The notes under the pieces are model-generated. The model was not told the origin of the DNA. It searched no databases and was given only the letters and a program-made list of their open reading frames with translations. 64,000 nt of DNA. Source: a virus (Duplodnaviria > Caudoviricetes). Of this stretch, positions 1-64,000 are shown in pieces (within the stretch, counting starts at the first letter, position 1; each line of letters starts with the position of its first letter). The DNA is taken from positions 1 to 64,000 of IMG/VR virus record IMGVR_UViG_3300014204_000151, one strand, 5' to 3'. The position numbers and the translations under genes were made by a program.

Positions 1-2
1 TG

Positions 3-182
3 TTCGATAAGGCATGGGTGTTCGATAAGGCATGGGTGTTCGATAAGGCACGGGTGTCCGGCGAGGCACGGGTGTACGACGAGGCACAGGTGTACGGCAA
101 GGCACGGGTGTCCGGCGAGGCACTGGTGTACGGCAAGGCACGGGTGTACGACGAGGCACAGGTGTACGGCAAGGCACGGGTG
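3..182 (+). repeat. 18-bp tandem coding repeat, 10 units
   Basis: Units such as TACGGCAAGGCACGGGTG and TTCGATAAGGCATGGGTG; AGGCA..GGTG invariant. Confidence 0.95.
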
Positions 183-542
183 TCGTTTGGTTATATAAAT
201 CAAAAATTTACGCTTAAATATTCTTTAGCTATGCAATTGGGAGTATGTTTAATAAACAAAAAAGTAACATTGTACAAAAGAGTAAATAAAATTTCAGAAG
301 GCAAATACTCGTCTTGTAGAGATAATAATTTTATTTATCAGGACGGAAAAACAGTAAAAGTAGATAATCCCGATTTATCAGATACTTCATGTTCTTCGGG
401 CATACATTTATCTACAGCTTTATATTGGAACGAAGGTAATACATTAATTGCTTGTGAAGTTAAGGAAGAAGATATAATAACGATACAACAAGGAAAAGTA
501 AGGTGTAAACAATGTAAAGTAATAGGAGAAGTTACTTTTTAA
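3..542 (+). CDS. 5'-truncated protein: hexapeptide (beta-helix) repeats plus C-terminal phage domain (DUF7666-like)
   Basis: Open from the window edge; VYGKAR/VSGEAR/VYDEAQ repeats, then SCSSGIHLS...GKVRCKQCKVIGEV. Confidence 0.75.
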   Translation, partial: FDKAWVFDKAWVFDKARVSGEARVYDEAQVYGKARVSGEALVYGKARVYDEAQVYGKARVSFGYINQKFTLKYSLAMQLGVCLINKKVTLYKRVNKISEGKYSSCRDNNFIYQDGKTVKVDNPDLSDTSCSSGIHLSTALYWNEGNTLIACEVKEEDIITIQQGKVRCKQCKVIGEVTF

Positions 543-555
543 TAAGGAGGAAATT

Positions 556-726
556 ATGAAATACGATATTCTATTGTCAGACTTAAGAAAAGAAGCCAGG
601 GAAAGAATCTTAAAACAGATTGAACGAGAAAGAGAGTCTTTGCTTATTCCAGCTAAATTGGGGGCTAAAATAGTCATAGGAGTCACCTGTGAAGCCCAAG
701 ATTTTTTATATTTGAAAGGAGAATGA
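556..726 (+). CDS. small hypothetical protein (56 aa)
   Basis: AGGAGG RBS, ATG556, MKYDILLSDLRKE...; below the ORF-track cutoff. Confidence 0.65.
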   Translation: MKYDILLSDLRKEARERILKQIERERESLLIPAKLGAKIVIGVTCEAQDFLYLKGE

Positions 727-727
727 T

Positions 728-892
728 ATGCCAATTATAAAAATTCTTTTAGAATTGATACGTAATGCCAATTTAAGAGTAGTATTTTATTCTAAAGAAA
801 AAGTTTTTAGATTACAAGATAGAAAAATTACACCCGAAGAAGGCAATATTTTTATTGAAAAAGAGGACGATTTTCTATACTTGAAAGGATAA
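728..892 (+). CDS. small hypothetical protein (54 aa)
   Basis: GAAAGGAG RBS, MPIIKILLELIRN...DFLYLKG. Confidence 0.6.
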   Translation: MPIIKILLELIRNANLRVVFYSKEKVFRLQDRKITPEEGNIFIEKEDDFLYLKG

Positions 893-896
893 TATT

Positions 897-1049
897 ATGA
901 ATTTTTATTTTTGGAGGTTTTCTTTACGAATAGATAATACTTTTGAGTTTTATTTTTTTGATAATACTATATTGGATGTTATTGGATTTAGGTTTGGATT
1001 TTTAACTTTTGGATTTTGGTATGATGATACCCTGGAAGGTTTAAAATAA
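897..1049 (+). CDS. small aromatic-rich hypothetical protein (50 aa)
   Basis: MNFYFWRFSLRIDNTFEFYFFDN...; abuts its neighbours. Confidence 0.5.
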   Translation: MNFYFWRFSLRIDNTFEFYFFDNTILDVIGFRFGFLTFGFWYDDTLEGLK

Positions 1050-1064
1050 TAAAAGGAGGTAGGT

Positions 1065-1277
1065 ATGAAACAATATTTTTTAGAACAAGGAAATAAAGAC
1101 AATAGGAAGATTATCAGGGAACTAAGGAAAGCCGGGTATAGTGTAATTACTTCTTCTTTAGGAAATCAGGTTACTAATGCGGGTATGGTAAAAACTACCA
1201 TGATTAGTATTTTTAATTCAGATGGGAGAGAAATTAATATTATAGCCAAAAAAGATTTTTTTAGTAGAGGATTATAA
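1065..1277 (+). CDS. hypothetical protein
   Basis: AGGAGG RBS, 70-aa ORF. Confidence 0.7.
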   Translation: MKQYFLEQGNKDNRKIIRELRKAGYSVITSSLGNQVTNAGMVKTTMISIFNSDGREINIIAKKDFFSRGL

Positions 1278-1302
1278 AGTAAATCTAAAAAAGGAGGCTT
1301 CT

Positions 1303-1668
1303 ATGAAAACAGAAATCAGAATGAATATGTTTCACGTTGCCACAAAAAGATTATTTCAAGAAATTTTAGATAATAGCCGAGATGAACAGAGGCATATTTA
1401 TCGAGGGAATAAAAAAAAGTTAGGTAGTATGATTAAATTTTTTGGATTATTTTTTTCCAAAGTATATAAAGATGAGAAAGGATATTATATTACATCACCC
1501 TTTGATTTGGATTTGGTAATTGATTATACCAAAAAAATAAGAGATTGGACGGATAAACAAGGAAAAGATGGGGTTGGACGAGTTTTATTTAGTAATAAGC
1601 AATATAACAGAATACAGAATTCACAACGAAAAACCAAAAGAGAAATAATAACCCGTGTTATACTTTAA
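1303..1668 (+). CDS. hypothetical protein
   Basis: AGGAGG RBS, 121-aa ORF. Confidence 0.7.
   Translation: MKTEIRMNMFHVATKRLFQEILDNSRDEQRHIYRGNKKKLGSMIKFFGLFFSKVYKDEKGYYITSPFDLDLVIDYTKKIRDWTDKQGKDGVGRVLFSNKQYNRIQNSQRKTKREIITRVIL
1644..1664 (+). promoter_or_regulatory. phage promoter motif copy (extended -10)
   Basis: AATAATAACCCGTGTTATACT; variant of the 9-copy consensus AATAATATTATATGCTATACT. Confidence 0.6.
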
Positions 1669-1684
1669 TAAGGAGGTAATAACC

Positions 1685-2095
1685 ATGTGCCAATACGCAA
1701 GTTTTTTTCATAATCCGGTAACTAAGGAAGTAAAAGTAAAAGTATTAGATTCACACGGAGAAACAGAAAAGGCATTGAAATTAGATCCAAAAATATGGAG
1801 AGAAGGTCATTATTTGCCGGGAGGGGAGATAGAGTTAAGATTAACCGATGATGATCGAGTGAATAAAGATGAGTATATGACTGCGTTTAAAAACCGATTT
1901 CCGACGCTTCGGAGTTTTATGCTATGGGCGAATCAGTTTGATGTTACCGTAGGCTCGCTCAACCTGGGAGGATTAACCTCAGCAAAGGACTTGGTATTAC
2001 CAAAGGATTTCAACGGATCGCTCTACCTGAATGGATTAACTACAGAAGAAAGACAGAAGGTAAGGAGTAGGTATCTGAATGTTAGGATTTATTAA
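1685..2095 (+). CDS. hypothetical protein with short leucine-rich repeat-like segment
   Basis: RBS AGGAGG before ATG1685; GSLNLGGLTSAKDLVLPKDFNGSLYLNGLT. Confidence 0.65.
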   Translation: MCQYASFFHNPVTKEVKVKVLDSHGETEKALKLDPKIWREGHYLPGGEIELRLTDDDRVNKDEYMTAFKNRFPTLRSFMLWANQFDVTVGSLNLGGLTSAKDLVLPKDFNGSLYLNGLTTEERQKVRSRYLNVRIY

Positions 2096-2100
2096 CAAGA

Positions 2101-2121
2101 AATAATATTATATGCTATACT
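2101..2121 (+). promoter_or_regulatory. phage promoter motif copy
   Basis: AATAATATTATATGCTATACT, with TTAACA 18 bp upstream of TATACT. Confidence 0.8.
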
Positions 2122-2421
2122 TATAGTGTGGGTGAGTATTAAATCAGATAACTGGGAACACTGATACTGGTGAGATAATGAGCGGATTAAAAGTGGACAG
2201 CGGTTTAGAGATTCCTGCCGAGAACTCAAAAGCTTCGCCGGCCCGCTTTTTAAAAATTGTCTTTGTTTTGATGATGAGGATGGAGTCCGAAGAAAAGGAA
2301 GGTGAGTAAATAATGGGGATATAAGAGACTATTTACAGGTGGTAATAAATAGAATCATACAATTATCATTAACGGTATTATCTGTAGAAGAACTTAGTTT
2401 AACCGAATTGCCAAAGAAAAA

Positions 2422-2568
2422 ATGAGAATATATTATAAACAATCTTCAGTCGGAAAAAAGAAAAAGTACAAACAATTTATAATTAGAATTGGTATTTTTA
2501 AATTTAGTTTAACAAGGTTTGGAAAAAGGTTTGATTTAGTGTTTTCGATAAATAATTGGGATTGTTGA
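2422..2568 (+). CDS. small basic hypothetical protein (48 aa)
   Basis: MRIYYKQSSVGKKKKYKQF...; stop lies 1 bp before the next ATG. Confidence 0.45.
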   Translation: MRIYYKQSSVGKKKKYKQFIIRIGIFKFSLTRFGKRFDLVFSINNWDC

Positions 2569-2569
2569 T

Positions 2570-2740
2570 ATGGAAAAAATAAATGATATACAAAAAGAAA
2601 TAATATTAATACATCTCAACAGGTGTTTTAAAATTTATGGAATAGGTGGTACTGAGGATAAAATAAAAGAAATATATAAAAATTTACCAAAGATTAAGCA
2701 AGCATATTTAAAATTGTATTGGGAAAAGGTAAGGGGATAA
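2570..2740 (+). CDS. small hypothetical protein (56 aa)
   Basis: MEKINDIQKEIILIHLNRCF...; stop abuts the ruvB start. Confidence 0.6.
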   Translation: MEKINDIQKEIILIHLNRCFKIYGIGGTEDKIKEIYKNLPKIKQAYLKLYWEKVRG

Positions 2741-2741
2741 T

Positions 2742-3755
2742 ATGGATATATTTGATTTTTTAGGTATAACGCAGTTGTTATCGTGGACAGATAAAAAATT
2801 ATCTGACCAGAATAATAGTGTTCAAAGTCCATTGCCTAATACTAAATTTAGCTATAGACCACAAAATTTTGATGAGTTTATTTCTCAAGAAAAAGCAAAA
2901 GATAAAATTAAATTAACGATAGAATTGATTAACAAAGGATTTCCAAGACATTTTTTATTGACCGGAGGGGCTGGATTAGGTAAGACTTCGATGGCAAATA
3001 TAATAGCTAATGAGTTAGGATTTAATTTCGTTTCTTATGTTGGAAGCAGTTTTAATATTTTTACCATGCAAGATTTTTTAGTAAAGAATCAAGATGGTAA
3101 ATTTGGGGATAAAACAAAACCTAATTTATTGTTTATTGATGAAATAGCGGGGGTTGATAGGAAAACACTTGCCTATATGTTGCCAATAATTGAGGATTTT
3201 AAACTTAATGGTTTAGATTTAAGAAAATTTTGTTTGGTTGGAGCCACGACGGATAATTATGTATTGATAAATAAATGTTCTCCTTTTGTTGATAGGATTC
3301 ACTGCCATATTACTATGGAGGATTATTCGAGCGAAGACATAAAAAATATATTAATTCAGTATAATGACCAAGTTCATAGAGCCAATATTTCTTCTGAGGT
3401 TTATGATATATTGAGTAAAAATGTTAGATTTACTCCAAGAATAGCAATTTCTTACTTTGATTTTTTAGTGGCGTGTGGGAGCCTTAATAAAGTTTTAAAA
3501 ATGAATAGAATAATAATGAATGGACTAACTGATTTAGATTTTAAAATTCTTAATCATTTAAAATTGGCAAAGGGAAAATCGGTGGGAGAAGAAACGTTAT
3601 CTATCATTGCTAATATTAGTAGAATAGAGTATAAGACTACTGTAGAACCATATTTATTAAGACAAGAGCTATTAAGTAGGACTTCTTCTGGAAGAATTAT
3701 TACAGACAGAGGCTTGGAATTTTTAAAGGAAGTGGGTATAGAAAATGGATACTAA
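2742..3755 (+). CDS. ruvB: RuvB-like Holliday junction branch-migration AAA+ ATPase
   Basis: Walker A GGAGLGKTS, Walker B LFIDEI, LVGATT, RFTPRIA, C-terminal VEPYLLRQELLSRTSSGRIIT. Confidence 0.85.
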   Translation: MDIFDFLGITQLLSWTDKKLSDQNNSVQSPLPNTKFSYRPQNFDEFISQEKAKDKIKLTIELINKGFPRHFLLTGGAGLGKTSMANIIANELGFNFVSYVGSSFNIFTMQDFLVKNQDGKFGDKTKPNLLFIDEIAGVDRKTLAYMLPIIEDFKLNGLDLRKFCLVGATTDNYVLINKCSPFVDRIHCHITMEDYSSEDIKNILIQYNDQVHRANISSEVYDILSKNVRFTPRIAISYFDFLVACGSLNKVLKMNRIIMNGLTDLDFKILNHLKLAKGKSVGEETLSIIANISRIEYKTTVEPYLLRQELLSRTSSGRIITDRGLEFLKEVGIENGY

Positions 3756-4578
3756 AGAGAAGTTGGAGCAGTTTTCTCAATATTTAATGGCTCGTGGATG
3801 GAGTTTAAACTATAGAAACTCTATGCGATTAATTTTAAATTATTTAGATGAGAATAAGATTTTATTTGAAAGCATCAGTCAAGATATTATAACAAAACTT
3901 TTTAATAGTAGAAACTATTCTCTTTCTTCTAAAAATCAATTTATTAAGGCTGGTCGTCGGTATGGAGATTTTTTAGGCATACCAAAAGAGAACAACGCTT
4001 TTTATGTTATTAAATTGCTTCCTGTTGGATATAATATACCTAATTTTATAACGGCAGAAGAAATAAGAGACGGTATTAAATATTTAAAAACGTATCATAG
4101 CGATATTTGTTCTACAGCAAAGATTGATGCTGTTTTTGATTTTTTATTTGCTACAGGGTGTAGAAAAACCGAGTTATTAACATTAAAAAGAGATAGATTT
4201 AATTTATCTAATAATAGTTGTAAGGTATTAGGAAAAGGAAATAAAGAGCGAAATATATATTTTAACGATAGAGTTAAACAAGAAATAGAATTATATTTTT
4301 CTACAGAAGAAGAGGAGTTTAATGCTTTTAATATTACTTCATCACGATTAATATATTTGGTTAAATTGGTTAGTAAATATCTAAATAAAAATATCTATAT
4401 ACACTTGTTAAGGCACTCAGCGGCCAGAAATATGATAATGAAAGATATACCTGTTCAAATAGTAAAAGAAATATTGGGGCATAAAAGTTTACAGATGACT
4501 GAGCGATATACTCAACCAAATGATAAGATGATTTCTGAGAAATATAAGGAAAAAATGAACAAAAGAGGAGGGATATAA
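3745..4578 (+). CDS. XerC/D-like tyrosine recombinase
   Basis: Catalytic set: ATGCRKTEL (R), GKGNKER (K), HLLRH (HxxR), LGH...MTERY (H,Y). Confidence 0.92.
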   Translation: MDTKEKLEQFSQYLMARGWSLNYRNSMRLILNYLDENKILFESISQDIITKLFNSRNYSLSSKNQFIKAGRRYGDFLGIPKENNAFYVIKLLPVGYNIPNFITAEEIRDGIKYLKTYHSDICSTAKIDAVFDFLFATGCRKTELLTLKRDRFNLSNNSCKVLGKGNKERNIYFNDRVKQEIELYFSTEEEEFNAFNITSSRLIYLVKLVSKYLNKNIYIHLLRHSAARNMIMKDIPVQIVKEILGHKSLQMTERYTQPNDKMISEKYKEKMNKRGGI

Positions 4579-4766
4579 TGGAAACCATAATAAGAGAATT
4601 GGATGCTACAGAAAAACTTGCCGAGGATATTTTAAACAAATTAACGCCCCAACTTACAAAAGTGGGTCGCCATCAGATCTTGGGATTATCTGATAATATT
4701 AAATGTAGAATTTGTGAAATTAACGCCACTTTGAAAAGAGTTAGTGAAGAACTTGATAAGTTTTAG
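4578..4766 (+). CDS. hypothetical protein
   Basis: GGAGGG RBS, 62 aa, coupled to the recombinase gene. Confidence 0.65.
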   Translation: METIIRELDATEKLAEDILNKLTPQLTKVGRHQILGLSDNIKCRICEINATLKRVSEELDKF

Positions 4767-4787
4767 ATATGATTAAAATAAGCGAGA

Positions 4788-4808
4788 AATAATATTCTAT
4801 GCTATACT
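4788..4808 (+). promoter_or_regulatory. phage promoter motif copy
   Basis: AATAATATTCTATGCTATACT. Confidence 0.8.
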
Positions 4809-4828
4809 TTAACTAAGGAGGAATAAAA

Positions 4829-5317
4829 ATGTTACCATCACAAATAGAAGTATATTTCAAAGATGAAAAAGGATTAATGGAACTATTGAAGTTATGTGAA
4901 GAAAAATTTAAGGTTATTGACAGTTATGCACAGCAATTTGAACAAAATCTAATGTCTACATGTGGAGAATATTCCACGGCAAAAGAACAAATAGCCGGTA
5001 TTAAAATGTTTCTCAATGATATTTATTCTGAAGCTATTACTTGGAAAAAAAATAAAGAACAAGCAAAATATATGGAGTTAAAAATTGCGATTGAAAATAA
5101 GCCTCCCGTTGACGATGGAAAAGGAAAGCTTACTAAAGAAAAATTTAGTTCGGCTCCTACGGAAATTGAGGCAAGCGTTTCAGTGGCTACTTGGAGAAGG
5201 GTTAGGAATATTCTTGAAGGGAAGATAAACAGTTGCTGGGATTCTTTAAAAATTTGTGAACAGCGTATTATTGAAATTAAAGGAGAAAACAATTTAAACA
5301 ATGGGAAAAATAATTGA
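4829..5317 (+). CDS. helical hypothetical protein (UvsY-like recombination mediator is possible but unproven)
   Basis: AGGAGG RBS; predicted all-helical/coiled-coil composition; function is inference only. Confidence 0.65.
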   Translation: MLPSQIEVYFKDEKGLMELLKLCEEKFKVIDSYAQQFEQNLMSTCGEYSTAKEQIAGIKMFLNDIYSEAITWKKNKEQAKYMELKIAIENKPPVDDGKGKLTKEKFSSAPTEIEASVSVATWRRVRNILEGKINSCWDSLKICEQRIIEIKGENNLNNGKNN

Positions 5318-5600
5318 TTTGAATGGTGAGAATTTGGTTGATTTTGAAAATAAGTTTTATAGAGTTTTTGTTTCTCTCTATAAAAAAGATTATTTTAATT
5401 TGAGAAAAGTATTAAAAGATAAATTAAAAGAATGGAAATCTCAAGGAGAAAAGATAAAATTGTCCTCGGTAAAAAGTTATTTATCTGGTTTTTATTTTAC
5501 TTTATTTTTTAAGTTTGTTCATCAGCATTAAGAATTGGATGTAAAATATATGGAGGAAGAAATGATAAAATATTTACTAACTAAAGCGAATAAAAAATGA
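5301..5600 (+). pseudogene. hypothetical gene interrupted by in-frame TAA at 5529-5531
   Basis: The frame continues ELDVKYMEEEMIKYLLTKANKK to TGA5600, which overlaps the next ATG (ATGA). Confidence 0.45.
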
Positions 5601-5791
5601 ATACTATAAATTTTGGAAAAGAGGTTTATCATTGTCAGGGATGTTTTGCTGTGGCAGAATTAGATTGTGATAGAATTGTTCATCATCTTAATTGTCCTTT
5701 TCATAATAATAGAGGAAACAATTATATGGAACGAAGTAGTTCTATTGCCTCTGTTTTTGAGATAGGAATAAAAAAAGTATTTATAAAATAA
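5597..5791 (+). CDS. small Cys/His-containing hypothetical protein
   Basis: CQGC...HHLNCPFH. Confidence 0.6.
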   Translation: MNTINFGKEVYHCQGCFAVAELDCDRIVHHLNCPFHNNRGNNYMERSSSIASVFEIGIKKVFIK

Positions 5792-5805
5792 CTTGGATAA
5801 AAAAA

Positions 5806-6054
5806 ATGAAACTAAAATCCTATCTTTATACTAATAGAGATGTTATAATCAGAATTCAAGCAAAAAAGAAACCTTCTATTGATACTCAAAGACCCTCAGG
5901 AACTTGGGTAGTTAATGAGTTATATAATAATGAATGGTGTATGCCATGTTTTCCAGAAATAACTTGGGGAAAGTTAAGAACCATGATTTATCTTGGAGTT
6001 TTAAATGATGAACCTAAAGAAGAATTTGTAAACATATTGGTTAATAGAAAATGA
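5806..6054 (+). CDS. hypothetical protein
   Basis: 82-aa ORF with ATGA overlap into the next gene. Confidence 0.6.
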   Translation: MKLKSYLYTNRDVIIRIQAKKKPSIDTQRPSGTWVVNELYNNEWCMPCFPEITWGKLRTMIYLGVLNDEPKEEFVNILVNRK

Positions 6055-6815
6055 TAGATAATATTTATGTGTTAGACGCCGGTTGTTATATTCACAAAGC
6101 CATTTTTTCTTTCCAAGGAAATTTATCAAAAACTGATACTTGGTTGGAATCTGCTTCTATTACATTTTTAAGAATGATAATCGGAGATTTGAATAAAACT
6201 AAATTTAATCCAGAAGATTCTATAATAATTTTAGCTCAAGATGGGGGTAGGTCGTGGCGTAAAGATTTTTCCGATACATATAAAGCTACCAGAAAAAAGA
6301 AGAGAGAGCAGTTGGAAGATGGGGATTGGTGGAAAATTATGTATAAAGAAATGGACGATGTTATTACTATGGTTGATAATAGTTTACCAATTTACTGTTT
6401 AAAATTGCCCAGAATAGAGGCTGATGATATTGCATCTGTTTGTTGTAGATATTTTAAAGATAAGTCTATAATTTTATATTCGTTTGATGCCGATTGGGAG
6501 CAACTTTGTTATTATGATCGGACTCGTTTATTTTCTCCAAAATCAAAAAAATTTAAAATAGTTAAAGATCCGATAGGAGTTTTACAGAAAAAAATAGATA
6601 GTGGCGATGTATCTGATGAAATAAAAGGAAAGCCGAAAAGTGAGTCGGAAAGGATTATAAGAGAAAAAATAATAAGTCTATTAAAATTACCAATAGAAAT
6701 AGAATTACCAATAATAGAAGCATTGGATAATATTAAACCTAAGTCTTTACAATTATCAAAATTTATAGCACCCCCCAGGGTAAAAAGGAGCTTGGTAAAA
6801 TTGTTTGGTTTGTAG
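6051..6815 (+). CDS. T4 RNase H-like / 5'-3' (flap) exonuclease
   Basis: VLDAG, AQDGGRSWRK...YKATRKK, EADDIAS, SFDADWEQL, GDVSDEI. Confidence 0.85.
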   Translation: MIDNIYVLDAGCYIHKAIFSFQGNLSKTDTWLESASITFLRMIIGDLNKTKFNPEDSIIILAQDGGRSWRKDFSDTYKATRKKKREQLEDGDWWKIMYKEMDDVITMVDNSLPIYCLKLPRIEADDIASVCCRYFKDKSIILYSFDADWEQLCYYDRTRLFSPKSKKFKIVKDPIGVLQKKIDSGDVSDEIKGKPKSESERIIREKIISLLKLPIEIELPIIEALDNIKPKSLQLSKFIAPPRVKRSLVKLFGL

Positions 6816-6816
6816 A

Positions 6817-6837
6817 AATAATATTATATGCTATACT
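6817..6837 (+). promoter_or_regulatory. phage promoter motif copy
   Basis: AATAATATTATATGCTATACT, followed by TATAGT. Confidence 0.85.
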
Positions 6838-6844
6838 TATAGTA

Positions 6845-7086
6845 GAAGGATAATCCGGGACAGAAGAGAACATAAGTAATTGGTATAGCTTGGCTGGAGG
6901 GCTTGGAAACCCAGAAAAACTTGATTTAGATAACAGGAGACATTAATCTCCCAAGAATCTTATCGAAGTTTCCCCAAAGTGGGAAGATACAGGTTGTTTA
7001 CAATCTGGATTAAGACACCAAGAAACTGGTGAAACTCTTTTTCTAACTGACATACACTTCCAAGCGGTTAGATTACCGGATTTTTA
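6845..7086 (+). ncRNA. candidate structured ncRNA, family unrecognised
   Basis: Starts at the promoter-predicted start; at least 9 mutually compatible helices, closing stem AATCCGG/CCGGATT plus T-run, 7-bp loop-loop pairing; no substantial ORF recognised. Confidence 0.65.
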
Positions 7087-7291
7087 AAAGATTAATTACG
7101 CAATCTATACGGTATTGCGATGGAGATAACATCATACTTATCCGTGTGGAGATAAAGAAGAATCGCTAAACTCTACGTATATAGATTGCAAATATAGTTG
7201 TAATAGAGTGTAGATTTTTTTGGGGGTTGATAAAGATATATCAAGAGAAAATAAAAACCATTATACTAACACAAAAGAAAGGAAAACTATT

Positions 7292-7444
7292 ATGGGAAGG
7301 AATCGGTTATCAGTATTAGAAAAGTTGGAACGTAAGTTAGTTAGGTTACAAGCTGAAATTGAGGAAGTTAAAAGTGAAATATCGTTACAATCGGTTGAAA
7401 TTCCGGCAAATGATAATCCAGAAAAAATAAAAAAGGAGGACTAA
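7292..7444 (+). CDS. small coiled-coil hypothetical protein (50 aa)
   Basis: AAGGA RBS, ATG7292 (more likely than the tracked TTG7220). Confidence 0.6.
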   Translation: MGRNRLSVLEKLERKLVRLQAEIEEVKSEISLQSVEIPANDNPEKIKKED

Positions 7445-8061
7445 TGCAATCTAAGGTAAAAATAAATGCAAAGAATACTAAGGGTAATGCTTTTTATGGT
7501 GATGATGGGCAGTGGTACAATGTTTTTGATGCTAAAGTAAAAGAGGATTATGATAAGATAGCAAAGTTAGAAGTTGTTGAAATTGAATATGAATTAAAAG
7601 ATGGTAGAAAGATTGTAAGTAAAATAAAAAAAGTTGATGGTAATACTACTTCTAATTCTACTCAAAATACTAATACTACCAAAACCGAAGAAGTTTCAAA
7701 ACCGGCTACAGGATTTAAGTGTGAGGTTTGTGGAAAAGAATTGAAAGATGGCAAATTTAAAAAGTGCTTTGTATGTAATAAAAATGGGGCAACGAAAAAA
7801 GAAGAACCTAAACCTACACCAACTAATGTTGAAAAACCAGTAGAACAGAAGCCTAAAGATACTTTTGTTCCTAAAGCTGGTGGATATGGTTCTCCGCAGG
7901 ATACATTAGGTAAGCAGGTTGGATGTGCTATAAATGCTTCTTCAATGATTATGAGTAATCCTTCTATTGAATTACCTGATAATACACCGGAAACATTTGT
8001 TAAGGTAACAAAAATGATTGCCGAAGAATTGTTGGCTTATATGCAAAGTAAACAAATATAA
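7444..8061 (+). CDS. hypothetical protein (possible OB-fold/ssDNA-binding N-terminus, CxxC-CxxC zinc finger)
   Basis: AGGAGG RBS; beta-rich N-terminus, CEVC...CFVC; fold is inference. Confidence 0.7.
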   Translation: MQSKVKINAKNTKGNAFYGDDGQWYNVFDAKVKEDYDKIAKLEVVEIEYELKDGRKIVSKIKKVDGNTTSNSTQNTNTTKTEEVSKPATGFKCEVCGKELKDGKFKKCFVCNKNGATKKEEPKPTPTNVEKPVEQKPKDTFVPKAGGYGSPQDTLGKQVGCAINASSMIMSNPSIELPDNTPETFVKVTKMIAEELLAYMQSKQI

Positions 8062-8083
8062 CCAATTGTATTAATTAAAGTTT

Positions 8084-8163
8084 TGCGGGATATGGTAATG
8101 GAAACCAAGGGGCCTCATAAGCCTCTGGCGTAAGCCTCGTGAGTTCGATTCTCACTCCCACTA
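8084..8163 (+). tRNA. tRNA with CAT anticodon (Met or Ile2), long variable arm, imperfect acceptor stem, no encoded CCA
   Basis: D stem TGGT/ACCA; anticodon stem GGGGC/GCCTC with loop CTCATAA; T arm GTGAG-TTCGATT-CTCAC; acceptor TGCGGGA/TCCCACT. Confidence 0.8.
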
Positions 8164-8337
8164 TTAAATTTTTGAGAGTTATGATAGTATGGAGGCTCTT
8201 TTTTAAAAATAACTATACCCATTAGTTACGGTTAGCATAACTAATTACTGTTATGGACGGGAATATTGGAACTGAAGACACGATAAGAAAGTTTAAGAAG
8301 CTTGGCAAAAAAGATTTGATAATTTGTTAGGAGAAGT

Positions 8338-10302
8338 ATGGTTGCCAAGAAACATATGTTTGTTGTTTATCAGATTCGGAATCTAGTTAATGGTAAAAGT
8401 TATATTGGTCGGTTTAAAAATAGGAGGACATCTGTGACATTTGAACTTTATATAGAATATTTAAAATCTCATATTTCAAATTTTAAATCCACCAACAAAG
8501 GAAAACTTCGCCTTACATGTGTCAACCAGACAAAACATCCATATCAATCAAATATTCCCACAATGGAGTGGATTTCTGGTTCAGAAAAATTTTGTTGCTT
8601 AATTTGTGGATGGAGAGGCAAAATAATTGATTGTGTTCGTCTTTTAGAACCAGATAAAGCTACAATGTCAGAGGAAGAAATATTAAATTATCTTTCTTCT
8701 ACCAATAAAAAAGAATATCCAGAATTAAGTGTTTATCAGAAATATGGATTTTCATTGGTAAGAGAAGCGAAGAACGGACGATCTCCGTTTGATGATGGGT
8801 GGACTAAAACTCCAAAATATAATATTGCTGAGTGGAAACAATGGTTAGATAAAGGGTATAATATTGCTTTAATGACTGGAGAGTTTAGTAAATGTACAGG
8901 TATAGATTTTGACTTATATAAGATTAAAGAGCATACAGAAAATACCCAGAAAATATTAGAGTGGTTGGAATCTGCACAAACATTGGTTCAAACATCTCGC
9001 TCTGGTGGTAAGCATTATTTTTTTACGTATGACCCAGACTTTAAAAATGACCAACCGGAGGGGCTTTATCTTGATATTAAAAATAATGGTGGGGCTATAA
9101 CATTACAACCTTCTAAAATTGATGGAAAATATTATGAATTTATTAACCTTGGTGCAGAGATAAAACCAATACCAAAAGAATTAAAGGAGTTTCTTTTAAA
9201 TTATAAACCAAAAAGACCGGAAGTTAAAACCGTAGAGCAAGATGAAATACAAAAAATGGAAGGTATTAAAACTTTTGGAGACGGTGATGGTAGAAATGTT
9301 TTGATTACTTCTTTAGGAGGACTATTTGTAAATAGATTTCAACCCGATGATACAGAATTTATAATGAATGTAATAAACAATAAATTTTTTAATCCAAGAT
9401 TATCTCCATCGGAAATAACTGCGAGTTTAAAAAGTTTAACTGGATATAAACAAAATGCAGAATTATCACAAGGAGAAAAAGTATTTGAATATTTAAAAGA
9501 AATGAAAGATGTTACTCCGTTGGATACTAAAGATAGTTTACAGTTGAGCCGGGCAATAGTAGATAAGTGGTTATCTTTATTTGTAAAAAAGGGTAAAGCT
9601 ATTAGGATTGGAAAAGGAAGAGGAGTACATTATCAATATAAAGAGAAAGTAGATTGGTCTGATGAGTTGCCGGAGAATAAAAATAATAGTTTACCTTATC
9701 AAGTTCCATGGTTCAGTCATATCCACAATTTTTCAGTTTCTGATATGATGATTCTCGGAGGTTTGCCAGGTAGTACCAAAACCTCGTGTGCGATGAATAT
9801 TATTAAACAAATGTCATTGCAAGGAGTAAAGGTTCATTATATTGGAACAGAGGCCGGTTCAAGATATAACTCAACCTGCGAAAAATTAGGAATTAAGAGT
9901 GGAGATTTTTATAGATTAAAAAATGATGAAGAACAAATAAATCCGTTAGGTATAGAATTAGAACCTAATAGTTTTACAATACTTGATTGGTTGGATATTC
10001 AAGATTTTTCTGAGACTCATATTATAATGAAACATTTGAATGATGAATTAAAAAAGTCAAAAGGATTTTTGGTTATATTCACCCAATTAAAAAAAGAAAG
10101 TTATGATTACTTTAGCAAGAACTTGATTGATTTTTATGCTGCATTTGCGGCAAGATATATTTTTGATGATAGGAGTCAAGGATTAGGACATTGGGTTGTG
10201 GATAAGGTTCGGGAAGCAAAAATAGCATATCAGGATTATAGCTCAGTTAATATGATTTTTAATTATAAAACGTATGAATTAAATCGGGTTGAGAATCTAT
10301 GA
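8338..10302 (+). CDS. primase-polymerase (AEP/Prim-Pol) fused to RecA-family helicase-like domain, N-terminal zinc-binding region
   Basis: NIALMTG...GIDFD...QTSRSGGKHYFF...DIKNNGGAITLQPS; GRNVLITSLGG; P-loop-like GLPGSTKT; TILD. Confidence 0.8.
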   Translation: MVAKKHMFVVYQIRNLVNGKSYIGRFKNRRTSVTFELYIEYLKSHISNFKSTNKGKLRLTCVNQTKHPYQSNIPTMEWISGSEKFCCLICGWRGKIIDCVRLLEPDKATMSEEEILNYLSSTNKKEYPELSVYQKYGFSLVREAKNGRSPFDDGWTKTPKYNIAEWKQWLDKGYNIALMTGEFSKCTGIDFDLYKIKEHTENTQKILEWLESAQTLVQTSRSGGKHYFFTYDPDFKNDQPEGLYLDIKNNGGAITLQPSKIDGKYYEFINLGAEIKPIPKELKEFLLNYKPKRPEVKTVEQDEIQKMEGIKTFGDGDGRNVLITSLGGLFVNRFQPDDTEFIMNVINNKFFNPRLSPSEITASLKSLTGYKQNAELSQGEKVFEYLKEMKDVTPLDTKDSLQLSRAIVDKWLSLFVKKGKAIRIGKGRGVHYQYKEKVDWSDELPENKNNSLPYQVPWFSHIHNFSVSDMMILGGLPGSTKTSCAMNIIKQMSLQGVKVHYIGTEAGSRYNSTCEKLGIKSGDFYRLKNDEEQINPLGIELEPNSFTILDWLDIQDFSETHIIMKHLNDELKKSKGFLVIFTQLKKESYDYFSKNLIDFYAAFAARYIFDDRSQGLGHWVVDKVREAKIAYQDYSSVNMIFNYKTYELNRVENL

Positions 10303-10419
10303 TAATAATAAACATAGACATTGTTTAAATTTTGCCATGATTTCTATATTACCTAAACTTACTGGAAAATTTTTAATTAAAGTATTTAATTGGGTTTTAG
10401 AAATAGGAAAAAGTGTATA

Positions 10420-10440
10420 AATAATATTGTATGTTATATT
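10420..10440 (+). promoter_or_regulatory. phage promoter motif copy
   Basis: AATAATATTGTATGTTATATT. Confidence 0.6.
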
Positions 10441-10465
10441 TGTATTAAGGAAATAAAGGATAATC

Positions 10466-10807
10466 ATGCAAACTAAAAAAGAAAAAGGTAATGACCTTGA
10501 AAATTTAATTATAGAATACCTAAAACCAATAGACTCTTCGGTTAGGAGGAGTCGGGCTTCTGGGGCTTCTAATGATATTGGCGATGTAGTATGTAAAAAT
10601 TACTATGTGGAATGTAAATCGTGGAATAAAGAGAATGTAATTATAGACCAAAAAATATGGCAACACTTACTTAACCAATTACCCATAAATAGCAGTAAGG
10701 TTCCACTATTAATACAAAAGAGTAATAATGGTAGGATATTTGTAAGTTTAGAGATTAAAGATTTTTTTAATTTACTTTATAAATTACATAAGTCGGGAGG
10801 ATTATAA
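10466..10807 (+). CDS. Hjc-type (PD-(D/E)XK) Holliday junction resolvase
   Basis: KGNDLE...RRSRASGA...GDV...VECKS. Confidence 0.75.
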   Translation: MQTKKEKGNDLENLIIEYLKPIDSSVRRSRASGASNDIGDVVCKNYYVECKSWNKENVIIDQKIWQHLLNQLPINSSKVPLLIQKSNNGRIFVSLEIKDFFNLLYKLHKSGGL

Positions 10808-11004
10808 TGAATAAAAAAATTAAACTACCAACAAGAGAAGAACTGATAGAATTAATTGTTGATGTGGAGTCTACCAGTGATACGAGAGATTGGTATGCTA
10901 CAGTTGGAAAAACTAAAGAAGAAATTGCTATAATGAGGGATAATAATTTTAAGCGAATTGGAGAAATTGCCGACGAGGTTATAAGAATTTTAAAAAATGA
11001 GTAA
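10807..11004 (+). CDS. hypothetical protein
   Basis: GGAGG RBS, 65 aa. Confidence 0.6.
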   Translation: MNKKIKLPTREELIELIVDVESTSDTRDWYATVGKTKEEIAIMRDNNFKRIGEIADEVIRILKNE

Positions 11005-11173
11005 AAAAATCAGTATTGTAGTAAGAGAAGAAACTCCTATAATTATGTCTTTATTTGGTATAAATAAATTTTATAAAGTTATGAGCCAAAGAAATATATT
11101 ATTACCAAAGTTTTTAACCGAGGAGCAATTAAATAATTTATTAGACGGAGATATTGATATATTGATAAAATAA
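10997..11173 (+). CDS. small hypothetical protein (58 aa)
   Basis: MSKKISIVVREETPII...; fills the gap up to the next promoter. Confidence 0.5.
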   Translation: MSKKISIVVREETPIIMSLFGINKFYKVMSQRNILLPKFLTEEQLNNLLDGDIDILIK

Positions 11174-11189
11174 TATTATATGTTATACT
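11169..11189 (+). promoter_or_regulatory. phage promoter motif copy
   Basis: AATAATATTATATGTTATACT, with TTGATA 16 bp upstream. Confidence 0.8.
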
Positions 11190-11208
11190 ATAGATAGAGG
11201 GGTGTCCG

Positions 11209-11742
11209 ATGGAAAATAAAATTCATAATGTCAAAGAAGTATGGGGTAAAGAGTGGGAGGAGCTTCTTACCGGTGTTAAAGATAGAACAGGATTTTTCGG
11301 GTATAATAATTTTTATTATTGGTTAAAAAATAAAATCGATAATATTAGATTATTTCCAAGAGAAGTAAAGTGGAAGATACAAAGAATGAATAGGGGGTTC
11401 TCAGACCTCGATTGCTGGGGATTTGACTATTATTTAACCGATGTTATTTTAGGTGGAATAAAACAATTAAAAAATAATTGTGGTGGTTATCCTGGAAATT
11501 TAAAAAATAAGAAAGAATGGATTATTATTCTCGATAAGATAATTTATACTTTTACTGTTGCTAAAAATGTTTTAGATAATAATTGGTATTATGTATCATC
11601 AAAAAATTATAATAAAAAATGTTTTATTGAGACACGAAAAAAAGCAAGTGGAGTATTTCATTTTATGACTTTAGATGAATGTAAAAAGTATGAGAATGGG
11701 TGGAAATTATTTCAGCAATATTTTTTTTCATTATGGAATTGA
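11209..11742 (+). CDS. conserved-looking phage hypothetical protein
   Basis: QRMNRGFSDLDCWGFDYYL...GYPGN...EWIIILDKII...GWKLFQQYFFSLW. Confidence 0.7.
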   Translation: MENKIHNVKEVWGKEWEELLTGVKDRTGFFGYNNFYYWLKNKIDNIRLFPREVKWKIQRMNRGFSDLDCWGFDYYLTDVILGGIKQLKNNCGGYPGNLKNKKEWIIILDKIIYTFTVAKNVLDNNWYYVSSKNYNKKCFIETRKKASGVFHFMTLDECKKYENGWKLFQQYFFSLWN

Positions 11743-11752
11743 AGGAGGTATT

Positions 11753-11905
11753 ATGGAATTCTGTTTTTATTGTAGAAAAAATGTTCCTACCAATATAAGC
11801 GAATTTAATTTTGAAGAGAATGGAAAGAAGGTTAATATTACCGAATATAAATGCATGTATTGTGGAAAAACAATAAAGATTTATAGGGAGGAAAAAAGTG
11901 TTTGA
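11753..11905 (+). CDS. small zinc-ribbon protein
   Basis: GGAGG RBS, CFYC...CMYC. Confidence 0.65.
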   Translation: MEFCFYCRKNVPTNISEFNFEENGKKVNITEYKCMYCGKTIKIYREEKSV

Positions 11906-12827
11906 AAGTAAAGTAAATATATATTGTGGAGATTCTAAAGATATACTAAAACAATTTCCAGATAATAGTGTGGATTGTTGTATTACGTCTCCACCATATT
12001 ACGGTTTAAGAGACTATGGAGTTAAAGGGCAGTTAGGGCTTGAAAAAACACCTGAAGAGTATGTTATTAAGTTGGTTGATTGTTTTAAAGAAGTTAAAAG
12101 AGTGTTAAAAAATGAAGGAACACTTTGGTTAAATTTAGGAGATAGTTATGCCGGTAGACAAGTTGCCGGAGATAAAAAATTTGGTAACGAAGAATTTAAT
12201 AAGAATCGTCCATCGAGAGAAAGAACATTAACCCCCGAAAGAAAGCGAGTGAGTTGGTTAGAGCCTAAAAATCTTATAGGAATACCATGGAAAGTTGCTT
12301 TCGCATTACAAACAGATGGTTGGATTTTACGCCAGGATATAATTTGGAACAAAACTAATCCTATGCCTGAAAGTGTAAGAGACAGATGTACTAAGTCCCA
12401 CGAATATATATTTTTGTTATCAAAATCACCAAAATATTATTTTGACTATAAAAAAATGCAGGAGCCAACAAAAGATATAAATACAAAACCGAGAAAATTT
12501 AGGAAAAGTGGAATAGCTGAATGTTTGAGAAATGATACAGGTAATGAATATATTCCAAGATTGATGCGAAACAAGCGTTCGGTATGGACTGTTTCTACAA
12601 AACCATTTAAGGGTTCTCATTTCGCAACTTTTCCAGAGGATTTAATTAAACCGTGTGTCTTAGCGGGATGTCCAGAGGCAGGTGTTGTTTTAGATCCTTT
12701 TGCCGGTGCGGGAACTTCGGGGGTTGTGGCTCTAAAAAATAATAGAAAATTCGTTGGAATTGAGCTTAACCAAAAATATATAGATGAAATAATTATACCA
12801 AGATTAAAAACTATAAAGGAGAGTTAA
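11898..12827 (+). CDS. amino-DNA methyltransferase (N4-C/N6-A, beta class)
   Basis: ITSPPYY catalytic motif; HFATFP; VLDPFAGAGT SAM motif. Confidence 0.92.
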   Translation: MFESKVNIYCGDSKDILKQFPDNSVDCCITSPPYYGLRDYGVKGQLGLEKTPEEYVIKLVDCFKEVKRVLKNEGTLWLNLGDSYAGRQVAGDKKFGNEEFNKNRPSRERTLTPERKRVSWLEPKNLIGIPWKVAFALQTDGWILRQDIIWNKTNPMPESVRDRCTKSHEYIFLLSKSPKYYFDYKKMQEPTKDINTKPRKFRKSGIAECLRNDTGNEYIPRLMRNKRSVWTVSTKPFKGSHFATFPEDLIKPCVLAGCPEAGVVLDPFAGAGTSGVVALKNNRKFVGIELNQKYIDEIIIPRLKTIKES

Positions 12828-12828
12828 A

Positions 12829-13854
12829 ATGGGTAGACCAAAGGGGAGTGTTGGAAAAAGGAAAAAGGAATTACCGGAAATAATTGAGCCAGAATTGCAA
12901 GAAGATAAAGATAGTAAAATAAAAGTTGGAGAAGTTATAGTTCCAAAGAAAGAAGAAATTAAACTTACTAAAGAACAAATTGAGAAAAAAGAGAGGTTGA
13001 ATAATGTATTAAGAGAGATAAATAAAAATAATGGGAAAGATACTGTTAAATTTGCCAAGGATGAGCCGATAAAAGAAAAAATACCAACTGGATTAGAAAG
13101 TATTGATAATTTTACCGGGGGCGGAATTTGCGTTCGAGGTAACATAAGTATTGTCTACGGAGGGGAGGGGGTTGGCAAATCCTCGTTAGTATATTATACA
13201 ATCGCTCAAGCTCAAAAGCAAGGATTAACCTGTGCTTATTTTGATTTGGAACATGGATTTAATAAAGAGAGAGCATCACTGTTGGGGGTAAATTTAGAAT
13301 CTCTTGTAGTTGTAGAAGCCGTAGATTCTGCGGAGCAAGCTATGGATTTTGTCATAACTATGGCAAAAGAGAAGGTTGTTGATTTTTGTGCAATTGATTC
13401 GGTTCAAGCCTTTTCTTGTAAAGCAGAAAATGAATCTAAGGCAGGAAAAGAGCGAAAAATGGAAGAAGATGAGATTGCTTTATTGGCTAAAAAAATGGGA
13501 AAGTTTTGTAGACGAGTGGGAACTCCTATTTATAGGGGCCAAGTAGCATTACTGTTGGTGGGGCAATCTCGTACAGGTGGGATTGGTGGATTTGCTACTC
13601 ATGAAGAGCTTACCGGTGGGAGAGCGCAGAAGTTTTGGAGTCTTTTAACTCTATTTATTCGCAAAGGTCAAAGCGTAGATGCTCCAGTTGAAAAAATAGA
13701 AGTTAATGGTGAAAAGAAAACTGTGAAGATAGGTTTTGATTGTGTGATTAAGATAGAAAAAACAAAAGTATCGGGTTCTAAAACAGAACAATCAGAGATA
13801 CATATACCCTATTATTTTAAAACCGGTTATAATGACGAACAAGCTTATGAATAG
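12829..13854 (+). CDS. recA: RecA/UvsX recombinase
   Basis: IPTGLESID, Walker A GGEGVGKSS, YFDLEHG, AIDSVQA, TGGRAQKF. Confidence 0.9.
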   Translation: MGRPKGSVGKRKKELPEIIEPELQEDKDSKIKVGEVIVPKKEEIKLTKEQIEKKERLNNVLREINKNNGKDTVKFAKDEPIKEKIPTGLESIDNFTGGGICVRGNISIVYGGEGVGKSSLVYYTIAQAQKQGLTCAYFDLEHGFNKERASLLGVNLESLVVVEAVDSAEQAMDFVITMAKEKVVDFCAIDSVQAFSCKAENESKAGKERKMEEDEIALLAKKMGKFCRRVGTPIYRGQVALLLVGQSRTGGIGGFATHEELTGGRAQKFWSLLTLFIRKGQSVDAPVEKIEVNGEKKTVKIGFDCVIKIEKTKVSGSKTEQSEIHIPYYFKTGYNDEQAYE

Positions 13855-14614
13855 TAGTGATTATTCTAAACAGAATAAATGTTTAGATTGCAATATTTTA
13901 ATTTCTAACAAAGCAAAACGATGTAAAGTCTGCGCTAATAAAGGAGAAAGAAATCTTTTATTTGGAAAAAAATTAACCAAAAATCATCGGCACAATATAA
14001 GCAAAGCACTAAAAGGAAGACCAAAAACACACGGAGAGACTCTAATTCAACATTATTGTATAGTTTGTAAAATAAATAAAATTTCTTATCCCACTTGGTT
14101 ATATGGAAAGAAAATGTGTAATGCTTGTAAAAATAAGAAAAAACTTAATCCTAATTATAAAGGAAATTTTCACCAAATAAAATGTAACTATTGTAAAAAA
14201 ATATATATTATATCACATTGGAAGTTTAAAAATAATACTAATTGTTTTTGTTCTCGAGAATGTCGCTATGGTTTTCAGTCCGATAATATGAAAGGGAGAA
14301 AGAATCCGCTGTTTGGCAAAATAACTCATGGAAAAGGGGCATATTATAAAAATATATGGATGAGGTCTTCTTACGAAATAAGATATGCTAAATATTTAGA
14401 TTATATAGGGGTTAGATGGAGTTATGAGTCAAAGGTTTTTGACCTAGGTAATACTACTTATACCCCCGACTTTTATTTACTTGACTATAATACTTATATT
14501 GAAGTTAAGGGCTGGTGGAGACCAGATGCCATTAAAAAATTTAGAAAATTCAGAAGAATATATCCGCAAATTAAAACAGTTGTATTAAATGAAAAAGATA
14601 TAGATACAGACTAA
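13832..14614 (+). CDS. homing-type endonuclease (NUMOD3, Cys-rich region, PD-(D/E)XK)
   Basis: HRHNISKALKG; MRSSYE...YTPDFYL...YIEVKG. Confidence 0.75.
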   Translation: MTNKLMNSSDYSKQNKCLDCNILISNKAKRCKVCANKGERNLLFGKKLTKNHRHNISKALKGRPKTHGETLIQHYCIVCKINKISYPTWLYGKKMCNACKNKKKLNPNYKGNFHQIKCNYCKKIYIISHWKFKNNTNCFCSRECRYGFQSDNMKGRKNPLFGKITHGKGAYYKNIWMRSSYEIRYAKYLDYIGVRWSYESKVFDLGNTTYTPDFYLLDYNTYIEVKGWWRPDAIKKFRKFRRIYPQIKTVVLNEKDIDTD

Positions 14615-14617
14615 AAT

Positions 14618-14878
14618 ATGATTACTAAATCTTCTACTAATATGAAAGAAATTATAGCAACCTTAAATATCTCATTTAATTATGGTGGCAGAGAATTTAC
14701 TATGCCTATTGAAGATTATATTGACCAAGATTATGAATTTGATGAATACAATGCTACATGTAAATATTGTAATAAAAGTGGTTTGAGATGGGAAAAACAA
14801 GATAATGGTAAGTGGAGGTTAATGGAATTAGATATTAATATGTGTGAGTTTATTCATAATTGTAGGAGGTTGATATGA
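14618..14878 (+). CDS. hypothetical protein
   Basis: CKYC...W...W...H.C motif. Confidence 0.55.
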   Translation: MITKSSTNMKEIIATLNISFNYGGREFTMPIEDYIDQDYEFDEYNATCKYCNKSGLRWEKQDNGKWRLMELDINMCEFIHNCRRLI

Positions 14879-15135
14879 GTTGTGGGGATATAAAAGAAAT
14901 TAGTTGTAATAACAGTGGCTATTGTAATTACAGATATTTAAGTTCATGTGGATTCGGTTGTTCTTATTGTGGATATTGTGATTATCAAGTACCTAAAGAT
15001 AGTCGTAATAGAAGCACAACTTTGCCATATAATCAAGAAGTAGAATTTTTAAATAAGGAAGATAAAGAGAAAGATATACCCAATGAAAACATCGAACCCC
15101 CGCCATATGACCGTATTATAGAGGGTGGGTTCTAA
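14875..15135 (+). CDS. Cys-rich hypothetical protein
   Basis: GGAGG RBS; 7 Cys in the N-terminal 40 aa. Confidence 0.55.
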   Translation: MSCGDIKEISCNNSGYCNYRYLSSCGFGCSYCGYCDYQVPKDSRNRSTTLPYNQEVEFLNKEDKEKDIPNENIEPPPYDRIIEGGF

Positions 15136-15161
15136 CTTGTCGAAGCCAAAGGAGTGTCCAC

Positions 15162-15716
15162 ATGAATAAAAATGTTTTAGTTAAAGAGTTAAATTTAATT
15201 CAAGACCCTCTAATAAAAGAGTGGACATCAAAAACATTAGCAAATGCTCCAGATTACTTTTATGTTGCACAAGCGTCTTCAACTGGCAAATACCATCCAA
15301 GTTGTACTTTGGGAGATGGTGGATTAATAGTACATGTCCAGCGAGCAGTATTTTTTGCTAATAGGTTGTGTGGTATGTTTGGATTTGACCAACATAATAT
15401 TGATATTGTTATTTCTGCTACTATTTTACATGATATTGCAAAGGTTGGAAGAGGATTTGGGAGTATGGACGATTACACAAACCACCCTTTAAATGCCGAA
15501 AAATATTTTGCTAAGGATTGTGAGCTTAATAAAGAACCAAATCAAACTACCACTTCTATCATCAATAATTGCATACGTTTACACATGAGCCGTTGGTCGC
15601 CAGAAGAAGTATTAATACCATTAGAAGACTATTCTTTGGTTGAGTTGTGTGTAACTTTAGCAGATTATTTAGCCACAACAAAAGAGGTTCAAACTTCAGA
15701 GGATAATAAAAGATAA
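15162..15716 (+). CDS. HD-domain phosphohydrolase
   Basis: ASSTGKYHP, GGLIVH, ILHDIAK, HMSRW, LADYLA. Confidence 0.85.
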   Translation: MNKNVLVKELNLIQDPLIKEWTSKTLANAPDYFYVAQASSTGKYHPSCTLGDGGLIVHVQRAVFFANRLCGMFGFDQHNIDIVISATILHDIAKVGRGFGSMDDYTNHPLNAEKYFAKDCELNKEPNQTTTSIINNCIRLHMSRWSPEEVLIPLEDYSLVELCVTLADYLATTKEVQTSEDNKR

Positions 15717-18154
15717 TGCAACTTCCACTTGTTAACATTCACACCGATAAAAACCATATCTTCTTATTCCTAAGAAGAAATAGAAATCTTATTATTCAAC
15801 GGGATTTTTATAAGCAATATTATTATGAAGAGTCTCCTTCTGGAGTTTATCAAACCATTACAGGAAAAAGAGTTAAAAAGATATTATGTAGAGAGCCTTA
15901 TGACGCTCAAAAAAATAAGTCAGATAAGACATTTGAAAATGACTTGAGCCTTTCAAAGCGTTATATTATAGATAAAATTGATTCTTTTACCAAGACAGAT
16001 ATTAAGTATTTATTTATTGGTACCGAGCAGTTAACACCGAGGCTTCCTAATTTTAGAAATCCAATTTATCCGATTGATTGTATAAGTTCTTATGATAATT
16101 ATTCTGAGAAAATACAGACTTGGTTTTTATTAGATTATGAAGGAACAATAGAAGAGCAAGAGAAAAAATTGTTATTAGATTTTATTAGATATTTGAAAGA
16201 ACAAAAGGCGGATCTGTGTTGTGGTTGGAATTTTACTGATTATGATTATCCTTATTTATACAAAAGAATTGAGAAGATTTTAGAATTAAATTTGGCAAGT
16301 GAAATGAGTCCTATAAAAAAAGTGAGAAGAGGTATTAAAGAAGAAAATATATTTTATCCGGCAGGAATTTCAATTATGGATTACATGGGTATGTTTTCTA
16401 AACTTAATAATAAAGAATCGTCTTATGCTTTAGATGAAATTGCACAGAAACATTTAGGAGAATCTTCTTGGCAAAAAACGGATTTTAATAAACTTACCCC
16501 GGATATTAAAGAAAAAAATATTCACGATGTTGACCGACTTGTCTCAATAGAAAAAAAATTTAAACTTATCCCATACTTTGATAATATTAGAATAATGTCA
16601 AAGTGCTTATTTGAAGATGTTCTGGAGAATTCAAGGGTTGTTGATTGTATTGTGTTGAATGAGGCAAAAAAGAAAAGTTTGGTGTTGCCATCTAAAAAGT
16701 TTGGTGACGAATTAACCGAAGATAATGTTGAAAAGTTGGAGGGGGCATACCGGAGAAGTGAGTTAGGAAGGTTTGAAGAGGTTTATGATTTAGACTTAAA
16801 TTCTGCCTATCCTTCCATGATTAAAAATTTTTGCTTGGACACATCAAATCTAAGAGATAAAGAAGGTCAGAATATTGTAAAAATTCCAATTACAGATAGA
16901 GAAACGATAGAGATAAAAAAATGGGTTTACATGTATCAAAACGACCAAGCTATTATTCCTCATACAGTTAATTTACTTTTAAAACATAAGAATGAGTTGA
17001 AGAAACGATTAAAAGAAAAGAATCCAGGTGATAATGACTACAAAGAATTAGAGATTACTTATGCGGCTCAAAAAGGACTCACAAATTCTGGTTTTGGGGT
17101 AATTGCTCTGCGGGTATTCAGATTATTTAACATCGACGTTGCTTCGTGTATTACAAGTTTGGTTAGGGATTTGCTGTACTTTATAGAGGATAAATGTAAT
17201 AAGAATAATATTAAAATTCTTTTTATTGATACAGATTCGTTCGCAGTTTTAGCAAAAGAAAATCCGGTTGAATTATTTAATCAGTGGGTTCAGGATTGGG
17301 TAAAAGAAAAATATAATAAAGAAAGTATTGATTTGGAGTTTACCTATGAAGGAAAGTTTAAGTCTTTATTTTTAACCGGCAATTGTCACATGGTGGGTTG
17401 GTTGGAACGCCCATCTGGGTTAGAAAAAATAACTAAGGGGGTAGAATCTAAAAAAAGAAACTCTAATGATTTTATTAAAGAATTTCAGCCTAAGTTGTAT
17501 GATATGATTCTTGATAACAAAACAAAAGAAGAGTGTATTACTTATATTTTATCAGAATTAAAAAGGATAGAATCGTTGCCGGTGGAAGATGTTTCTTTTC
17601 CTGCAAAGATAGTAGAACAAGAGTATAAAGTAGAAACCGTATTTATTCGAGCAATAAGATTGACCAAAGAATTAAATCCCAATTTCAATGTGGAGATTGG
17701 TAATAATTTTAAATGGCTTTATGTTAAGTCTTTGGGGCAAGAAACTAAAAAAGGAAAACAAAAAGATAAAGAGATAGATATTATCAAAGAAAAAAATGTA
17801 ATAGCCTATACAGATGATTGCAAGGAACATTTATCAAAAGTTATAATTGATTGGGATATGATGAAGAAATTAAATATTCTAAATAAAGCGGTATCAGTAT
17901 TTTACGCTATGGGTTGGATAGTTGGTGAAACAGATAATCAGAAAATGAAGTCATTAAAATTGTTGTTAGGTTTGGCAGAACCAAAACCAGTTAAAATTAA
18001 AAAAGAGAAAGTTGTTAAACCTAAAAAAACTAAGGTTAAGAATAAAGAATTTTTGGATATTGTTGAAGATAAAAATTTATCATTAGTAGAAAAAAATGAG
18101 ACTTTATTAAAAAAAGAAGTTAAACCATACTATATAGAAGATTATTATGAATAA
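15716..18154 (+). CDS. polB: family B DNA polymerase
   Basis: ExoII GWNFTDYD; motif A DLNSAYPSMI; motif B KGLTNSGFG; motif C IDTDS; TKGVE. Confidence 0.92.
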   Translation: MQLPLVNIHTDKNHIFLFLRRNRNLIIQRDFYKQYYYEESPSGVYQTITGKRVKKILCREPYDAQKNKSDKTFENDLSLSKRYIIDKIDSFTKTDIKYLFIGTEQLTPRLPNFRNPIYPIDCISSYDNYSEKIQTWFLLDYEGTIEEQEKKLLLDFIRYLKEQKADLCCGWNFTDYDYPYLYKRIEKILELNLASEMSPIKKVRRGIKEENIFYPAGISIMDYMGMFSKLNNKESSYALDEIAQKHLGESSWQKTDFNKLTPDIKEKNIHDVDRLVSIEKKFKLIPYFDNIRIMSKCLFEDVLENSRVVDCIVLNEAKKKSLVLPSKKFGDELTEDNVEKLEGAYRRSELGRFEEVYDLDLNSAYPSMIKNFCLDTSNLRDKEGQNIVKIPITDRETIEIKKWVYMYQNDQAIIPHTVNLLLKHKNELKKRLKEKNPGDNDYKELEITYAAQKGLTNSGFGVIALRVFRLFNIDVASCITSLVRDLLYFIEDKCNKNNIKILFIDTDSFAVLAKENPVELFNQWVQDWVKEKYNKESIDLEFTYEGKFKSLFLTGNCHMVGWLERPSGLEKITKGVESKKRNSNDFIKEFQPKLYDMILDNKTKEECITYILSELKRIESLPVEDVSFPAKIVEQEYKVETVFIRAIRLTKELNPNFNVEIGNNFKWLYVKSLGQETKKGKQKDKEIDIIKEKNVIAYTDDCKEHLSKVIIDWDMMKKLNILNKAVSVFYAMGWIVGETDNQKMKSLKLLLGLAEPKPVKIKKEKVVKPKKTKVKNKEFLDIVEDKNLSLVEKNETLLKKEVKPYYIEDYYE

Positions 18155-18341
18155 TAGAGGTATGACTGGTAAATTTCACTCAGAAGAAGCCAAACAAAAA
18201 ATGAGCAACAGCCATATAAAAAAATATTGTAAAAGAAATCATTTATTGGATGGAAATAATTTATATCTGAGACCAGATGGAAGTAGAGAATGTAGAATTT
18301 GCAATAATTTAATTCATCAACGGTGGATACAAAACAATTAA
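18147..18341 (+). CDS. NUMOD3 plus CxxxH/CxxC DNA-binding fragment of an HNH endonuclease
   Basis: HSEEAKQKMS, CKRNH...ECRIC. Confidence 0.6.
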   Translation: MNNRGMTGKFHSEEAKQKMSNSHIKKYCKRNHLLDGNNLYLRPDGSRECRICNNLIHQRWIQNN

Positions 18342-18670
18342 TTTGGAGGATTAAAAACAAAAGTGAAAAACCGTGGTATCACAGTTTTATGTCTGCAAAA
18401 AATCGATGTAACAATATCAACAATCAGGATTACAAATATTATGGCGGTAAAGGAATCAAATTTTTAATTACTTTAAAAGATATTGCAAAAATTTGGTTTA
18501 GGGATAAAGCATATCTTATGAAACAACCAAGTATTGATAGAATAGATAACGATGGGAACTATGAACTAAATAATGTTCAATTTATAGAATTAAGTAAAAA
18601 TTGCAGAAAAGATAAAATCGGGAAAAAATTAATAGATGGGAAGATGAGGAAAGTAAACCAGGAGAAATTA
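18323..18670 (+). CDS. HNH-type endonuclease domain, in frame and without a stop into the downstream methyltransferase
   Basis: AKNRCNN...YYGGKGIK...SIDRIDNDGNYELNN. Confidence 0.65.
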
Positions 18671-19951
18671 ATGAATAATCAAATTCAATTATTTTTAGGA
18701 GATAATAGAGAAGTGTTGAAAACTTTGGAAGACAATTCTGTTGACTCTGTGGTTTGCGACCCTCCGTATGAAATCGGGTTTATGACTAAAGGGTGGGATA
18801 ATACTGGTATTGCATATGATGTTAATTTATGGAAAGAAGTATTGAGAGTATTAAAACCCGGCGGTCATTTATTAGCATTTAGTTCTAATAGAACTTATCG
18901 TAGAATGGTTTGTTCTATTGAAGATTCTGGATTTGAAATTAGAGATATGATTAATTGGATTTTTGCCACAGGATTTCCAAAAAGTTTAAACATAGGCAAA
19001 GCAATTGATAAATTACAAGGAAATAAAAGAGAAATTATCGGCAAAGGAACTTCAGGTAAACCAGAGAGCCATGCTTCAAGTTTAAATATGAGCCAAGTTG
19101 AAAATAATACTTTTGGTGGAAAATTTGAGGTAACTAAAGGCTCTTCCGAATGGGAGGGATGGGGAACTGCTTTGAAACCCGCACATGAACCTATTGTTCT
19201 TGCTCGTAAACCTTTATCAGAAAAAACGGTAGCATTAAATGTTTTGAAATGGGGAGTTGGAGGAATAAATATTGATGATTGTAGAATAAAACACAACGAA
19301 GAAACAAAAACTACAAAACGTAAAAATCGTTCAGATGATACAACTTTTAATAATAAATCCTGTGGATTTAAAAGTGAGAATTTAGATTTAGCAAGTGCTA
19401 ATGCAACCGGAAGATTTCCTGCAAATTTAATTCACGATGGTTCTGAAGAAGTTGTTGAGTTATTTCCTAATAGTAATGGTAGTGGAAATCCTCGAAAATT
19501 AAAAAGAAGTGCAAAACCCAATCAAGAGGGTTGGGGGATGAATAAAAATAATCCTGACGAGGTAGAATTATTGGGTGCGGGTAAAGGCTCTGCTTCCAGA
19601 TTTTTTTACTGTGCTAAATGTTCTTCAAGTGAAAGAAATGAAGGATTAAATGAATTTGAAGAAAAACAAGTAAATGATGGTAGAAATAAACTGCCAGATA
19701 ATGCGCTTCAAAGAGGAAAGTCTTTTCGAAAGAATACACACCCTACAGTTAAGCCTATTACTTTAATGAAATATTTAATCACATTAGTTACTCCTAAGAA
19801 TGGTATTGTATTAGACCCCTTTGCAGGAAGTTGCAGTACTGGCGTTGCTTGTAAAATATTAGGGAAAAAATTTATTGGTATAGAATTGAATAAAGAATAT
19901 TTAGATATGGGTATGGCACGAATTAAAGGATGTAATAATGAAAAAAAATAA
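18671..19951 (+). CDS. amino-DNA methyltransferase (beta class)
   Basis: Own RBS AGGAG before ATG18671; VCDPPY, HPTVKPITLM, VLDPFAGS. Confidence 0.9.
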   Translation: MNNQIQLFLGDNREVLKTLEDNSVDSVVCDPPYEIGFMTKGWDNTGIAYDVNLWKEVLRVLKPGGHLLAFSSNRTYRRMVCSIEDSGFEIRDMINWIFATGFPKSLNIGKAIDKLQGNKREIIGKGTSGKPESHASSLNMSQVENNTFGGKFEVTKGSSEWEGWGTALKPAHEPIVLARKPLSEKTVALNVLKWGVGGINIDDCRIKHNEETKTTKRKNRSDDTTFNNKSCGFKSENLDLASANATGRFPANLIHDGSEEVVELFPNSNGSGNPRKLKRSAKPNQEGWGMNKNNPDEVELLGAGKGSASRFFYCAKCSSSERNEGLNEFEEKQVNDGRNKLPDNALQRGKSFRKNTHPTVKPITLMKYLITLVTPKNGIVLDPFAGSCSTGVACKILGKKFIGIELNKEYLDMGMARIKGCNNEKK

Positions 19952-20297
19952 CAATTATTTTAAAAAAGGGAATTCCCCTTGGAATAAGAATATAAAAGGT
20001 ATTCATCTTAGTAAAAAATCAGAATGGAAAAAGGGGCAATTTGGAAGAAATTGGTTACCCGTAGGAAGCATTACCAAAAGAATAGATAAAAATAATAAAT
20101 TAAGGCAATTTATTAAAATAAACGAACCAAACAAGTGGTTAGAATATTCAAGATGGTTGTGGCAGCAATATTATGGAACAATTCCCAAAGGCTATGTTAT
20201 TCATCATAAAGATAATAATACTCTTAACGATAATTTAGAAAACTTAGCGATGATTACAAGAAAAGAACATATTAATATTCATAGAAAATTATATTAA
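19938..20297 (+). CDS. HNH homing endonuclease
   Basis: IHHKDNNTLNDNLENL...H. Confidence 0.85.
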   Translation: MKKNNNYFKKGNSPWNKNIKGIHLSKKSEWKKGQFGRNWLPVGSITKRIDKNNKLRQFIKINEPNKWLEYSRWLWQQYYGTIPKGYVIHHKDNNTLNDNLENLAMITRKEHINIHRKLY

Positions 20298-20342
20298 AAT
20301 AGCAAGTGAAAGAATTAAAAATACAAAGATAGGAGAATAATT

Positions 20343-20911
20343 ATGAGTAAAAAATATAATATTATTTATGCCGATCCTCCTTGGAGTTATAATGATAAGA
20401 TGTCAGGTCATAGTTTTTCTTTAGATCATGAGTATATAACGCAAAAAAAACGTGGATACAAGAATTGCCAATAGAAAAAATAGCCGATAAAGACTGTGTT
20501 TTATTTTTGTGGGTGGTAAGTCCGATGTTGGACGAGGGAATCGAAACATTAAAATCTTGGAGATTTAAGTATAAGACTTTAGCTTTTGTGTGGAGCAAAC
20601 ATACTAAAAATCATAAAAAAGTTAGTAATCTGGGAAGATGGACAATGGGAAATGTTGAATTGTGTTTATTGGGAGTTAAGGGTCATCCTAAAAGAATATG
20701 TAAAAACATTAAACAATTGGTAGAAGCGGAAAGAACTAAACATTCAAAAAAACCAGATATTATTAGAGATAGAATAGTGAAACTTATGGGAGATTTGCCT
20801 CGTATAGAATTATTCGCAAGGCAAAAAACGGATGGATGGGATTGTTTAGGTAATGAAATTGATGGAAAAGATATTCAAACTGCTTTAGAAGAAATAATAA
20901 AAAATGACTAA
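20343..20911 (+). pseudogene. MT-A70 family adenine methyltransferase split by a frameshift in an A8 run (20443-20450)
   Basis: Frame 1 MSKKYNIIYADPPWSY...; frame 2 ...WIQELPIEKIADKDCVLFLW...HSKKP...ELFAR. Confidence 0.8.
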
Positions 20912-21113
20912 ACATAAATACGTAACTTCAAAACAGCTTAAAGACCAACAACGAGAAATAAAAAAATCATATCGTTGGTGGAAAGAAATAGAATTAAAGT
21001 GTTCTATTTGCAAGAGAGAATTTACTGTTAATACAACAAGACCGGAAATGTATACGAAAGAAGTTAGGGATAATATAACTTGTGCATTTTGTACAAAAAA
21101 GGAGGAAAAATGA
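20904..21113 (+). CDS. small CxxC-CxxC protein, copy 1
   Basis: KKSYRWWKEIELKCSICK; paralog of 21837-22079. Confidence 0.75.
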   Translation: MTKHKYVTSKQLKDQQREIKKSYRWWKEIELKCSICKREFTVNTTRPEMYTKEVRDNITCAFCTKKEEK

Positions 21114-21355
21114 TTACAGTAGTAAGAATGAATCGGATTACCACAGGAAAGACTCAGGCATTTGTTACAGTTAATTATTACGGAATGATAATAAAAGGAT
21201 TGAAGGTAATAAAAGCTTTAGGTGAACCATTTGTTAGTTATCCTGATGAAAAAGGAAAAGATGGAAAGTATCACGAAACAGTTTTTCCTGCTGACCAAAC
21301 TGCTAAATTTGAATTGGAAAGTGTAATATTAAACTATTATAAGGAGAACAAGTGA
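21110..21355 (+). CDS. SpoVG-family nucleic-acid-binding protein, copy 1
   Basis: GGAGG RBS; AFVTV...IIKGLKV...FVSYP..KGKDGKYHETVFP. Confidence 0.8.
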   Translation: MITVVRMNRITTGKTQAFVTVNYYGMIIKGLKVIKALGEPFVSYPDEKGKDGKYHETVFPADQTAKFELESVILNYYKENK

Positions 21356-21840
21356 TAGTACCAAAATTTACTTATTTAAAACAACCACTAAATAAATACA
21401 CTTTTAAAGCCCCTAAAATAAGAGAATGGGTTGAGGATCGGTGTAAGGGATATACTCTTAATTTATTTGCTGGATATACTAAATTAAAAATTGATGAATT
21501 AAGAAATGATTTAGACGAAAAAGCTCCGGCAGATTTTCACATTGATGCTTATGATTTTGTTAGTGGATATAGTGGAATAAAATTCGATACTATATTATTA
21601 GATTCTCCTTATAGTTATCGTAAGTCAATGGAACTCTATGAAAATAGGAGGGTTAGTAAATTTTGTTTAATTGCAGATGAGATACCTAAGATATTATCTT
21701 CTAAGGGAATAGTGATAACCTTCGGGTATCATAGTGTTTATGAAGGAAAAAAGAGAGGATTTATATTAGAAGAAATATTATTGATTGGTCATGGTGGAGC
21801 GCAACACGATACTATTGCTATAATAGAAAGAAGAATATGA
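21352..21840 (+). CDS. minimal adenine methyltransferase-like protein
   Basis: LNLFAG (SAM motif), ILLDSPYS (DPPY variant). Confidence 0.65.
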   Translation: MIVPKFTYLKQPLNKYTFKAPKIREWVEDRCKGYTLNLFAGYTKLKIDELRNDLDEKAPADFHIDAYDFVSGYSGIKFDTILLDSPYSYRKSMELYENRRVSKFCLIADEIPKILSSKGIVITFGYHSVYEGKKRGFILEEILLIGHGGAQHDTIAIIERRI

Positions 21841-22079
21841 AACAAAAATTCATTACAAGAAAGCAATTAAAAGACGAGCAGAAAAAAATAAAAAAGTCTT
21901 ATCGTTGGTGGACTGAAATAGAATTAACTTGTTCTATTTGTAAAAGAATATTTATTGTAAATACAACTCAACCAAATATTTATACAAAGGAGGTAAAAGA
22001 TAAAACGATTTGTTTGCTATGTAAAAGTAAAAAAGAGAAAATTATAAATAAAACAAAAAAGGAGGAACAAAATGATTAA
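21837..22079 (+). CDS. small CxxC-CxxC protein, copy 2
   Basis: KKSYRWWTEIELTCSICK. Confidence 0.75.
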   Translation: MKQKFITRKQLKDEQKKIKKSYRWWTEIELTCSICKRIFIVNTTQPNIYTKEVKDKTICLLCKSKKEKIINKTKKEEQND

Positions 22080-22320
22080 AGTTGTGAGAATGAATACGTT
22101 TGAGAACTCGGTTACAAAGGCATTTGTTGATATTAACTTTAACTCTATTATTATAAAGGGTTTGAGAGTTGTAGAAGGAAAAAAGGGATTGTTTATTGCA
22201 TATCCTTCAGAAAAAGATAAGTCTGGTAAATATTATGATACCGTTATTCCTGCGACACAAACGGTTAAAATTGAAATTGAAGATGTAGTATTAGCATATT
22301 ACAAGGAGAATACAAAATGA
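22072..22320 (+). CDS. SpoVG-family protein, copy 2
   Basis: KAFVDI...IIKGLRVVEGKKGLFIAYPS..DKSGKYYDTVIP. Confidence 0.85.
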   Translation: MIKVVRMNTFENSVTKAFVDINFNSIIIKGLRVVEGKKGLFIAYPSEKDKSGKYYDTVIPATQTVKIEIEDVVLAYYKENTK

Positions 22321-22589
22321 AAGAATTATGCCGAGGAGTGTTGGTTGTGATATTATACCCGATTATTGCTGTTTTGGGGTTATTAGATGTAATAAGATCC
22401 TTGGGAAGCTCTTCTGGATGTTTCTTAGAGGATTATTGGAGTAAAAAATTTATGGAAAAAATTTTAGGAGAATAAAATGATAATTTATTTTTATCGACTA
22501 ATTGAGCCGGATTTCGGGATTCATGTTTTTGAAGATGGATTTGAGATTGCTTTAATTTGGTTTAATTTTCTTGTTGACTGGAGAGAATA

Positions 22590-23219
22590 ATGCAGAAATT
22601 AAATATATCTTTAATTGAAAAAAAATTAGGTAAGACTATACGACAAAATGCAGTCTCAGTTGGGATTGATGTTGCTGAGAATTTGACTGGAGTCGCTTTG
22701 CTTCGTACAGATAAAGAATATATTTATGTTGATTATACTGATGTTATTGCAAGTAATTTAAAAGATGACCATTTTCATAGGGCAGATGATTTTGTCAGTT
22801 CATTAGAAAAATTTAAGCAGATATTAAATAAATATAATGGATACAAAGTACTATGTATTGAGCGTTGTTTTTATGGAGTCAATCCAGAAATTTTAATACA
22901 TTTGGCTCATTTTGGAATTTTGGCTTATGCTATTTTAAAAAAAGAGTTTGATTCTTGGCATTATTTGGGGGCAACATCAGCTCGCTCGTTAATTGGGTTT
23001 AACCAAAAAAGACAAGAGCAGAACTGTACTATTAAACCAACTTATTATACGAGAGATACTAAAGATGCTAAGGGAAAATTAAAACATAAGAAAGGTGAAG
23101 CGAAAAAGATTGATTGTAAATCATTAGTACACAACTACTTAAAGACTGATTTTGGAGTGGAGTTTGATAGTAAAGACATTGCAGATGGTTGGGTTTTGGC
23201 TATGGCTGGATTGTTGTAA
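22590..23219 (+). CDS. RuvC-like resolvase (RNase H fold)
   Basis: VGIDVA..TGVA, CIER, DIADGWVLA. Confidence 0.75.
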   Translation: MQKLNISLIEKKLGKTIRQNAVSVGIDVAENLTGVALLRTDKEYIYVDYTDVIASNLKDDHFHRADDFVSSLEKFKQILNKYNGYKVLCIERCFYGVNPEILIHLAHFGILAYAILKKEFDSWHYLGATSARSLIGFNQKRQEQNCTIKPTYYTRDTKDAKGKLKHKKGEAKKIDCKSLVHNYLKTDFGVEFDSKDIADGWVLAMAGLL

Positions 23220-23223
23220 GGGG

Positions 23224-23244
23224 AATAATATTATATGCTATACT
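23224..23244 (+). promoter_or_regulatory. phage promoter motif copy
   Basis: AATAATATTATATGCTATACT-TATAGT. Confidence 0.85.
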
Positions 23245-23264
23245 TATAGTGAGGAGAGCGAGTT

Positions 23265-23484
23265 ATGTGGAAGGTTATAATTGAAAGAGTATATAATGGA
23301 TTTAAAGTAGATTTTCGTGGTAACGGGGGAGACCAATCGTTATTTGGTGTATCAAGAAAAAGCCGGAGTTGATGAAAATAAAGAGCATATAGTTGAAATG
23401 TTCTATGATATTTTAGAACATTTTGGAGAATTTGGTTCTAAACGCGATGAAAAAAGATTATTTGTAGAATGGAGGAAACAATGA
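23265..23484 (+). pseudogene. hypothetical gene with a frameshift in a G5 run (23325-23329)
   Basis: Removing one G joins MWKVIIERVYNGFKVDFRGNG to ETNRYLVYQEK...EWRKQ, ending in an ATGA overlap. Confidence 0.55.
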
Positions 23485-23666
23485 GTAAAAAAATAAAAGA
23501 AGAAAAGTATGAGGTAACATTCAAGGGATTTCTTTCTACTATAATAGATAATGATACCTCTGAGAGGATTTGTAGAGAGATTGAGTTGTATGGATACCGA
23601 AACAATAAAAACGCAATTTTAATTGATAAAGGTGGGTTTAGTTTTGTTCATGTAGAAAAGGAGTAA
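23481..23666 (+). CDS. hypothetical protein
   Basis: GGAGG RBS, ATG23481. Confidence 0.6.
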   Translation: MSKKIKEEKYEVTFKGFLSTIIDNDTSERICREIELYGYRNNKNAILIDKGGFSFVHVEKE

Positions 23667-23669
23667 ACT

Positions 23670-24554
23670 ATGCAAAAAATACTTCAAGCTCTTGCAATAA
23701 TTGTACTTGTGATTGGTTTTACACTTAATGGATTTGTTGTTAATACCATTTATAAAGAGCTTGGGTATCTTACTGAGCAAATGATGTTACTTACTTATCA
23801 ACAAGAGAAGTTTCAAAAAGAAGTAGCACAAAGTATTGTTCGTGATATACAAATAGTAAAAGGAGTTTCTAATTTAAGAGAATCTTTAGAGATACGTTCT
23901 AAGTTTTTGCAACAATACTCAGAAAAATTAGTATTAAATTCTGAATTAAAAAATGAAATTAAGCAAGCAAAAAATAAGTGGATGGAATATAAATTTGCTA
24001 TGACTAATGTGTTGATTATAAATACAATAAAAAAATCAAGAGGAAGTGGAACTGCTATTAAGTATAATGGAAAATTTTATATTATTTCTGCTGGACATTT
24101 AGTTGATAAAGTTACAGATAAATTAGTAATGGTATCAGATGAACAAGTTATTTGCAATTTAAAAGTTGTAAAGGCTGATAAAAAGAGTGATTTATTGTTA
24201 TTGGAGCCGAGTAGAAAAGATATTGTTCCTACTTATTGGATAGATTTGGCAAGACAAGAACCATTTAAAACAGAAAAAATTTATGTTATAGGTAATCCTT
24301 CCGGGGTAGAAGATATTTTATCAGAAGGAAGAGTGATTGGATATGACAAAGAGTCTTTTTATTTTACCGGCATTAGCTACTTTGGGGCTTCTGGTGGTGG
24401 AATATTAAATAGTAATGGTGAATTAGCGGGTGTAATTTCTTTTATGAAGGTAGTTAATCCATTTGGGGTATCTATTACCTCAGTTCCTTCTTTTGTATTG
24501 AATGGGGCAATTAGGTTGCAAGAAATCTATAAATTTTTGGAAGGAGTAAAATAA
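23670..24554 (+). CDS. membrane-anchored trypsin-like serine protease
   Basis: N-terminal TM segment, coiled region, SAGH, DLLLL, GNP, GASGGG. Confidence 0.85.
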   Translation: MQKILQALAIIVLVIGFTLNGFVVNTIYKELGYLTEQMMLLTYQQEKFQKEVAQSIVRDIQIVKGVSNLRESLEIRSKFLQQYSEKLVLNSELKNEIKQAKNKWMEYKFAMTNVLIINTIKKSRGSGTAIKYNGKFYIISAGHLVDKVTDKLVMVSDEQVICNLKVVKADKKSDLLLLEPSRKDIVPTYWIDLARQEPFKTEKIYVIGNPSGVEDILSEGRVIGYDKESFYFTGISYFGASGGGILNSNGELAGVISFMKVVNPFGVSITSVPSFVLNGAIRLQEIYKFLEGVK

Positions 24555-24692
24555 TGTATATTTCAGAAAGTACATTAAATGTAATAAAAATTACTTTAAT
24601 TCTATCGGGAGCTTTTTGTGTATGTTTCATTGATTTAATCATAATAGAATTTGCCAAGTTCTTGACCAAATTAATAAATAAAGGGGATAAAA

Positions 24693-24950
24693 ATGAGTAG
24701 AGGAGAATTGAAAGTAAACGAGCCGCATCCTTCAGCATTTAGAGCAAAAGAATATTTATTTTCTTTAGGGGTTGAAAAATTGTTTGTTTATCAATCATCC
24801 TATTCTTCTTGTGCTATTGAAGGAAATAGACTTGCTGAGATATGTTCAGAAACCCTGAGTCGTTTATTAAGTGGAAAGACGGTTAGTGATAGATATTTAT
24901 TAGGTCTAGCTTGGTCGATAAGAGAAATGGAGGATAATCGTGAGAATTGA
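24693..24950 (+). CDS. phage hypothetical protein
   Basis: 85 aa, AIEGNRLAEIC...VSDRYLLGLAW. Confidence 0.65.
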   Translation: MSRGELKVNEPHPSAFRAKEYLFSLGVEKLFVYQSSYSSCAIEGNRLAEICSETLSRLLSGKTVSDRYLLGLAWSIREMEDNREN

Positions 24951-25179
24951 AGAGATAGTGTTCGAGGCTATTGATAATCATTTTTTTCTTGATGAAATAA
25001 CTCCAGATTTAAAAATTAAGAATGTTATTGTTGATTTTAACAATCAATGGGGAAAGGTGCTTGATGATATTGAAGCAGAAACCGATGTTCATATTTCAGA
25101 TCAAGAATTTAAAGAAATGGAAACCGTTCAGGATATAATCAATTTTGTAAACCAAGACTTGATGGGAGGTTTGAATTAA
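24940..25179 (+). CDS. acyl-carrier-protein-like protein lacking the DSL serine
   Basis: ITPD...IEAETDVHISDQEFKEMETVQDIINFV; acidic; DFNNQ where ACP has DSLD. Confidence 0.65.
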   Translation: MRIEEIVFEAIDNHFFLDEITPDLKIKNVIVDFNNQWGKVLDDIEAETDVHISDQEFKEMETVQDIINFVNQDLMGGLN

Positions 25180-25406
25180 TGGCTGATAAATTGGTAGAAA
25201 AAATAAAGAAACTAAATGAGATTTATCAGAGTATGCGAGATAATTATTCTGCATTAAAAAAGATGTTTAAGAATCATAGCTCAATAAAACAGAAAATAAT
25301 TTTAAGTGAAGAAATTCTAATGCAGGTATATGGATTAATTGGAGAAAAGTTAGAAGAAGTTGAAACAAAAAGGGAATTTAATAAAATAATGAAAGGAATA
25401 AAATAA
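25179..25406 (+). CDS. helical hypothetical protein
   Basis: GGAGG RBS, 75 aa. Confidence 0.6.
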   Translation: MADKLVEKIKKLNEIYQSMRDNYSALKKMFKNHSSIKQKIILSEEILMQVYGLIGEKLEEVETKREFNKIMKGIK

Positions 25407-26134
25407 TGACAAAGTGTGTTGACTGTGGGCAATCACTGAGTTTGTCTGCCAAATATAGCGGAGCTAAAAGATGTAAGAAACATGCGTCAATCCATAGGAT
25501 GCTTCATATAAATTATAAAGGCAAAAACAATCCTAATTATACCCACGGGGAGTCTCTAAAAAAGCACTGCTGTATTGTTTGTAAGCGTAAAATCCACTGG
25601 CAGACCGCAATCACTGGGTCTGGTATGTGCCGTTCATGCTCAACAAAAAGCAGATATAAAAATAAACACGGTTCTCGCTGGCAGGGAGGAAAACCGCATT
25701 GTAAAAACTGCGGCAAAAAGATATGGTATGGACGTATTAGATGCAAGTCATGTAATACTAAAAATCGTCATGCAACCGGAAGTCTTAATAACAGGGGAGT
25801 ATTAAATGGAAATTATATTACCGGGGAGGGATGGTTTCCATATACCAAAGAGTTTACTCTGAATTTGAAAAGAACAATCCGCAGACGGGATAGCTATAAA
25901 TGTCAGAATTGTGATATGACCGAAGAAGAGCATCTTATGACTTATGGAAAAAACTTAGACATCCATCATATTGACTATTGCGGGTATAACTGCACACCAA
26001 AAAATCTAATAAGCTTGTGTCGTAAATGCAATATTCAAGCCAACTACAGTCGAGACTACTGGTTTGCATATTATACTTATATAATAGAGGAATTCAAGAA
26101 ATTCAATCAGATAATCAAAGCTGGTACGAAATAA
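25406..26134 (+). CDS. HNH endonuclease with tandem zinc-finger repeats
   Basis: CVDC..C, CIVC...CRSC, CKNC...CKSC; IRRRDSYKCQNC...IHHIDY...NLISLCRKC. Confidence 0.85.
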   Translation: MTKCVDCGQSLSLSAKYSGAKRCKKHASIHRMLHINYKGKNNPNYTHGESLKKHCCIVCKRKIHWQTAITGSGMCRSCSTKSRYKNKHGSRWQGGKPHCKNCGKKIWYGRIRCKSCNTKNRHATGSLNNRGVLNGNYITGEGWFPYTKEFTLNLKRTIRRRDSYKCQNCDMTEEEHLMTYGKNLDIHHIDYCGYNCTPKNLISLCRKCNIQANYSRDYWFAYYTYIIEEFKKFNQIIKAGTK

Positions 26135-26144
26135 AAATATAATT

Positions 26145-26939
26145 ATGTTTGAAAATAAAATTACATTATATTGTGGAGATTCTGGAGAAGTATTGAAGTC
26201 TTTTCCTGATAATTGTATTGATTTGACAGTAACTTCACCACCTTATGATAATTTAAGAAATTATCAAGGATTTTCTTTTAATTTTGAGTTGATTGCTCAA
26301 CAATTATTTAGAGTTACTAAGTCCGGTGGGGTTGTGGTTTGGGTCGTGGGAGATTCTACAATTAAGGGAAGTGAAAGCGGTACAAGCTTTAAACAAGCCT
26401 TATATTTTAAAGAAATAGGATTTAATTTGCATGATACTATGATTTATGCAAAAAATAATCCAGTTCCGCTTACTCATAATAGATATGAACAACAATTTGA
26501 ATATATGTTTATTTTGAGTAAAGGTAAACCTAAAACTTTTAATCCCCTTAAACAACCAACTCAAAAACCAGGAAATCCCGTTTCCAGGAAACGGGAAAAT
26601 AGAGAATATGATAAAGATTCTATTAGATTTAGGGACGAAATAACAATAACAAAATCTGAAAAATATAAATTTAATATTTGGTTTTATTCTATTGGTAAAC
26701 GTTTTGGTATAGGTAATAAACATTCCGCCGTTTTTCCTGAAGAATTAAGTAAAGACCATATATTATCTTGGTCAAACGAAGGAGATATTGTTTTAGACCC
26801 CTTTACTGGAAGTGGAACTACATTAAAAGTAGGATTAGAATTAAATCGTAAAGTAGTAGGAATAGAAATATCCCAAAAATATATAGATGAAATAATTATA
26901 CCAAGATTAAAACTTGTTACAAATAAGGAACAACAATGA
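26145..26939 (+). CDS. amino-DNA methyltransferase (beta class)
   Basis: VTSPPY, HSAVFP, VLDPFTGSGTT. Confidence 0.92.
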   Translation: MFENKITLYCGDSGEVLKSFPDNCIDLTVTSPPYDNLRNYQGFSFNFELIAQQLFRVTKSGGVVVWVVGDSTIKGSESGTSFKQALYFKEIGFNLHDTMIYAKNNPVPLTHNRYEQQFEYMFILSKGKPKTFNPLKQPTQKPGNPVSRKRENREYDKDSIRFRDEITITKSEKYKFNIWFYSIGKRFGIGNKHSAVFPEELSKDHILSWSNEGDIVLDPFTGSGTTLKVGLELNRKVVGIEISQKYIDEIIIPRLKLVTNKEQQ

Positions 26940-27256
26940 TCTTTATTCTAAAATACATCTTTGCTTTTGGATTAGGTTTAATAGAAAGTTTTGGTTTGCA
27001 ATTAGAAACCAAGTTTCTCCAAAAAAACTCCGAAATTCCGACTTGTATGATGATAGGATGGAATACTTTTTTATGGTTTGTAGTATTTGATTTGTCCTGG
27101 AATAGTATGGAACAATGGTGGCTCCGCTGGACGTATATTATTGGTATGGTATTAGGTGGTTTTTTCGCTATTAAGTTTGATAAAAAATTAGATGCGTTAG
27201 CTAAGTTTAAAGGCATTAAAATATCAAAAAAGAAGTATAAGAGGAAAAAGAAATGA
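26936..27256 (+). CDS. small multi-TM membrane protein (DUF2179/UPF0316-like)
   Basis: Three hydrophobic segments, YIIGMVLGGFF, basic C-terminal tail. Confidence 0.6.
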   Translation: MIFILKYIFAFGLGLIESFGLQLETKFLQKNSEIPTCMMIGWNTFLWFVVFDLSWNSMEQWWLRWTYIIGMVLGGFFAIKFDKKLDALAKFKGIKISKKKYKRKKK

Positions 27257-27392
27257 AATATCTTAAAAAAACCTTTTCAGTATTTATGACTGGCTCTTTT
27301 TATGATAAGAATTATGATAGGATATTTCATAAGTCCTGGAGAGAAAAAATTAAATTATGGTTTGATAAACTTTTAACTAAACTATTTTTAGA

Positions 27393-27719
27393 ATGATGCA
27401 AACTTTTTTATTTATCATAATCTTGGGTGTAGGAATTTTAGATGAGCTTAAATTATTTCCTCAATGGAAAAAGATTAGGAATACTAATAAATTTTCAAGC
27501 TTATCAAAAAGAACATTTATAATTTCTGTATTTAGTAAATTTATTGTATTTATCTATTCTTTGATACAACATTTATGGTTATTTTCTATTCTTTATTGTT
27601 TTGGATTGGTAAGTTCTTTTTTGGTTATTATGGAGATATATAAGAGATGTAATATTAAAAACAAAACGGTAAAGAAGTTTATATTAAAATCGTTTCATTT
27701 AAAAGGAGGAATAAAATGA
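27393..27719 (+). CDS. PQ-loop/SemiSWEET-like 3-TM protein
   Basis: LFPQWKKIRNT....LS after TM1. Confidence 0.55.
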   Translation: MMQTFLFIIILGVGILDELKLFPQWKKIRNTNKFSSLSKRTFIISVFSKFIVFIYSLIQHLWLFSILYCFGLVSSFLVIMEIYKRCNIKNKTVKKFILKSFHLKGGIK

Positions 27720-27991
27720 TAGAAACTTTACAGCAAAAGTTAGAAGAAAGAGCGATGTCTAAATTTAGAGCATTAATCAGAAAAGAAATACAACGTGTTT
27801 CAGATTTATATGGAGAAGAAATTTATTTAGATGTGGAAGCTCGCAAATATTCTATTTCAGAATTATTAAATATTATTAAAGACTCCATAATTAAACAAGA
27901 AAGTTCTATAATTTGTAAAAAAGAAATAGAAACTTTTTTAGAAACGGTAGAATCTTGTAAAGAACAATTAGATTCATTAAACCAACAATAA
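27716..27991 (+). CDS. hypothetical protein
   Basis: AGGAGG RBS, 91 aa. Confidence 0.65.
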   Translation: MIETLQQKLEERAMSKFRALIRKEIQRVSDLYGEEIYLDVEARKYSISELLNIIKDSIIKQESSIICKKEIETFLETVESCKEQLDSLNQQ

Positions 27992-28150
27992 AATGGAAGA
28001 ACAATTTGATTTATATAGGACAGAATATGATAAAGAATCCGGATTTTATTCTATTCACGATTATTTACACCAAGAGGTAATAATTCTGCGAGAAGACCAG
28101 TTAATTGAATTGATTAAAATGTATTGTAAAATTACAGGAAGGAAGGTTTT

Positions 28151-28384
28151 ATGAGTCCAGTTTATGTTTATTCTTGTGATAAATGTAAAAAAGAATTTGA
28201 TGTTTTGCAGGGAATAAATGACAAAACACTAACCAAACATTCAGACGCTACCGAAGGTCATTCTGGACTAAAAGAAGTTTGTGATGGTAACATAAAAAGA
28301 ATAATACAACCTTGTTCATTTTCGCTCCGTGGATCTGGGTGGACAAATAAATTCTTTCGCGGTAAAAAAAGAGGAAAAAAGTAG
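28151..28384 (+). CDS. FmdB-family zinc ribbon protein
   Basis: PVYVYSCDKCKKEF...IKRII...F...GSGW. Confidence 0.7.
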   Translation: MSPVYVYSCDKCKKEFDVLQGINDKTLTKHSDATEGHSGLKEVCDGNIKRIIQPCSFSLRGSGWTNKFFRGKKRGKK

Positions 28385-28392
28385 GAGATAAT

Positions 28393-28986
28393 ATGACTAA
28401 TACTTTTGATGGATTTGAAGAATTATTTAAGAAGTTTAAACTTATTACTTATTTGATAGGTAGTATGGAAAAGACAGCCTTAAATGACGATGGGGGTGGT
28501 CAGCGATTATATTTGTATAATGAGTTATTATTAAGAGGGGTATATCCTATTAATCCTGTTTTATTGGAGACAGTTAAAACCGGAATACCAACTAAAGAGA
28601 TGAAAGAGAAGATGAACGGGTGGGTTTCTTCCGGTAATTGGGAGTTATTCGGAGAAAGTTCTAATAAAATATGGAATGGAGTTTGGTTGTATAATGAGAA
28701 GTTTGGGCCAATTTATATTCCGGGAGATTGTGAATATGTACGATTATCTAATTTTATTATATTTAGTTATCACAAAGGCGACTTGCCCTGCGGGAGTTTT
28801 TTTGAGGCTGGACTGTCCGCATATAGAAATAAATCATTATATCTTATTACTGATATTGCAAAAAAAGATTTACCAAAAAGTTTATTACAATGGCTATGTA
28901 TTTCCAAAGGAGAAGTATTTAAAACTGATAATGAATTTTTAACTTTTGTTGATAAAAAATATAATTTAAAGAGAAAGGCCAATTAG
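28393..28986 (+). CDS. nucleoside 2-deoxyribosyltransferase-like (NDT/Rcl) protein
   Basis: TYLIGSME...INP...D...SNFII...GSFFEAG.....KSLYL. Confidence 0.55.
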   Translation: MTNTFDGFEELFKKFKLITYLIGSMEKTALNDDGGGQRLYLYNELLLRGVYPINPVLLETVKTGIPTKEMKEKMNGWVSSGNWELFGESSNKIWNGVWLYNEKFGPIYIPGDCEYVRLSNFIIFSYHKGDLPCGSFFEAGLSAYRNKSLYLITDIAKKDLPKSLLQWLCISKGEVFKTDNEFLTFVDKKYNLKRKAN

Positions 28987-29421
28987 ATGGATAATAACCT
29001 AAAATCCACGAATCCTAAAGACATAGTTGGTAGTGATAAAATGCCGATGCATTTATTTCCAAATACTGCTATAATTTATGGAACTTTGGGACTTTTGGAG
29101 GGGATGCTCAAGTATGGAAGGACTAATTGGAGATTCGCGGGGGTACGGGCTTCGATATATTATGATGCTTTAATGAGGCACATGCAAGCTTGGTTTGAGG
29201 GAGAAGAAAACGCTCCAGATTCAGGATTACCACATTTAGCACATGCTTTGGCGTGTATAGCTATTATTATAGACGCTAAAGAAGCTGGTTTGTTAAAAGA
29301 TGATAGATTGTATCCTGCGGAGTATAGAAAAACCATAGATACTATGACAGAACACGTTAAAAGATTAAAAGAAAAATATAAAGATAAAAACCCAAAACAC
29401 TACACAATTGAGGATAAATAA
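28987..29421 (+). CDS. dATP/dGTP diphosphohydrolase (DUF5664/dGTP_diPhyd_N)
   Basis: NPKD..GSDK, GMLKYGRTNWR, YDALMRH...WFEGEE..PDSGLPHLAHA. Confidence 0.88.
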   Translation: MDNNLKSTNPKDIVGSDKMPMHLFPNTAIIYGTLGLLEGMLKYGRTNWRFAGVRASIYYDALMRHMQAWFEGEENAPDSGLPHLAHALACIAIIIDAKEAGLLKDDRLYPAEYRKTIDTMTEHVKRLKEKYKDKNPKHYTIEDK

Positions 29422-29693
29422 AATGTATAACTTATTTTTTATTTTAATGCTTATTGGTTATGGGGGTTTAACTTTTTGTGCAAACGATTTAAAATCAAAA
29501 ATAATAGGAGGATTACTTCTTTTAGCCAATTTCTTGATATTCTACAAATGAGAGGTTACTATGCCTATTTTTTTTAAGTGTGATGATAACCACGAGAAAA
29601 CAACTCTATTTGCAATAGAATATTATAAAAGAAAAGTTTATACTAAAGATTCGATTTATTTGAAAAGAACAATAACATTAGTATTTATTAAAC

Positions 29694-30017
29694 ATGAATT
29701 CTCTATTATCTTTCAAGCCGATGCTAAAAAATAAAGATTGGAAAACCGATTCCGAGCTTTTGGAACAGATTCATACTTTTGCTTCATACACGGATTTATA
29801 TAATTATAGGGGAATAAAAGCTTTAATATTCGATAGATATAAATTAGTTTTGGTCAGAGTAAAAAAAGTAATTAAGCATAATGAAGACTATACAAATGTG
29901 ATTACTGCTATTAGATTTTCATTTGAAGAAGAAACAGTTTGGTGTTTATTATACAGTTTTCTTAATGATAAGAATGGAGATCCGATTGATAATCAATTGT
30001 ATTATTTTGAAAACTAA
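29694..30017 (+). CDS. hypothetical protein
   Basis: 107-aa ORF; start uncertain. Confidence 0.55.
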   Translation: MNSLLSFKPMLKNKDWKTDSELLEQIHTFASYTDLYNYRGIKALIFDRYKLVLVRVKKVIKHNEDYTNVITAIRFSFEEETVWCLLYSFLNDKNGDPIDNQLYYFEN

Positions 30018-30104
30018 TAAAATGGCGGGAATTAAATGCACTAAAAAATTTACAAACCCAATAAAATTAAGCGATATTCCAAACTTTGGAGAATAGGAGG
30101 ATAA

Positions 30105-30803
30105 ATGAATGAAATTTTAAAAGATATACTGATGGTGGTGGGAGGAATAATAGGAGGTTATTTATTCATTAAGATTAGACAAAAAATAATAAATTCTGCT
30201 AAAGAAACGGTTTCTGAAAAGTTTAGTTTATCTAAGTTTTTGAGCGGTATATTTAATCTTGGTTCTGCTGTTGATTGGGCAAAAGACGTTAGCTCTATTT
30301 TTAATCTGAGGAAAATCTGCATTGTAGGAGTTATTGTTGGAGTTATTTATGGATTTGGTTGGTATCAAGGAAAAATTGGAAAAGAAGTATTATTTGATAT
30401 GAGAGGAAAGGAGGCAAAAATAAAACTAAACGAACATTTTTTAAAAATAGAAAAAGAGGGAACTGCTAAGGTTGTAGATAAAGATGGAAAGGTATTAAAA
30501 ACTATAAGAGTTAAAGATGTTGATGGATTGAGGCAAGCTCTTCGCCCCTACGGGTTTCAGCTAAAACCTGTGGGAATTATCGGAGGAAGCGTTGGTGGAG
30601 AATCTTCTGGATTTGAGGGTGGGGTTGGAATTAGTTGGTTTAAATACTTTAAATGGAACTTAGATTCTTTTCTTACAAACCGAGGAATTTATCCATTAGC
30701 CACTTCTTATCAAATTACCGATAATTCTGGGATTGGATTAGGAGTTGGGTGTGGATACGATTCAGAAAAAAGAATAATTGTATATTATCGCTGGAAGTTT
30801 TAA
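30105..30803 (+). CDS. membrane protein with N-terminal TM helices and a beta-strand-rich C-terminus ending in Phe
   Basis: AGGAGG RBS; two hydrophobic helices; alternating G/aromatic strands, ...VYYRWKF. Confidence 0.7.
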   Translation: MNEILKDILMVVGGIIGGYLFIKIRQKIINSAKETVSEKFSLSKFLSGIFNLGSAVDWAKDVSSIFNLRKICIVGVIVGVIYGFGWYQGKIGKEVLFDMRGKEAKIKLNEHFLKIEKEGTAKVVDKDGKVLKTIRVKDVDGLRQALRPYGFQLKPVGIIGGSVGGESSGFEGGVGISWFKYFKWNLDSFLTNRGIYPLATSYQITDNSGIGLGVGCGYDSEKRIIVYYRWKF

Positions 30804-30847
30804 GTGATAAACCATTTGGATTGGAGTATAATAATAAGGAGGATTCT

Positions 30848-31012
30848 ATGAAATCTAAAAAATTAAAGCCAAAAGCTCCAGAGGATACCGCTCTAAGATG
30901 TTATAAATGCGATTTTGAATGGAGAGCTATTGTAAATATTAACGATAAGCTTTACGAATGGTATTGTCCTAATTGTAAAAAATGTACTGTTGAACTTAAT
31001 TTAGGAAAGTGA
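30848..31012 (+). CDS. small zinc-ribbon protein
   Basis: AGGAGG RBS, CYKC...CPNC. Confidence 0.65.
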   Translation: MKSKKLKPKAPEDTALRCYKCDFEWRAIVNINDKLYEWYCPNCKKCTVELNLGK

Positions 31013-31521
31013 GGGGATCGATGTCTTTTACTAAAAGAAAGATAAAAGAATATCATTATTATATGAAAAAACGCAAATATTTTGCGGGAATATTTAATAC
31101 TTTAAAAACCTATAACAAATCTAGTTTAAACTGCTTTATTAATAAATATCACCATAAGCCTATATTGTGGAGCAATAAATTAGCATATTTAGCAGGATTA
31201 ATTGATGGAGAAGGATATTTTAAAATAGAAAAGTGGGGAACCATTAGATTAATAATTGGAATGTGCGATAAAAAAACAATATATTGGATAAAGAAAAATT
31301 TTGGAGGAAATGTTACTATTCAAAAAACTCAAAAGGGGAGGCTTTTCTATGTTTGGAGGTTAAATCAAGGAAAAGATTTATTTTATTTAATGCTCTGCGT
31401 TATTCCTTTTTTAGTAAATAAAAAACATATTGCATTGAGATATTTTAAAGTAATAATCAATAAAATAAGAAAGATGGAGCATACATTATATCCTCCATCT
31501 CTTATAAACAAGGAGGAATAA
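31009..31521 (+). CDS. LAGLIDADG homing endonuclease
   Basis: LAYLAGLIDGEG, FGG, VIPFLVNKK. Confidence 0.88.
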   Translation: MRGSMSFTKRKIKEYHYYMKKRKYFAGIFNTLKTYNKSSLNCFINKYHHKPILWSNKLAYLAGLIDGEGYFKIEKWGTIRLIIGMCDKKTIYWIKKNFGGNVTIQKTQKGRLFYVWRLNQGKDLFYLMLCVIPFLVNKKHIALRYFKVIINKIRKMEHTLYPPSLINKEE

Positions 31522-31522
31522 T

Positions 31523-31882
31523 ATCCCATATATTAAATCTGGAGATGGGCGTAGAGAAGCGTTGCAAAGAGGAGAAAGAGCTTTAACTGCTGGTGAGCTT
31601 AATTATCAAATCTTTTATTATTGCAAGCATAATAATATTGATGGAGAATTTACTCAAGACGATTTTATTCAGATAAAAATGTTCGTTAATAATTTCTTGG
31701 GAAAGTCTCCGAATTACCAATTATGGAATGACATCACAGGAGCTTTAATCCGATGTGGATTTGAATTAAAAAGAAGGTTAGATATTGATGCAGATATATT
31801 AACAGATGTATTATTATCTTATAATGGAAAAATTGATGAGTACGAAAATTTTAAAATTCTCGAAAATGGCGATGTGGAGTAA
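31523..31882 (+). CDS. phage protein of the MPYIK...GELNY type (DUF6899-like), apparent ATC start
   Basis: AGGAGG-6nt-ATC CCA TAT ATT AAA; TAGELNYQI. Confidence 0.6.
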   Translation: MPYIKSGDGRREALQRGERALTAGELNYQIFYYCKHNNIDGEFTQDDFIQIKMFVNNFLGKSPNYQLWNDITGALIRCGFELKRRLDIDADILTDVLLSYNGKIDEYENFKILENGDVE

Positions 31883-31886
31883 AAAA

Positions 31887-32051
31887 ATGGTAAAGAAAAA
31901 GAAACTAAATAAGTTTGAAGCATATTTAAAACTTTGGAGAAAGTGGACTATATCGCCGGTTACAAAAGTTAAAAAGAGCAAAAAGATATATAATAGAAAA
32001 AAAGAAAAGCAGAAATTTAATAATGAGGTTTCTAATGCCAGATTTAATTAG
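31887..32051 (+). CDS. small basic phage protein
   Basis: RKWTISPVTKVKKSKKIYNRK. Confidence 0.6.
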   Translation: MVKKKKLNKFEAYLKLWRKWTISPVTKVKKSKKIYNRKKEKQKFNNEVSNARFN

Positions 32052-32370
32052 AACTCCCAATGAAATTAAAACCACAATAAATAGTATTTTTCTAAAGGTA
32101 TTGGAGGAATCAAAATTATCTTTAGATATTCCAAAATTGTTGTGGTTTAAACATTTATTAATAGAAGAAATTAGTTATAAAATATTTGGATTATTATGCG
32201 AAGAGGAAAGGAGTTGCTTAGAAATAGAGAAATTAAAACACGAGGATTTTATTAAAAAACAAATAGTGAATTATTTTAAATTTAAAGAACAAAAAAAATA
32301 TGAACAATCTGATTTAATCAGGAATTGGTTGTTGGAGATATATGATATTAATGTTTCTGAATTAAAATAA
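32035..32370 (+). CDS. hypothetical protein with CysRS-C-terminal-like tail
   Basis: KEQKKYEQSDLIRNWLLEIYDI. Confidence 0.6.
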   Translation: MPDLIRTPNEIKTTINSIFLKVLEESKLSLDIPKLLWFKHLLIEEISYKIFGLLCEEERSCLEIEKLKHEDFIKKQIVNYFKFKEQKKYEQSDLIRNWLLEIYDINVSELK

Positions 32371-32383
32371 AAGGAGGTTATTT

Positions 32384-33415
32384 ATGCACATTTGTATAGA
32401 AAAGGGTTGTGGTAATACCGTGGGTCGAGCAAACGTTCGATGCAGAGATTGTTATGATAAATTAATTGCTTCACGAAAAAAAGTTATAGTAGAAAAAAAG
32501 TTAGATAGTAATATTCCCAATCTTATTGTAGAATCTTTAAAATCTGAAATAAAGAAAGTAAAGCCTTACAACGCTATTCCAAATGCAATTACTCGGAGTG
32601 GAGATACTTGCGTTATTCAATTATCAGATTTACATGCGGGAAAGGTAACTAAAGACCCAGATGGAAATATTCTTTACAATGAAGAAGTTTTTAAGCATAG
32701 GATAAATGTTTTGTGTGGTCAAATTCTTAAAATATTGGATAAGAACATAAGACAGTCTACTCCTATTACAGATGTTGTTATTTTATCTACAGGAGACCAG
32801 GCTAATGGTGAGGATATTTATGAAACTCAAGTTTATGAACAAGAAATGGCTCCGCCGAGACAGGTGATGATAGTGGTTGATGCTATAATTGGATTGATTT
32901 TAGCATTATTAAAACGAGGGCTTCCTGTTAGCTTTTTTGGCGTGAAAGGGAATCACGGTCGTCTTGCTAAAGACGCAAATCCATCCGCCAACTGGGATTT
33001 AATGATTTACTTGGTGTTGGAGTTTTGGGCAAAAACAATATTGAAGAATAAAAACTTAACTATTAAATATGCCGAAACTGATCACATGATAGTAAACATA
33101 AAAACTAAAAAATATATGATTCGGCATATTGCTCCTGAAAATTCTGATACTCCTTCAGGGCGAGTAAAATTTAATGAATGGGCAAGAAAACATAAACTTG
33201 ATGCTATTGTTTATGGACATTGGCATCACTTTGGAATTACAGACGTTGATGGTATTCGGGTATTTCGAGGTGGGTCTGTAAGTGGTGAAGATTCATTATC
33301 GGAAAGCATGGCAAAACATTCAGAGCCGGTACAGCTAATTTGGGGGGTTAATAAGGATAGGGCTATGACCTTTCTTTATGCTGTAGACCTGCGCTTGGGT
33401 CAAACTACGGATTAG
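32384..33415 (+). CDS. calcineurin-like metallophosphoesterase
   Basis: LSDLHAG, GDQANGED, KGNHGR, GHWHH. Confidence 0.85.
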   Translation: MHICIEKGCGNTVGRANVRCRDCYDKLIASRKKVIVEKKLDSNIPNLIVESLKSEIKKVKPYNAIPNAITRSGDTCVIQLSDLHAGKVTKDPDGNILYNEEVFKHRINVLCGQILKILDKNIRQSTPITDVVILSTGDQANGEDIYETQVYEQEMAPPRQVMIVVDAIIGLILALLKRGLPVSFFGVKGNHGRLAKDANPSANWDLMIYLVLEFWAKTILKNKNLTIKYAETDHMIVNIKTKKYMIRHIAPENSDTPSGRVKFNEWARKHKLDAIVYGHWHHFGITDVDGIRVFRGGSVSGEDSLSESMAKHSEPVQLIWGVNKDRAMTFLYAVDLRLGQTTD

Positions 33416-33429
33416 TAAAAATAATGCCT

Positions 33430-33518
33430 CTGAGGGCTTCGTAGAGGCAAGAATCATAAATGGTTGAAACTATTATAGTTACAAATAGTAGTTAACTTAT
33501 TGAAATTAAATGGGTTAC
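33430..33518 (-). repeat. composite element copy L (two 27-bp quasi-palindromes plus asymmetric box), inverted relative to M and R
   Basis: On the - strand: GTAACCCATTT-AATTT-CAATAAGTTAA, 9 bp, GTAACTATAAT-AGTTT-CAACCATTTAT, 8 bp, CCTCTACGAAGCCCTCAG. Confidence 0.8.
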
Positions 33519-33566
33519 AGCAAAAAACAAGAAAAAGAGCCAAAGCAATTAAGTTTGCCAAAGAGA

Positions 33567-33587
33567 AATAATATCTTATGCTATACT
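33567..33587 (+). promoter_or_regulatory. phage promoter motif copy
   Basis: AATAATATCTTATGCTATACT. Confidence 0.8.
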
Positions 33588-33607
33588 TATAATGAAAGGA
33601 TGATTAA

Positions 33608-33793
33608 ATGAACGGAGCAAAAAGAATGATGAAAATAAAATCTAAGCAATCAATTACAAAGAGAACATATTCCACCATCTGTCAAAAATGTAAAGAACAG
33701 ATTGGTGGCTATTGTGATAATCCGAATAAATGTAAAAAATTAAAAACAGAAATAAATAGACCGGCTATGTTTACATATATTGGTGTTGGATAA
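33608..33793 (+). CDS. small Cys-rich hypothetical protein
   Basis: CQKC...C....C. Confidence 0.55.
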   Translation: MNGAKRMMKIKSKQSITKRTYSTICQKCKEQIGGYCDNPNKCKKLKTEINRPAMFTYIGVG

Positions 33794-33855
33794 TAAAAGA
33801 TGTGCAATGGGAAGAGTTGGATGGGAGTGGGACTACGAGAAAGAGTGATTTGATA

Positions 33856-34026
33856 ATGATTAAAAAATTGTTATGCAGATTAGGTTATCATTCTCCAGTT
33901 ATAGAACCTACTATTTCTTTGAGTAAAGATACTAAAGAAACTAAGTTTATGGTACAATATGGAATTATTAAATGTAAAAATTGTAATTATGTATTTTCTA
34001 CGGTTGTATTAAATATTACAATATAA
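33856..34026 (+). CDS. small phage protein (LLCRLGYH type)
   Basis: MIKKLLCRLGYH...CKNC. Confidence 0.6.
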   Translation: MIKKLLCRLGYHSPVIEPTISLSKDTKETKFMVQYGIIKCKNCNYVFSTVVLNITI

Positions 34027-34027
34027 T

Positions 34028-34483
34028 ATGCCATATAAAGATAGACAAAAACAATTAGAATATGGAAAAAAATGGGGCAAAATAAATAAAGAGAAAAAAA
34101 AAGTTTATGATAAACAGTGGAGAAAAAATAATAAAAAAATTTTAAAAGAAAAGCAAAAAAACTATAGAAAACAAAACTATAAACAAATTCAAATAGAAAT
34201 AATTAATTGGAGAAATAAATACCCGTGGATAAAAAGTTGTTATCCGGCAAAACAACGGTGTAACAATCCCAAAAATAAACGCTATCATAGATATGGTGGT
34301 AGAGGAATTAAGTTCTTGATGACATCCGCAGATTTTGAATATTTATGGTTTAGAGACAAAGCTTATTTAATGAAAAAACCCAGTATTGATCGCATTAATA
34401 ATGACGGAAATTATGAGTTGAGTAATTGTAGATTTATAGAATTAAGTGAAAATATTAGAAAAAGTAATAAAAGAATTAGGTAA
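34028..34483 (+). CDS. HNH-type endonuclease, paralog of 18323-18670
   Basis: AKQRCNNP...YGGRGIK...WFRDKAYLMKKPSIDRINNDGNYELSN. Confidence 0.8.
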   Translation: MPYKDRQKQLEYGKKWGKINKEKKKVYDKQWRKNNKKILKEKQKNYRKQNYKQIQIEIINWRNKYPWIKSCYPAKQRCNNPKNKRYHRYGGRGIKFLMTSADFEYLWFRDKAYLMKKPSIDRINNDGNYELSNCRFIELSENIRKSNKRIR

Positions 34484-34509
34484 ACTTATAATTGATGTGA
34501 GAGGATAAT

Positions 34510-35703
34510 ATGAGAATTTTTTCTTTATTTGATGGGATGTCATGCGCTCAAATAGCTATAAATAAATTAGGAATAAAAGATTATACTTATTATGCGTCTG
34601 AAATTGATAAATATGCTATAGCAGTTACTCAATATAACTATCCTAATACTATTCAAATTGGAGATATTACTAAATTAAAAGGAGAAGATTATAGGGATAT
34701 TGATTTGTTGATTGGAGGCAGTCCTTGCGTTGGATTTTCAAACGCCGGTAAAGGATTGAATTTTGAAGATAAACAAAGTAAATTATTTTTTGAATGGCTA
34801 CGATTATTAAAGGAAATTAAACCTAAATATTTTGTACTTGAAAATGTTAAAATGAAAAAAGAATGGAAAGATCAAATTTCAGAATTAGTAGGTATAGAGC
34901 CGATACTTATAAACGCGACATTAGTTTCTGCTCAGAATAGAGAAAGAAATTTTTGGACAAATATTACAAATATTAAACAACCAGAAGATAAACATATTTA
35001 TTTAAAAGATATTATTGAAAGCGGAATTACAGAAAAGGATAAATCTTACTGTATTGATGCTAATTATGCTAAAGGTACTTCTTGCGAAAATAATTTTCGC
35101 AAGAAAAGAAGGCAAATAATTTTTGAAAAATATATTTTATCAAAAACAGCATTAGAAAGAATAAAAAGACATAATTACAATGTTCCAAAAATTATGCCTG
35201 AGAAAACAGGAACTTTAAATACTAAAAATAATAGTGGACAATTGTCTTTAGATAGTGGTACAACTTTGATTCCAATAAAAACCTTACCACATGGATACAT
35301 TAAATCAAAAACTCGGTACTATAGTAAGTATCCAACTTTATGTGCGCAAAATCCAGGAACTAAATATTTGATTAATCCCAATAGATGTATTCAAGTAGGC
35401 GAGGCAAATATTTCTGGAAATGACCAAATTAAACGAGTTTATGATATTAGTGGTAAGAGTCCGACTCTTACCACCATGACTGGAGGTCATAGACAACCAA
35501 AAATAGCGTTGGATGAATTATATTATCGTCGATTAATTCCGTTGGAATGTGAAAGACTGCAAACGGTTCCAGATAATTATACTTCTAAAGGAAGTTTTAA
35601 TGGAACAATTAAACCAATAAGCGATTCTCAACGATATAAAATGGTAGGTAATGGATTTTGTGTTGATGTAATAAAACATATTTTATCTTTTATGGAGCTA
35701 TAA
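34510..35703 (+). CDS. C5-cytosine DNA methyltransferase
   Basis: SLFDG, GGSPC, LENV, QNRER, ECERLQ, VGNG. Confidence 0.92.
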   Translation: MRIFSLFDGMSCAQIAINKLGIKDYTYYASEIDKYAIAVTQYNYPNTIQIGDITKLKGEDYRDIDLLIGGSPCVGFSNAGKGLNFEDKQSKLFFEWLRLLKEIKPKYFVLENVKMKKEWKDQISELVGIEPILINATLVSAQNRERNFWTNITNIKQPEDKHIYLKDIIESGITEKDKSYCIDANYAKGTSCENNFRKKRRQIIFEKYILSKTALERIKRHNYNVPKIMPEKTGTLNTKNNSGQLSLDSGTTLIPIKTLPHGYIKSKTRYYSKYPTLCAQNPGTKYLINPNRCIQVGEANISGNDQIKRVYDISGKSPTLTTMTGGHRQPKIALDELYYRRLIPLECERLQTVPDNYTSKGSFNGTIKPISDSQRYKMVGNGFCVDVIKHILSFMEL

Positions 35704-36629
35704 TGAACAAATTTATTTTTACAGATTGGCATATTAAAGAAAAAGATTTGCAAGAGTGCCAACTTATTGCAGATGAATTACTTTGCTTAATTAAAGAGTT
35801 CTCAATTAATGAGGTTTGTAATATTGGAGACTCGTTCCACGTAATTAAGCCCTCTAATTTGGAGTTAGACTTCTTCGCCAATTTTTTACAAAGCTTACCA
35901 GTACCAATGAAGATGATTGTAGCTTCAAGCCATGAGTCTGTGAGCGAAAATAATCATATACTAAATCACTTTTCTATATTACATAATAAAATAGAATTAT
36001 ATCCTACAGATTGGACTGATGGGAATTTATTATTGGGACACTACATTTGTGCAGAGGCATTAAAAGGATTTCATTCTTCTATTACTAAAAAAGGGTTAAT
36101 GGATAGAAGTAAATTAGCACTATTGGGTCATCAACATACTTTTGAAGAGCTTGAGCCTAATCGAGTTTATCAATTGGGGTCATGCCGCAGTGTAAACTTC
36201 GACGAGTCTGGAGAGAAAAAAAAGATTGCTATTATCATTAATTATGGAACAAAAAATCAGAAGTTAGAATTTATACCATTATCTTCTCCTTATCCTATGA
36301 AAACATTAACTTTCGTAGCCGGAGTTACATTTCCAGATTGGAAGAAAGAGAATCCACTCACAAAAACAAGATATATTTTTAAAGATTTGGATTCATATAA
36401 GAATTTTATTCCTTTTGAGCAAAAAGTAAAAAATTATTTTACCATGTTTAAGGTAGAATTTGACCTTACCAAAAAAGATTATATTGCTAATGAAGAAAAG
36501 AAAGAATCTATTACTCTCGAACAATCATTTAAAGATTTTTGTGTAAAAAATAAAGTGGATAATAGGATAGCTAATATTATTAACCGGGCAATAACAACTT
36601 CTGGAGAAAATAATGAAGTCAAAAGCTAA
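35703..36629 (+). CDS. SbcD/Mre11-like nuclease
   Basis: FTDWH, IGDSFH, LGH, LGHQH, LGS; upstream of an SMC-like ATPase. Confidence 0.75.
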   Translation: MNKFIFTDWHIKEKDLQECQLIADELLCLIKEFSINEVCNIGDSFHVIKPSNLELDFFANFLQSLPVPMKMIVASSHESVSENNHILNHFSILHNKIELYPTDWTDGNLLLGHYICAEALKGFHSSITKKGLMDRSKLALLGHQHTFEELEPNRVYQLGSCRSVNFDESGEKKKIAIIINYGTKNQKLEFIPLSSPYPMKTLTFVAGVTFPDWKKENPLTKTRYIFKDLDSYKNFIPFEQKVKNYFTMFKVEFDLTKKDYIANEEKKESITLEQSFKDFCVKNKVDNRIANIINRAITTSGENNEVKS

Positions 36630-37179
36630 AAAGCAAGTAGAAGAATGGGATGAAGAAGCCAGACTTACACCTATTGAAGCTACATTATTAAGAACAAGAA
36701 CGGTATTTCTTACAGAAGAGATAGACTCAGATGTTATTTCTGATTTAATGGCTACTATTATTGCTTTAGATCAACGTAATGTAGCTCCTATAAATATGTT
36801 TATTAATTCTCCCGGGGGAGAAATTATGGCGGGATTAGCTTTGATTGATTTGATGGATATGATAAAAAGTCCTGTAAATACTATAGTTATGGGAGAAGCT
36901 TGTAGTATGGCTGGTATAATTTCTATTTGTGGAAAGACTCGTAGTATTTCAAAAAACTCCGTAATTATGTTCCATGAGGGATTTTTTTCTACGCAAGATT
37001 ATTCGCAAAAAATGAAGTGCCGAGCTGTATTTTTTGATAAATTAGAAGAAAGAATGGATATTATAATTAAACAAAAAACTAGATTGACAGACAAAGACAT
37101 CGAAACTATGAAAAATGGAGAATTATGGTTGTTTGCTCAAGACGCCGTAATTAAAGGAGTTGCGGATAAAATAATTTAA
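36613..37179 (+). CDS. clpP: ClpP-family serine protease
   Basis: INSPGG, GEACSMAG (Ser), MFHE (His), GVADKII. Confidence 0.88.
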   Translation: MKSKAKKQVEEWDEEARLTPIEATLLRTRTVFLTEEIDSDVISDLMATIIALDQRNVAPINMFINSPGGEIMAGLALIDLMDMIKSPVNTIVMGEACSMAGIISICGKTRSISKNSVIMFHEGFFSTQDYSQKMKCRAVFFDKLEERMDIIIKQKTRLTDKDIETMKNGELWLFAQDAVIKGVADKII

Positions 37180-37183
37180 AACC

Positions 37184-39253
37184 ATGATAAAAACTTTAAG
37201 CGTAAAAAATTTTCGTTTATTAAAAAACTGCAAGTTTAATTTTAGTCAAATTAACTTAATAGACGGAATCAATAAAGATGTAAGTGATTGTCCGGCAAAT
37301 AGTTCGGGGAAGTCAACCTTAGTCCAAAGTTTGCTCTTTTGTTTAACGGGTGATGTTTATAAAATCACTCAAAAACAAATACTGCATAAAGGAACTAAAT
37401 CCGCAGAAGTTACCATACAAGCAGAAGAAAATGGACATTTGTATGATATTACCAGGTCTATTCCTTCTGATTTATCCATTAAAATTGATGGTGAAGATTT
37501 TAAAGCTAATACACCAACACTAAAACAGCCGGAGGTTGATAAACTCTATGGAGATAAACAATTTATTAAACAATTCCGCAACATGGGAAAGGATAAAGAA
37601 ACAGATTTATTGGCTATGGGGCCAGTTTCTATTCGTAAGGTTTTAATGGGGTTTGTAGACGATTTATTTGTTAATGCAAGACAGCAACTTTTAGACGAAT
37701 TAAACCATAGAGAACAATATTCTATAACCAAACGACCTTATTGTTTTTATTTATCAGAAAAAAGGTTACAAGTATTAAAAGAATCTTTAACCAAATTAAA
37801 ACAGAATCAATCTAACTTAGAACAAATAACTCACAATCAACAATTGCTCATTCAAAACATTAAAACTGATATAGCTAAAAAAGAATTGGTTGAAAAGCAA
37901 TTAAACTCTCAAATTAAATCAAATGAGGACTCTGTTATAAAAAATAAAACCGCTATTGATAATTATAAAACAAAGATAGAAGATATAAATAATATTACTC
38001 TTACTCTTCCAGAAAAAATAAATTATACGGAACAAATAGAATCAATAGAATCGGATATATCAAATTTTGAAGAGTTGATTGTAGAAATCCAATCCGAGTA
38101 TGATGTTAAATATAACATTTTTGAGAAATTAAGATATTCTCAATCTGACTTAGAATTAAAGATAAAAGATTCGCATAGTAAAATTGCCGATTGTGAAATA
38201 GAAATAAAAACTATTACTAAAGCTGTAAGCGGACAAAAATGTAATAAATGCGGCTCTTTAATTACAGAAGATAATAAATCCATTTATATTGCAGACCAAC
38301 AAAAATTGATTGAAGATTATACTGTTCAAAAAAATGGACACGAGTCTAATTTATTAGACATTAATACAAAACTATCAGAAATAGAAAAAGAATTAAATAC
38401 ATTAAAATCCCAGATACAATCGCATAACAATGAAATAAGCCGGTTTAGATTAGAAGTTAAAAACATTACCAATAAAAACACCAATCAAGAAGAACTTATC
38501 AACGAGTCTGCTCAACTGAATACAAAAAAGATTGCTGAAATAGAAAAATATAATTCTTTAATTACTTCTCTTAATGATACAATTAATTCTTTATTCGCTT
38601 CAAATCAAGAATTAGAGAACCAGTTAAAAGATATTCCTAATGAGTTAATGATATTGAAAGAACATTTGATAGAAGAAGAATCTTCTCTTTCTGACCAAAT
38701 TAAATCTAATACGCTTGTACAGAATAAAATAAAAAGAGTGGAATCTTTTATTATGAAATTATCAGAGTCATTCAAATTTTCTGAGTATAAGTTTACGGGG
38801 GTAGATTTATTTGAATACAAAGAATCAATTAAATTATTGGATAATTTTGCGGCTTTTTATGTTGCAGAATTTTTACAGAATCTGGAGATTGTAATAAATG
38901 GAATGATTTCTATTATCAATATGTCTATAAAATTTACAACGGATAAATCCTTTCTTACTATTAAAGATGGGGAAGAAGAGTATAGTTATGACGAATTAAG
39001 TTCTGGACAGCAAGCGGTGTTGAATATTATTTTCAAAAGTGGGGTTTTAATGACTCAAGGTATTCACTCCGGTTTCATTACCTCTGACGAGGCGTTAGAT
39101 ACGCTCCATAATACCAATTTTATTAAGCTTGTGGAGATATTAAAAACTCTTCCCTATCAGTACTTCTTAGTCAAACAAAATCCCCCAGAATTAGAAGGAG
39201 TTAATATTATAAAATTAGTTAGAGAAAATGGGGCAACTTCGGTTCAGGAATAA
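37184..39253 (+). CDS. SbcC/Rad50-like SMC ATPase
   Basis: NSSGKST, long coiled coil with CNKC zinc hook, LSSGQ, SDEALDTL. Confidence 0.88.
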   Translation: MIKTLSVKNFRLLKNCKFNFSQINLIDGINKDVSDCPANSSGKSTLVQSLLFCLTGDVYKITQKQILHKGTKSAEVTIQAEENGHLYDITRSIPSDLSIKIDGEDFKANTPTLKQPEVDKLYGDKQFIKQFRNMGKDKETDLLAMGPVSIRKVLMGFVDDLFVNARQQLLDELNHREQYSITKRPYCFYLSEKRLQVLKESLTKLKQNQSNLEQITHNQQLLIQNIKTDIAKKELVEKQLNSQIKSNEDSVIKNKTAIDNYKTKIEDINNITLTLPEKINYTEQIESIESDISNFEELIVEIQSEYDVKYNIFEKLRYSQSDLELKIKDSHSKIADCEIEIKTITKAVSGQKCNKCGSLITEDNKSIYIADQQKLIEDYTVQKNGHESNLLDINTKLSEIEKELNTLKSQIQSHNNEISRFRLEVKNITNKNTNQEELINESAQLNTKKIAEIEKYNSLITSLNDTINSLFASNQELENQLKDIPNELMILKEHLIEEESSLSDQIKSNTLVQNKIKRVESFIMKLSESFKFSEYKFTGVDLFEYKESIKLLDNFAAFYVAEFLQNLEIVINGMISIINMSIKFTTDKSFLTIKDGEEEYSYDELSSGQQAVLNIIFKSGVLMTQGIHSGFITSDEALDTLHNTNFIKLVEILKTLPYQYFLVKQNPPELEGVNIIKLVRENGATSVQE

Positions 39254-39269
39254 TAATGTATGCTATACT
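39249..39269 (+). promoter_or_regulatory. phage promoter motif copy
   Basis: AATAATAATGTATGCTATACT-TATAGT. Confidence 0.8.
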
Positions 39270-39318
39270 TATAGTAGAGAATAGATAAAGTTAAAGCACA
39301 TCTACGGTGGAGGCGTGA

Positions 39319-39966
39319 ATGGAAACAAAACTGACAAGTTTGGCAAAAGAATACAAAAAAACAAAGTCCGATAAAGTACTAAACGATATTTTTAAAGAAT
39401 TAGAAGAACCATTAAGAAAAAAAGCAAATTTTGTATATTATTCCCAAAGATTTGTTAAATCCAAGTTTTCTACTAATGATATTAATATTAACACAAAGAA
39501 AAGAGAATTTAAAAATAAGGTTAAAACTTTTAAGTTAAAAGATGTTAGAGGAATAGAAATAGAAGATATTCAGCAAGAACTATATTTACAAGTATTGCTT
39601 TTATTAAAAAATTATAATACTAAATCTCCTTTTGATAATTACTTATTTGGAACATTAAAAAAATGGCGACCTTCTTTTCTTCGAGAAAATAATTTTATTA
39701 AAGATTTAGATACTATTAGAGAAGATAAGTTATTTAATGAAGATGATTGTGGTGGAATTAATATTTTAGGAAAATCAGAAGAATCGGCGATAGAAATTCT
39801 TGATTTCTTTGAACCTCTAACAGATGAAGAAGAAAAATATATCCAGTTAAAAATAAAGAATCCAAACTTAAAAAAATCAGAAATAGAAAAGCGGTTAGGA
39901 ATAACACCTACAAACCTAAACAAATTAATAAAAAATATAAAGAATAAAACGTTGCGAGAGGAGTAA
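39319..39966 (+). CDS. sigma70/ECF-like RNA polymerase sigma factor
   Basis: Region 2-like EDIQQELYLQVLLLLKNYN...FDNYL; region 4-like HTH LTDEE...KSEIEKRLGITPTNLNKLIKNIKNK. Confidence 0.75.
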   Translation: METKLTSLAKEYKKTKSDKVLNDIFKELEEPLRKKANFVYYSQRFVKSKFSTNDININTKKREFKNKVKTFKLKDVRGIEIEDIQQELYLQVLLLLKNYNTKSPFDNYLFGTLKKWRPSFLRENNFIKDLDTIREDKLFNEDDCGGINILGKSEESAIEILDFFEPLTDEEEKYIQLKIKNPNLKKSEIEKRLGITPTNLNKLIKNIKNKTLREE

Positions 39967-39969
39967 GCC

Positions 39970-41154
39970 ATGAAAAAGATAATACTAATACTTTTAATTA
40001 TGATATTTAGTTTTTCAGAAGTTATTTTTGCAGGGAATTTCAATTATGGAAATGATGTTTATGAAAAGTGGGATGATATATTGATAATTAATTCTTTAGG
40101 TGATAATACTTCTATTTCTACTTTTGGAAAATTAGGGGCAAATGACTACATCCCAGAAAATAGCTTTAAAAATTTATTGGCGTACGAAGGATATTCCGTT
40201 GCTTATGATTATAACCCAAATTATGATGGATATTATTCCGATATTTATAATCAAAAGCTTCCTGATGAAAAATTAACTAAAATTACAATAGCGGGATTAG
40301 CGGGAGATCCAAGCGCAACGCAAGATGTTTATGTTTTAACTTCTGAGTATAATAGATTATCCGCTCAGGGACAAGCTGAAAGTATTGATAATTTAAACTA
40401 TGGTTTATCTTCCGAAGTTATTAATAGAATCAATGGAGATAAAGCTCTCTATACTAAAACACAAAATTTAGCGGATTATGTTGACTATATTTCTGATTTA
40501 AATTATGATGAACACTTAGAAATCAATGGAAAGATAACCAATGTTGAAAATAATTTAGATACCGAAGCCTCTCAACGAATAGCCAATGATACTTTTATAG
40601 CTAATTCTGTTATTGATGAAATTAATAATAGAGTTAATGCTGATTTACATTTGCAAGAAAACATAAATACCATTGATACTAATAGTAAAACACGAGATGG
40701 AATATTAAATGATAAAATATCAATAGAAACTCAAAATAGAATAATCGGAGATAATCAATTACAGAACAACATTAATGTAGAAACTAACAATCGGGTGAGT
40801 GCAGATAATCAGTTAAATGATAAGATAAATAATGTGGATAATAGAATAAGCCGGTTGGAGAAAACTCAGTATAATTTGAGAACCGAAATAAAATTTATTA
40901 AGCAAAAAAGGTTGGAAGTAGGAATTTATGGTGTTTATAATACGAATAGAAGAGTATGTTCTGAGGTAGGAATAAATATTGTAATACCTGTTGGAGAGAG
41001 TTATCAAGATAAAGAAAATAAGAAAATTAATCAACGCTTGGCGAATATTGAAAAAAAGTTGGGCAATGCTGTTGTTATGGAAAAAGTTGTTAATGAAAAA
41101 GGACAAGTAATCAGTATAAACATTGGTAGTTTTGATGTAAAAAATTCTTTCTAA
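39970..41154 (+). CDS. exported protein with YadA/trimeric-autotransporter-like coiled stalk and beta-strand anchor
   Basis: Signal peptide; E..NRI.GD..L...I repeats; C-terminal amphipathic strands. Confidence 0.6.
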   Translation: MKKIILILLIMIFSFSEVIFAGNFNYGNDVYEKWDDILIINSLGDNTSISTFGKLGANDYIPENSFKNLLAYEGYSVAYDYNPNYDGYYSDIYNQKLPDEKLTKITIAGLAGDPSATQDVYVLTSEYNRLSAQGQAESIDNLNYGLSSEVINRINGDKALYTKTQNLADYVDYISDLNYDEHLEINGKITNVENNLDTEASQRIANDTFIANSVIDEINNRVNADLHLQENINTIDTNSKTRDGILNDKISIETQNRIIGDNQLQNNINVETNNRVSADNQLNDKINNVDNRISRLEKTQYNLRTEIKFIKQKRLEVGIYGVYNTNRRVCSEVGINIVIPVGESYQDKENKKINQRLANIEKKLGNAVVMEKVVNEKGQVISINIGSFDVKNSF

Positions 41155-41337
41155 TACGGGAGATTATATGCAAGCAAAAGTAGTTGTGGAATTTACAATA
41201 AAAAATATCTGTCATCCAGAAGATTTAACTGGAAAGGTGGATACCCTATATAAAATGGTTCGATATTTAATAAAAGAAGAAGGATTGTTTGGAATCGTAT
41301 CAGATAAATACAAAATATTAGAAATAAAGGAGGGTTG

Positions 41338-41553
41338 ATGTTTAAAATTATTTGTTCCTATTGCGGGAGATTAACAAAAGCAAGAACCGATAAACTTCCA
41401 TTTGCTCTAAGAGAAAATAATAAAGTAACTGGGTATGTGTGTAACAAATGCATTAAAAAAATACAGTTTAAACAACTAATTAAGAAATATAAAATAGTAG
41501 AAAATGGAATTCCTTTTAGGCAACAATTACAAACCGCTATAGCTGAAAGTTGA
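41338..41553 (+). CDS. zinc-ribbon hypothetical protein
   Basis: GGAGG RBS, CSYC...CNKC. Confidence 0.6.
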   Translation: MFKIICSYCGRLTKARTDKLPFALRENNKVTGYVCNKCIKKIQFKQLIKKYKIVENGIPFRQQLQTAIAES

Positions 41554-41574
41554 AATACTAATTAATAAAATACT

Positions 41575-41781
41575 ATGAAAAAATATAATCAAAAGCTTAT
41601 AAACAAGTTAAATGAAGTATGGAAAGAAAATCCAGAGCTTAATTTTATACAACTATTGATTAATGCTATAACTTATAGATTGGAAACTCATACTGATTTT
41701 TATTATATTCAAGATGACGATTTACTTTTTTACCTAAAAGAATACCAAAAACTTTGCAAGTCTCTTAAAAAGGAGGATTAA
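41575..41781 (+). CDS. small phage protein
   Basis: W.ENPELNFIQLL...DFYYIQDDDL. Confidence 0.6.
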   Translation: MKKYNQKLINKLNEVWKENPELNFIQLLINAITYRLETHTDFYYIQDDDLLFYLKEYQKLCKSLKKED

Positions 41782-42146
41782 TGTTCATCTTAAAAATTCC
41801 TATAGCCTCCGCAGATAAACTTTTTAACGGAATTTCTTTTTCGGAAGACGCTCTTAAAGATATGGTGGCAAAGTTTAAGGTTAATAGCAGTCTCCTGGGA
41901 GTTTCTTATGTTGTTCCTAATACACAAGTTTCTTTGCCTTTAGGAGTAATACACGATTTAGAATACAACGAATCAAATAAAACTGTAGAAGCCACTCTGC
42001 ACATATCACTTAGTTTTAGTTTAGGAGGACAAGCAGTAACAAAATTATCAACTCCTAACGGAACTCGTATTACCGAATTTTCACTCAAAGGACTTGGTGC
42101 TTTTTTTACAATTCCACAACAACCACAATCAAAAATAATAAAATAA
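41781..42146 (+). CDS. hypothetical protein
   Basis: AGGAGG RBS, 121 aa. Confidence 0.65.
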   Translation: MFILKIPIASADKLFNGISFSEDALKDMVAKFKVNSSLLGVSYVVPNTQVSLPLGVIHDLEYNESNKTVEATLHISLSFSLGGQAVTKLSTPNGTRITEFSLKGLGAFFTIPQQPQSKIIK

Positions 42147-42171
42147 TTTGGTAAGACTACGGAGAACTAAA

Positions 42172-42423
42172 ATGCCACGAGGAAGACCGAAAAAAGAACC
42201 TGAGATTAAGCAAGAAATAGATTTAATCACTGAGCCAGACTCAGAAAGTAATCCACCAAAAGATATAGAGAGTGGTTTTAGCGATGTCAACAACCTTTGT
42301 AAAAAATGTACTCAAAAATGTAAACAATATAAACAAATCATTATTATTCACTGTCCAAACATAATTAGAAAACCAGAAGTTGTAGAGGAAATAATTGCTG
42401 AAGAAACAAATACGGATTTTTGA
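42172..42423 (+). CDS. hypothetical protein (AT-hook-like PRGRP, Cys cluster)
   Basis: MPRGRPKK; CKKC...CKQ...C. Confidence 0.6.
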   Translation: MPRGRPKKEPEIKQEIDLITEPDSESNPPKDIESGFSDVNNLCKKCTQKCKQYKQIIIIHCPNIIRKPEVVEEIIAEETNTDF

Positions 42424-42424
42424 T

Positions 42425-42532
42425 ATAACTCATTTATTTTCAAGGATTTATAACATATTTTTTAAATATCATAACCTATTGAATAATAAGGACTTACAAT
42501 AAGGGTTAAAAAATCGAGCTACGACGGCTCAG
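42425..42532 (+). repeat. composite element copy M
   Basis: ATAACTCATTT-ATTTT-CAAGGATTTAT, 19 bp, ATAACCTATTG-AATAA-TAAGGACTTAC, 17 bp, CGAGCTACGACGGCTCAG. Confidence 0.75.
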
Positions 42533-42564
42533 GATGAATAATCTTTAATCGAACGAGGTTATCT

Positions 42565-42714
42565 ATGGACGGCCAGAATTCAAGCTCAGAATACGAATTT
42601 GGAAAGTGTAGGCTTTGCAATAAAGATACAGTATTATTCAAGGGGTTGTGCATTGATTGTCAAAATACGGATGTTCCTGATTTTTTAAAAGAACTATTTG
42701 ACAAAAACCAATAA
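42565..42714 (+). CDS. small zinc-finger protein (49 aa)
   Basis: GAGG RBS, CRLC...CIDC. Confidence 0.55.
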   Translation: MDGQNSSSEYEFGKCRLCNKDTVLFKGLCIDCQNTDVPDFLKELFDKNQ

Positions 42715-42718
42715 ACCT

Positions 42719-42967
42719 ATGATTGTAACCTATTGTGATCTCTGTGGTTGTCCTATTCGTGAAGAGGTTATTTCTTTGAATATTTCAGAATTTATGGGTG
42801 ATAATAATGATTCTTTTTCCAATTCTAAAGGAAAATATAATACTTCAGAATACGAGATTTGTTCAACTTGTAAAAATATTATCTTTGAAATTTTTAAAAA
42901 GAGAATGATTGGAATATTGAAATTATCCTCGGATTTAAAAACGATTTATAATCTACCGAATAAATGA
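42719..42967 (+). CDS. zinc-ribbon hypothetical protein
   Basis: YCDLCG...EICSTC. Confidence 0.65.
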   Translation: MIVTYCDLCGCPIREEVISLNISEFMGDNNDSFSNSKGKYNTSEYEICSTCKNIIFEIFKKRMIGILKLSSDLKTIYNLPNK

Positions 42968-43512
42968 ACATATTTTTTTCGTCCGATTTTCACATTAATC
43001 ATAAAAATATAATTAAATATTGTAATAGACCTTTTTCTGATGTAGAAACCATGAATTCTACTATCATAAATCGTTGTAATGAAAGAGTTAAAGAAGATGA
43101 TCTGCTATTTTTCTTAGGAGATTTTATTTTTAAATCTGGGAGTGGACGTGGAGAAGGGGAACCTTATAAAGCTATAGATTATAAAAAATTAATAAATTGT
43201 AAAAATATTGTCTGGTGCGGTGGCAACCATGACCGGAACAACACATTAAAAACACCAATTAAAAAAATTATTATTAATCATGGTGGTAGAGACATCTGTC
43301 TGGTACACAACCCTTTACATATTGACTGGAATTATAATTTTCATATTACCGGGCACGTCCACGAAAAATGGATGTTCAAGTCTTTTGAAAAAAATGGAAG
43401 AGTGGTACACTGTTGTAATGTAAGCGTAGAGCAATGGAATTATTATCCCGTAACTTGGGAAAAAATAAATAAAGAGTATCAAAAATGGTTGAGGTCAAAT
43501 AAAAATGTTTAA
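42964..43512 (+). CDS. phage calcineurin-like phosphoesterase
   Basis: SDFHINH, FLGD, GNHD, HNP, GHVH, NVSVE. Confidence 0.88.
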   Translation: MNIFFSSDFHINHKNIIKYCNRPFSDVETMNSTIINRCNERVKEDDLLFFLGDFIFKSGSGRGEGEPYKAIDYKKLINCKNIVWCGGNHDRNNTLKTPIKKIIINHGGRDICLVHNPLHIDWNYNFHITGHVHEKWMFKSFEKNGRVVHCCNVSVEQWNYYPVTWEKINKEYQKWLRSNKNV

Positions 43513-43638
43513 AATTATTATTTTATTTTTTATTCTTTATTTTATTATAGTTCCTTTATTTATTGCTTTTTTATTTGCTGGTTTAACTGTAGATGGAATA
43601 AAAAAAACCTATAAAGTAATTTTTGGAGAAAACTTAAA

Positions 43639-44376
43639 ATGACGCAAGAAAATTTTTGGAAAACTCGGTCTGAAAAATATAATCAACTCAAATGGGTTAA
43701 AGATGATGATTATTTAGATAAAATAATCTCGGTCTGTAAACCTAAAAAATCTGATTTAGTTTTAGATGTTGGAACAGGTTCTGGGAAAATAGCTAAAACT
43801 TTAAAATCCCATTGTTACCATGTGGTAGGAATGGATATTTCTGTGGATATGATGTCTTATAATGAATGGGATGGGATGTCAAAAATTTGCAATGATATTC
43901 TTTCTCCTATTTTTAAAAATAATACCTTTGATTTAATAACCGCCAGAATGGTATTTCATCATGTTTCAGATGTTCTTCTTGGACTTAAAAATTGTTATAA
44001 TCTTTTAAAACCCAGCGGAAGAATAATAATAGCGGAAAGCATTCCACCATCAGATAATCCTGAAGTAATTAAATGGTGGAGCTATGCTCGCAGTTTTAAA
44101 GAACAAAGGCATACTTTCTCTTCAAGAATTTTACAAGAATATTTAAAACAATCTAATTTTAAAAATATAAAATCTTCCTATTATTATCAATCAAAAGAAA
44201 AATCCAGCACCAAAGAATGGTTGGCTAACAGTAGGTTACCTAAAGATAAACAAAATACTATTTATAATTTACATGTAAACGCTCCTGAAATAGTTAAAAC
44301 AGCTCATAAAATGATAATAACAAAAAACGATGTTTACTGTGAACACCGGCATATTATTATTTTTGGAGAAAAATAA
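43639..44376 (+). CDS. class I SAM-dependent methyltransferase (small-molecule/sugar type)
   Basis: VLDVGTGSG, GMDIS..M, FDLITARMVFHH, LKPSGRIII. Confidence 0.88.
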   Translation: MTQENFWKTRSEKYNQLKWVKDDDYLDKIISVCKPKKSDLVLDVGTGSGKIAKTLKSHCYHVVGMDISVDMMSYNEWDGMSKICNDILSPIFKNNTFDLITARMVFHHVSDVLLGLKNCYNLLKPSGRIIIAESIPPSDNPEVIKWWSYARSFKEQRHTFSSRILQEYLKQSNFKNIKSSYYYQSKEKSSTKEWLANSRLPKDKQNTIYNLHVNAPEIVKTAHKMIITKNDVYCEHRHIIIFGEK

Positions 44377-45023
44377 TGGACAATAATCAATCTTTTTGGG
44401 ATGATTATGTTAAAGATTTCGAATCTAATCCTGAAAATAAAAAATATAAACACTTGGGTAACAATTGGAAAGGTGAAAATATTTTTATTTCTTTACTAAA
44501 AAAATATTCATCAATAGATAAAATCGCACTGGAAATTGGATGTGGTGGGGGAAGAATTACGGAAATAGCAAGTCCTCTATTTAAACAGATTATAGCCACG
44601 GATATTTCCCCAGAAATGATAAATAAAGCCAGGAAAGAAACACCAGAAAACAACATACAATGGCAAACTAATAATGGCTTTGATTTTAATGATTTTTCAA
44701 ATTTAAGTATTGATTTTGTTTATTCACATGATGTTTTTGTTCACTTCTCATCAATGCAAACTTATCCTTATTTAAAACATATTCATAGAATTTTAAAACC
44801 TTCAGGAATTGGCATTATTTCTTTCTACAACTATGTACATCATTTTAATTTATTTAAAAATGAGAGCTGGAGATTCAATCAACATAAAATATTTCCACCT
44901 TCAATGCGACATCACTTTGTCACGCAACAAATGATTGAATTAATGTTAAACGATTTAAATTTCAAAATAGTCGAATTTAATTTAACCAATTTTTTAATTG
45001 TGGTGTTCTCAAAAAATGATTAA
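44376..45023 (+). CDS. class I SAM-dependent methyltransferase
   Basis: LEIGCGGGR, ATDISPEM, DFVYSHDVFVH, ILKPSG. Confidence 0.88.
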   Translation: MDNNQSFWDDYVKDFESNPENKKYKHLGNNWKGENIFISLLKKYSSIDKIALEIGCGGGRITEIASPLFKQIIATDISPEMINKARKETPENNIQWQTNNGFDFNDFSNLSIDFVYSHDVFVHFSSMQTYPYLKHIHRILKPSGIGIISFYNYVHHFNLFKNESWRFNQHKIFPPSMRHHFVTQQMIELMLNDLNFKIVEFNLTNFLIVVFSKND

Positions 45024-47859
45024 AATTGTCCAACTGTCACCCAATCCAGTATCCTGCTCTCCTTGGGAATTATATAATTTATTAAAGAACTCTTCCAAGG
45101 TAGATTGCCGTCTTATACAAGGAACTTGCAAATATTCAGAAATAGAAGGAATTCCCGCTCGTTGTTTTCCTTACGATTTATTATGGAACGAGAATAAAGA
45201 AGAATGTATTAAATTAATTAAAGAAGCTGGCATTTTACATATTCACAATTCTCTTTTTCCAGAAAATTTGGAAGAATATATAAATCCAAATCAAATAATT
45301 ATACTGCAGCTATATTCTGTTTATAGAGAAAAATTACAACCATTAATTGATAAATGTGCAAAATTTAATCCTATAATTGTTATAGCAGACCAACCTTGGC
45401 AAAAAAAAGTATATGAGGATATTAGTAAAACTTATTTACCTTTAGTAAAAACTGATTATTGTGAAAATACAACGCAAGATGTTCCGGTTATTGTTTATGC
45501 CCCTACTAATAAATTACCCCTTTCTCATATATACAGCAAAGGATATTATGAGGTCTTAGAAATTCTGTATAGACTAAAACAAAAATATGTGTTTAATTTA
45601 AAAATTATAGAAAGTGTTCCCTATGAAGAAAATTTAAAATTAAAACAAAACGTTGATATTATAATTGATGATGTTATCAATGAAAATGCTATACATGGTA
45701 CAAGCTTAGAAAGCTGTTGTTATGGAGCTGTACCATTAACCAACTATTCTGGAGAAGATTATCCATTTAAAAAAACCAATTTACAATCATTAGAAAAAAC
45801 AATAGAAAATTATCTCATTTCTCCAGAGTTATTAGCCCAAGATAAAAATAAAATAACCGAATGGCAAAAAAATAATTATACAAAAGACATATTATTGAAT
45901 AAGTATGAATTGTTCTATGAGAATTGTATAGTTCAACAAAAAACTAAAATATTAAATATAGATAATCCTTATGAACAATCAGAAAGGATGGAAAAAGCAA
46001 AAACAAAACTTTTTCAATTAATGGTGGATTGGCTCAATAAAAATAATATTCAATTTTTTCTTAGTTTTGGTTCGGCATTAAAAGCTTATAGAGATAATGA
46101 ACACGCTTTAGATGCTGATTTTGGAGTATTTTATGAATATAAATGGCAAGTTAAAAAAGCTATAGAAACATCTCTTCCAGATGAAATAATGGTGAATTGT
46201 ATTTGGAGAGGAGAAATTACATTTAGATTTAAAGATTCAAAGTATCCTAAATTAGATATTATCTTTTTTGATAAGCAAGATGATTATTATAGATGTAATA
46301 TTTATAGTAGAAATCCAATGAATGGATTGATTACTTGGGAACGAGGAATTAAAATTTCACATGAAGCTTTGAATAAATTTAAACAAATAGAATTCAAAGG
46401 CCGAACGGTTGATATTCCAAAAAATATTAAACAATATTTAACAGAAAATTATACAGAAGAATGGAAAATACCTTTACCTAAAAAAACTATGGGGTGGGGC
46501 AGTAGGCCTTGTGCTGACTATAATCACCGGCAAATAGCTATTATTATCCCAACTTTTATAAGAGAAAATAAAGTAACCGAATGTATTAAATCTGCTTTGC
46601 AAGTTTATCCAGAAGGGATGATTAGAATTTATGTAGGAGACCAAAGCGATGTAATATCTGAATCTATGCTTGAGTTTTATAAAGAGTTACAGTCTAAAGG
46701 TCATGTATTTATTAAATTACCATTTAATTGTGGCTTATCCTATGCTCGAAATTTTCTCATATCACAAACAAAATCAGAACCTTATATTATGATTATAGAT
46801 GATGACTTTATTTTTACTCCCAAAACTGATTTAAGTAAATTCATAGATGTATTAGAAGAAAAAGAATCCCACGGAATAGCTGGTGGATGTATAGAAAATA
46901 GATACCATTATGCAGGATGGTTGGAGTATCTGCCATCTATTCAAAAAATACTTAAAATTGATATTTTTTCAGTTCCCCAAACTATAAATTTAACAACCGA
47001 ATATAATTATAAACAAAGAAAAATTGCTTATTATTATAGCGATATAGTTCTTAATTTTTTCTTAGCTAAAAAAGAAATTTTTAAAGATATACAATGGGAT
47101 AATAATTTGCCACTTGTCGAGCATACCGACTATATGCTTCGATTAAAGCAACTTAATAAGTGGAGGGTTTGTTATGTTCCAGAGGTATCTATTAACCACT
47201 CATCACACGCAAACGAAGAAAATTATAAAAACTATAGACACAACGAAAATAAAAATATCGGAATTGAAAGATTCTGTAAGAAATGGAATTTAAATGGTCT
47301 TAATGATATTTGGAGACTATCTGATAAGTTAAAAGTCCAACCTCAAGAGGATATTTCTTTATTAAAAGAACTTGAGCAAAAAGAAAATAATATCGCCGCA
47401 CAATTAAAAAAAGAAGAACCTGTAATTAATCCAGAAGAAATTGTTGTAGAAACCGAAGTAGTAAAAAAAGAACCAATTAACAATATTACTTCTATTAATT
47501 TGTTTAGAGAATTAACAGAAATATTAGAAAAAGAAAATATTACTTTTTGTCTTTTAAAAAATACCTGTTTAAATGTAGTTTTAAATAGAGATTTTACAGA
47601 AATAACTTCTAATTTATACCTGAGTATTTGTGTGTCTGATAAATTAAAAGAACTGCTTAAAAAAATGGATTATATTATAGAACCAGATAAAATATCAAAA
47701 AATAATATATTCGTATATTTAGGTTCCATGCCATCAAAAATGAAAAAATGGACGGTTGGAAGTAAAACAATGAACGTTCCTTTTCCATTAATAAAGTACT
47801 TAGAAGATACCTTTAAAAAATCTTGGACAGAAATACAAAAAAGTGTAAAAAATGAATGA
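45016..47859 (+). CDS. multidomain glycosyltransferase: GT-B-like, LicD-like nucleotidyltransferase, GT2 and degenerate LicD-like domains
   Basis: GTSLESCCYG (GT-B); FLSFGSALKAYR...DADFG (LicD); IIIPTF...GLSYARN...IIDDD (GT2). Confidence 0.8.
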   Translation: MIKIVQLSPNPVSCSPWELYNLLKNSSKVDCRLIQGTCKYSEIEGIPARCFPYDLLWNENKEECIKLIKEAGILHIHNSLFPENLEEYINPNQIIILQLYSVYREKLQPLIDKCAKFNPIIVIADQPWQKKVYEDISKTYLPLVKTDYCENTTQDVPVIVYAPTNKLPLSHIYSKGYYEVLEILYRLKQKYVFNLKIIESVPYEENLKLKQNVDIIIDDVINENAIHGTSLESCCYGAVPLTNYSGEDYPFKKTNLQSLEKTIENYLISPELLAQDKNKITEWQKNNYTKDILLNKYELFYENCIVQQKTKILNIDNPYEQSERMEKAKTKLFQLMVDWLNKNNIQFFLSFGSALKAYRDNEHALDADFGVFYEYKWQVKKAIETSLPDEIMVNCIWRGEITFRFKDSKYPKLDIIFFDKQDDYYRCNIYSRNPMNGLITWERGIKISHEALNKFKQIEFKGRTVDIPKNIKQYLTENYTEEWKIPLPKKTMGWGSRPCADYNHRQIAIIIPTFIRENKVTECIKSALQVYPEGMIRIYVGDQSDVISESMLEFYKELQSKGHVFIKLPFNCGLSYARNFLISQTKSEPYIMIIDDDFIFTPKTDLSKFIDVLEEKESHGIAGGCIENRYHYAGWLEYLPSIQKILKIDIFSVPQTINLTTEYNYKQRKIAYYYSDIVLNFFLAKKEIFKDIQWDNNLPLVEHTDYMLRLKQLNKWRVCYVPEVSINHSSHANEENYKNYRHNENKNIGIERFCKKWNLNGLNDIWRLSDKLKVQPQEDISLLKELEQKENNIAAQLKKEEPVINPEEIVVETEVVKKEPINNITSINLFRELTEILEKENITFCLLKNTCLNVVLNRDFTEITSNLYLSICVSDKLKELLKKMDYIIEPDKISKNNIFVYLGSMPSKMKKWTVGSKTMNVPFPLIKYLEDTFKKSWTEIQKSVKNE

Positions 47860-48658
47860 CCAAACTTTAGCAATACTTGTTACCACTTTTATAAGAGATG
47901 AGTTGTTATATAAAACCATACAAAATATTGTAGATAACTTTCCAAAAGATTCCATTCTTCTTATTGCCGACCAGGGACTTCCCTCTACAGATAAAGATAA
48001 ACAAATTGAAACCTTTAAATCAAAAGTTCCCTTAGAATACTTTCTATTACCATTTAATTGTGGCTTATCCTATGCTCGAAATTTTTTAGTTAAAAAAGCC
48101 TCAGATTTAAATATTCCTTATGTATTAATGTCTGCCGACAGTATTCAATTTACTAAACCATATAACTTTCAATCATTTATAAATTTTTTAGAACAAGATA
48201 TAAGACGAGGGCTTATAGGATTTAATTTATTAGGAAGTAAATGTCCCTGGGAATTTTTAATGGAATTAACCACGCAAGGAATACTATTTGATACTTCTAC
48301 TATTTTTATAGAACATGAAAATATTATCTATAAAAAATGTGATATAGTAAGAAATATATTTTTAGCAAAGACTAACACTCTTCTTAATTTGTGGGATAAT
48401 AATTTACATCTTTGTGAGCATGAGGATGCTTTTATTACTTATAAACAAAAAGGTTATGAGGTTTACTGGACAAATTATATTTCATTTAAAAAAATATCTA
48501 CAGATAATTCTGAAGAATATAAAACACATAGAAGCCAATTCTCAGAATATCAATCACTGTTAAAGAAAAAACTAAATATTAAAACCTGGGTAATATACAG
48601 TCCAGAAGCTATGAGAGAAATAAGAAATTACAAAAAGGAGCAAAATGATACAAATTAA
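47852..48658 (+). CDS. GT2-family glycosyltransferase-like protein
   Basis: ILVTTFIR...ADQG...FNCGLSYARN; LMSADS where GT2 has the DxD motif. Confidence 0.75.
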   Translation: MNDQTLAILVTTFIRDELLYKTIQNIVDNFPKDSILLIADQGLPSTDKDKQIETFKSKVPLEYFLLPFNCGLSYARNFLVKKASDLNIPYVLMSADSIQFTKPYNFQSFINFLEQDIRRGLIGFNLLGSKCPWEFLMELTTQGILFDTSTIFIEHENIIYKKCDIVRNIFLAKTNTLLNLWDNNLHLCEHEDAFITYKQKGYEVYWTNYISFKKISTDNSEEYKTHRSQFSEYQSLLKKKLNIKTWVIYSPEAMREIRNYKKEQNDTN

Positions 48659-48941
48659 TTCTAAAGTGTTATGTAAACTTAACAATACCTTAGTACAATG
48701 CACGGTTACTCAACTATTAGGAGAAGAATTAGAATTAAATTATAATGATCAAGTATTTAAAAAATTTTATTGGGAGGTAATACCGGAGGATAAATACAAT
48801 GATAAACTATTTAAATAAGTTAGAAGATAAAATAGTAGATGTTATTCTTTTTTGTGGTTTTACAATAATAACCTTAGTCATATTAGGAATTTGGAAAGTG
48901 TTTGAAATCATAATTTGGCTTTTTAAACTTGGAATAAATTT

Positions 48942-49472
48942 ATGTGTAAAATAAAAAATATAATAAATGCTCCATTAGCTTTTATGGGGGGAATATTAGG
49001 AGCTTTAGGCGGAAGCTCTAATTCATCAAAACTTTATAGAAGAATCGGATTCCCTTTGTTAATAACCATAATAGCCACATCTAAATTACACTCATTATGG
49101 TTATTTTCTACTACGATTATGGTATTTTGTTTTTTTATTGGATACGGGATCCCAGATAATAATACGGGAGATGAAGGAAGCTGCTTGGGACGATTTTGGT
49201 TTAAAATATGTAATGGTAATAATTTCTTTACAAATTTCTTTACCAGGGGTTCTGTGGGGATATTAATTTCCTTCTCTTTGATTAGTATCCCAATAATTAA
49301 ACATAATTGGCTTATTTATTTTTTATGTAGTTCGGGAATATTTATCTCCCAAGCTCTGATTTCTTGGATGGGATTTGGTTCTATCTCATTTAAAAATAAA
49401 GAGTTATGTATTTCTGATTTAATCAATTACAGTATAATAACTGGATTATCTATCACACTTGTTTATGCGTAA
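48942..49472 (+). CDS. multi-TM membrane protein
   Basis: Approximately five hydrophobic segments; GGILGALGG. Confidence 0.7.
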   Translation: MCKIKNIINAPLAFMGGILGALGGSSNSSKLYRRIGFPLLITIIATSKLHSLWLFSTTIMVFCFFIGYGIPDNNTGDEGSCLGRFWFKICNGNNFFTNFFTRGSVGILISFSLISIPIIKHNWLIYFLCSSGIFISQALISWMGFGSISFKNKELCISDLINYSIITGLSITLVYA

Positions 49473-49583
49473 GCCTAAGAATATAAAATATTTATGTAAA
49501 ATTTGTAAAAGAACTGTTCCTAATATAAAGTTTTTATTAAAAATCGGCTGTATTTGGTGTAATTCTAATTATCATAAAAAATA

Positions 49584-50309
49584 ATGGATATTGTAATCTG
49601 GGCTGGAGGGCAAAGCATTGAAATTGGGCTTAATTTAGGGATACAAAGCCTCCTGTTGAATCGTTTTGTTGTAGGCGTCAACTACTCTTTCCTAACATTT
49701 AAACCTACCATTTTAACCTTTACAGACCTAAATTTCTATAAATCCTCTGATTTAACTCAAAACCCGGATATTTATAATCAATTAAAAGAACTACCCCTTA
49801 TTGTAGGTCTAAATCATCAACAAGAATTACAATCTGTTATTCATCCTAATACCCACCTCATTTCTTTTCCAAAAATCATAGGATTAAATAATTGTCCATT
49901 AACTGGTATATTTGCTATTGCTTTAGCTCTAAAATTTAAACCAAATAAATTATTTCTCTTAGGATTTGATTGGACTATTCGGGATAAAAACTCTTTTGTT
50001 ATAGATAAAAATTATACCGGTAAAACTAATCTAAATATTCATTATTATAAAGATATAAAACATCGAGGAATAGGAGATATTCATTTTTATGAGAAACATA
50101 ATCCCGATTATTATTTCAATCAATTTAAAAATACAGAAACTACTATTTATAATGTATCCCCCAATTCTAATATTAATACATTTCCAAAAATAGATTATCC
50201 TACCTTCTTTAATCTATTAGACTCGACTACATATAACCAACAAGAATTAATAAACCTTTCATTATCCACACTACAACCATTCTTCTCTACAACAAAAAAA
50301 CCGAGCTAA
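49584..50309 (+). CDS. DUF115/Maf/MptE-like Rossmann-fold protein (possible glycosyltransferase)
   Basis: IWAGGQSI, VGVN, LFLLGFD, IYNVS. Confidence 0.65.
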   Translation: MDIVIWAGGQSIEIGLNLGIQSLLLNRFVVGVNYSFLTFKPTILTFTDLNFYKSSDLTQNPDIYNQLKELPLIVGLNHQQELQSVIHPNTHLISFPKIIGLNNCPLTGIFAIALALKFKPNKLFLLGFDWTIRDKNSFVIDKNYTGKTNLNIHYYKDIKHRGIGDIHFYEKHNPDYYFNQFKNTETTIYNVSPNSNINTFPKIDYPTFFNLLDSTTYNQQELINLSLSTLQPFFSTTKKPS

Positions 50310-50323
50310 ATTTATAACTCGGT
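50294..50323 (-). terminator. intrinsic terminator for the - strand tail operon
   Basis: ACCGAG/CTCGGT stem followed by T7 on the - strand, at the convergence point. Confidence 0.55.
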
Positions 50324-50387
50324 CTACAAAAACACCAGCTTTTCCCCGCAAACATAATTGCTTTTACTGTTTTACGTTTTTTTCGTT

Positions 50388-50498
50388 GTAACTCCTTTAG
50401 TTTCAACACTTTAATCTATGTTTTTTGCTATGTTGTAACTCATTGTGCGTCAATGGCTTACATTCGCCACAAGAAAAAACCTCGTAGGAAGCCCTCAG
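50388..50498 (+). repeat. composite element copy R
   Basis: GTAACTCCTTT-AGTTT-CAACACTTTAA, 20 bp, GTAACTCATTG-TGCGT-CAATGGCTTAC, 18 bp, CCTCGTAGGAAGCCCTCAG. Confidence 0.8.
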
Positions 50499-50523
50499 AC
50501 ACATTATTATTGCTAATGTGGGG

Positions 50524-51042
50524 CTAACCACGCTTATTAACAAATTTAAGCTGAAATGGGTTGTAAATTTGAATTATTAACTTCTCTCGGATTGGAGTTG
50601 TAAAGCCTTCTCCCGCTTGAAAAATTGTTGAATAAAATAATTGAAATCCACTATTAACTTCTTGAATACTTTCAGAAGTAGTACCCCATACATTCTCTTG
50701 CAAAGTTTCGTATACCACAAATACACTTAAATAAGATAAAAATATTTCTGGAATAAATAAATTAACTATAAAATTTAGATACCTCGGAATAATTAATGTA
50801 TAAGAAGGAAGCCCCCCCATAATCCACTCAGTATAATTACTTATAACAGTTCCATCTCCAGATGTTCCTATTGTATCTATCCATTCCGACTCATAGGTAA
50901 TCAACTTTTTATTTATACTTCCACCAATAGTAACATCACTTAAATAAATATTTGAATTATTCTGATTTAGTATATTAAGAATATCTTTTTCTTTATTGTA
51001 TTCTTTTTGTATTTTATATTTATTTTCATTGTATAACATCAT
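50524..51042 (-). CDS. putative minor tail protein
   Basis: End of the tail operon; YESEWI motif shared with the next ORF. Confidence 0.6.
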   Translation of the reverse strand: MMLYNENKYKIQKEYNKEKDILNILNQNNSNIYLSDVTIGGSINKKLITYESEWIDTIGTSGDGTVISNYTEWIMGGLPSYTLIIPRYLNFIVNLFIPEIFLSYLSVFVVYETLQENVWGTTSESIQEVNSGFQLFYSTIFQAGEGFTTPIREKLIIQIYNPFQLKFVNKRG

Positions 51043-51770
51043 TACCTCGGACTAACTATAGACATTATTATTTTTCCATAAATTTTTATAATCGGGGGAG
51101 CATAAAAATTAGCAGTTACATCTACGGGAGGAACACTCCAAGTACTTGTGCATCTTATCCAACCATTTAAAATTCCATCTCCTTGATAAGAAGCAGAAAT
51201 AATAAAGGAGTAATTTCCATCATAATCCACTGTCTTAATTATAGGAGCCGGTAATTCCATAGAAGAATAAACGCCTAAATTGTTTATCTCTAATGATGGT
51301 TCTCCCACTCTTTTAAAATTATAATAAAATGCTTGCCCCCACTTTAATTTATTTTGATAAACTTCATCAGTTTTAAATATTACTTTATAATTGACATAGG
51401 GCTGTAGATTAGTTGGAATATTTGTAGAAATATCTATAGTTTTACTATATTCTCTAATTGATAAATTTTTACTTGCCTCCAACTGCGGAATAAACTTTGC
51501 CCAATGATAATCTGTATAAGTTTCTCCAGTATCAGAATCATAATAATAATAAGTAATCCCCCCAGAATAAACATGAGTAAAAAAATAACTATCTATTATC
51601 TCTAACTCTACCCAATCGGTCTCATAACTATAAATTTTCTTCTTTAATAATTCCTTATTAGCCGTTGACTTATTAGAAAAATCAATAAAAAAATTGGTAG
51701 ACTTATTTTTTAAATCTATCAATTTATTATCAATAGCTCTAATCTTATTCTTTTCTTCTTTATAAATCAT
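51042..51770 (-). CDS. putative minor tail protein
   Basis: Coupled ORF, YETDWV; beta-rich. Confidence 0.6.
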   Translation of the reverse strand: MIYKEEKNKIRAIDNKLIDLKNKSTNFFIDFSNKSTANKELLKKKIYSYETDWVELEIIDSYFFTHVYSGGITYYYYDSDTGETYTDYHWAKFIPQLEASKNLSIREYSKTIDISTNIPTNLQPYVNYKVIFKTDEVYQNKLKWGQAFYYNFKRVGEPSLEINNLGVYSSMELPAPIIKTVDYDGNYSFIISASYQGDGILNGWIRCTSTWSVPPVDVTANFYAPPIIKIYGKIIMSIVSPR

Positions 51771-51772
51771 AT

Positions 51773-52042
51773 CTACCTTGGATTAATTATAAAATCTATT
51801 GAAGAAAAATAATATTTATTATCCTTAAATCGTACTACACGAGATGTCTTAATGTAAAAAGAAAGATTATTTAATACGGTTTCTCCTAATCCTACTTGAG
51901 ACTTTTTAATTCTAACATCACTCTTACTTTTTTTTGGAGAAACCAATTCTACAACTTCAAAATCTTCATATTGCTTATTTAGATTGATTTCTCCATCCCA
52001 TAAATACAAGATTTTATTTTTCGTATCAGCATATAATCCCAT
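51773..52042 (-). CDS. hypothetical tail-operon protein
   Basis: 89 aa, coupled. Confidence 0.55.
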   Translation of the reverse strand: MGLYADTKNKILYLWDGEINLNKQYEDFEVVELVSPKKSKSDVRIKKSQVGLGETVLNNLSFYIKTSRVVRFKDNKYYFSSIDFIINPR

Positions 52043-54675
52043 TAGAATACATCCTCTTGATTTTTTGGATTAACTTTTTGATACAACTTTACACTATATT
52101 CCGCAATTTCATCGGTTAGTTTTGGAGCATACGATGTTGGCGATTCTGGAACAAATTCATGAACATTAATAAACAAAGACCAACCCTCAATAGAACTTTT
52201 AGAGCTATTTAATTTTATAATTGCAGACATATTTTTTGAGGAAATTGTAATTGCTTTTATTGATAGAGGAAATCCTTTTGTATTTTTAAATATATTTGAT
52301 TGAGTAGTATTAACTATATTTATTTTATCTACCAATTTTAAATTATAAAATAATAAAGCATCTAAAGTTAAAATTAATTCTACATCGGTTTGATATAAGT
52401 CTAATTTATTATATTCCGCAATCGCCATATTTTTAGCATACTCGGAATAATCATAACTTACTTCCTTTGTTTCATACAATCCATCATCTTTATCCTCATA
52501 TTTGTATGCACTTTCATAAATACCATTTTCAGCAGAAATAACCTTATATGGTTCAGAACCTTTTGTATACCAACCCAGATCGGTTTCAACTACATCATAA
52601 ACTCGTTGCCAAAAAACAACAACTCCGGTTAAGGTCTCTATCTGCCACAAATCATCGGTTAATGACAGGGATGTCCCGATGTAATCATTTACTAACTGTT
52701 TCTGCCCGCTCTCAGAAAAAGGTTCGTCTAACGTGGCATTTACTACATAGAAATAATCTACATTTTCTTCTGGAACCCAAGTATCAATTTCTTCCCAACT
52801 TTTTAATGTAAACCATCCCCTAACCACTCGCTCAACTTTTTTTGTTCCTAAATGAACTGCTACTCCCCTGTAAAAACCGTTATCTTCTCCCGCTTCTGTA
52901 TGACTAAGCGGGCTACCAACATTTATAGATGCATGAATAACATCGTATAATCCCAACTGTTCATTTTTTGTTACCAGAGGTAAATTTACGGTCTTTCCCG
53001 TATACCAAAGTACATTACAAACGCTCCCCTTATTGTTTATTGTAAACGGAGTCTTATCCTCTACCCACGGAGTAGCATTTTTCTCTCCTTCTGCCGTTAC
53101 TTCTACAGATTCCTGCTCAGAAGATTCAGATAAATTAGTTATGTATCCCTCAAACCATAAAATACTATTAAAATAAATCTGCACCAAATTATGTTCAGTA
53201 ACTTCTGATAAACCCCCCTCTAAAGTATAATTGGGATTATCAAAATTTCTAACCAAAGTAAAATTAGCGATTGGTTGTGTATCTACCACAGTATTTATCT
53301 CAATAGAATCAGATATTACATCATCAATAGTAACTCCATCTATTTTTACAACAAAAGAATCCACTGAGAATGGCTCTAAACTTTCATACGGATTTTGACC
53401 GGATGGAACTCCTCCAACTGGCTCTTGTAAATATCTAAAGTCTGTATTGATATAATTCTGAGTTTCTTTCTTTACATTAAATTTAGTATTTGCTATAAAA
53501 AATCTTTTTGTCCAATTTAATACGGTATTTATAGCATGAGAAGCTTTTGAAATTCTTGTTCTAAAATCAGTATTAATTATATTTTTTACAGAATCGTCTA
53601 TAACAAATAACTGTCCTTCAGAATCATCATCCGAAATGTAAACATAACTATTATTATTTAATGTTGCTATTGCATATAATTGATTTGATTCTGCCGTATT
53701 TAAAATAGATTGACTATTCAAATCATCATAATCCACTTTTGCAACTTGACCATCTTTCGATGAAATATAAATGAATTTATTACTTTTTCTTATTGACAAA
53801 TTTTTTGCGTTATCAATATCGGTTAAAGAATATTTTGTGTAAGTATGAGCATCTAAATCAAACTTTATAATTTCAGAACCAATTTTATCCGTAACTATAT
53901 AAGCATAATTTTCACATATAAATTTATTTAGATAAACATTAAAAATGTCATCGGATATTTCACAATCAGAATCTATATCTAATTGGGCGGTTTCAGACCT
54001 AATAATCGCATCAGAATTTATTGTTTGAGTAGCAGAACCTAATACCACTGCGTCAGAATAAATTCTTTGTGTTTTTGTATTAGTTACTTCAGAATCAGAA
54101 TAAAGAGATTGATTTACTTTTGCAAATACATTTGTATCAGAATAAATAAACTGAGAGTGATAACCAGAATCTCCACTTTGTAATTCTATTCTTCTTACCC
54201 CCTCACTTCCACCCCCCCAACTATCAGCAAATTTAAAAGCATAATAACGATATGCTGTAGTGTTGGTTACTATTATATATTTTGGATCTGCTTGATCTAA
54301 TTCTATATGTTCATCAAAAGTATTCTGTGCTACAGTTAATTCTGTCCAATTAGTGTCTATCCCATAAGTAAGCTCCGAAAACGCCCCCGCAACATTAGAT
54401 CCCCAAAATGTAAAATTCTGAACCCCTCCATCTACAGCAATACCAAAATAATGATAATTTTCATAATAAATGCGAGTAATTATTTTTGCAGAACCCAAAT
54501 CTATGTGAAATCTCTGGAATTCAAAATTTCCCATCCAAGCATTATCTGTAGAATCTCCAATTAAAGATAGTGATGGGTCTGTTGCCATATATGCCATAAA
54601 ATCAATAGAAGCTTCAAAAGTAGCTTTCACATAAGTATCACTAAATGCTGGTGGATATTGAGAAGTATAACCCAT
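52042..54675 (-). CDS. large tail tip/hub protein with N-terminal discoidin (F5/8-type C)-like domain
   Basis: IDLGSAKII...FWGSN...YRYYAFKF...IEL; SD-repeat linker; hub-like C-half. Confidence 0.7.
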   Translation of the reverse strand: MGYTSQYPPAFSDTYVKATFEASIDFMAYMATDPSLSLIGDSTDNAWMGNFEFQRFHIDLGSAKIITRIYYENYHYFGIAVDGGVQNFTFWGSNVAGAFSELTYGIDTNWTELTVAQNTFDEHIELDQADPKYIIVTNTTAYRYYAFKFADSWGGGSEGVRRIELQSGDSGYHSQFIYSDTNVFAKVNQSLYSDSEVTNTKTQRIYSDAVVLGSATQTINSDAIIRSETAQLDIDSDCEISDDIFNVYLNKFICENYAYIVTDKIGSEIIKFDLDAHTYTKYSLTDIDNAKNLSIRKSNKFIYISSKDGQVAKVDYDDLNSQSILNTAESNQLYAIATLNNNSYVYISDDDSEGQLFVIDDSVKNIINTDFRTRISKASHAINTVLNWTKRFFIANTKFNVKKETQNYINTDFRYLQEPVGGVPSGQNPYESLEPFSVDSFVVKIDGVTIDDVISDSIEINTVVDTQPIANFTLVRNFDNPNYTLEGGLSEVTEHNLVQIYFNSILWFEGYITNLSESSEQESVEVTAEGEKNATPWVEDKTPFTINNKGSVCNVLWYTGKTVNLPLVTKNEQLGLYDVIHASINVGSPLSHTEAGEDNGFYRGVAVHLGTKKVERVVRGWFTLKSWEEIDTWVPEENVDYFYVVNATLDEPFSESGQKQLVNDYIGTSLSLTDDLWQIETLTGVVVFWQRVYDVVETDLGWYTKGSEPYKVISAENGIYESAYKYEDKDDGLYETKEVSYDYSEYAKNMAIAEYNKLDLYQTDVELILTLDALLFYNLKLVDKINIVNTTQSNIFKNTKGFPLSIKAITISSKNMSAIIKLNSSKSSIEGWSLFINVHEFVPESPTSYAPKLTDEIAEYSVKLYQKVNPKNQEDVF

Positions 54676-55115
54676 TATTCTACTCCAATTATAGAATTAC
54701 CATCTTTATCTATCTGCAATAATAATTTTCGATTATTTCCATTTTTATCATTATACTGAAGACCAATAAAAAAGAATACTTGAACATTATCATCTCCTAA
54801 AGTCATTACGTGGTGTTTAAAATATATTAACCTTATATTCTTTTTTTCTTCTTTAAAAAATTTATCGGATATATATTCTCCACCATTGTGAAAAATAATT
54901 CCTCGAAGAATTTCTACTGTAAAAGAAATATCCTGAGTTTTATGTTTAAGTGTAAAATATTTTAACTCATCAAACCTATGAATTACTTCTTGAAATTTAT
55001 GTTCTACACCATTTTCAAATTGATTTAAAAATTCTCGATTATTAAACTCTGCTACCCAATAAAAATTAGATACTATTTTTTCTTTATCAATAATTATGTC
55101 CATTGAATTGTTCAT
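54675..55115 (-). CDS. tail-operon hypothetical protein
   Basis: 146 aa, coupled. Confidence 0.65.
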   Translation of the reverse strand: MNNSMDIIIDKEKIVSNFYWVAEFNNREFLNQFENGVEHKFQEVIHRFDELKYFTLKHKTQDISFTVEILRGIIFHNGGEYISDKFFKEEKKNIRLIYFKHHVMTLGDDNVQVFFFIGLQYNDKNGNNRKLLLQIDKDGNSIIGVE

Positions 55116-55142
55116 TATATTCTTTCCTTTTTTTAATAAGTC

Positions 55143-55625
55143 TTAATATTCATCCCAGGAGATAGAGATTGTTTTAGTATTTAATCCCCCAGGGGGCGTT
55201 GAAGTTGTTGTTTGAAGCTGAATAACAATATACTTTGAATAACCAGGTGTAGTAAATTTTGTAGGATCGACTTCTCCACTCTCAATAGCTAAACCAGCTC
55301 CTTCACTCGTAGGAATAGCAGAAACCGCTTTAGTAGAAGTAACCGTTGTTGGAGTTGAAAATGTTTGATTTGCTATCGCTTTTACCACTTCTCCTGTTTT
55401 CAATACTCCCGCAGATTTCCAAATAACTAAGTTAGAAATCTCAGTAAAAGTACCAGAAAATTTAATTCTAACATACTTCTCATAAGCATTATTCCCAGCG
55501 GTTATTTTATAAGTTGCCGCCACCAAGTTAGCAGAATCGCTGTTTCCCATATTTAAATTAGTCAGTCCATCCGTAACCACTTCTCCTGCGGTATTCGATT
55601 CAGAAAATTGAACTGTTGCACTCAT
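55143..55625 (-). CDS. putative tail structural protein
   Basis: AGGAGAAGG RBS; S/T/G/A-rich beta protein ending SISWDEY. Confidence 0.7.
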   Translation of the reverse strand: MSATVQFSESNTAGEVVTDGLTNLNMGNSDSANLVAATYKITAGNNAYEKYVRIKFSGTFTEISNLVIWKSAGVLKTGEVVKAIANQTFSTPTTVTSTKAVSAIPTSEGAGLAIESGEVDPTKFTTPGYSKYIVIQLQTTTSTPPGGLNTKTISISWDEY

Positions 55626-55647
55626 AACCTTCTCCTTTTTTAAAAAT

Positions 55648-56223
55648 TTAACTTAATGTATAACTTGTAAAATTCCAAACATCTCCTGAAGTTAAATAAA
55701 CCTCGGTCAAAATCGGAGGGTCTATTTCTGAAATCACCCACAAATGACCGTTTTCGTCTTGACTTATTTTATTAGCATTAAATACTGTAGTCAAATCTAT
55801 GGTTTCTATATAAGCCCACGTTGTTCTATTATATTTTAATATTTTAGCATTGTTACCAGAAGTTAGTCCAGAAATTAAAATATAAATATAATCTGTATCC
55901 ATCACAAAATCAATAGCATCTTCATTTATTCCCACCGGCTTATTTATATAAGTAATATAAGAATAAGGATTTAATTTTAATGTTGTAAAAAATAATTTTG
56001 TTGCAGAACTATCTATTCCATAAACATAATTATCATCTACAACCAAATTAATTATATCATTAACTTCTACTGGAACATTAAAATAAATTGAATCTGGATT
56101 TAAAACTTCTACTTTTTTTAAATAAGTAGAATTATCTGAACCTAAAAATCCTAACCATAAATAGGTTCCATCAATACATAAACTTGATATTTTAGTTGAA
56201 TCAAAATTATATTGATTTTTCAT
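55648..56223 (-). CDS. putative tail protein (beta-propeller-like)
   Basis: Repeated D..Y.(W/Y) strands. Confidence 0.6.
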   Translation of the reverse strand: MKNQYNFDSTKISSLCIDGTYLWLGFLGSDNSTYLKKVEVLNPDSIYFNVPVEVNDIINLVVDDNYVYGIDSSATKLFFTTLKLNPYSYITYINKPVGINEDAIDFVMDTDYIYILISGLTSGNNAKILKYNRTTWAYIETIDLTTVFNANKISQDENGHLWVISEIDPPILTEVYLTSGDVWNFTSYTLS

Positions 56224-56236
56224 TTTTTATCCTAAA

Positions 56237-56866
56237 TTATTCTGTATATTTAACTACCCATACCGGCTGAGACAATCCAGAAGCAGATGCTGTTGCCGGA
56301 ATAATAATCTTAAAATTAATGTAACAAACTCCAGCAGCTCCTAACGCCCCATTTCCAGCATTTAAATTTATAAAATGGTCTGCGGTAGCCCCCGCCAACT
56401 TTTTACCAACCCAACCAGCTCCAGGCAAACCTCCAGTTGTACAAATACCATTATACCAACTGTTAGCAGGAGTTCCAGCTCCTAAAACTTCTAATAATGC
56501 ACTATTCAATCCACTATCATCCCAAATTTCTAAAGTTGGCTCTGAGGCTGTTGCTCCATCAAAAACAAAAGCAAAAACATACCTTTTGTTCTGATTTCCT
56601 GCATTATGTATTTCTTTTAAAATACCCTCACTTATATCAGCTAAGAAATATTTAGGAACTATTATTTCTGTTCCTGATAATAAAGCCGAAGCTTGTGTTA
56701 ATTCCGAAGCGGAAGGAATCGGCTCTCCATCGGCAACCGCATCACTTCCATTTGAGAAAACAAAATAATCATTAACCAAATCCATCTTAACCCAATCTAT
56801 ACCAGAAGTTCCATAAGGCGAATCGGATGTATCACAATTTACATATAAATCAACTAAAGTAGCCAT
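56237..56866 (-). CDS. putative tail structural protein
   Basis: GGAGG RBS; G/A/S-rich virion-like composition. Confidence 0.7.
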   Translation of the reverse strand: MATLVDLYVNCDTSDSPYGTSGIDWVKMDLVNDYFVFSNGSDAVADGEPIPSASELTQASALLSGTEIIVPKYFLADISEGILKEIHNAGNQNKRYVFAFVFDGATASEPTLEIWDDSGLNSALLEVLGAGTPANSWYNGICTTGGLPGAGWVGKKLAGATADHFINLNAGNGALGAAGVCYINFKIIIPATASASGLSQPVWVVKYTE

Positions 56867-56891
56867 TTTTTATTCCTCCTATTTATTTTTA

Positions 56892-57299
56892 TTAAAAAGC
56901 ATTTACTCTCAACGTACAGACGTATTCCATATAATTAGTCCTCAAATTATCAGGGGTATATTCTATTGGTAATATACGTTTAACATTATAAGTGTAAAAA
57001 GTTGAAACTGTTTTATTTATTTTAAGAACATATTTCGTATTTAATTGTATTGCGGTTTCCATCGCATCTATAAGAACAGTTAATGCCTCATAATCGTTTG
57101 CTAACATTACGCCCCGCAAAGTTAAATCCCAAGGAGTTTCTCCCCCATCAATAACAATAGAACCTTTTCCTCTCACATTTTTATGCTCTATTAAATTCTC
57201 TTCACTATGCGGATAATTTGCAGAAAAAACTACTGGAAAAGTATAAATTAAAGATACTCCGGTAGAATCATATAATTTAAAATAAACGGTTGTAGACAT
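56892..57299 (-). CDS. putative distal tail (Dit-like) protein
   Basis: Immediately downstream of the tape measure gene; GGAGG RBS. Confidence 0.55.
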   Translation of the reverse strand: MSTTVYFKLYDSTGVSLIYTFPVVFSANYPHSEENLIEHKNVRGKGSIVIDGGETPWDLTLRGVMLANDYEALTVLIDAMETAIQLNTKYVLKINKTVSTFYTYNVKRILPIEYTPDNLRTNYMEYVCTLRVNAF

Positions 57300-57310
57300 T
57301 TCTTTTCCTC

Positions 57311-60300
57311 CTAATGTTCCTCAATCTTCTCATCTATTTTTCTACTTAACTCACTTAATTTATCCGATAATGCTTTATTTATTTCTTTTTTTGTTTTTTC
57401 CATAATCATCTCAGCGTCATTTACTTTAACTTCAACTTTTACCGGAGCAACGTTTACTCCAATAACCCTATTTATAATTTGTTTATTTCTTTCTTCCGCA
57501 TATTTTTCAGGAAAAATTAATTGATTTTTTAAATTAGGATTATAAACCCGGCCTTCTAAATTTTTTTCATATAATTCTCTCGCCCGTTTTGATTGCTGTT
57601 GTCCATAAATATTAGGAGTTCTCTGCTCTGAAAAATAACGACTTGCTAACGCTTCTTCATATAAATTTTTATTTTCAGATTTAACTATTCTTCTTGCGGT
57701 TGTTGATAACTCTTCTATTGGCTTCATATTAGCAATAAAAGCAGAAACCTCTTGAGCTACATCTTTTCCATATTTCTTTGATATTTTCCACAACTCAACC
57801 AAATAAGCAGATTTTTTATTCTGATTATCCATTTCTTTAGTAAGAGCTTCTGCCAATCTTAACTTATCTACCATTATAGTTTTTAAATAACCCTCTCCCA
57901 ATAAAATAGACTTAGAAACCATCTCATTTTTAATTATCTGAGACTCCTCAGCACCTAATAACCTTAAAATATCAGACCTAACTCCTATTTGAGTTTTTGC
58001 TAATTCATTTGCTTCACCCTGTTTTTCTATTGTTATTTGAGATTCTAATTCTGATAATTTTAAATTTTTTTCATGCTCATCATAAACAAATTTTGATTCT
58101 TTTACTAATTGTTTTTCTAACTCCAATAATTCAGAAGTAGATTTTTGTCCTCTATTCTTCTCAACCCCCAATTTAGTGGCTATTGAAATCTGCTCCTCTT
58201 CTTTTTCTGTTAAATCGTTTGCATATTGTAGTTCTATTTTTTGTAACTCCTTTGCTTGATTCAATAAATCATTCTTCTTTTTCTTTTCTCTAACTTGTTT
58301 ATTTATTTCTTCTGATTGAAGTTTATCCAGTTCATTTAATTCTTTTTGTTTCTCAGCTTCACCAGCTCTTGCTTCTTTTGCAAGCGGAAGTTGTTTTCCA
58401 ACTCCTTTTAATAAGCCAGTTCCTTCTCGAAACTCCGCCTCTTTCCTAAATGCTTCTCTCTCCTTTTCTAATTGCTCCCGCTTTGGTTGATATTTTGCAA
58501 TTACATTTATAACAATTTCTTTTGTAGAAATAACTTTTGATAATTCATCTAACTTGTTATTAACAACATCTATATCAGAAGTATCAATATTTAATAATAA
58601 CGGAGATTTATTCTGCATTTTCTCTATATTTTCATTAACCAAATTCAATGCTTCTACATTTTCAGGAGTTTGTTTTGCTTTAGATAAAGATTTTCTTATT
58701 TTTAATAACTCCCTAAAATTAGCAATTTCTGATTTTTGAGTGTCCACCAACGTTTTTTCTTTTGCATAACCTTTTGTTAATTCTGCTTGATATACTTTAT
58801 AACTATTAATCAAAGTAACAAACCCAGAAACTAAACCATTCAAACTGTCTAAAGTCGATTTAAAAACCCCAGTATCCCCCATCACAACTGTAAGTAAATT
58901 CCAAGTTGAAGCCAGTTGTTTCATTTTATAAACCGTTGTTTCTGTAATAATACTTAAAGCTCTTTCAGATTGCCCGGCAGATGCTAAAGCCTCAACCCTT
59001 GCTAATAACGCATGATTATAATTTTGCATTAAAGCCAAAAATGGGGTCATCTGTTTTTTAGACGCAACCGATTGCGCTATGTCAAATTTTTGCTTTTCTG
59101 TTAGTGTTACCCAAACCCCCGATAAATCATCCAAAATATCAGTAATACTTCTATAGTCTTTTTTAACTTCATTTGTAGCTTTTCCTGTTGCATCTAAATA
59201 AAATGGAATTTTGGTAATAGATTCTATTGTCTTTTTTGCTATAGTATAAAATCTCGCATACATGAAATTTAAAGCGTTTCCCGCTGCTGTACCAGATTTT
59301 CTCGTAACCTCAATAATAGAAGTGATATGCCCCAAAAAAGCATCAATCGAAACCCCCAACTGATTTGCAGCCGCACCGGTGGTTTTGGTAGCATCTGCTA
59401 AATCTTGTGCAGTTACCGCAAACTGTCTTTCTACGTTAATCCACTTATCAATTATCATTATACTATTTTCTACGGGAATGTTAAAACCCTCTACAGCCGC
59501 TGTAAGATTGTTCACCGTAGTTTTTATATCAGTACCTAAAATCTGTGCCCCAATCATAGCAATTTTAGTTAATTGAATAGATTCAGCAACCGTCCTACCC
59601 TGTTGCGAGTTCCCAGACCAATGACAACGACCGCTCCTACGGACATATATAGAATTATACTTAGTAGTAACACAATATATTCTACCATTATATTTTATTT
59701 TTTTTAATCGTTTTTTTAACATTAAAAAATCTTTAGATAAACTTTCAATAATACAATATCCTAATGAATTTTTAAAACCACTGTACCTGGAATATAAATA
59801 AGCGTAATTACCACTTTTTAAAATTAATTCTTGTAAATCATTGGATAAATTTTTTGAAGACGTAAAATAACAATTAACATTGGTGGACATTTTTTGGCCA
59901 TCTCCTTTGACAAATGTATTTAAAAATACTTTAATTTGTCTGGAATCTGCCGATTTTAAAAAAGAAGGAATACACTTTGTATGTGAATTATAATTTACTC
60001 CAATATAACAATTTTTTCTTAAAAAATCTGCCAACTCTGTATTATTACATCCAATTGCTTTACAATTATTTCGTTTATCAGTTGAAATATGATATTTATA
60101 TCCCAATTTATTAAATAAAAAACAAATATTATCAACATTATCTGAATTTTTTTGATAAATTACAACTTCATTGGTTTTATGAATATATCCCTCAGATATA
60201 AACCATCCTAAGAATTGAATAAAATCATCAGTATAATTCTGATTTATACCAGACCATTCTATAGATTTTTTTATTCGCTCAGCCGAGCCAATATTTTCTA

Positions 60301-61048
60301 TTTTTTTAAATATATATTTATTATTTTTCCTATAATTTAATTGGCAAATCATATTATGGTTGGGGGTTACACAAAAATTCATTTTAGGAGTATCATATAA
60401 ATACATTTCCCCACTATATGGCTCATCAATATAAGCACTAACTTCCTGAAACGATTGAGATCCTAAATCTAAATCCCAACTCCACACCTTTTCTGTTTTA
60501 TCTAAATCTTTAAAATATTTCCATCCTTTGTCAGTAAATATTTCTGTTTTATCATCAAAACAAAAAGTCTTACTTGCCTCCAACGCCTCAGAAGCCGTAC
60601 TCCCATAAGCTTGGGCCAAACCAATCAAAGCTATTTTCATGTGGTCATATTCTTCAGCCGTTCCTTTTCCAACAATTTGAATATGAGCCATCGCGGTTTC
60701 CATTTCAACTAAAAATTTTATCTGCTCCTGAAATAGTTTTTGAATACTAACCATAACGGATCTCAACGCCATCCACACGGGAGCTACAATAACAGCTCTC
60801 CGCATCGCATTTATAAAATCATTACCTTTAGTTTTAGCTTTATCAGTTGCATTTCCTATATCTTTAAATGTTTCTTCTATTTGTTTTCCAGTAACCAATC
60901 CAGACTTATCAAAAGTAGTAATAACCTTAGTACTGGTGAGCTTTTTCATTGATTGGTCTATCTGATTTAAACCAGAAACAACTTGCTCTTTTCCATCTAA
61001 AGCTATCTTTATTTTTCCTAAAAATTCACCATTACTCGAAATAGCCAT
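57311..61048 (-). CDS. tape measure protein containing an intein
   Basis: 1245 aa helical; TMP-core-like (FEQ/AQQGR-type, SIIEVTRKSGTAAGNALNFMYAR); position after the chaperones. Confidence 0.88.
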   Translation of the reverse strand: MAISSNGEFLGKIKIALDGKEQVVSGLNQIDQSMKKLTSTKVITTFDKSGLVTGKQIEETFKDIGNATDKAKTKGNDFINAMRRAVIVAPVWMALRSVMVSIQKLFQEQIKFLVEMETAMAHIQIVGKGTAEEYDHMKIALIGLAQAYGSTASEALEASKTFCFDDKTEIFTDKGWKYFKDLDKTEKVWSWDLDLGSQSFQEVSAYIDEPYSGEMYLYDTPKMNFCVTPNHNMICQLNYRKNNKYIFKKIENIGSAERIKKSIEWSGINQNYTDDFIQFLGWFISEGYIHKTNEVVIYQKNSDNVDNICFLFNKLGYKYHISTDKRNNCKAIGCNNTELADFLRKNCYIGVNYNSHTKCIPSFLKSADSRQIKVFLNTFVKGDGQKMSTNVNCYFTSSKNLSNDLQELILKSGNYAYLYSRYSGFKNSLGYCIIESLSKDFLMLKKRLKKIKYNGRIYCVTTKYNSIYVRRSGRCHWSGNSQQGRTVAESIQLTKIAMIGAQILGTDIKTTVNNLTAAVEGFNIPVENSIMIIDKWINVERQFAVTAQDLADATKTTGAAANQLGVSIDAFLGHITSIIEVTRKSGTAAGNALNFMYARFYTIAKKTIESITKIPFYLDATGKATNEVKKDYRSITDILDDLSGVWVTLTEKQKFDIAQSVASKKQMTPFLALMQNYNHALLARVEALASAGQSERALSIITETTVYKMKQLASTWNLLTVVMGDTGVFKSTLDSLNGLVSGFVTLINSYKVYQAELTKGYAKEKTLVDTQKSEIANFRELLKIRKSLSKAKQTPENVEALNLVNENIEKMQNKSPLLLNIDTSDIDVVNNKLDELSKVISTKEIVINVIAKYQPKREQLEKEREAFRKEAEFREGTGLLKGVGKQLPLAKEARAGEAEKQKELNELDKLQSEEINKQVREKKKKNDLLNQAKELQKIELQYANDLTEKEEEQISIATKLGVEKNRGQKSTSELLELEKQLVKESKFVYDEHEKNLKLSELESQITIEKQGEANELAKTQIGVRSDILRLLGAEESQIIKNEMVSKSILLGEGYLKTIMVDKLRLAEALTKEMDNQNKKSAYLVELWKISKKYGKDVAQEVSAFIANMKPIEELSTTARRIVKSENKNLYEEALASRYFSEQRTPNIYGQQQSKRARELYEKNLEGRVYNPNLKNQLIFPEKYAEERNKQIINRVIGVNVAPVKVEVKVNDAEMIMEKTKKEINKALSDKLSELSRKIDEKIEEH
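59609..60562 (-). mobile_element. intein with LAGLIDADG endonuclease (318 aa)
   Basis: Begins CFDDKTEI; block B VTPNH; FLGWFISEG and FLNTFVKGDG; ends VYC-like RIYCVT...SGN followed by Ser(+1). Confidence 0.9.
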
Positions 61049-61389
61049 TATGATACCTCTTTTTTAAATTTTATAGTTCTCGCAGGAATTAAATGTATCT
61101 CTCTTTGCTTATCTTCTGGTTTATCTTTACTCTTATCCTTTTTCTTATAAACCACATAAGCTTCTGCATAAACATCATCCAATAAAACTTTATCACTTAC
61201 AGAATTGCTCATTACATCGGTTATTAAATTTTCATAGAAATATAAATAATTAATAAATACCTGTTGTATCTTCGATAAATCTAATTCATTATTAAATAAT
61301 CTAACTCCAAAAATCTCTCTACTCGCAGAGAATAAATTTTGAGTTTTATTTTCTTTAGCTAATTGTTTTAATCCGTCATAAATTTGCAT
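61048..61389 (-). CDS. putative tail assembly chaperone, downstream part
   Basis: Position directly before the tape measure gene. Confidence 0.55.
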   Translation of the reverse strand: MQIYDGLKQLAKENKTQNLFSASREIFGVRLFNNELDLSKIQQVFINYLYFYENLITDVMSNSVSDKVLLDDVYAEAYVVYKKKDKSKDKPEDKQREIHLIPARTIKFKKEVS

Positions 61390-61395
61390 AATCTA

Positions 61396-62025
61396 TTAAA
61401 ATTGTAATAACATCGAATTCATTCCAGCTTTATTTATCAATTCCTCATCCATATAATTATCAAATTCTTCTATAGACTTAAACATTCTTTCCCACTTTTC
61501 ATCTTTTAATGTATCTAACGATAAATAAGTTGTAATTGCCGCGGTATAATTCAAAAGCTGATTCTCAAGAGAAAATTCTAATAATAATGTTTTTTGAGTT
61601 TCTAATGTCTGCTTCTCTTTTATTAACTCATCTAATTGTTTTTTATATTCTTTCAAAATTAAATCAGATTCCTTTTTAGATAATGATTCTCCAAGTTTTA
61701 ACTGTACATCTAAAATTTTTGCTTGTAGTTTCTTCACGGGATTGTCTATCTCGGATTCTATATCAATTCCTTTTAATTTATAATTCTTAATGAGTTCTTT
61801 TTCCAATAAAATATCTTTATCCTGAAGAAGTTCTCCAAACTTTTTTCTTCGCAATCCATCCAATTCTATTTTTTCTTTATAAGATAATAAATGTACTCTA
61901 TATTTTAATTCGTTATGCTCAAAAATTATAAAATTGTTCTTAACCATCTCCGCTATTTCATTTAAATTTATTTCTTTATTCATAGATTCTACTATTTCTT
62001 TTGCTTCTACCATTCTATCTTCCAT
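61396..62025 (-). CDS. putative tail assembly chaperone
   Basis: Acidic helical protein between tail tube and tape measure. Confidence 0.6.
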   Translation of the reverse strand: MEDRMVEAKEIVESMNKEINLNEIAEMVKNNFIIFEHNELKYRVHLLSYKEKIELDGLRRKKFGELLQDKDILLEKELIKNYKLKGIDIESEIDNPVKKLQAKILDVQLKLGESLSKKESDLILKEYKKQLDELIKEKQTLETQKTLLLEFSLENQLLNYTAAITTYLSLDTLKDEKWERMFKSIEEFDNYMDEELINKAGMNSMLLQF

Positions 62026-62028
62026 ACA

Positions 62029-62253
62029 TTACTCCTTATTATCTATGCGGGTTTGTAATAAAATTTTTCCATCTGCAAAAATATCATACAGATTTCTACA
62101 CCACTCGTACTGTAGCTCCTTAATTGCTCGCTTGATGTCCTCTTTATTATCAGAAATCTCGAACCTCTTCATAGAAGTACCAATTAGTTTTTTACTCTCT
62201 TGATTTAAAATAAATTTAAATGTGTCTAAATTTATGGTAATTTTATTGTCCAT
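62029..62253 (-). CDS. hypothetical protein
   Basis: GGAG RBS before ATG62253 (more likely than the tracked GTG62280). Confidence 0.6.
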   Translation of the reverse strand: MDNKITINLDTFKFILNQESKKLIGTSMKRFEISDNKEDIKRAIKELQYEWCRNLYDIFADGKILLQTRIDNKE

Positions 62254-62415
62254 TGTAACTCCAAAAGCAAAAAAGCGCACCTTGAGCCATCGACCCAGTC
62301 AACGCCCTTAATGCGCTCTGCATAATTATGCTATTATTTTTAGAAATACCTAAATAATTATTCATTATAAATTCTCCATACAAAAACATTTTTCACCATA
62401 CATTTGAAACTTTGG

Positions 62416-62439
62416 GAGGGGAGAAATTAATCTCCCCTC
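62416..62439 (-). terminator. GC-rich hairpin after the tail tube gene (terminator or stabilizer)
   Basis: GAGGGGAGA-AATTAA-TCTCCCCTC; weak U-tract on the - strand. Confidence 0.45.
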
Positions 62440-62455
62440 TTAAAAAAACTATCAC

Positions 62456-63673
62456 TTATGAAAATACGATCTCACTTTCCTCATCACTAATAGTCATGTT
62501 GTCAGTAGTAAGAGAATTGGTCATTTTTCCATAATCCTGCTGTGCTTGAGAAGTTCCTAAAGACGCTGGAGAAATTCCGGTCATCAGGTATCCAATTTTG
62601 AATGTGGAATGTTCCTTCTCATTATAAACCTTAACCATAAGCTGAATATTATCCACAAAATCTCTTGGATTGATATAAGGATATGTTGGATCTCCTGCCA
62701 AAATTTCTTCCAAAGAAAAATTCTCGGCATACCTATCCAAAGAAATTGTTACCGTGGTATCTTTTACACCAAACTGAACCATTTCAGAATTACCAATCTC
62801 ACGATAATCAGTTCTGTCAAACTTTACATCCAATCCAACCGATTGAAGCCTGTATATTCTCTGAGAAGTACCAACTTTCATAAGAATTTCGCAGTTCTCG
62901 GCTATCAAAGCCGCTGGATCTGAATTGTTATCTGTCCACGTGGTTGTATAAGCTGTATCAGAAGGATAAAATACTTTTACAACATCTCCAAGTAAACAAC
63001 TTTGAACCGTAACCTTATGCGTAGAATTGCTATAAGCATAAGTATCATCACCAGTTCCTTCAGCAATTTCAGTTACCACTCCACTCCTAATTCTTAATAC
63101 TCTAAAAATATAATTAGTAGCAGTAAATAAAATAGCTATAGGAGATAATGTTACTTCCAAAGGAGCTTCTCCAGAAGTTACTGAAGTAGCAGTTTCATAA
63201 GAAAAATATTTTTCTGGTATGATTTTAAAATCTTCACCAACCAAATCAAATTTCCTCTGCATTATAGCATCAGGGGTGGAAACATTCAAAGAAAATCCAC
63301 TCACCCTAAGTTTTGGAAACCAAATACTTCCAACGAAAGTATCATTATCATCGGTCAAAAAAGCGGCCATCTCTGTTGCTGTAGACTTGAAATCATCTAA
63401 ATCAACATAGTGGTCATCCCCCGACCCCGGTGTTACCTTATTAGCTAAAGACCTCCAAAAAGACATTGACCCGTATTCTTCCTGAGTCATAGACCAAGTT
63501 AAATTCGGAGTCTTCTTTATCCATCCAACCAACTTCTCACGCCCAATTTCATTTACTTTTTCCCTATTCAAAGTCAAATCGCCACCAATGTCCTGAGACC
63601 TATCAATTTGTTCTGGCGGTCTGATTGAATTCCAGGGAAACACCCTCGGTTTGTAATATTTTGCATTAATCAT
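62456..63673 (-). CDS. major tail (tube) protein
   Basis: GAGGAGG RBS; 405 aa beta-rich, with a duplicated-looking fold and internal insertion; heads the chaperone-TMP block. Confidence 0.7.
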   Translation of the reverse strand: MINAKYYKPRVFPWNSIRPPEQIDRSQDIGGDLTLNREKVNEIGREKLVGWIKKTPNLTWSMTQEEYGSMSFWRSLANKVTPGSGDDHYVDLDDFKSTATEMAAFLTDDNDTFVGSIWFPKLRVSGFSLNVSTPDAIMQRKFDLVGEDFKIIPEKYFSYETATSVTSGEAPLEVTLSPIAILFTATNYIFRVLRIRSGVVTEIAEGTGDDTYAYSNSTHKVTVQSCLLGDVVKVFYPSDTAYTTTWTDNNSDPAALIAENCEILMKVGTSQRIYRLQSVGLDVKFDRTDYREIGNSEMVQFGVKDTTVTISLDRYAENFSLEEILAGDPTYPYINPRDFVDNIQLMVKVYNEKEHSTFKIGYLMTGISPASLGTSQAQQDYGKMTNSLTTDNMTISDEESEIVFS

Positions 63674-63802
63674 TTTTGAAAATCCTCCTCTGATTTTTTT
63701 AATGATTGGTTTCTACTCTTCTTCATAAGAGTATTTTTATCCTACCTTACATTTATTAAACATATAATTTATCTTTTCTATGTTTTATTAATACCATACA
63801 AT

Positions 63803-64000
63803 TTAATTTCCATGATTAGCACTACATCTCCCTTCCTGTTTGGCTATTCTTTCAGATGTGCGTTCTTGCCTATCTTCAATTCTAAGCAAAGAATCTTTAA
63901 TTTCTTTTTGATTTATAGCCATCTGAATCTTCATATCTTCTTGACTTTTTTGCAAATGGAGCATGTCGTTGAATTTGATTATACAGAAGCAAGCAACATT
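63803..64000 (-). CDS. 5'-truncated small protein, hydrophobic segment then coiled coil (holin-like/XhlA-like possible)
   Basis: ...NVACFCIIKFNDMLHLQK...ERIAKQEGRCSANHGN*. Confidence 0.5.
   Translation of the reverse strand, partial: NVACFCIIKFNDMLHLQKSQEDMKIQMAINQKEIKDSLLRIEDRQERTSERIAKQEGRCSANHGN

Follow-up and report, generated by a model that had tools for sequence, protein, structure and literature searches.

A noncoding cassette of a single phage lineage, downstream of a promoter motif that is repeated in the genome, as a plausible structured RNA or 5' leader

Introduction

The pRNA of phi29 is a small phage RNA of 120-174 nt that is built on a three-way junction, is expressed from an early promoter and carries two complementary loops pairing between molecules, which thereby assemble into rings; it belongs to the ~20-kb phi29-like podoviruses, whose replication is protein-primed. 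Among the structured 5' leaders, the antitermination RNAs of the put and nut type are short, not exceeding ~70 nt, and lie ahead of defined terminators. As for the larger phage RNAs, ROOL reaches roughly 500-600 nt. ROOL and GOLLD are often located near tRNAs and rely on kissing loops as a central part of their architecture, many GOLLD members being longer than 800 nt (PMC12286853).

The locus considered here lies in a window of 64 kb, that is, the whole stretch of DNA that was analysed, which forms the first part of an 85.9-kb IMG/VR phage record (GC 30%). From the letters alone, the original prediction had read positions 6845-7086 as a free-standing RNA of ~240 nt, with a ten-helix junction, a kissing-loop pseudoknot, its own promoter and a T-run at its end. 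The observation itself is confirmed, and a lineage-specific structured RNA or 5' leader cassette is plausible, if unproven: the stretch is noncoding and promoter-proximal, it folds moderately better than chance, and its distribution is cassette-like.

When set beside ROOL and GOLLD, the stretch is likewise phage-borne and noncoding, with a tRNA gene ~1 kb downstream and two loops that are complementary over 8 nt, but the two known families are much larger, widespread and supported by covariation, whereas ~240 nt, a single lineage and no Rfam match are found here. With the phi29 pRNA, it has in common a pair of mutually complementary loops, at the level of the sequence only, in a phage that differs by its size of 86-88 kb, by its Prim-Pol and, again, by the lack of an Rfam match. 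By model match, size, distribution and covariation, the stretch is a member of neither ROOL, GOLLD nor pRNA, while it shares with them the idea of complementary loops and the phage and tRNA context. Its place just after a promoter and ahead of an operon, together with a 5'-terminal stem-loop domain that is predicted to be closed, recalls structured leaders such as stabilisers, put/nut elements and operators, with the difference from put/nut that no partner terminators or binding proteins were identified. Finally, like MITE/REP-like elements, both units of the gap (modules 1 and 2, Table 1) are bounded by inverted repeats and the second recurs in another context, but module 1 is single-copy, has ends of 7 bp and lacks a target duplication, and neither a transposase partner nor a multi-copy family was found to accompany it.

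Genomic context and promoter

The stretch is located between the 5'-3' exonuclease gene and a series of co-oriented genes that leads to the Prim-Pol primase (Table 1). With 6816-7291, or 6816-7219 at the minimum, no other ORF-free gap of the window is as large as this space, the end at 7291 assuming a start at the ATG that has a good Shine-Dalgarno sequence; the second largest measures 276 nt and contains the tRNA. Within 6816-7219 there is no ORF of at least 45 aa, and a credible start codon first appears at 7292 (ATG). The claim that the stretch holds no gene is in agreement with these data, since there is no open frame, no PHROG match, and, for Pfam, a single sub-threshold match: the search of the open pieces against Pfam and PHROG returned only IBR, in a minus-strand frame, with an E-value of 0.028 and 14.9 bits for a cut-off of 24.3. 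The GC content of 6845-7087 is 39%, compared to 30% for the genome.

The TATACT taken for a promoter in the original prediction is found exactly at 6832-6837 and is part of a genuine repeat family, with 7-8 copies of a ~30-41-nt motif containing TGcTATACT, all on the + strand; judging by its sequence, this motif probably acts as a promoter. At the other seven listed copies, a purine run of the Shine-Dalgarno type and an ATG appear within the next ~20-55 nt, whereas neither is encountered for ~450 nt downstream of the copy at 6814-6843. In L006, the nearest relative, whose exonuclease is 67% identical, the promoter occupies the same place and is directly followed by a 57-aa gene (hydrophobic, membrane-protein-like), and then by the homologues of the 50-aa and 205-aa genes; nothing in L006 resembles 6845-7291. 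From the position of the promoter in L006, directly ahead of the 57-aa gene and of the 50-aa homologue, the copy at 6814-6843 would normally drive the downstream genes. Given this arrangement and the position of the nearest other promoter copies of the window, at 4785 and 10417, a transcript starting at ~6844-6846 most likely runs on from the 50-aa gene to Prim-Pol.

Three of these features support the reading as a leader or RNA, namely the size of the ORF-free gap, the ~450 nt without Shine-Dalgarno sequence or ATG behind the promoter, and the fact that, in L006, the promoter is directly followed by homologues of the downstream genes.

Table 1. Features of the locus, with positions in the 64-kb window
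Feature	Position	Strand	Basis or remark
5'-3' exonuclease gene, upstream neighbour	6051-6815		PF02739
Promoter motif copy (putative)	6814-6843	+	Extended -10 TGcTATACT; TATACT 6832-6837; weak -35-like TTGTAG 16 nt upstream
Module 1, candidate closed multi-hairpin RNA domain	6845-7087	+	MFE, no ORF, no Rfam match
P1 closing helix (predicted)	6852-6858/7076-7082	+	Ensemble pair probability 0.72-1.0
P2 closing helix (predicted)	6862-6868/7035-7041	+	Ensemble pair probability 0.58-0.89
5' loop partner GCUUGGAA	6901-6908	+	Watson-Crick complement of 7058-7065
Predicted hairpin GGAGA-CAUUAA-UCUCC	6936-6951	+	Pair probability 0.86-1.0
Predicted hairpin CAGGUUG-UUUA-CAAUCUG	6990-7007	+	Pair probability 0.95-0.97
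Predicted 3' hairpin, 8 bp, 15-nt loop with the 3' loop partner	7042-7072	+	Pair probability 0.86-0.99
Five-T run right after P1, where termination might occur weakly or in part	7082-7086	+	Sequence
Module 2, 90-nt unit	7100-7189	+	Perfect 10-nt inverted repeats 7100-7109/7180-7189
Seven-T run after weak A/U-rich stems, alternative 3' end (~375-nt RNA)	7213-7219	+	Sequence and fold
First downstream gene, 50 aa	7292-7444	+	Homologous to the 46-aa gene of the relative L006
205-aa gene	7444-8061		Co-oriented with the 50-aa gene
tRNA, anticodon CAT	8083-8164		Co-oriented with the downstream genes
Prim-Pol primase	8338-10302		Co-oriented with the downstream genes

Secondary structure and fold statistics

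All eleven strings and coordinates of the original prediction are exact, and its helices, which include three G-U wobble pairs, are mutually compatible in a valid nested structure; its energy, -51.5 kcal/mol, does not improve on the average MFE of the shuffles (-50.3 kcal/mol). Folding of the 242-nt stretch gives an MFE of -60.5 kcal/mol, corresponding to z = -2.35, and 2 of 200 dinucleotide shuffles are as good. As the reverse strand gives z = -2.34, the fold itself picks no strand. Among 80 arbitrarily phased 242-nt windows of the phage (mean z of 0, sd 1.06), 2.5% reach z -2.35 and 1.25% reach -60.5 kcal/mol.

The boundaries of the stretch had been picked to suit the closing helices. Besides, when boundaries are optimised in an Lfold scan of the full 86 kb on both strands, with a span of up to 260 nt, at least 12 non-overlapping folds per strand are obtained at -62 to -103 kcal/mol, mostly within genes, and many folds of 230-260 nt inside genes are equally stable. 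The folding energy, which had been proposed as a check of the RNA, is beyond that of most shuffles, but equal or better folds with optimised boundaries are common in the genome. The fold signal is better than chance only moderately, being real but modest.

In the ensemble, most pairs of P1, P2, the GGAGA and CAGGUUG hairpins and the 3' hairpin reach probabilities of 0.86-1.0, with values down to 0.58 for end pairs, and the CACCA and UUCCC hairpins come at ~0.5-0.6. The CTTG/CAAG, CTGG/CCAG and TCTTATC/GATTAAGA helices have a probability of about zero because a competing arm, 6917-6925/6962-6971, wins. The detailed ten-helix junction is not supported in this respect, three of its helices being thermodynamically disfavoured. 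The closing helices persist when the entire gap 6845-7292 is folded, and the ensemble diversity is ordinary, at the 23rd percentile of the shuffles. For comparison, 2128-2421, an ORF-poor stretch that also lies behind a promoter copy, folds worse than its shuffles (z = +1.29).

The z-score of the 242-nt stretch, the probable P1, P2 and three hairpins and the persistence of the domain in the whole-gap fold all speak for a leader or RNA, and so does the poor folding of 2128-2421. On the other side, this reading is weakened by the many coding stretches that fold as stably or better once boundaries are optimised over the genome, by the ordinary ensemble diversity, by the three helices of near-zero probability and by the same z on the reverse strand.

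Known RNA families and homologue searches

Rfam 15 is expected to include GOLLD, ROOL, phage pRNA, RNase P, tmRNA, 6S, SRP, group I/II introns, riboswitches and small ribozymes. Searched over the 64 kb, it gave no match at the gathering threshold, consistent with the claim that hallmarks of known RNAs are lacking. With the limit relaxed to E <= 10, searches of 651 nt and of 256 nt returned only a chance match, to a structureless human lncRNA model (11.2 bits vs 45). The 5' GGAUAAUCCGGG and the 3' CCGGAUU resemble the conserved strands of the RNase P P4 helix; this idea was dropped, as no RNase P model matches at E <= 10 and the conserved blocks on either side follow another arrangement. Leads towards a T-box, a hammerhead or a retron were also rejected, no motif or partner gene being present. 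Neither RVT_1 nor TROVE genes gave a match in the 86-kb record, and the Ro/Y-RNA lead was rejected on the lack of a TROVE gene there.

Homologues of the stretch were searched for in several collections. No match was found by blastn in GenBank phages and PLSDB plasmids, nor by three IMG/VR pattern scans; a 19-mer scan of JGI metagenomes gave no homologue and 3 chance matches, in contigs of 58-63% GC, while a two-block scan of the GTDB genomes gave 3 chance matches, none of which matched the covariance model. In the same line, nhmmer and blastn returned nothing on 21 related loci, 17 of them being further IMG/VR loci of the phage group. A covariance model built from the originally proposed structure (R1) gave, together with BLAST, no match in 5 complete relatives of 96-110 kb and none in 16 loci. 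Locus searches starting from single proteins recovered no homologue of the stretch, and possible antisense targets within the phage genome were limited to short matches at chance level. A 489-aa protein (P0042) that clusters with the 50-aa protein was rejected as lying in unrelated DNA, and no prophage relatives of the 205-aa protein were found in the GTDB genomes.

The copies known are the near-identical ones of L008, an 88-kb ENA contig in which the stretch is identical, and of a contig of run X4, plus a partial allele, L009. The phage is present in the samples of runs X1-X6, and no RNA run was encountered among the sequencing runs listed for the stretch. Since there is no homologue beyond near-identical strains, no covariation can be obtained, which weakens the case for a leader or RNA. 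The conservation that had been proposed as a check is likewise absent from homologous loci outside these strains. This absence does not disprove a lineage-specific RNA, but it takes away the one computational route to proof. As far as the collections searched reach, the cassette is an orphan of one phage lineage.

A structured leader as the first-ranked reading

We rank first, at a confidence that falls somewhat short of even, a structured 5' leader that may also give rise to a processed or partially terminated RNA of ~240 nt. As to the transcription of the cassette, its 3' end and any function, we infer the following from the features above. The region 6845-7291 would be a lineage-specific noncoding cassette, located directly behind the promoter in the slot that a small gene occupies in relatives, and would most likely be transcribed as the 5' part of the transcript of the replication module, on which the 50-aa and 205-aa genes are followed by the tRNA-CAT and Prim-Pol. 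The initial 240 nt of the cassette would form a domain closed by P1 and P2, with three robust and two weaker hairpins, whose most likely role would be that of a cis-acting structured leader, either as a 5' end stabiliser or as a binding platform. A discrete RNA of ~240 nt could be released at the five U that follow P1, or by processing such as the co-transcribed tRNA requires in any case.

The L009 allele, from JGI 3300037067, bears on this proposal in both directions. Over 3.8 kb, it has 10 differences, 5 of which lie within the 152 nt of module 1 reached by the contig, which stops at 6996. Two are the substitutions G6923A and A6966U; the other three, two substitutions and an insertion, are in the GGAGA hairpin loop, the stem being intact. 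All five are unpaired in the original ten-helix model, which would occur by chance with a probability of 0.06 if they count as five events and of 0.19 if they count as three, while in the MFE fold two of them disrupt neighbouring pairs of the arm 6917-6925/6962-6971. They mildly favour the originally proposed topology over the MFE, and fit weak constraint equally. Together with the lack of a coding signal, their placement at unpaired positions supports a structured leader or RNA; the latter is weakened in turn by the stretch being the most variable part of the 3.8 kb, by the two broken pairs of the MFE arm and by the lack of a canonical terminator. The variability seen in L009 fits relaxed constraint as well as allele exchange.

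Possible filler left by cassette exchange

The second-ranked explanation, which we hold as possible but doubtful, is that the cassette is non-functional filler left by exchange at the promoter repeats, as foreign or decayed DNA in place of a small accessory gene, its fold and its loop complement being chance features singled out by a reading in search of structure. It would account for the restriction of the stretch to one lineage while the slot of relatives is filled with tightly packed small ORFs: in L007, in L010 and in the gene tables of the contigs of P0009, the exonuclease, two small ORFs, a 183-aa-type gene and Prim-Pol come in this order without a gap, and L011 and the gene table of P0003 have the same tight beginning of that order, further genes intervening before Prim-Pol in some distant relatives. 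Besides, the promoter repeats act as recombination joints, as indicated by the junction within the repeat in L009 and by the switch to near-identity just past the promoter in X4. Filler would also agree with the elevated L009 variation in the stretch, with fold statistics that become unexceptional once boundaries are optimised, and with a kissing loop that has a p-value of ~0.035 and was found after many looks.

Against this, phage genomes are compact, and yet this gap is the largest in 64 kb; no trace of protein ancestry is seen in it, its z-score of -2.35 is to be compared with +1.29 for the comparable stretch 2128-2421, and the L009 changes miss all helices of the original model, including the stem of the GGAGA hairpin.

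Loop-loop complement and a proposed free-standing RNA

The reading along the lines of the original prediction, a trans-acting RNA of ~240 nt whose loops would pair within one molecule or between molecules, the latter giving dimers or rings, is a subset of the structured-leader reading, and we consider it unlikely. Its noncoding nature, its position behind a promoter and its place outside Rfam have stood, while the ten-helix detail, the terminator of its own and the kissing loop are not supported. With regard to the latter, the complement between 6902-6908 and 7058-7064, described as 7 nt long, is exact but in fact extends over 8 nt, GCUUGGAA at 6901-6908 facing UUCCAAGC at 7058-7065, for a duplex of -13.1 kcal/mol. 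This perfect complement counts in favour of a trans-acting RNA, as does the 3' loop, which is essentially always unpaired in the ensemble (unpaired probability of 0.93-0.99 for 7058-7063). The 5' partner, on the contrary, is mostly paired in the nested ensemble, with an unpaired probability of 0.26-0.44 for 5 of the 7 bases of 6902-6908, and an equally accessible 7-nt complement is present in 7 of 200 shuffles (3.5%). The tertiary kissing loop is accordingly unsupported, its chance probability being ~0.035 and no covariation being obtainable; an 8-nt loop-loop pairing may nevertheless form, to judge from the two strings.

At the 3' end, the T-run announced after the closing helix is confirmed as five T, and five U after P1 would suit a discrete RNA. 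However, P1 is a helix spanning 224 nt, so that the whole is not a canonical terminator, and the terminator scan calls none at 7076-7087, nor at 7213-7219; its sole call for the stretch falls within the RNA, at 7016-7031, while the clear terminators of this phage are GC-rich hairpins of 9-10 bp, at ~62411 and ~78321. A trans-acting RNA would also be in line with the tRNA 1 kb downstream, ROOL and GOLLD being often near tRNAs and built on kissing loops (PMC12286853). It is opposed by the lack of a match in Rfam 15 and by the downstream genes, which appear to need the promoter at 6814-6843.

A more specific version, which we regard as rather improbable, is that of a new, narrowly distributed small phage RNA: a ~240-nt domain of five to seven helices, expressed from an early or middle promoter, whose two loops would lock a compact tertiary fold or join copies head-to-tail into dimers or rings, and which would have been acquired in replacement of an accessory gene. 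If this were true, a compact promoter-driven phage RNA would have replaced a protein accessory gene, pointing to RNA 'morons' that move from strain to strain at promoter repeats. It would be a small-scale analogue of pRNA, ROOL and GOLLD, phage RNAs that self-assemble, and possibly a minimal natural system for folding or assembly mediated by loop-loop contacts. At present, the locus is mainly a caution, in that a persuasive hand-drawn multi-helix model and a perfect loop complement exceed only slightly what this AT-rich genome yields by chance, and its orphan distribution blocks the usual proof by covariation.

Inverted-repeat-bounded units and a possible DNA-level element

It is quite unlikely, in our view, that the cassette works as DNA, either as small units bounded by inverted repeats, whether MITE-like or recombination or binding sites, or as part of a replication origin between exonuclease and primase. 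The repeats AATCCGG/CCGGATT flank module 1, and module 2 lies between perfect inverted repeats of 10 nt; both speak for such units. Module 2 moreover occurs alone in another context: in run X3, the match of a contig of 1,025 nt is limited to precisely 7100-7189, up to the repeats and with 4 differences, the sequence on either side departing from that of the window, which indicates that the gap contains two separable units. A DNA element would further be compatible with the location within the replication module, with TGGAGATAA being present twice, 26 nt apart, and with both strands folding equally well; the fold of 7087-7225 has a z-score of -1.81.

Nevertheless, the 86-kb genome has one copy of module 1 and none of the collections searched has any, there is no evident duplication of a target site, and the three G-U wobble pairs would be mismatches in DNA. 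As for an origin, there is no iteron array or AT-rich unwinding block, 7087-7291 being at the GC level of the genome, and the cumulative GC skew makes no turn at 6845-7291.

The weakest candidate, an unrecognised or recently broken protein gene in frame +2, is close to refuted: this frame, which is that of the ORF at 7292, has few stops (TAA at 6944, 7085 and 7127 only) and an intermediate codon score (0.21-0.25 vs 0.40, sd 0.17, for genes and -0.12 for open out-of-frame windows), but it lacks a start codon with a Shine-Dalgarno sequence, TAA works as a stop in this phage (e.g. 7442-7444), a 1-nt insertion in L009 breaks what is the sole half-open frame, no PHROG or Pfam match lies in frame and the read-through product has zero matches among 1.84 billion representative proteins, so that, with no start, a frameshifted allele and no protein homology, the coding hypothesis for 6845-7291 was rejected.

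Recombination at the promoter repeats

The better-supported biology of this region is recombination at the promoter repeats, with 2123-4784 gained or lost as a cassette, a mosaic joint at ~6808 and a slot that carries different cargo. L009 is devoid of the window's 2123-4784 and has its junction inside the promoter repeat, which designates the promoter repeats as recombination joints and the region as a set of exchangeable cassettes. The contig of run X4, which covers 6852-7639, shows no more than a single, unlisted difference across its noncoding part. Because 7292-7639 is nearly identical as well, this tract looks like the product of recombination from the promoter repeat rather than of constraint on an RNA. 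On its two sides, the exonuclease gene upstream is ~3% divergent, with eight differences packed in 6770-6807, and 7885-8109 differs by ~3.6%.

Promoter repeats as recombination joints

A 2.66-kb block (2123-4784), which sits between the promoter copies at 2098-2138 and 4785-4825, is missing from L009, a JGI contig from a near-identical strain, and the rest of this contig is 99.6-99.9% identical to the window. The junction left by the missing block falls within the promoter repeat, showing that these repeats function as recombination joints. Together with the ORF listed in the table, the RuvB-like AAA and Phage_integrase genes called in the near-identical ENA contig L008, and placed here through their offset from this contig, also lie within the block. 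The block is an integrase-containing cassette carried by some strains and missing from others.

Directly upstream of the candidate, the comparison of sequencing run X4 with the window reveals a mosaic joint (region 6770-6810), with 8 differences crowded into the final 38 nt of the exonuclease gene and near-identity from the promoter on (6852-7639). On the 3' side of the candidate, a contig of 1,025 nt from run X3 matches the window over an interval that corresponds exactly to the 90-nt unit termed module 2, with 4 differences and no match on either side, thereby indicating that this unit is found in another sequence context.

With regard to the repeated promoter motif, a 215-aa ORF located just 3' of the copy at 39246-39286 displays a weak match to Sigma70_r2 (39547-39660; E 6e-4, below the cut-off). 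This ORF may code for a phage sigma factor, which could relate to the motif.

Coordinates and hallmarks of the listed features
Feature	Position	Hallmark
ORF	2742-3755	inside the block absent from L009
90-nt unit (module 2)	7100-7189	perfect 10-nt inverted repeats at both ends: GCAATCTATA / TATAGATTGC
Two near-identical GC-rich hairpins	window 62411-62445 and genome 78321-78355	core GGGGAGAAATTAATCTCCCC

Control stretch, tRNA and other folding elements

A second ORF-poor stretch of about 300 nt, found 3' of a promoter copy (2128-2421), folds worse than its own shuffles (z = +1.29) and was therefore used as a negative control for the candidate fold. A 43-aa ORF (2178-2309) may be the gene of this stretch. 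In addition, ARAGORN detected an 82-nt tRNA with anticodon CAT at 8083-8164, and no match to the Rfam tRNA family at gathering score was obtained in a search of the whole window, which is consistent with an atypical tRNA.

Of the two GC-rich hairpins, one has T runs at its flanks and the other an A run. Both look like bidirectional terminators, and their core resembles the internal GGAGA-CATTAA-TCTCC hairpin of the candidate (16/17 nt). At the start of the record (1-198), a GC-rich unit of 18 nt, TGTnCGnnnAGGCAnGGG, is repeated in tandem at least 7 times in this genome of 30% GC, and the most stable local fold of the + strand (1-259; 51% GC) arises from this repeat. Outside the window, an island with 59% GC in this 30%-GC genome (genome 78396-79160) folds locally more stably than any other part of the record, with energies of -90 to -103 kcal/mol for the - strand.
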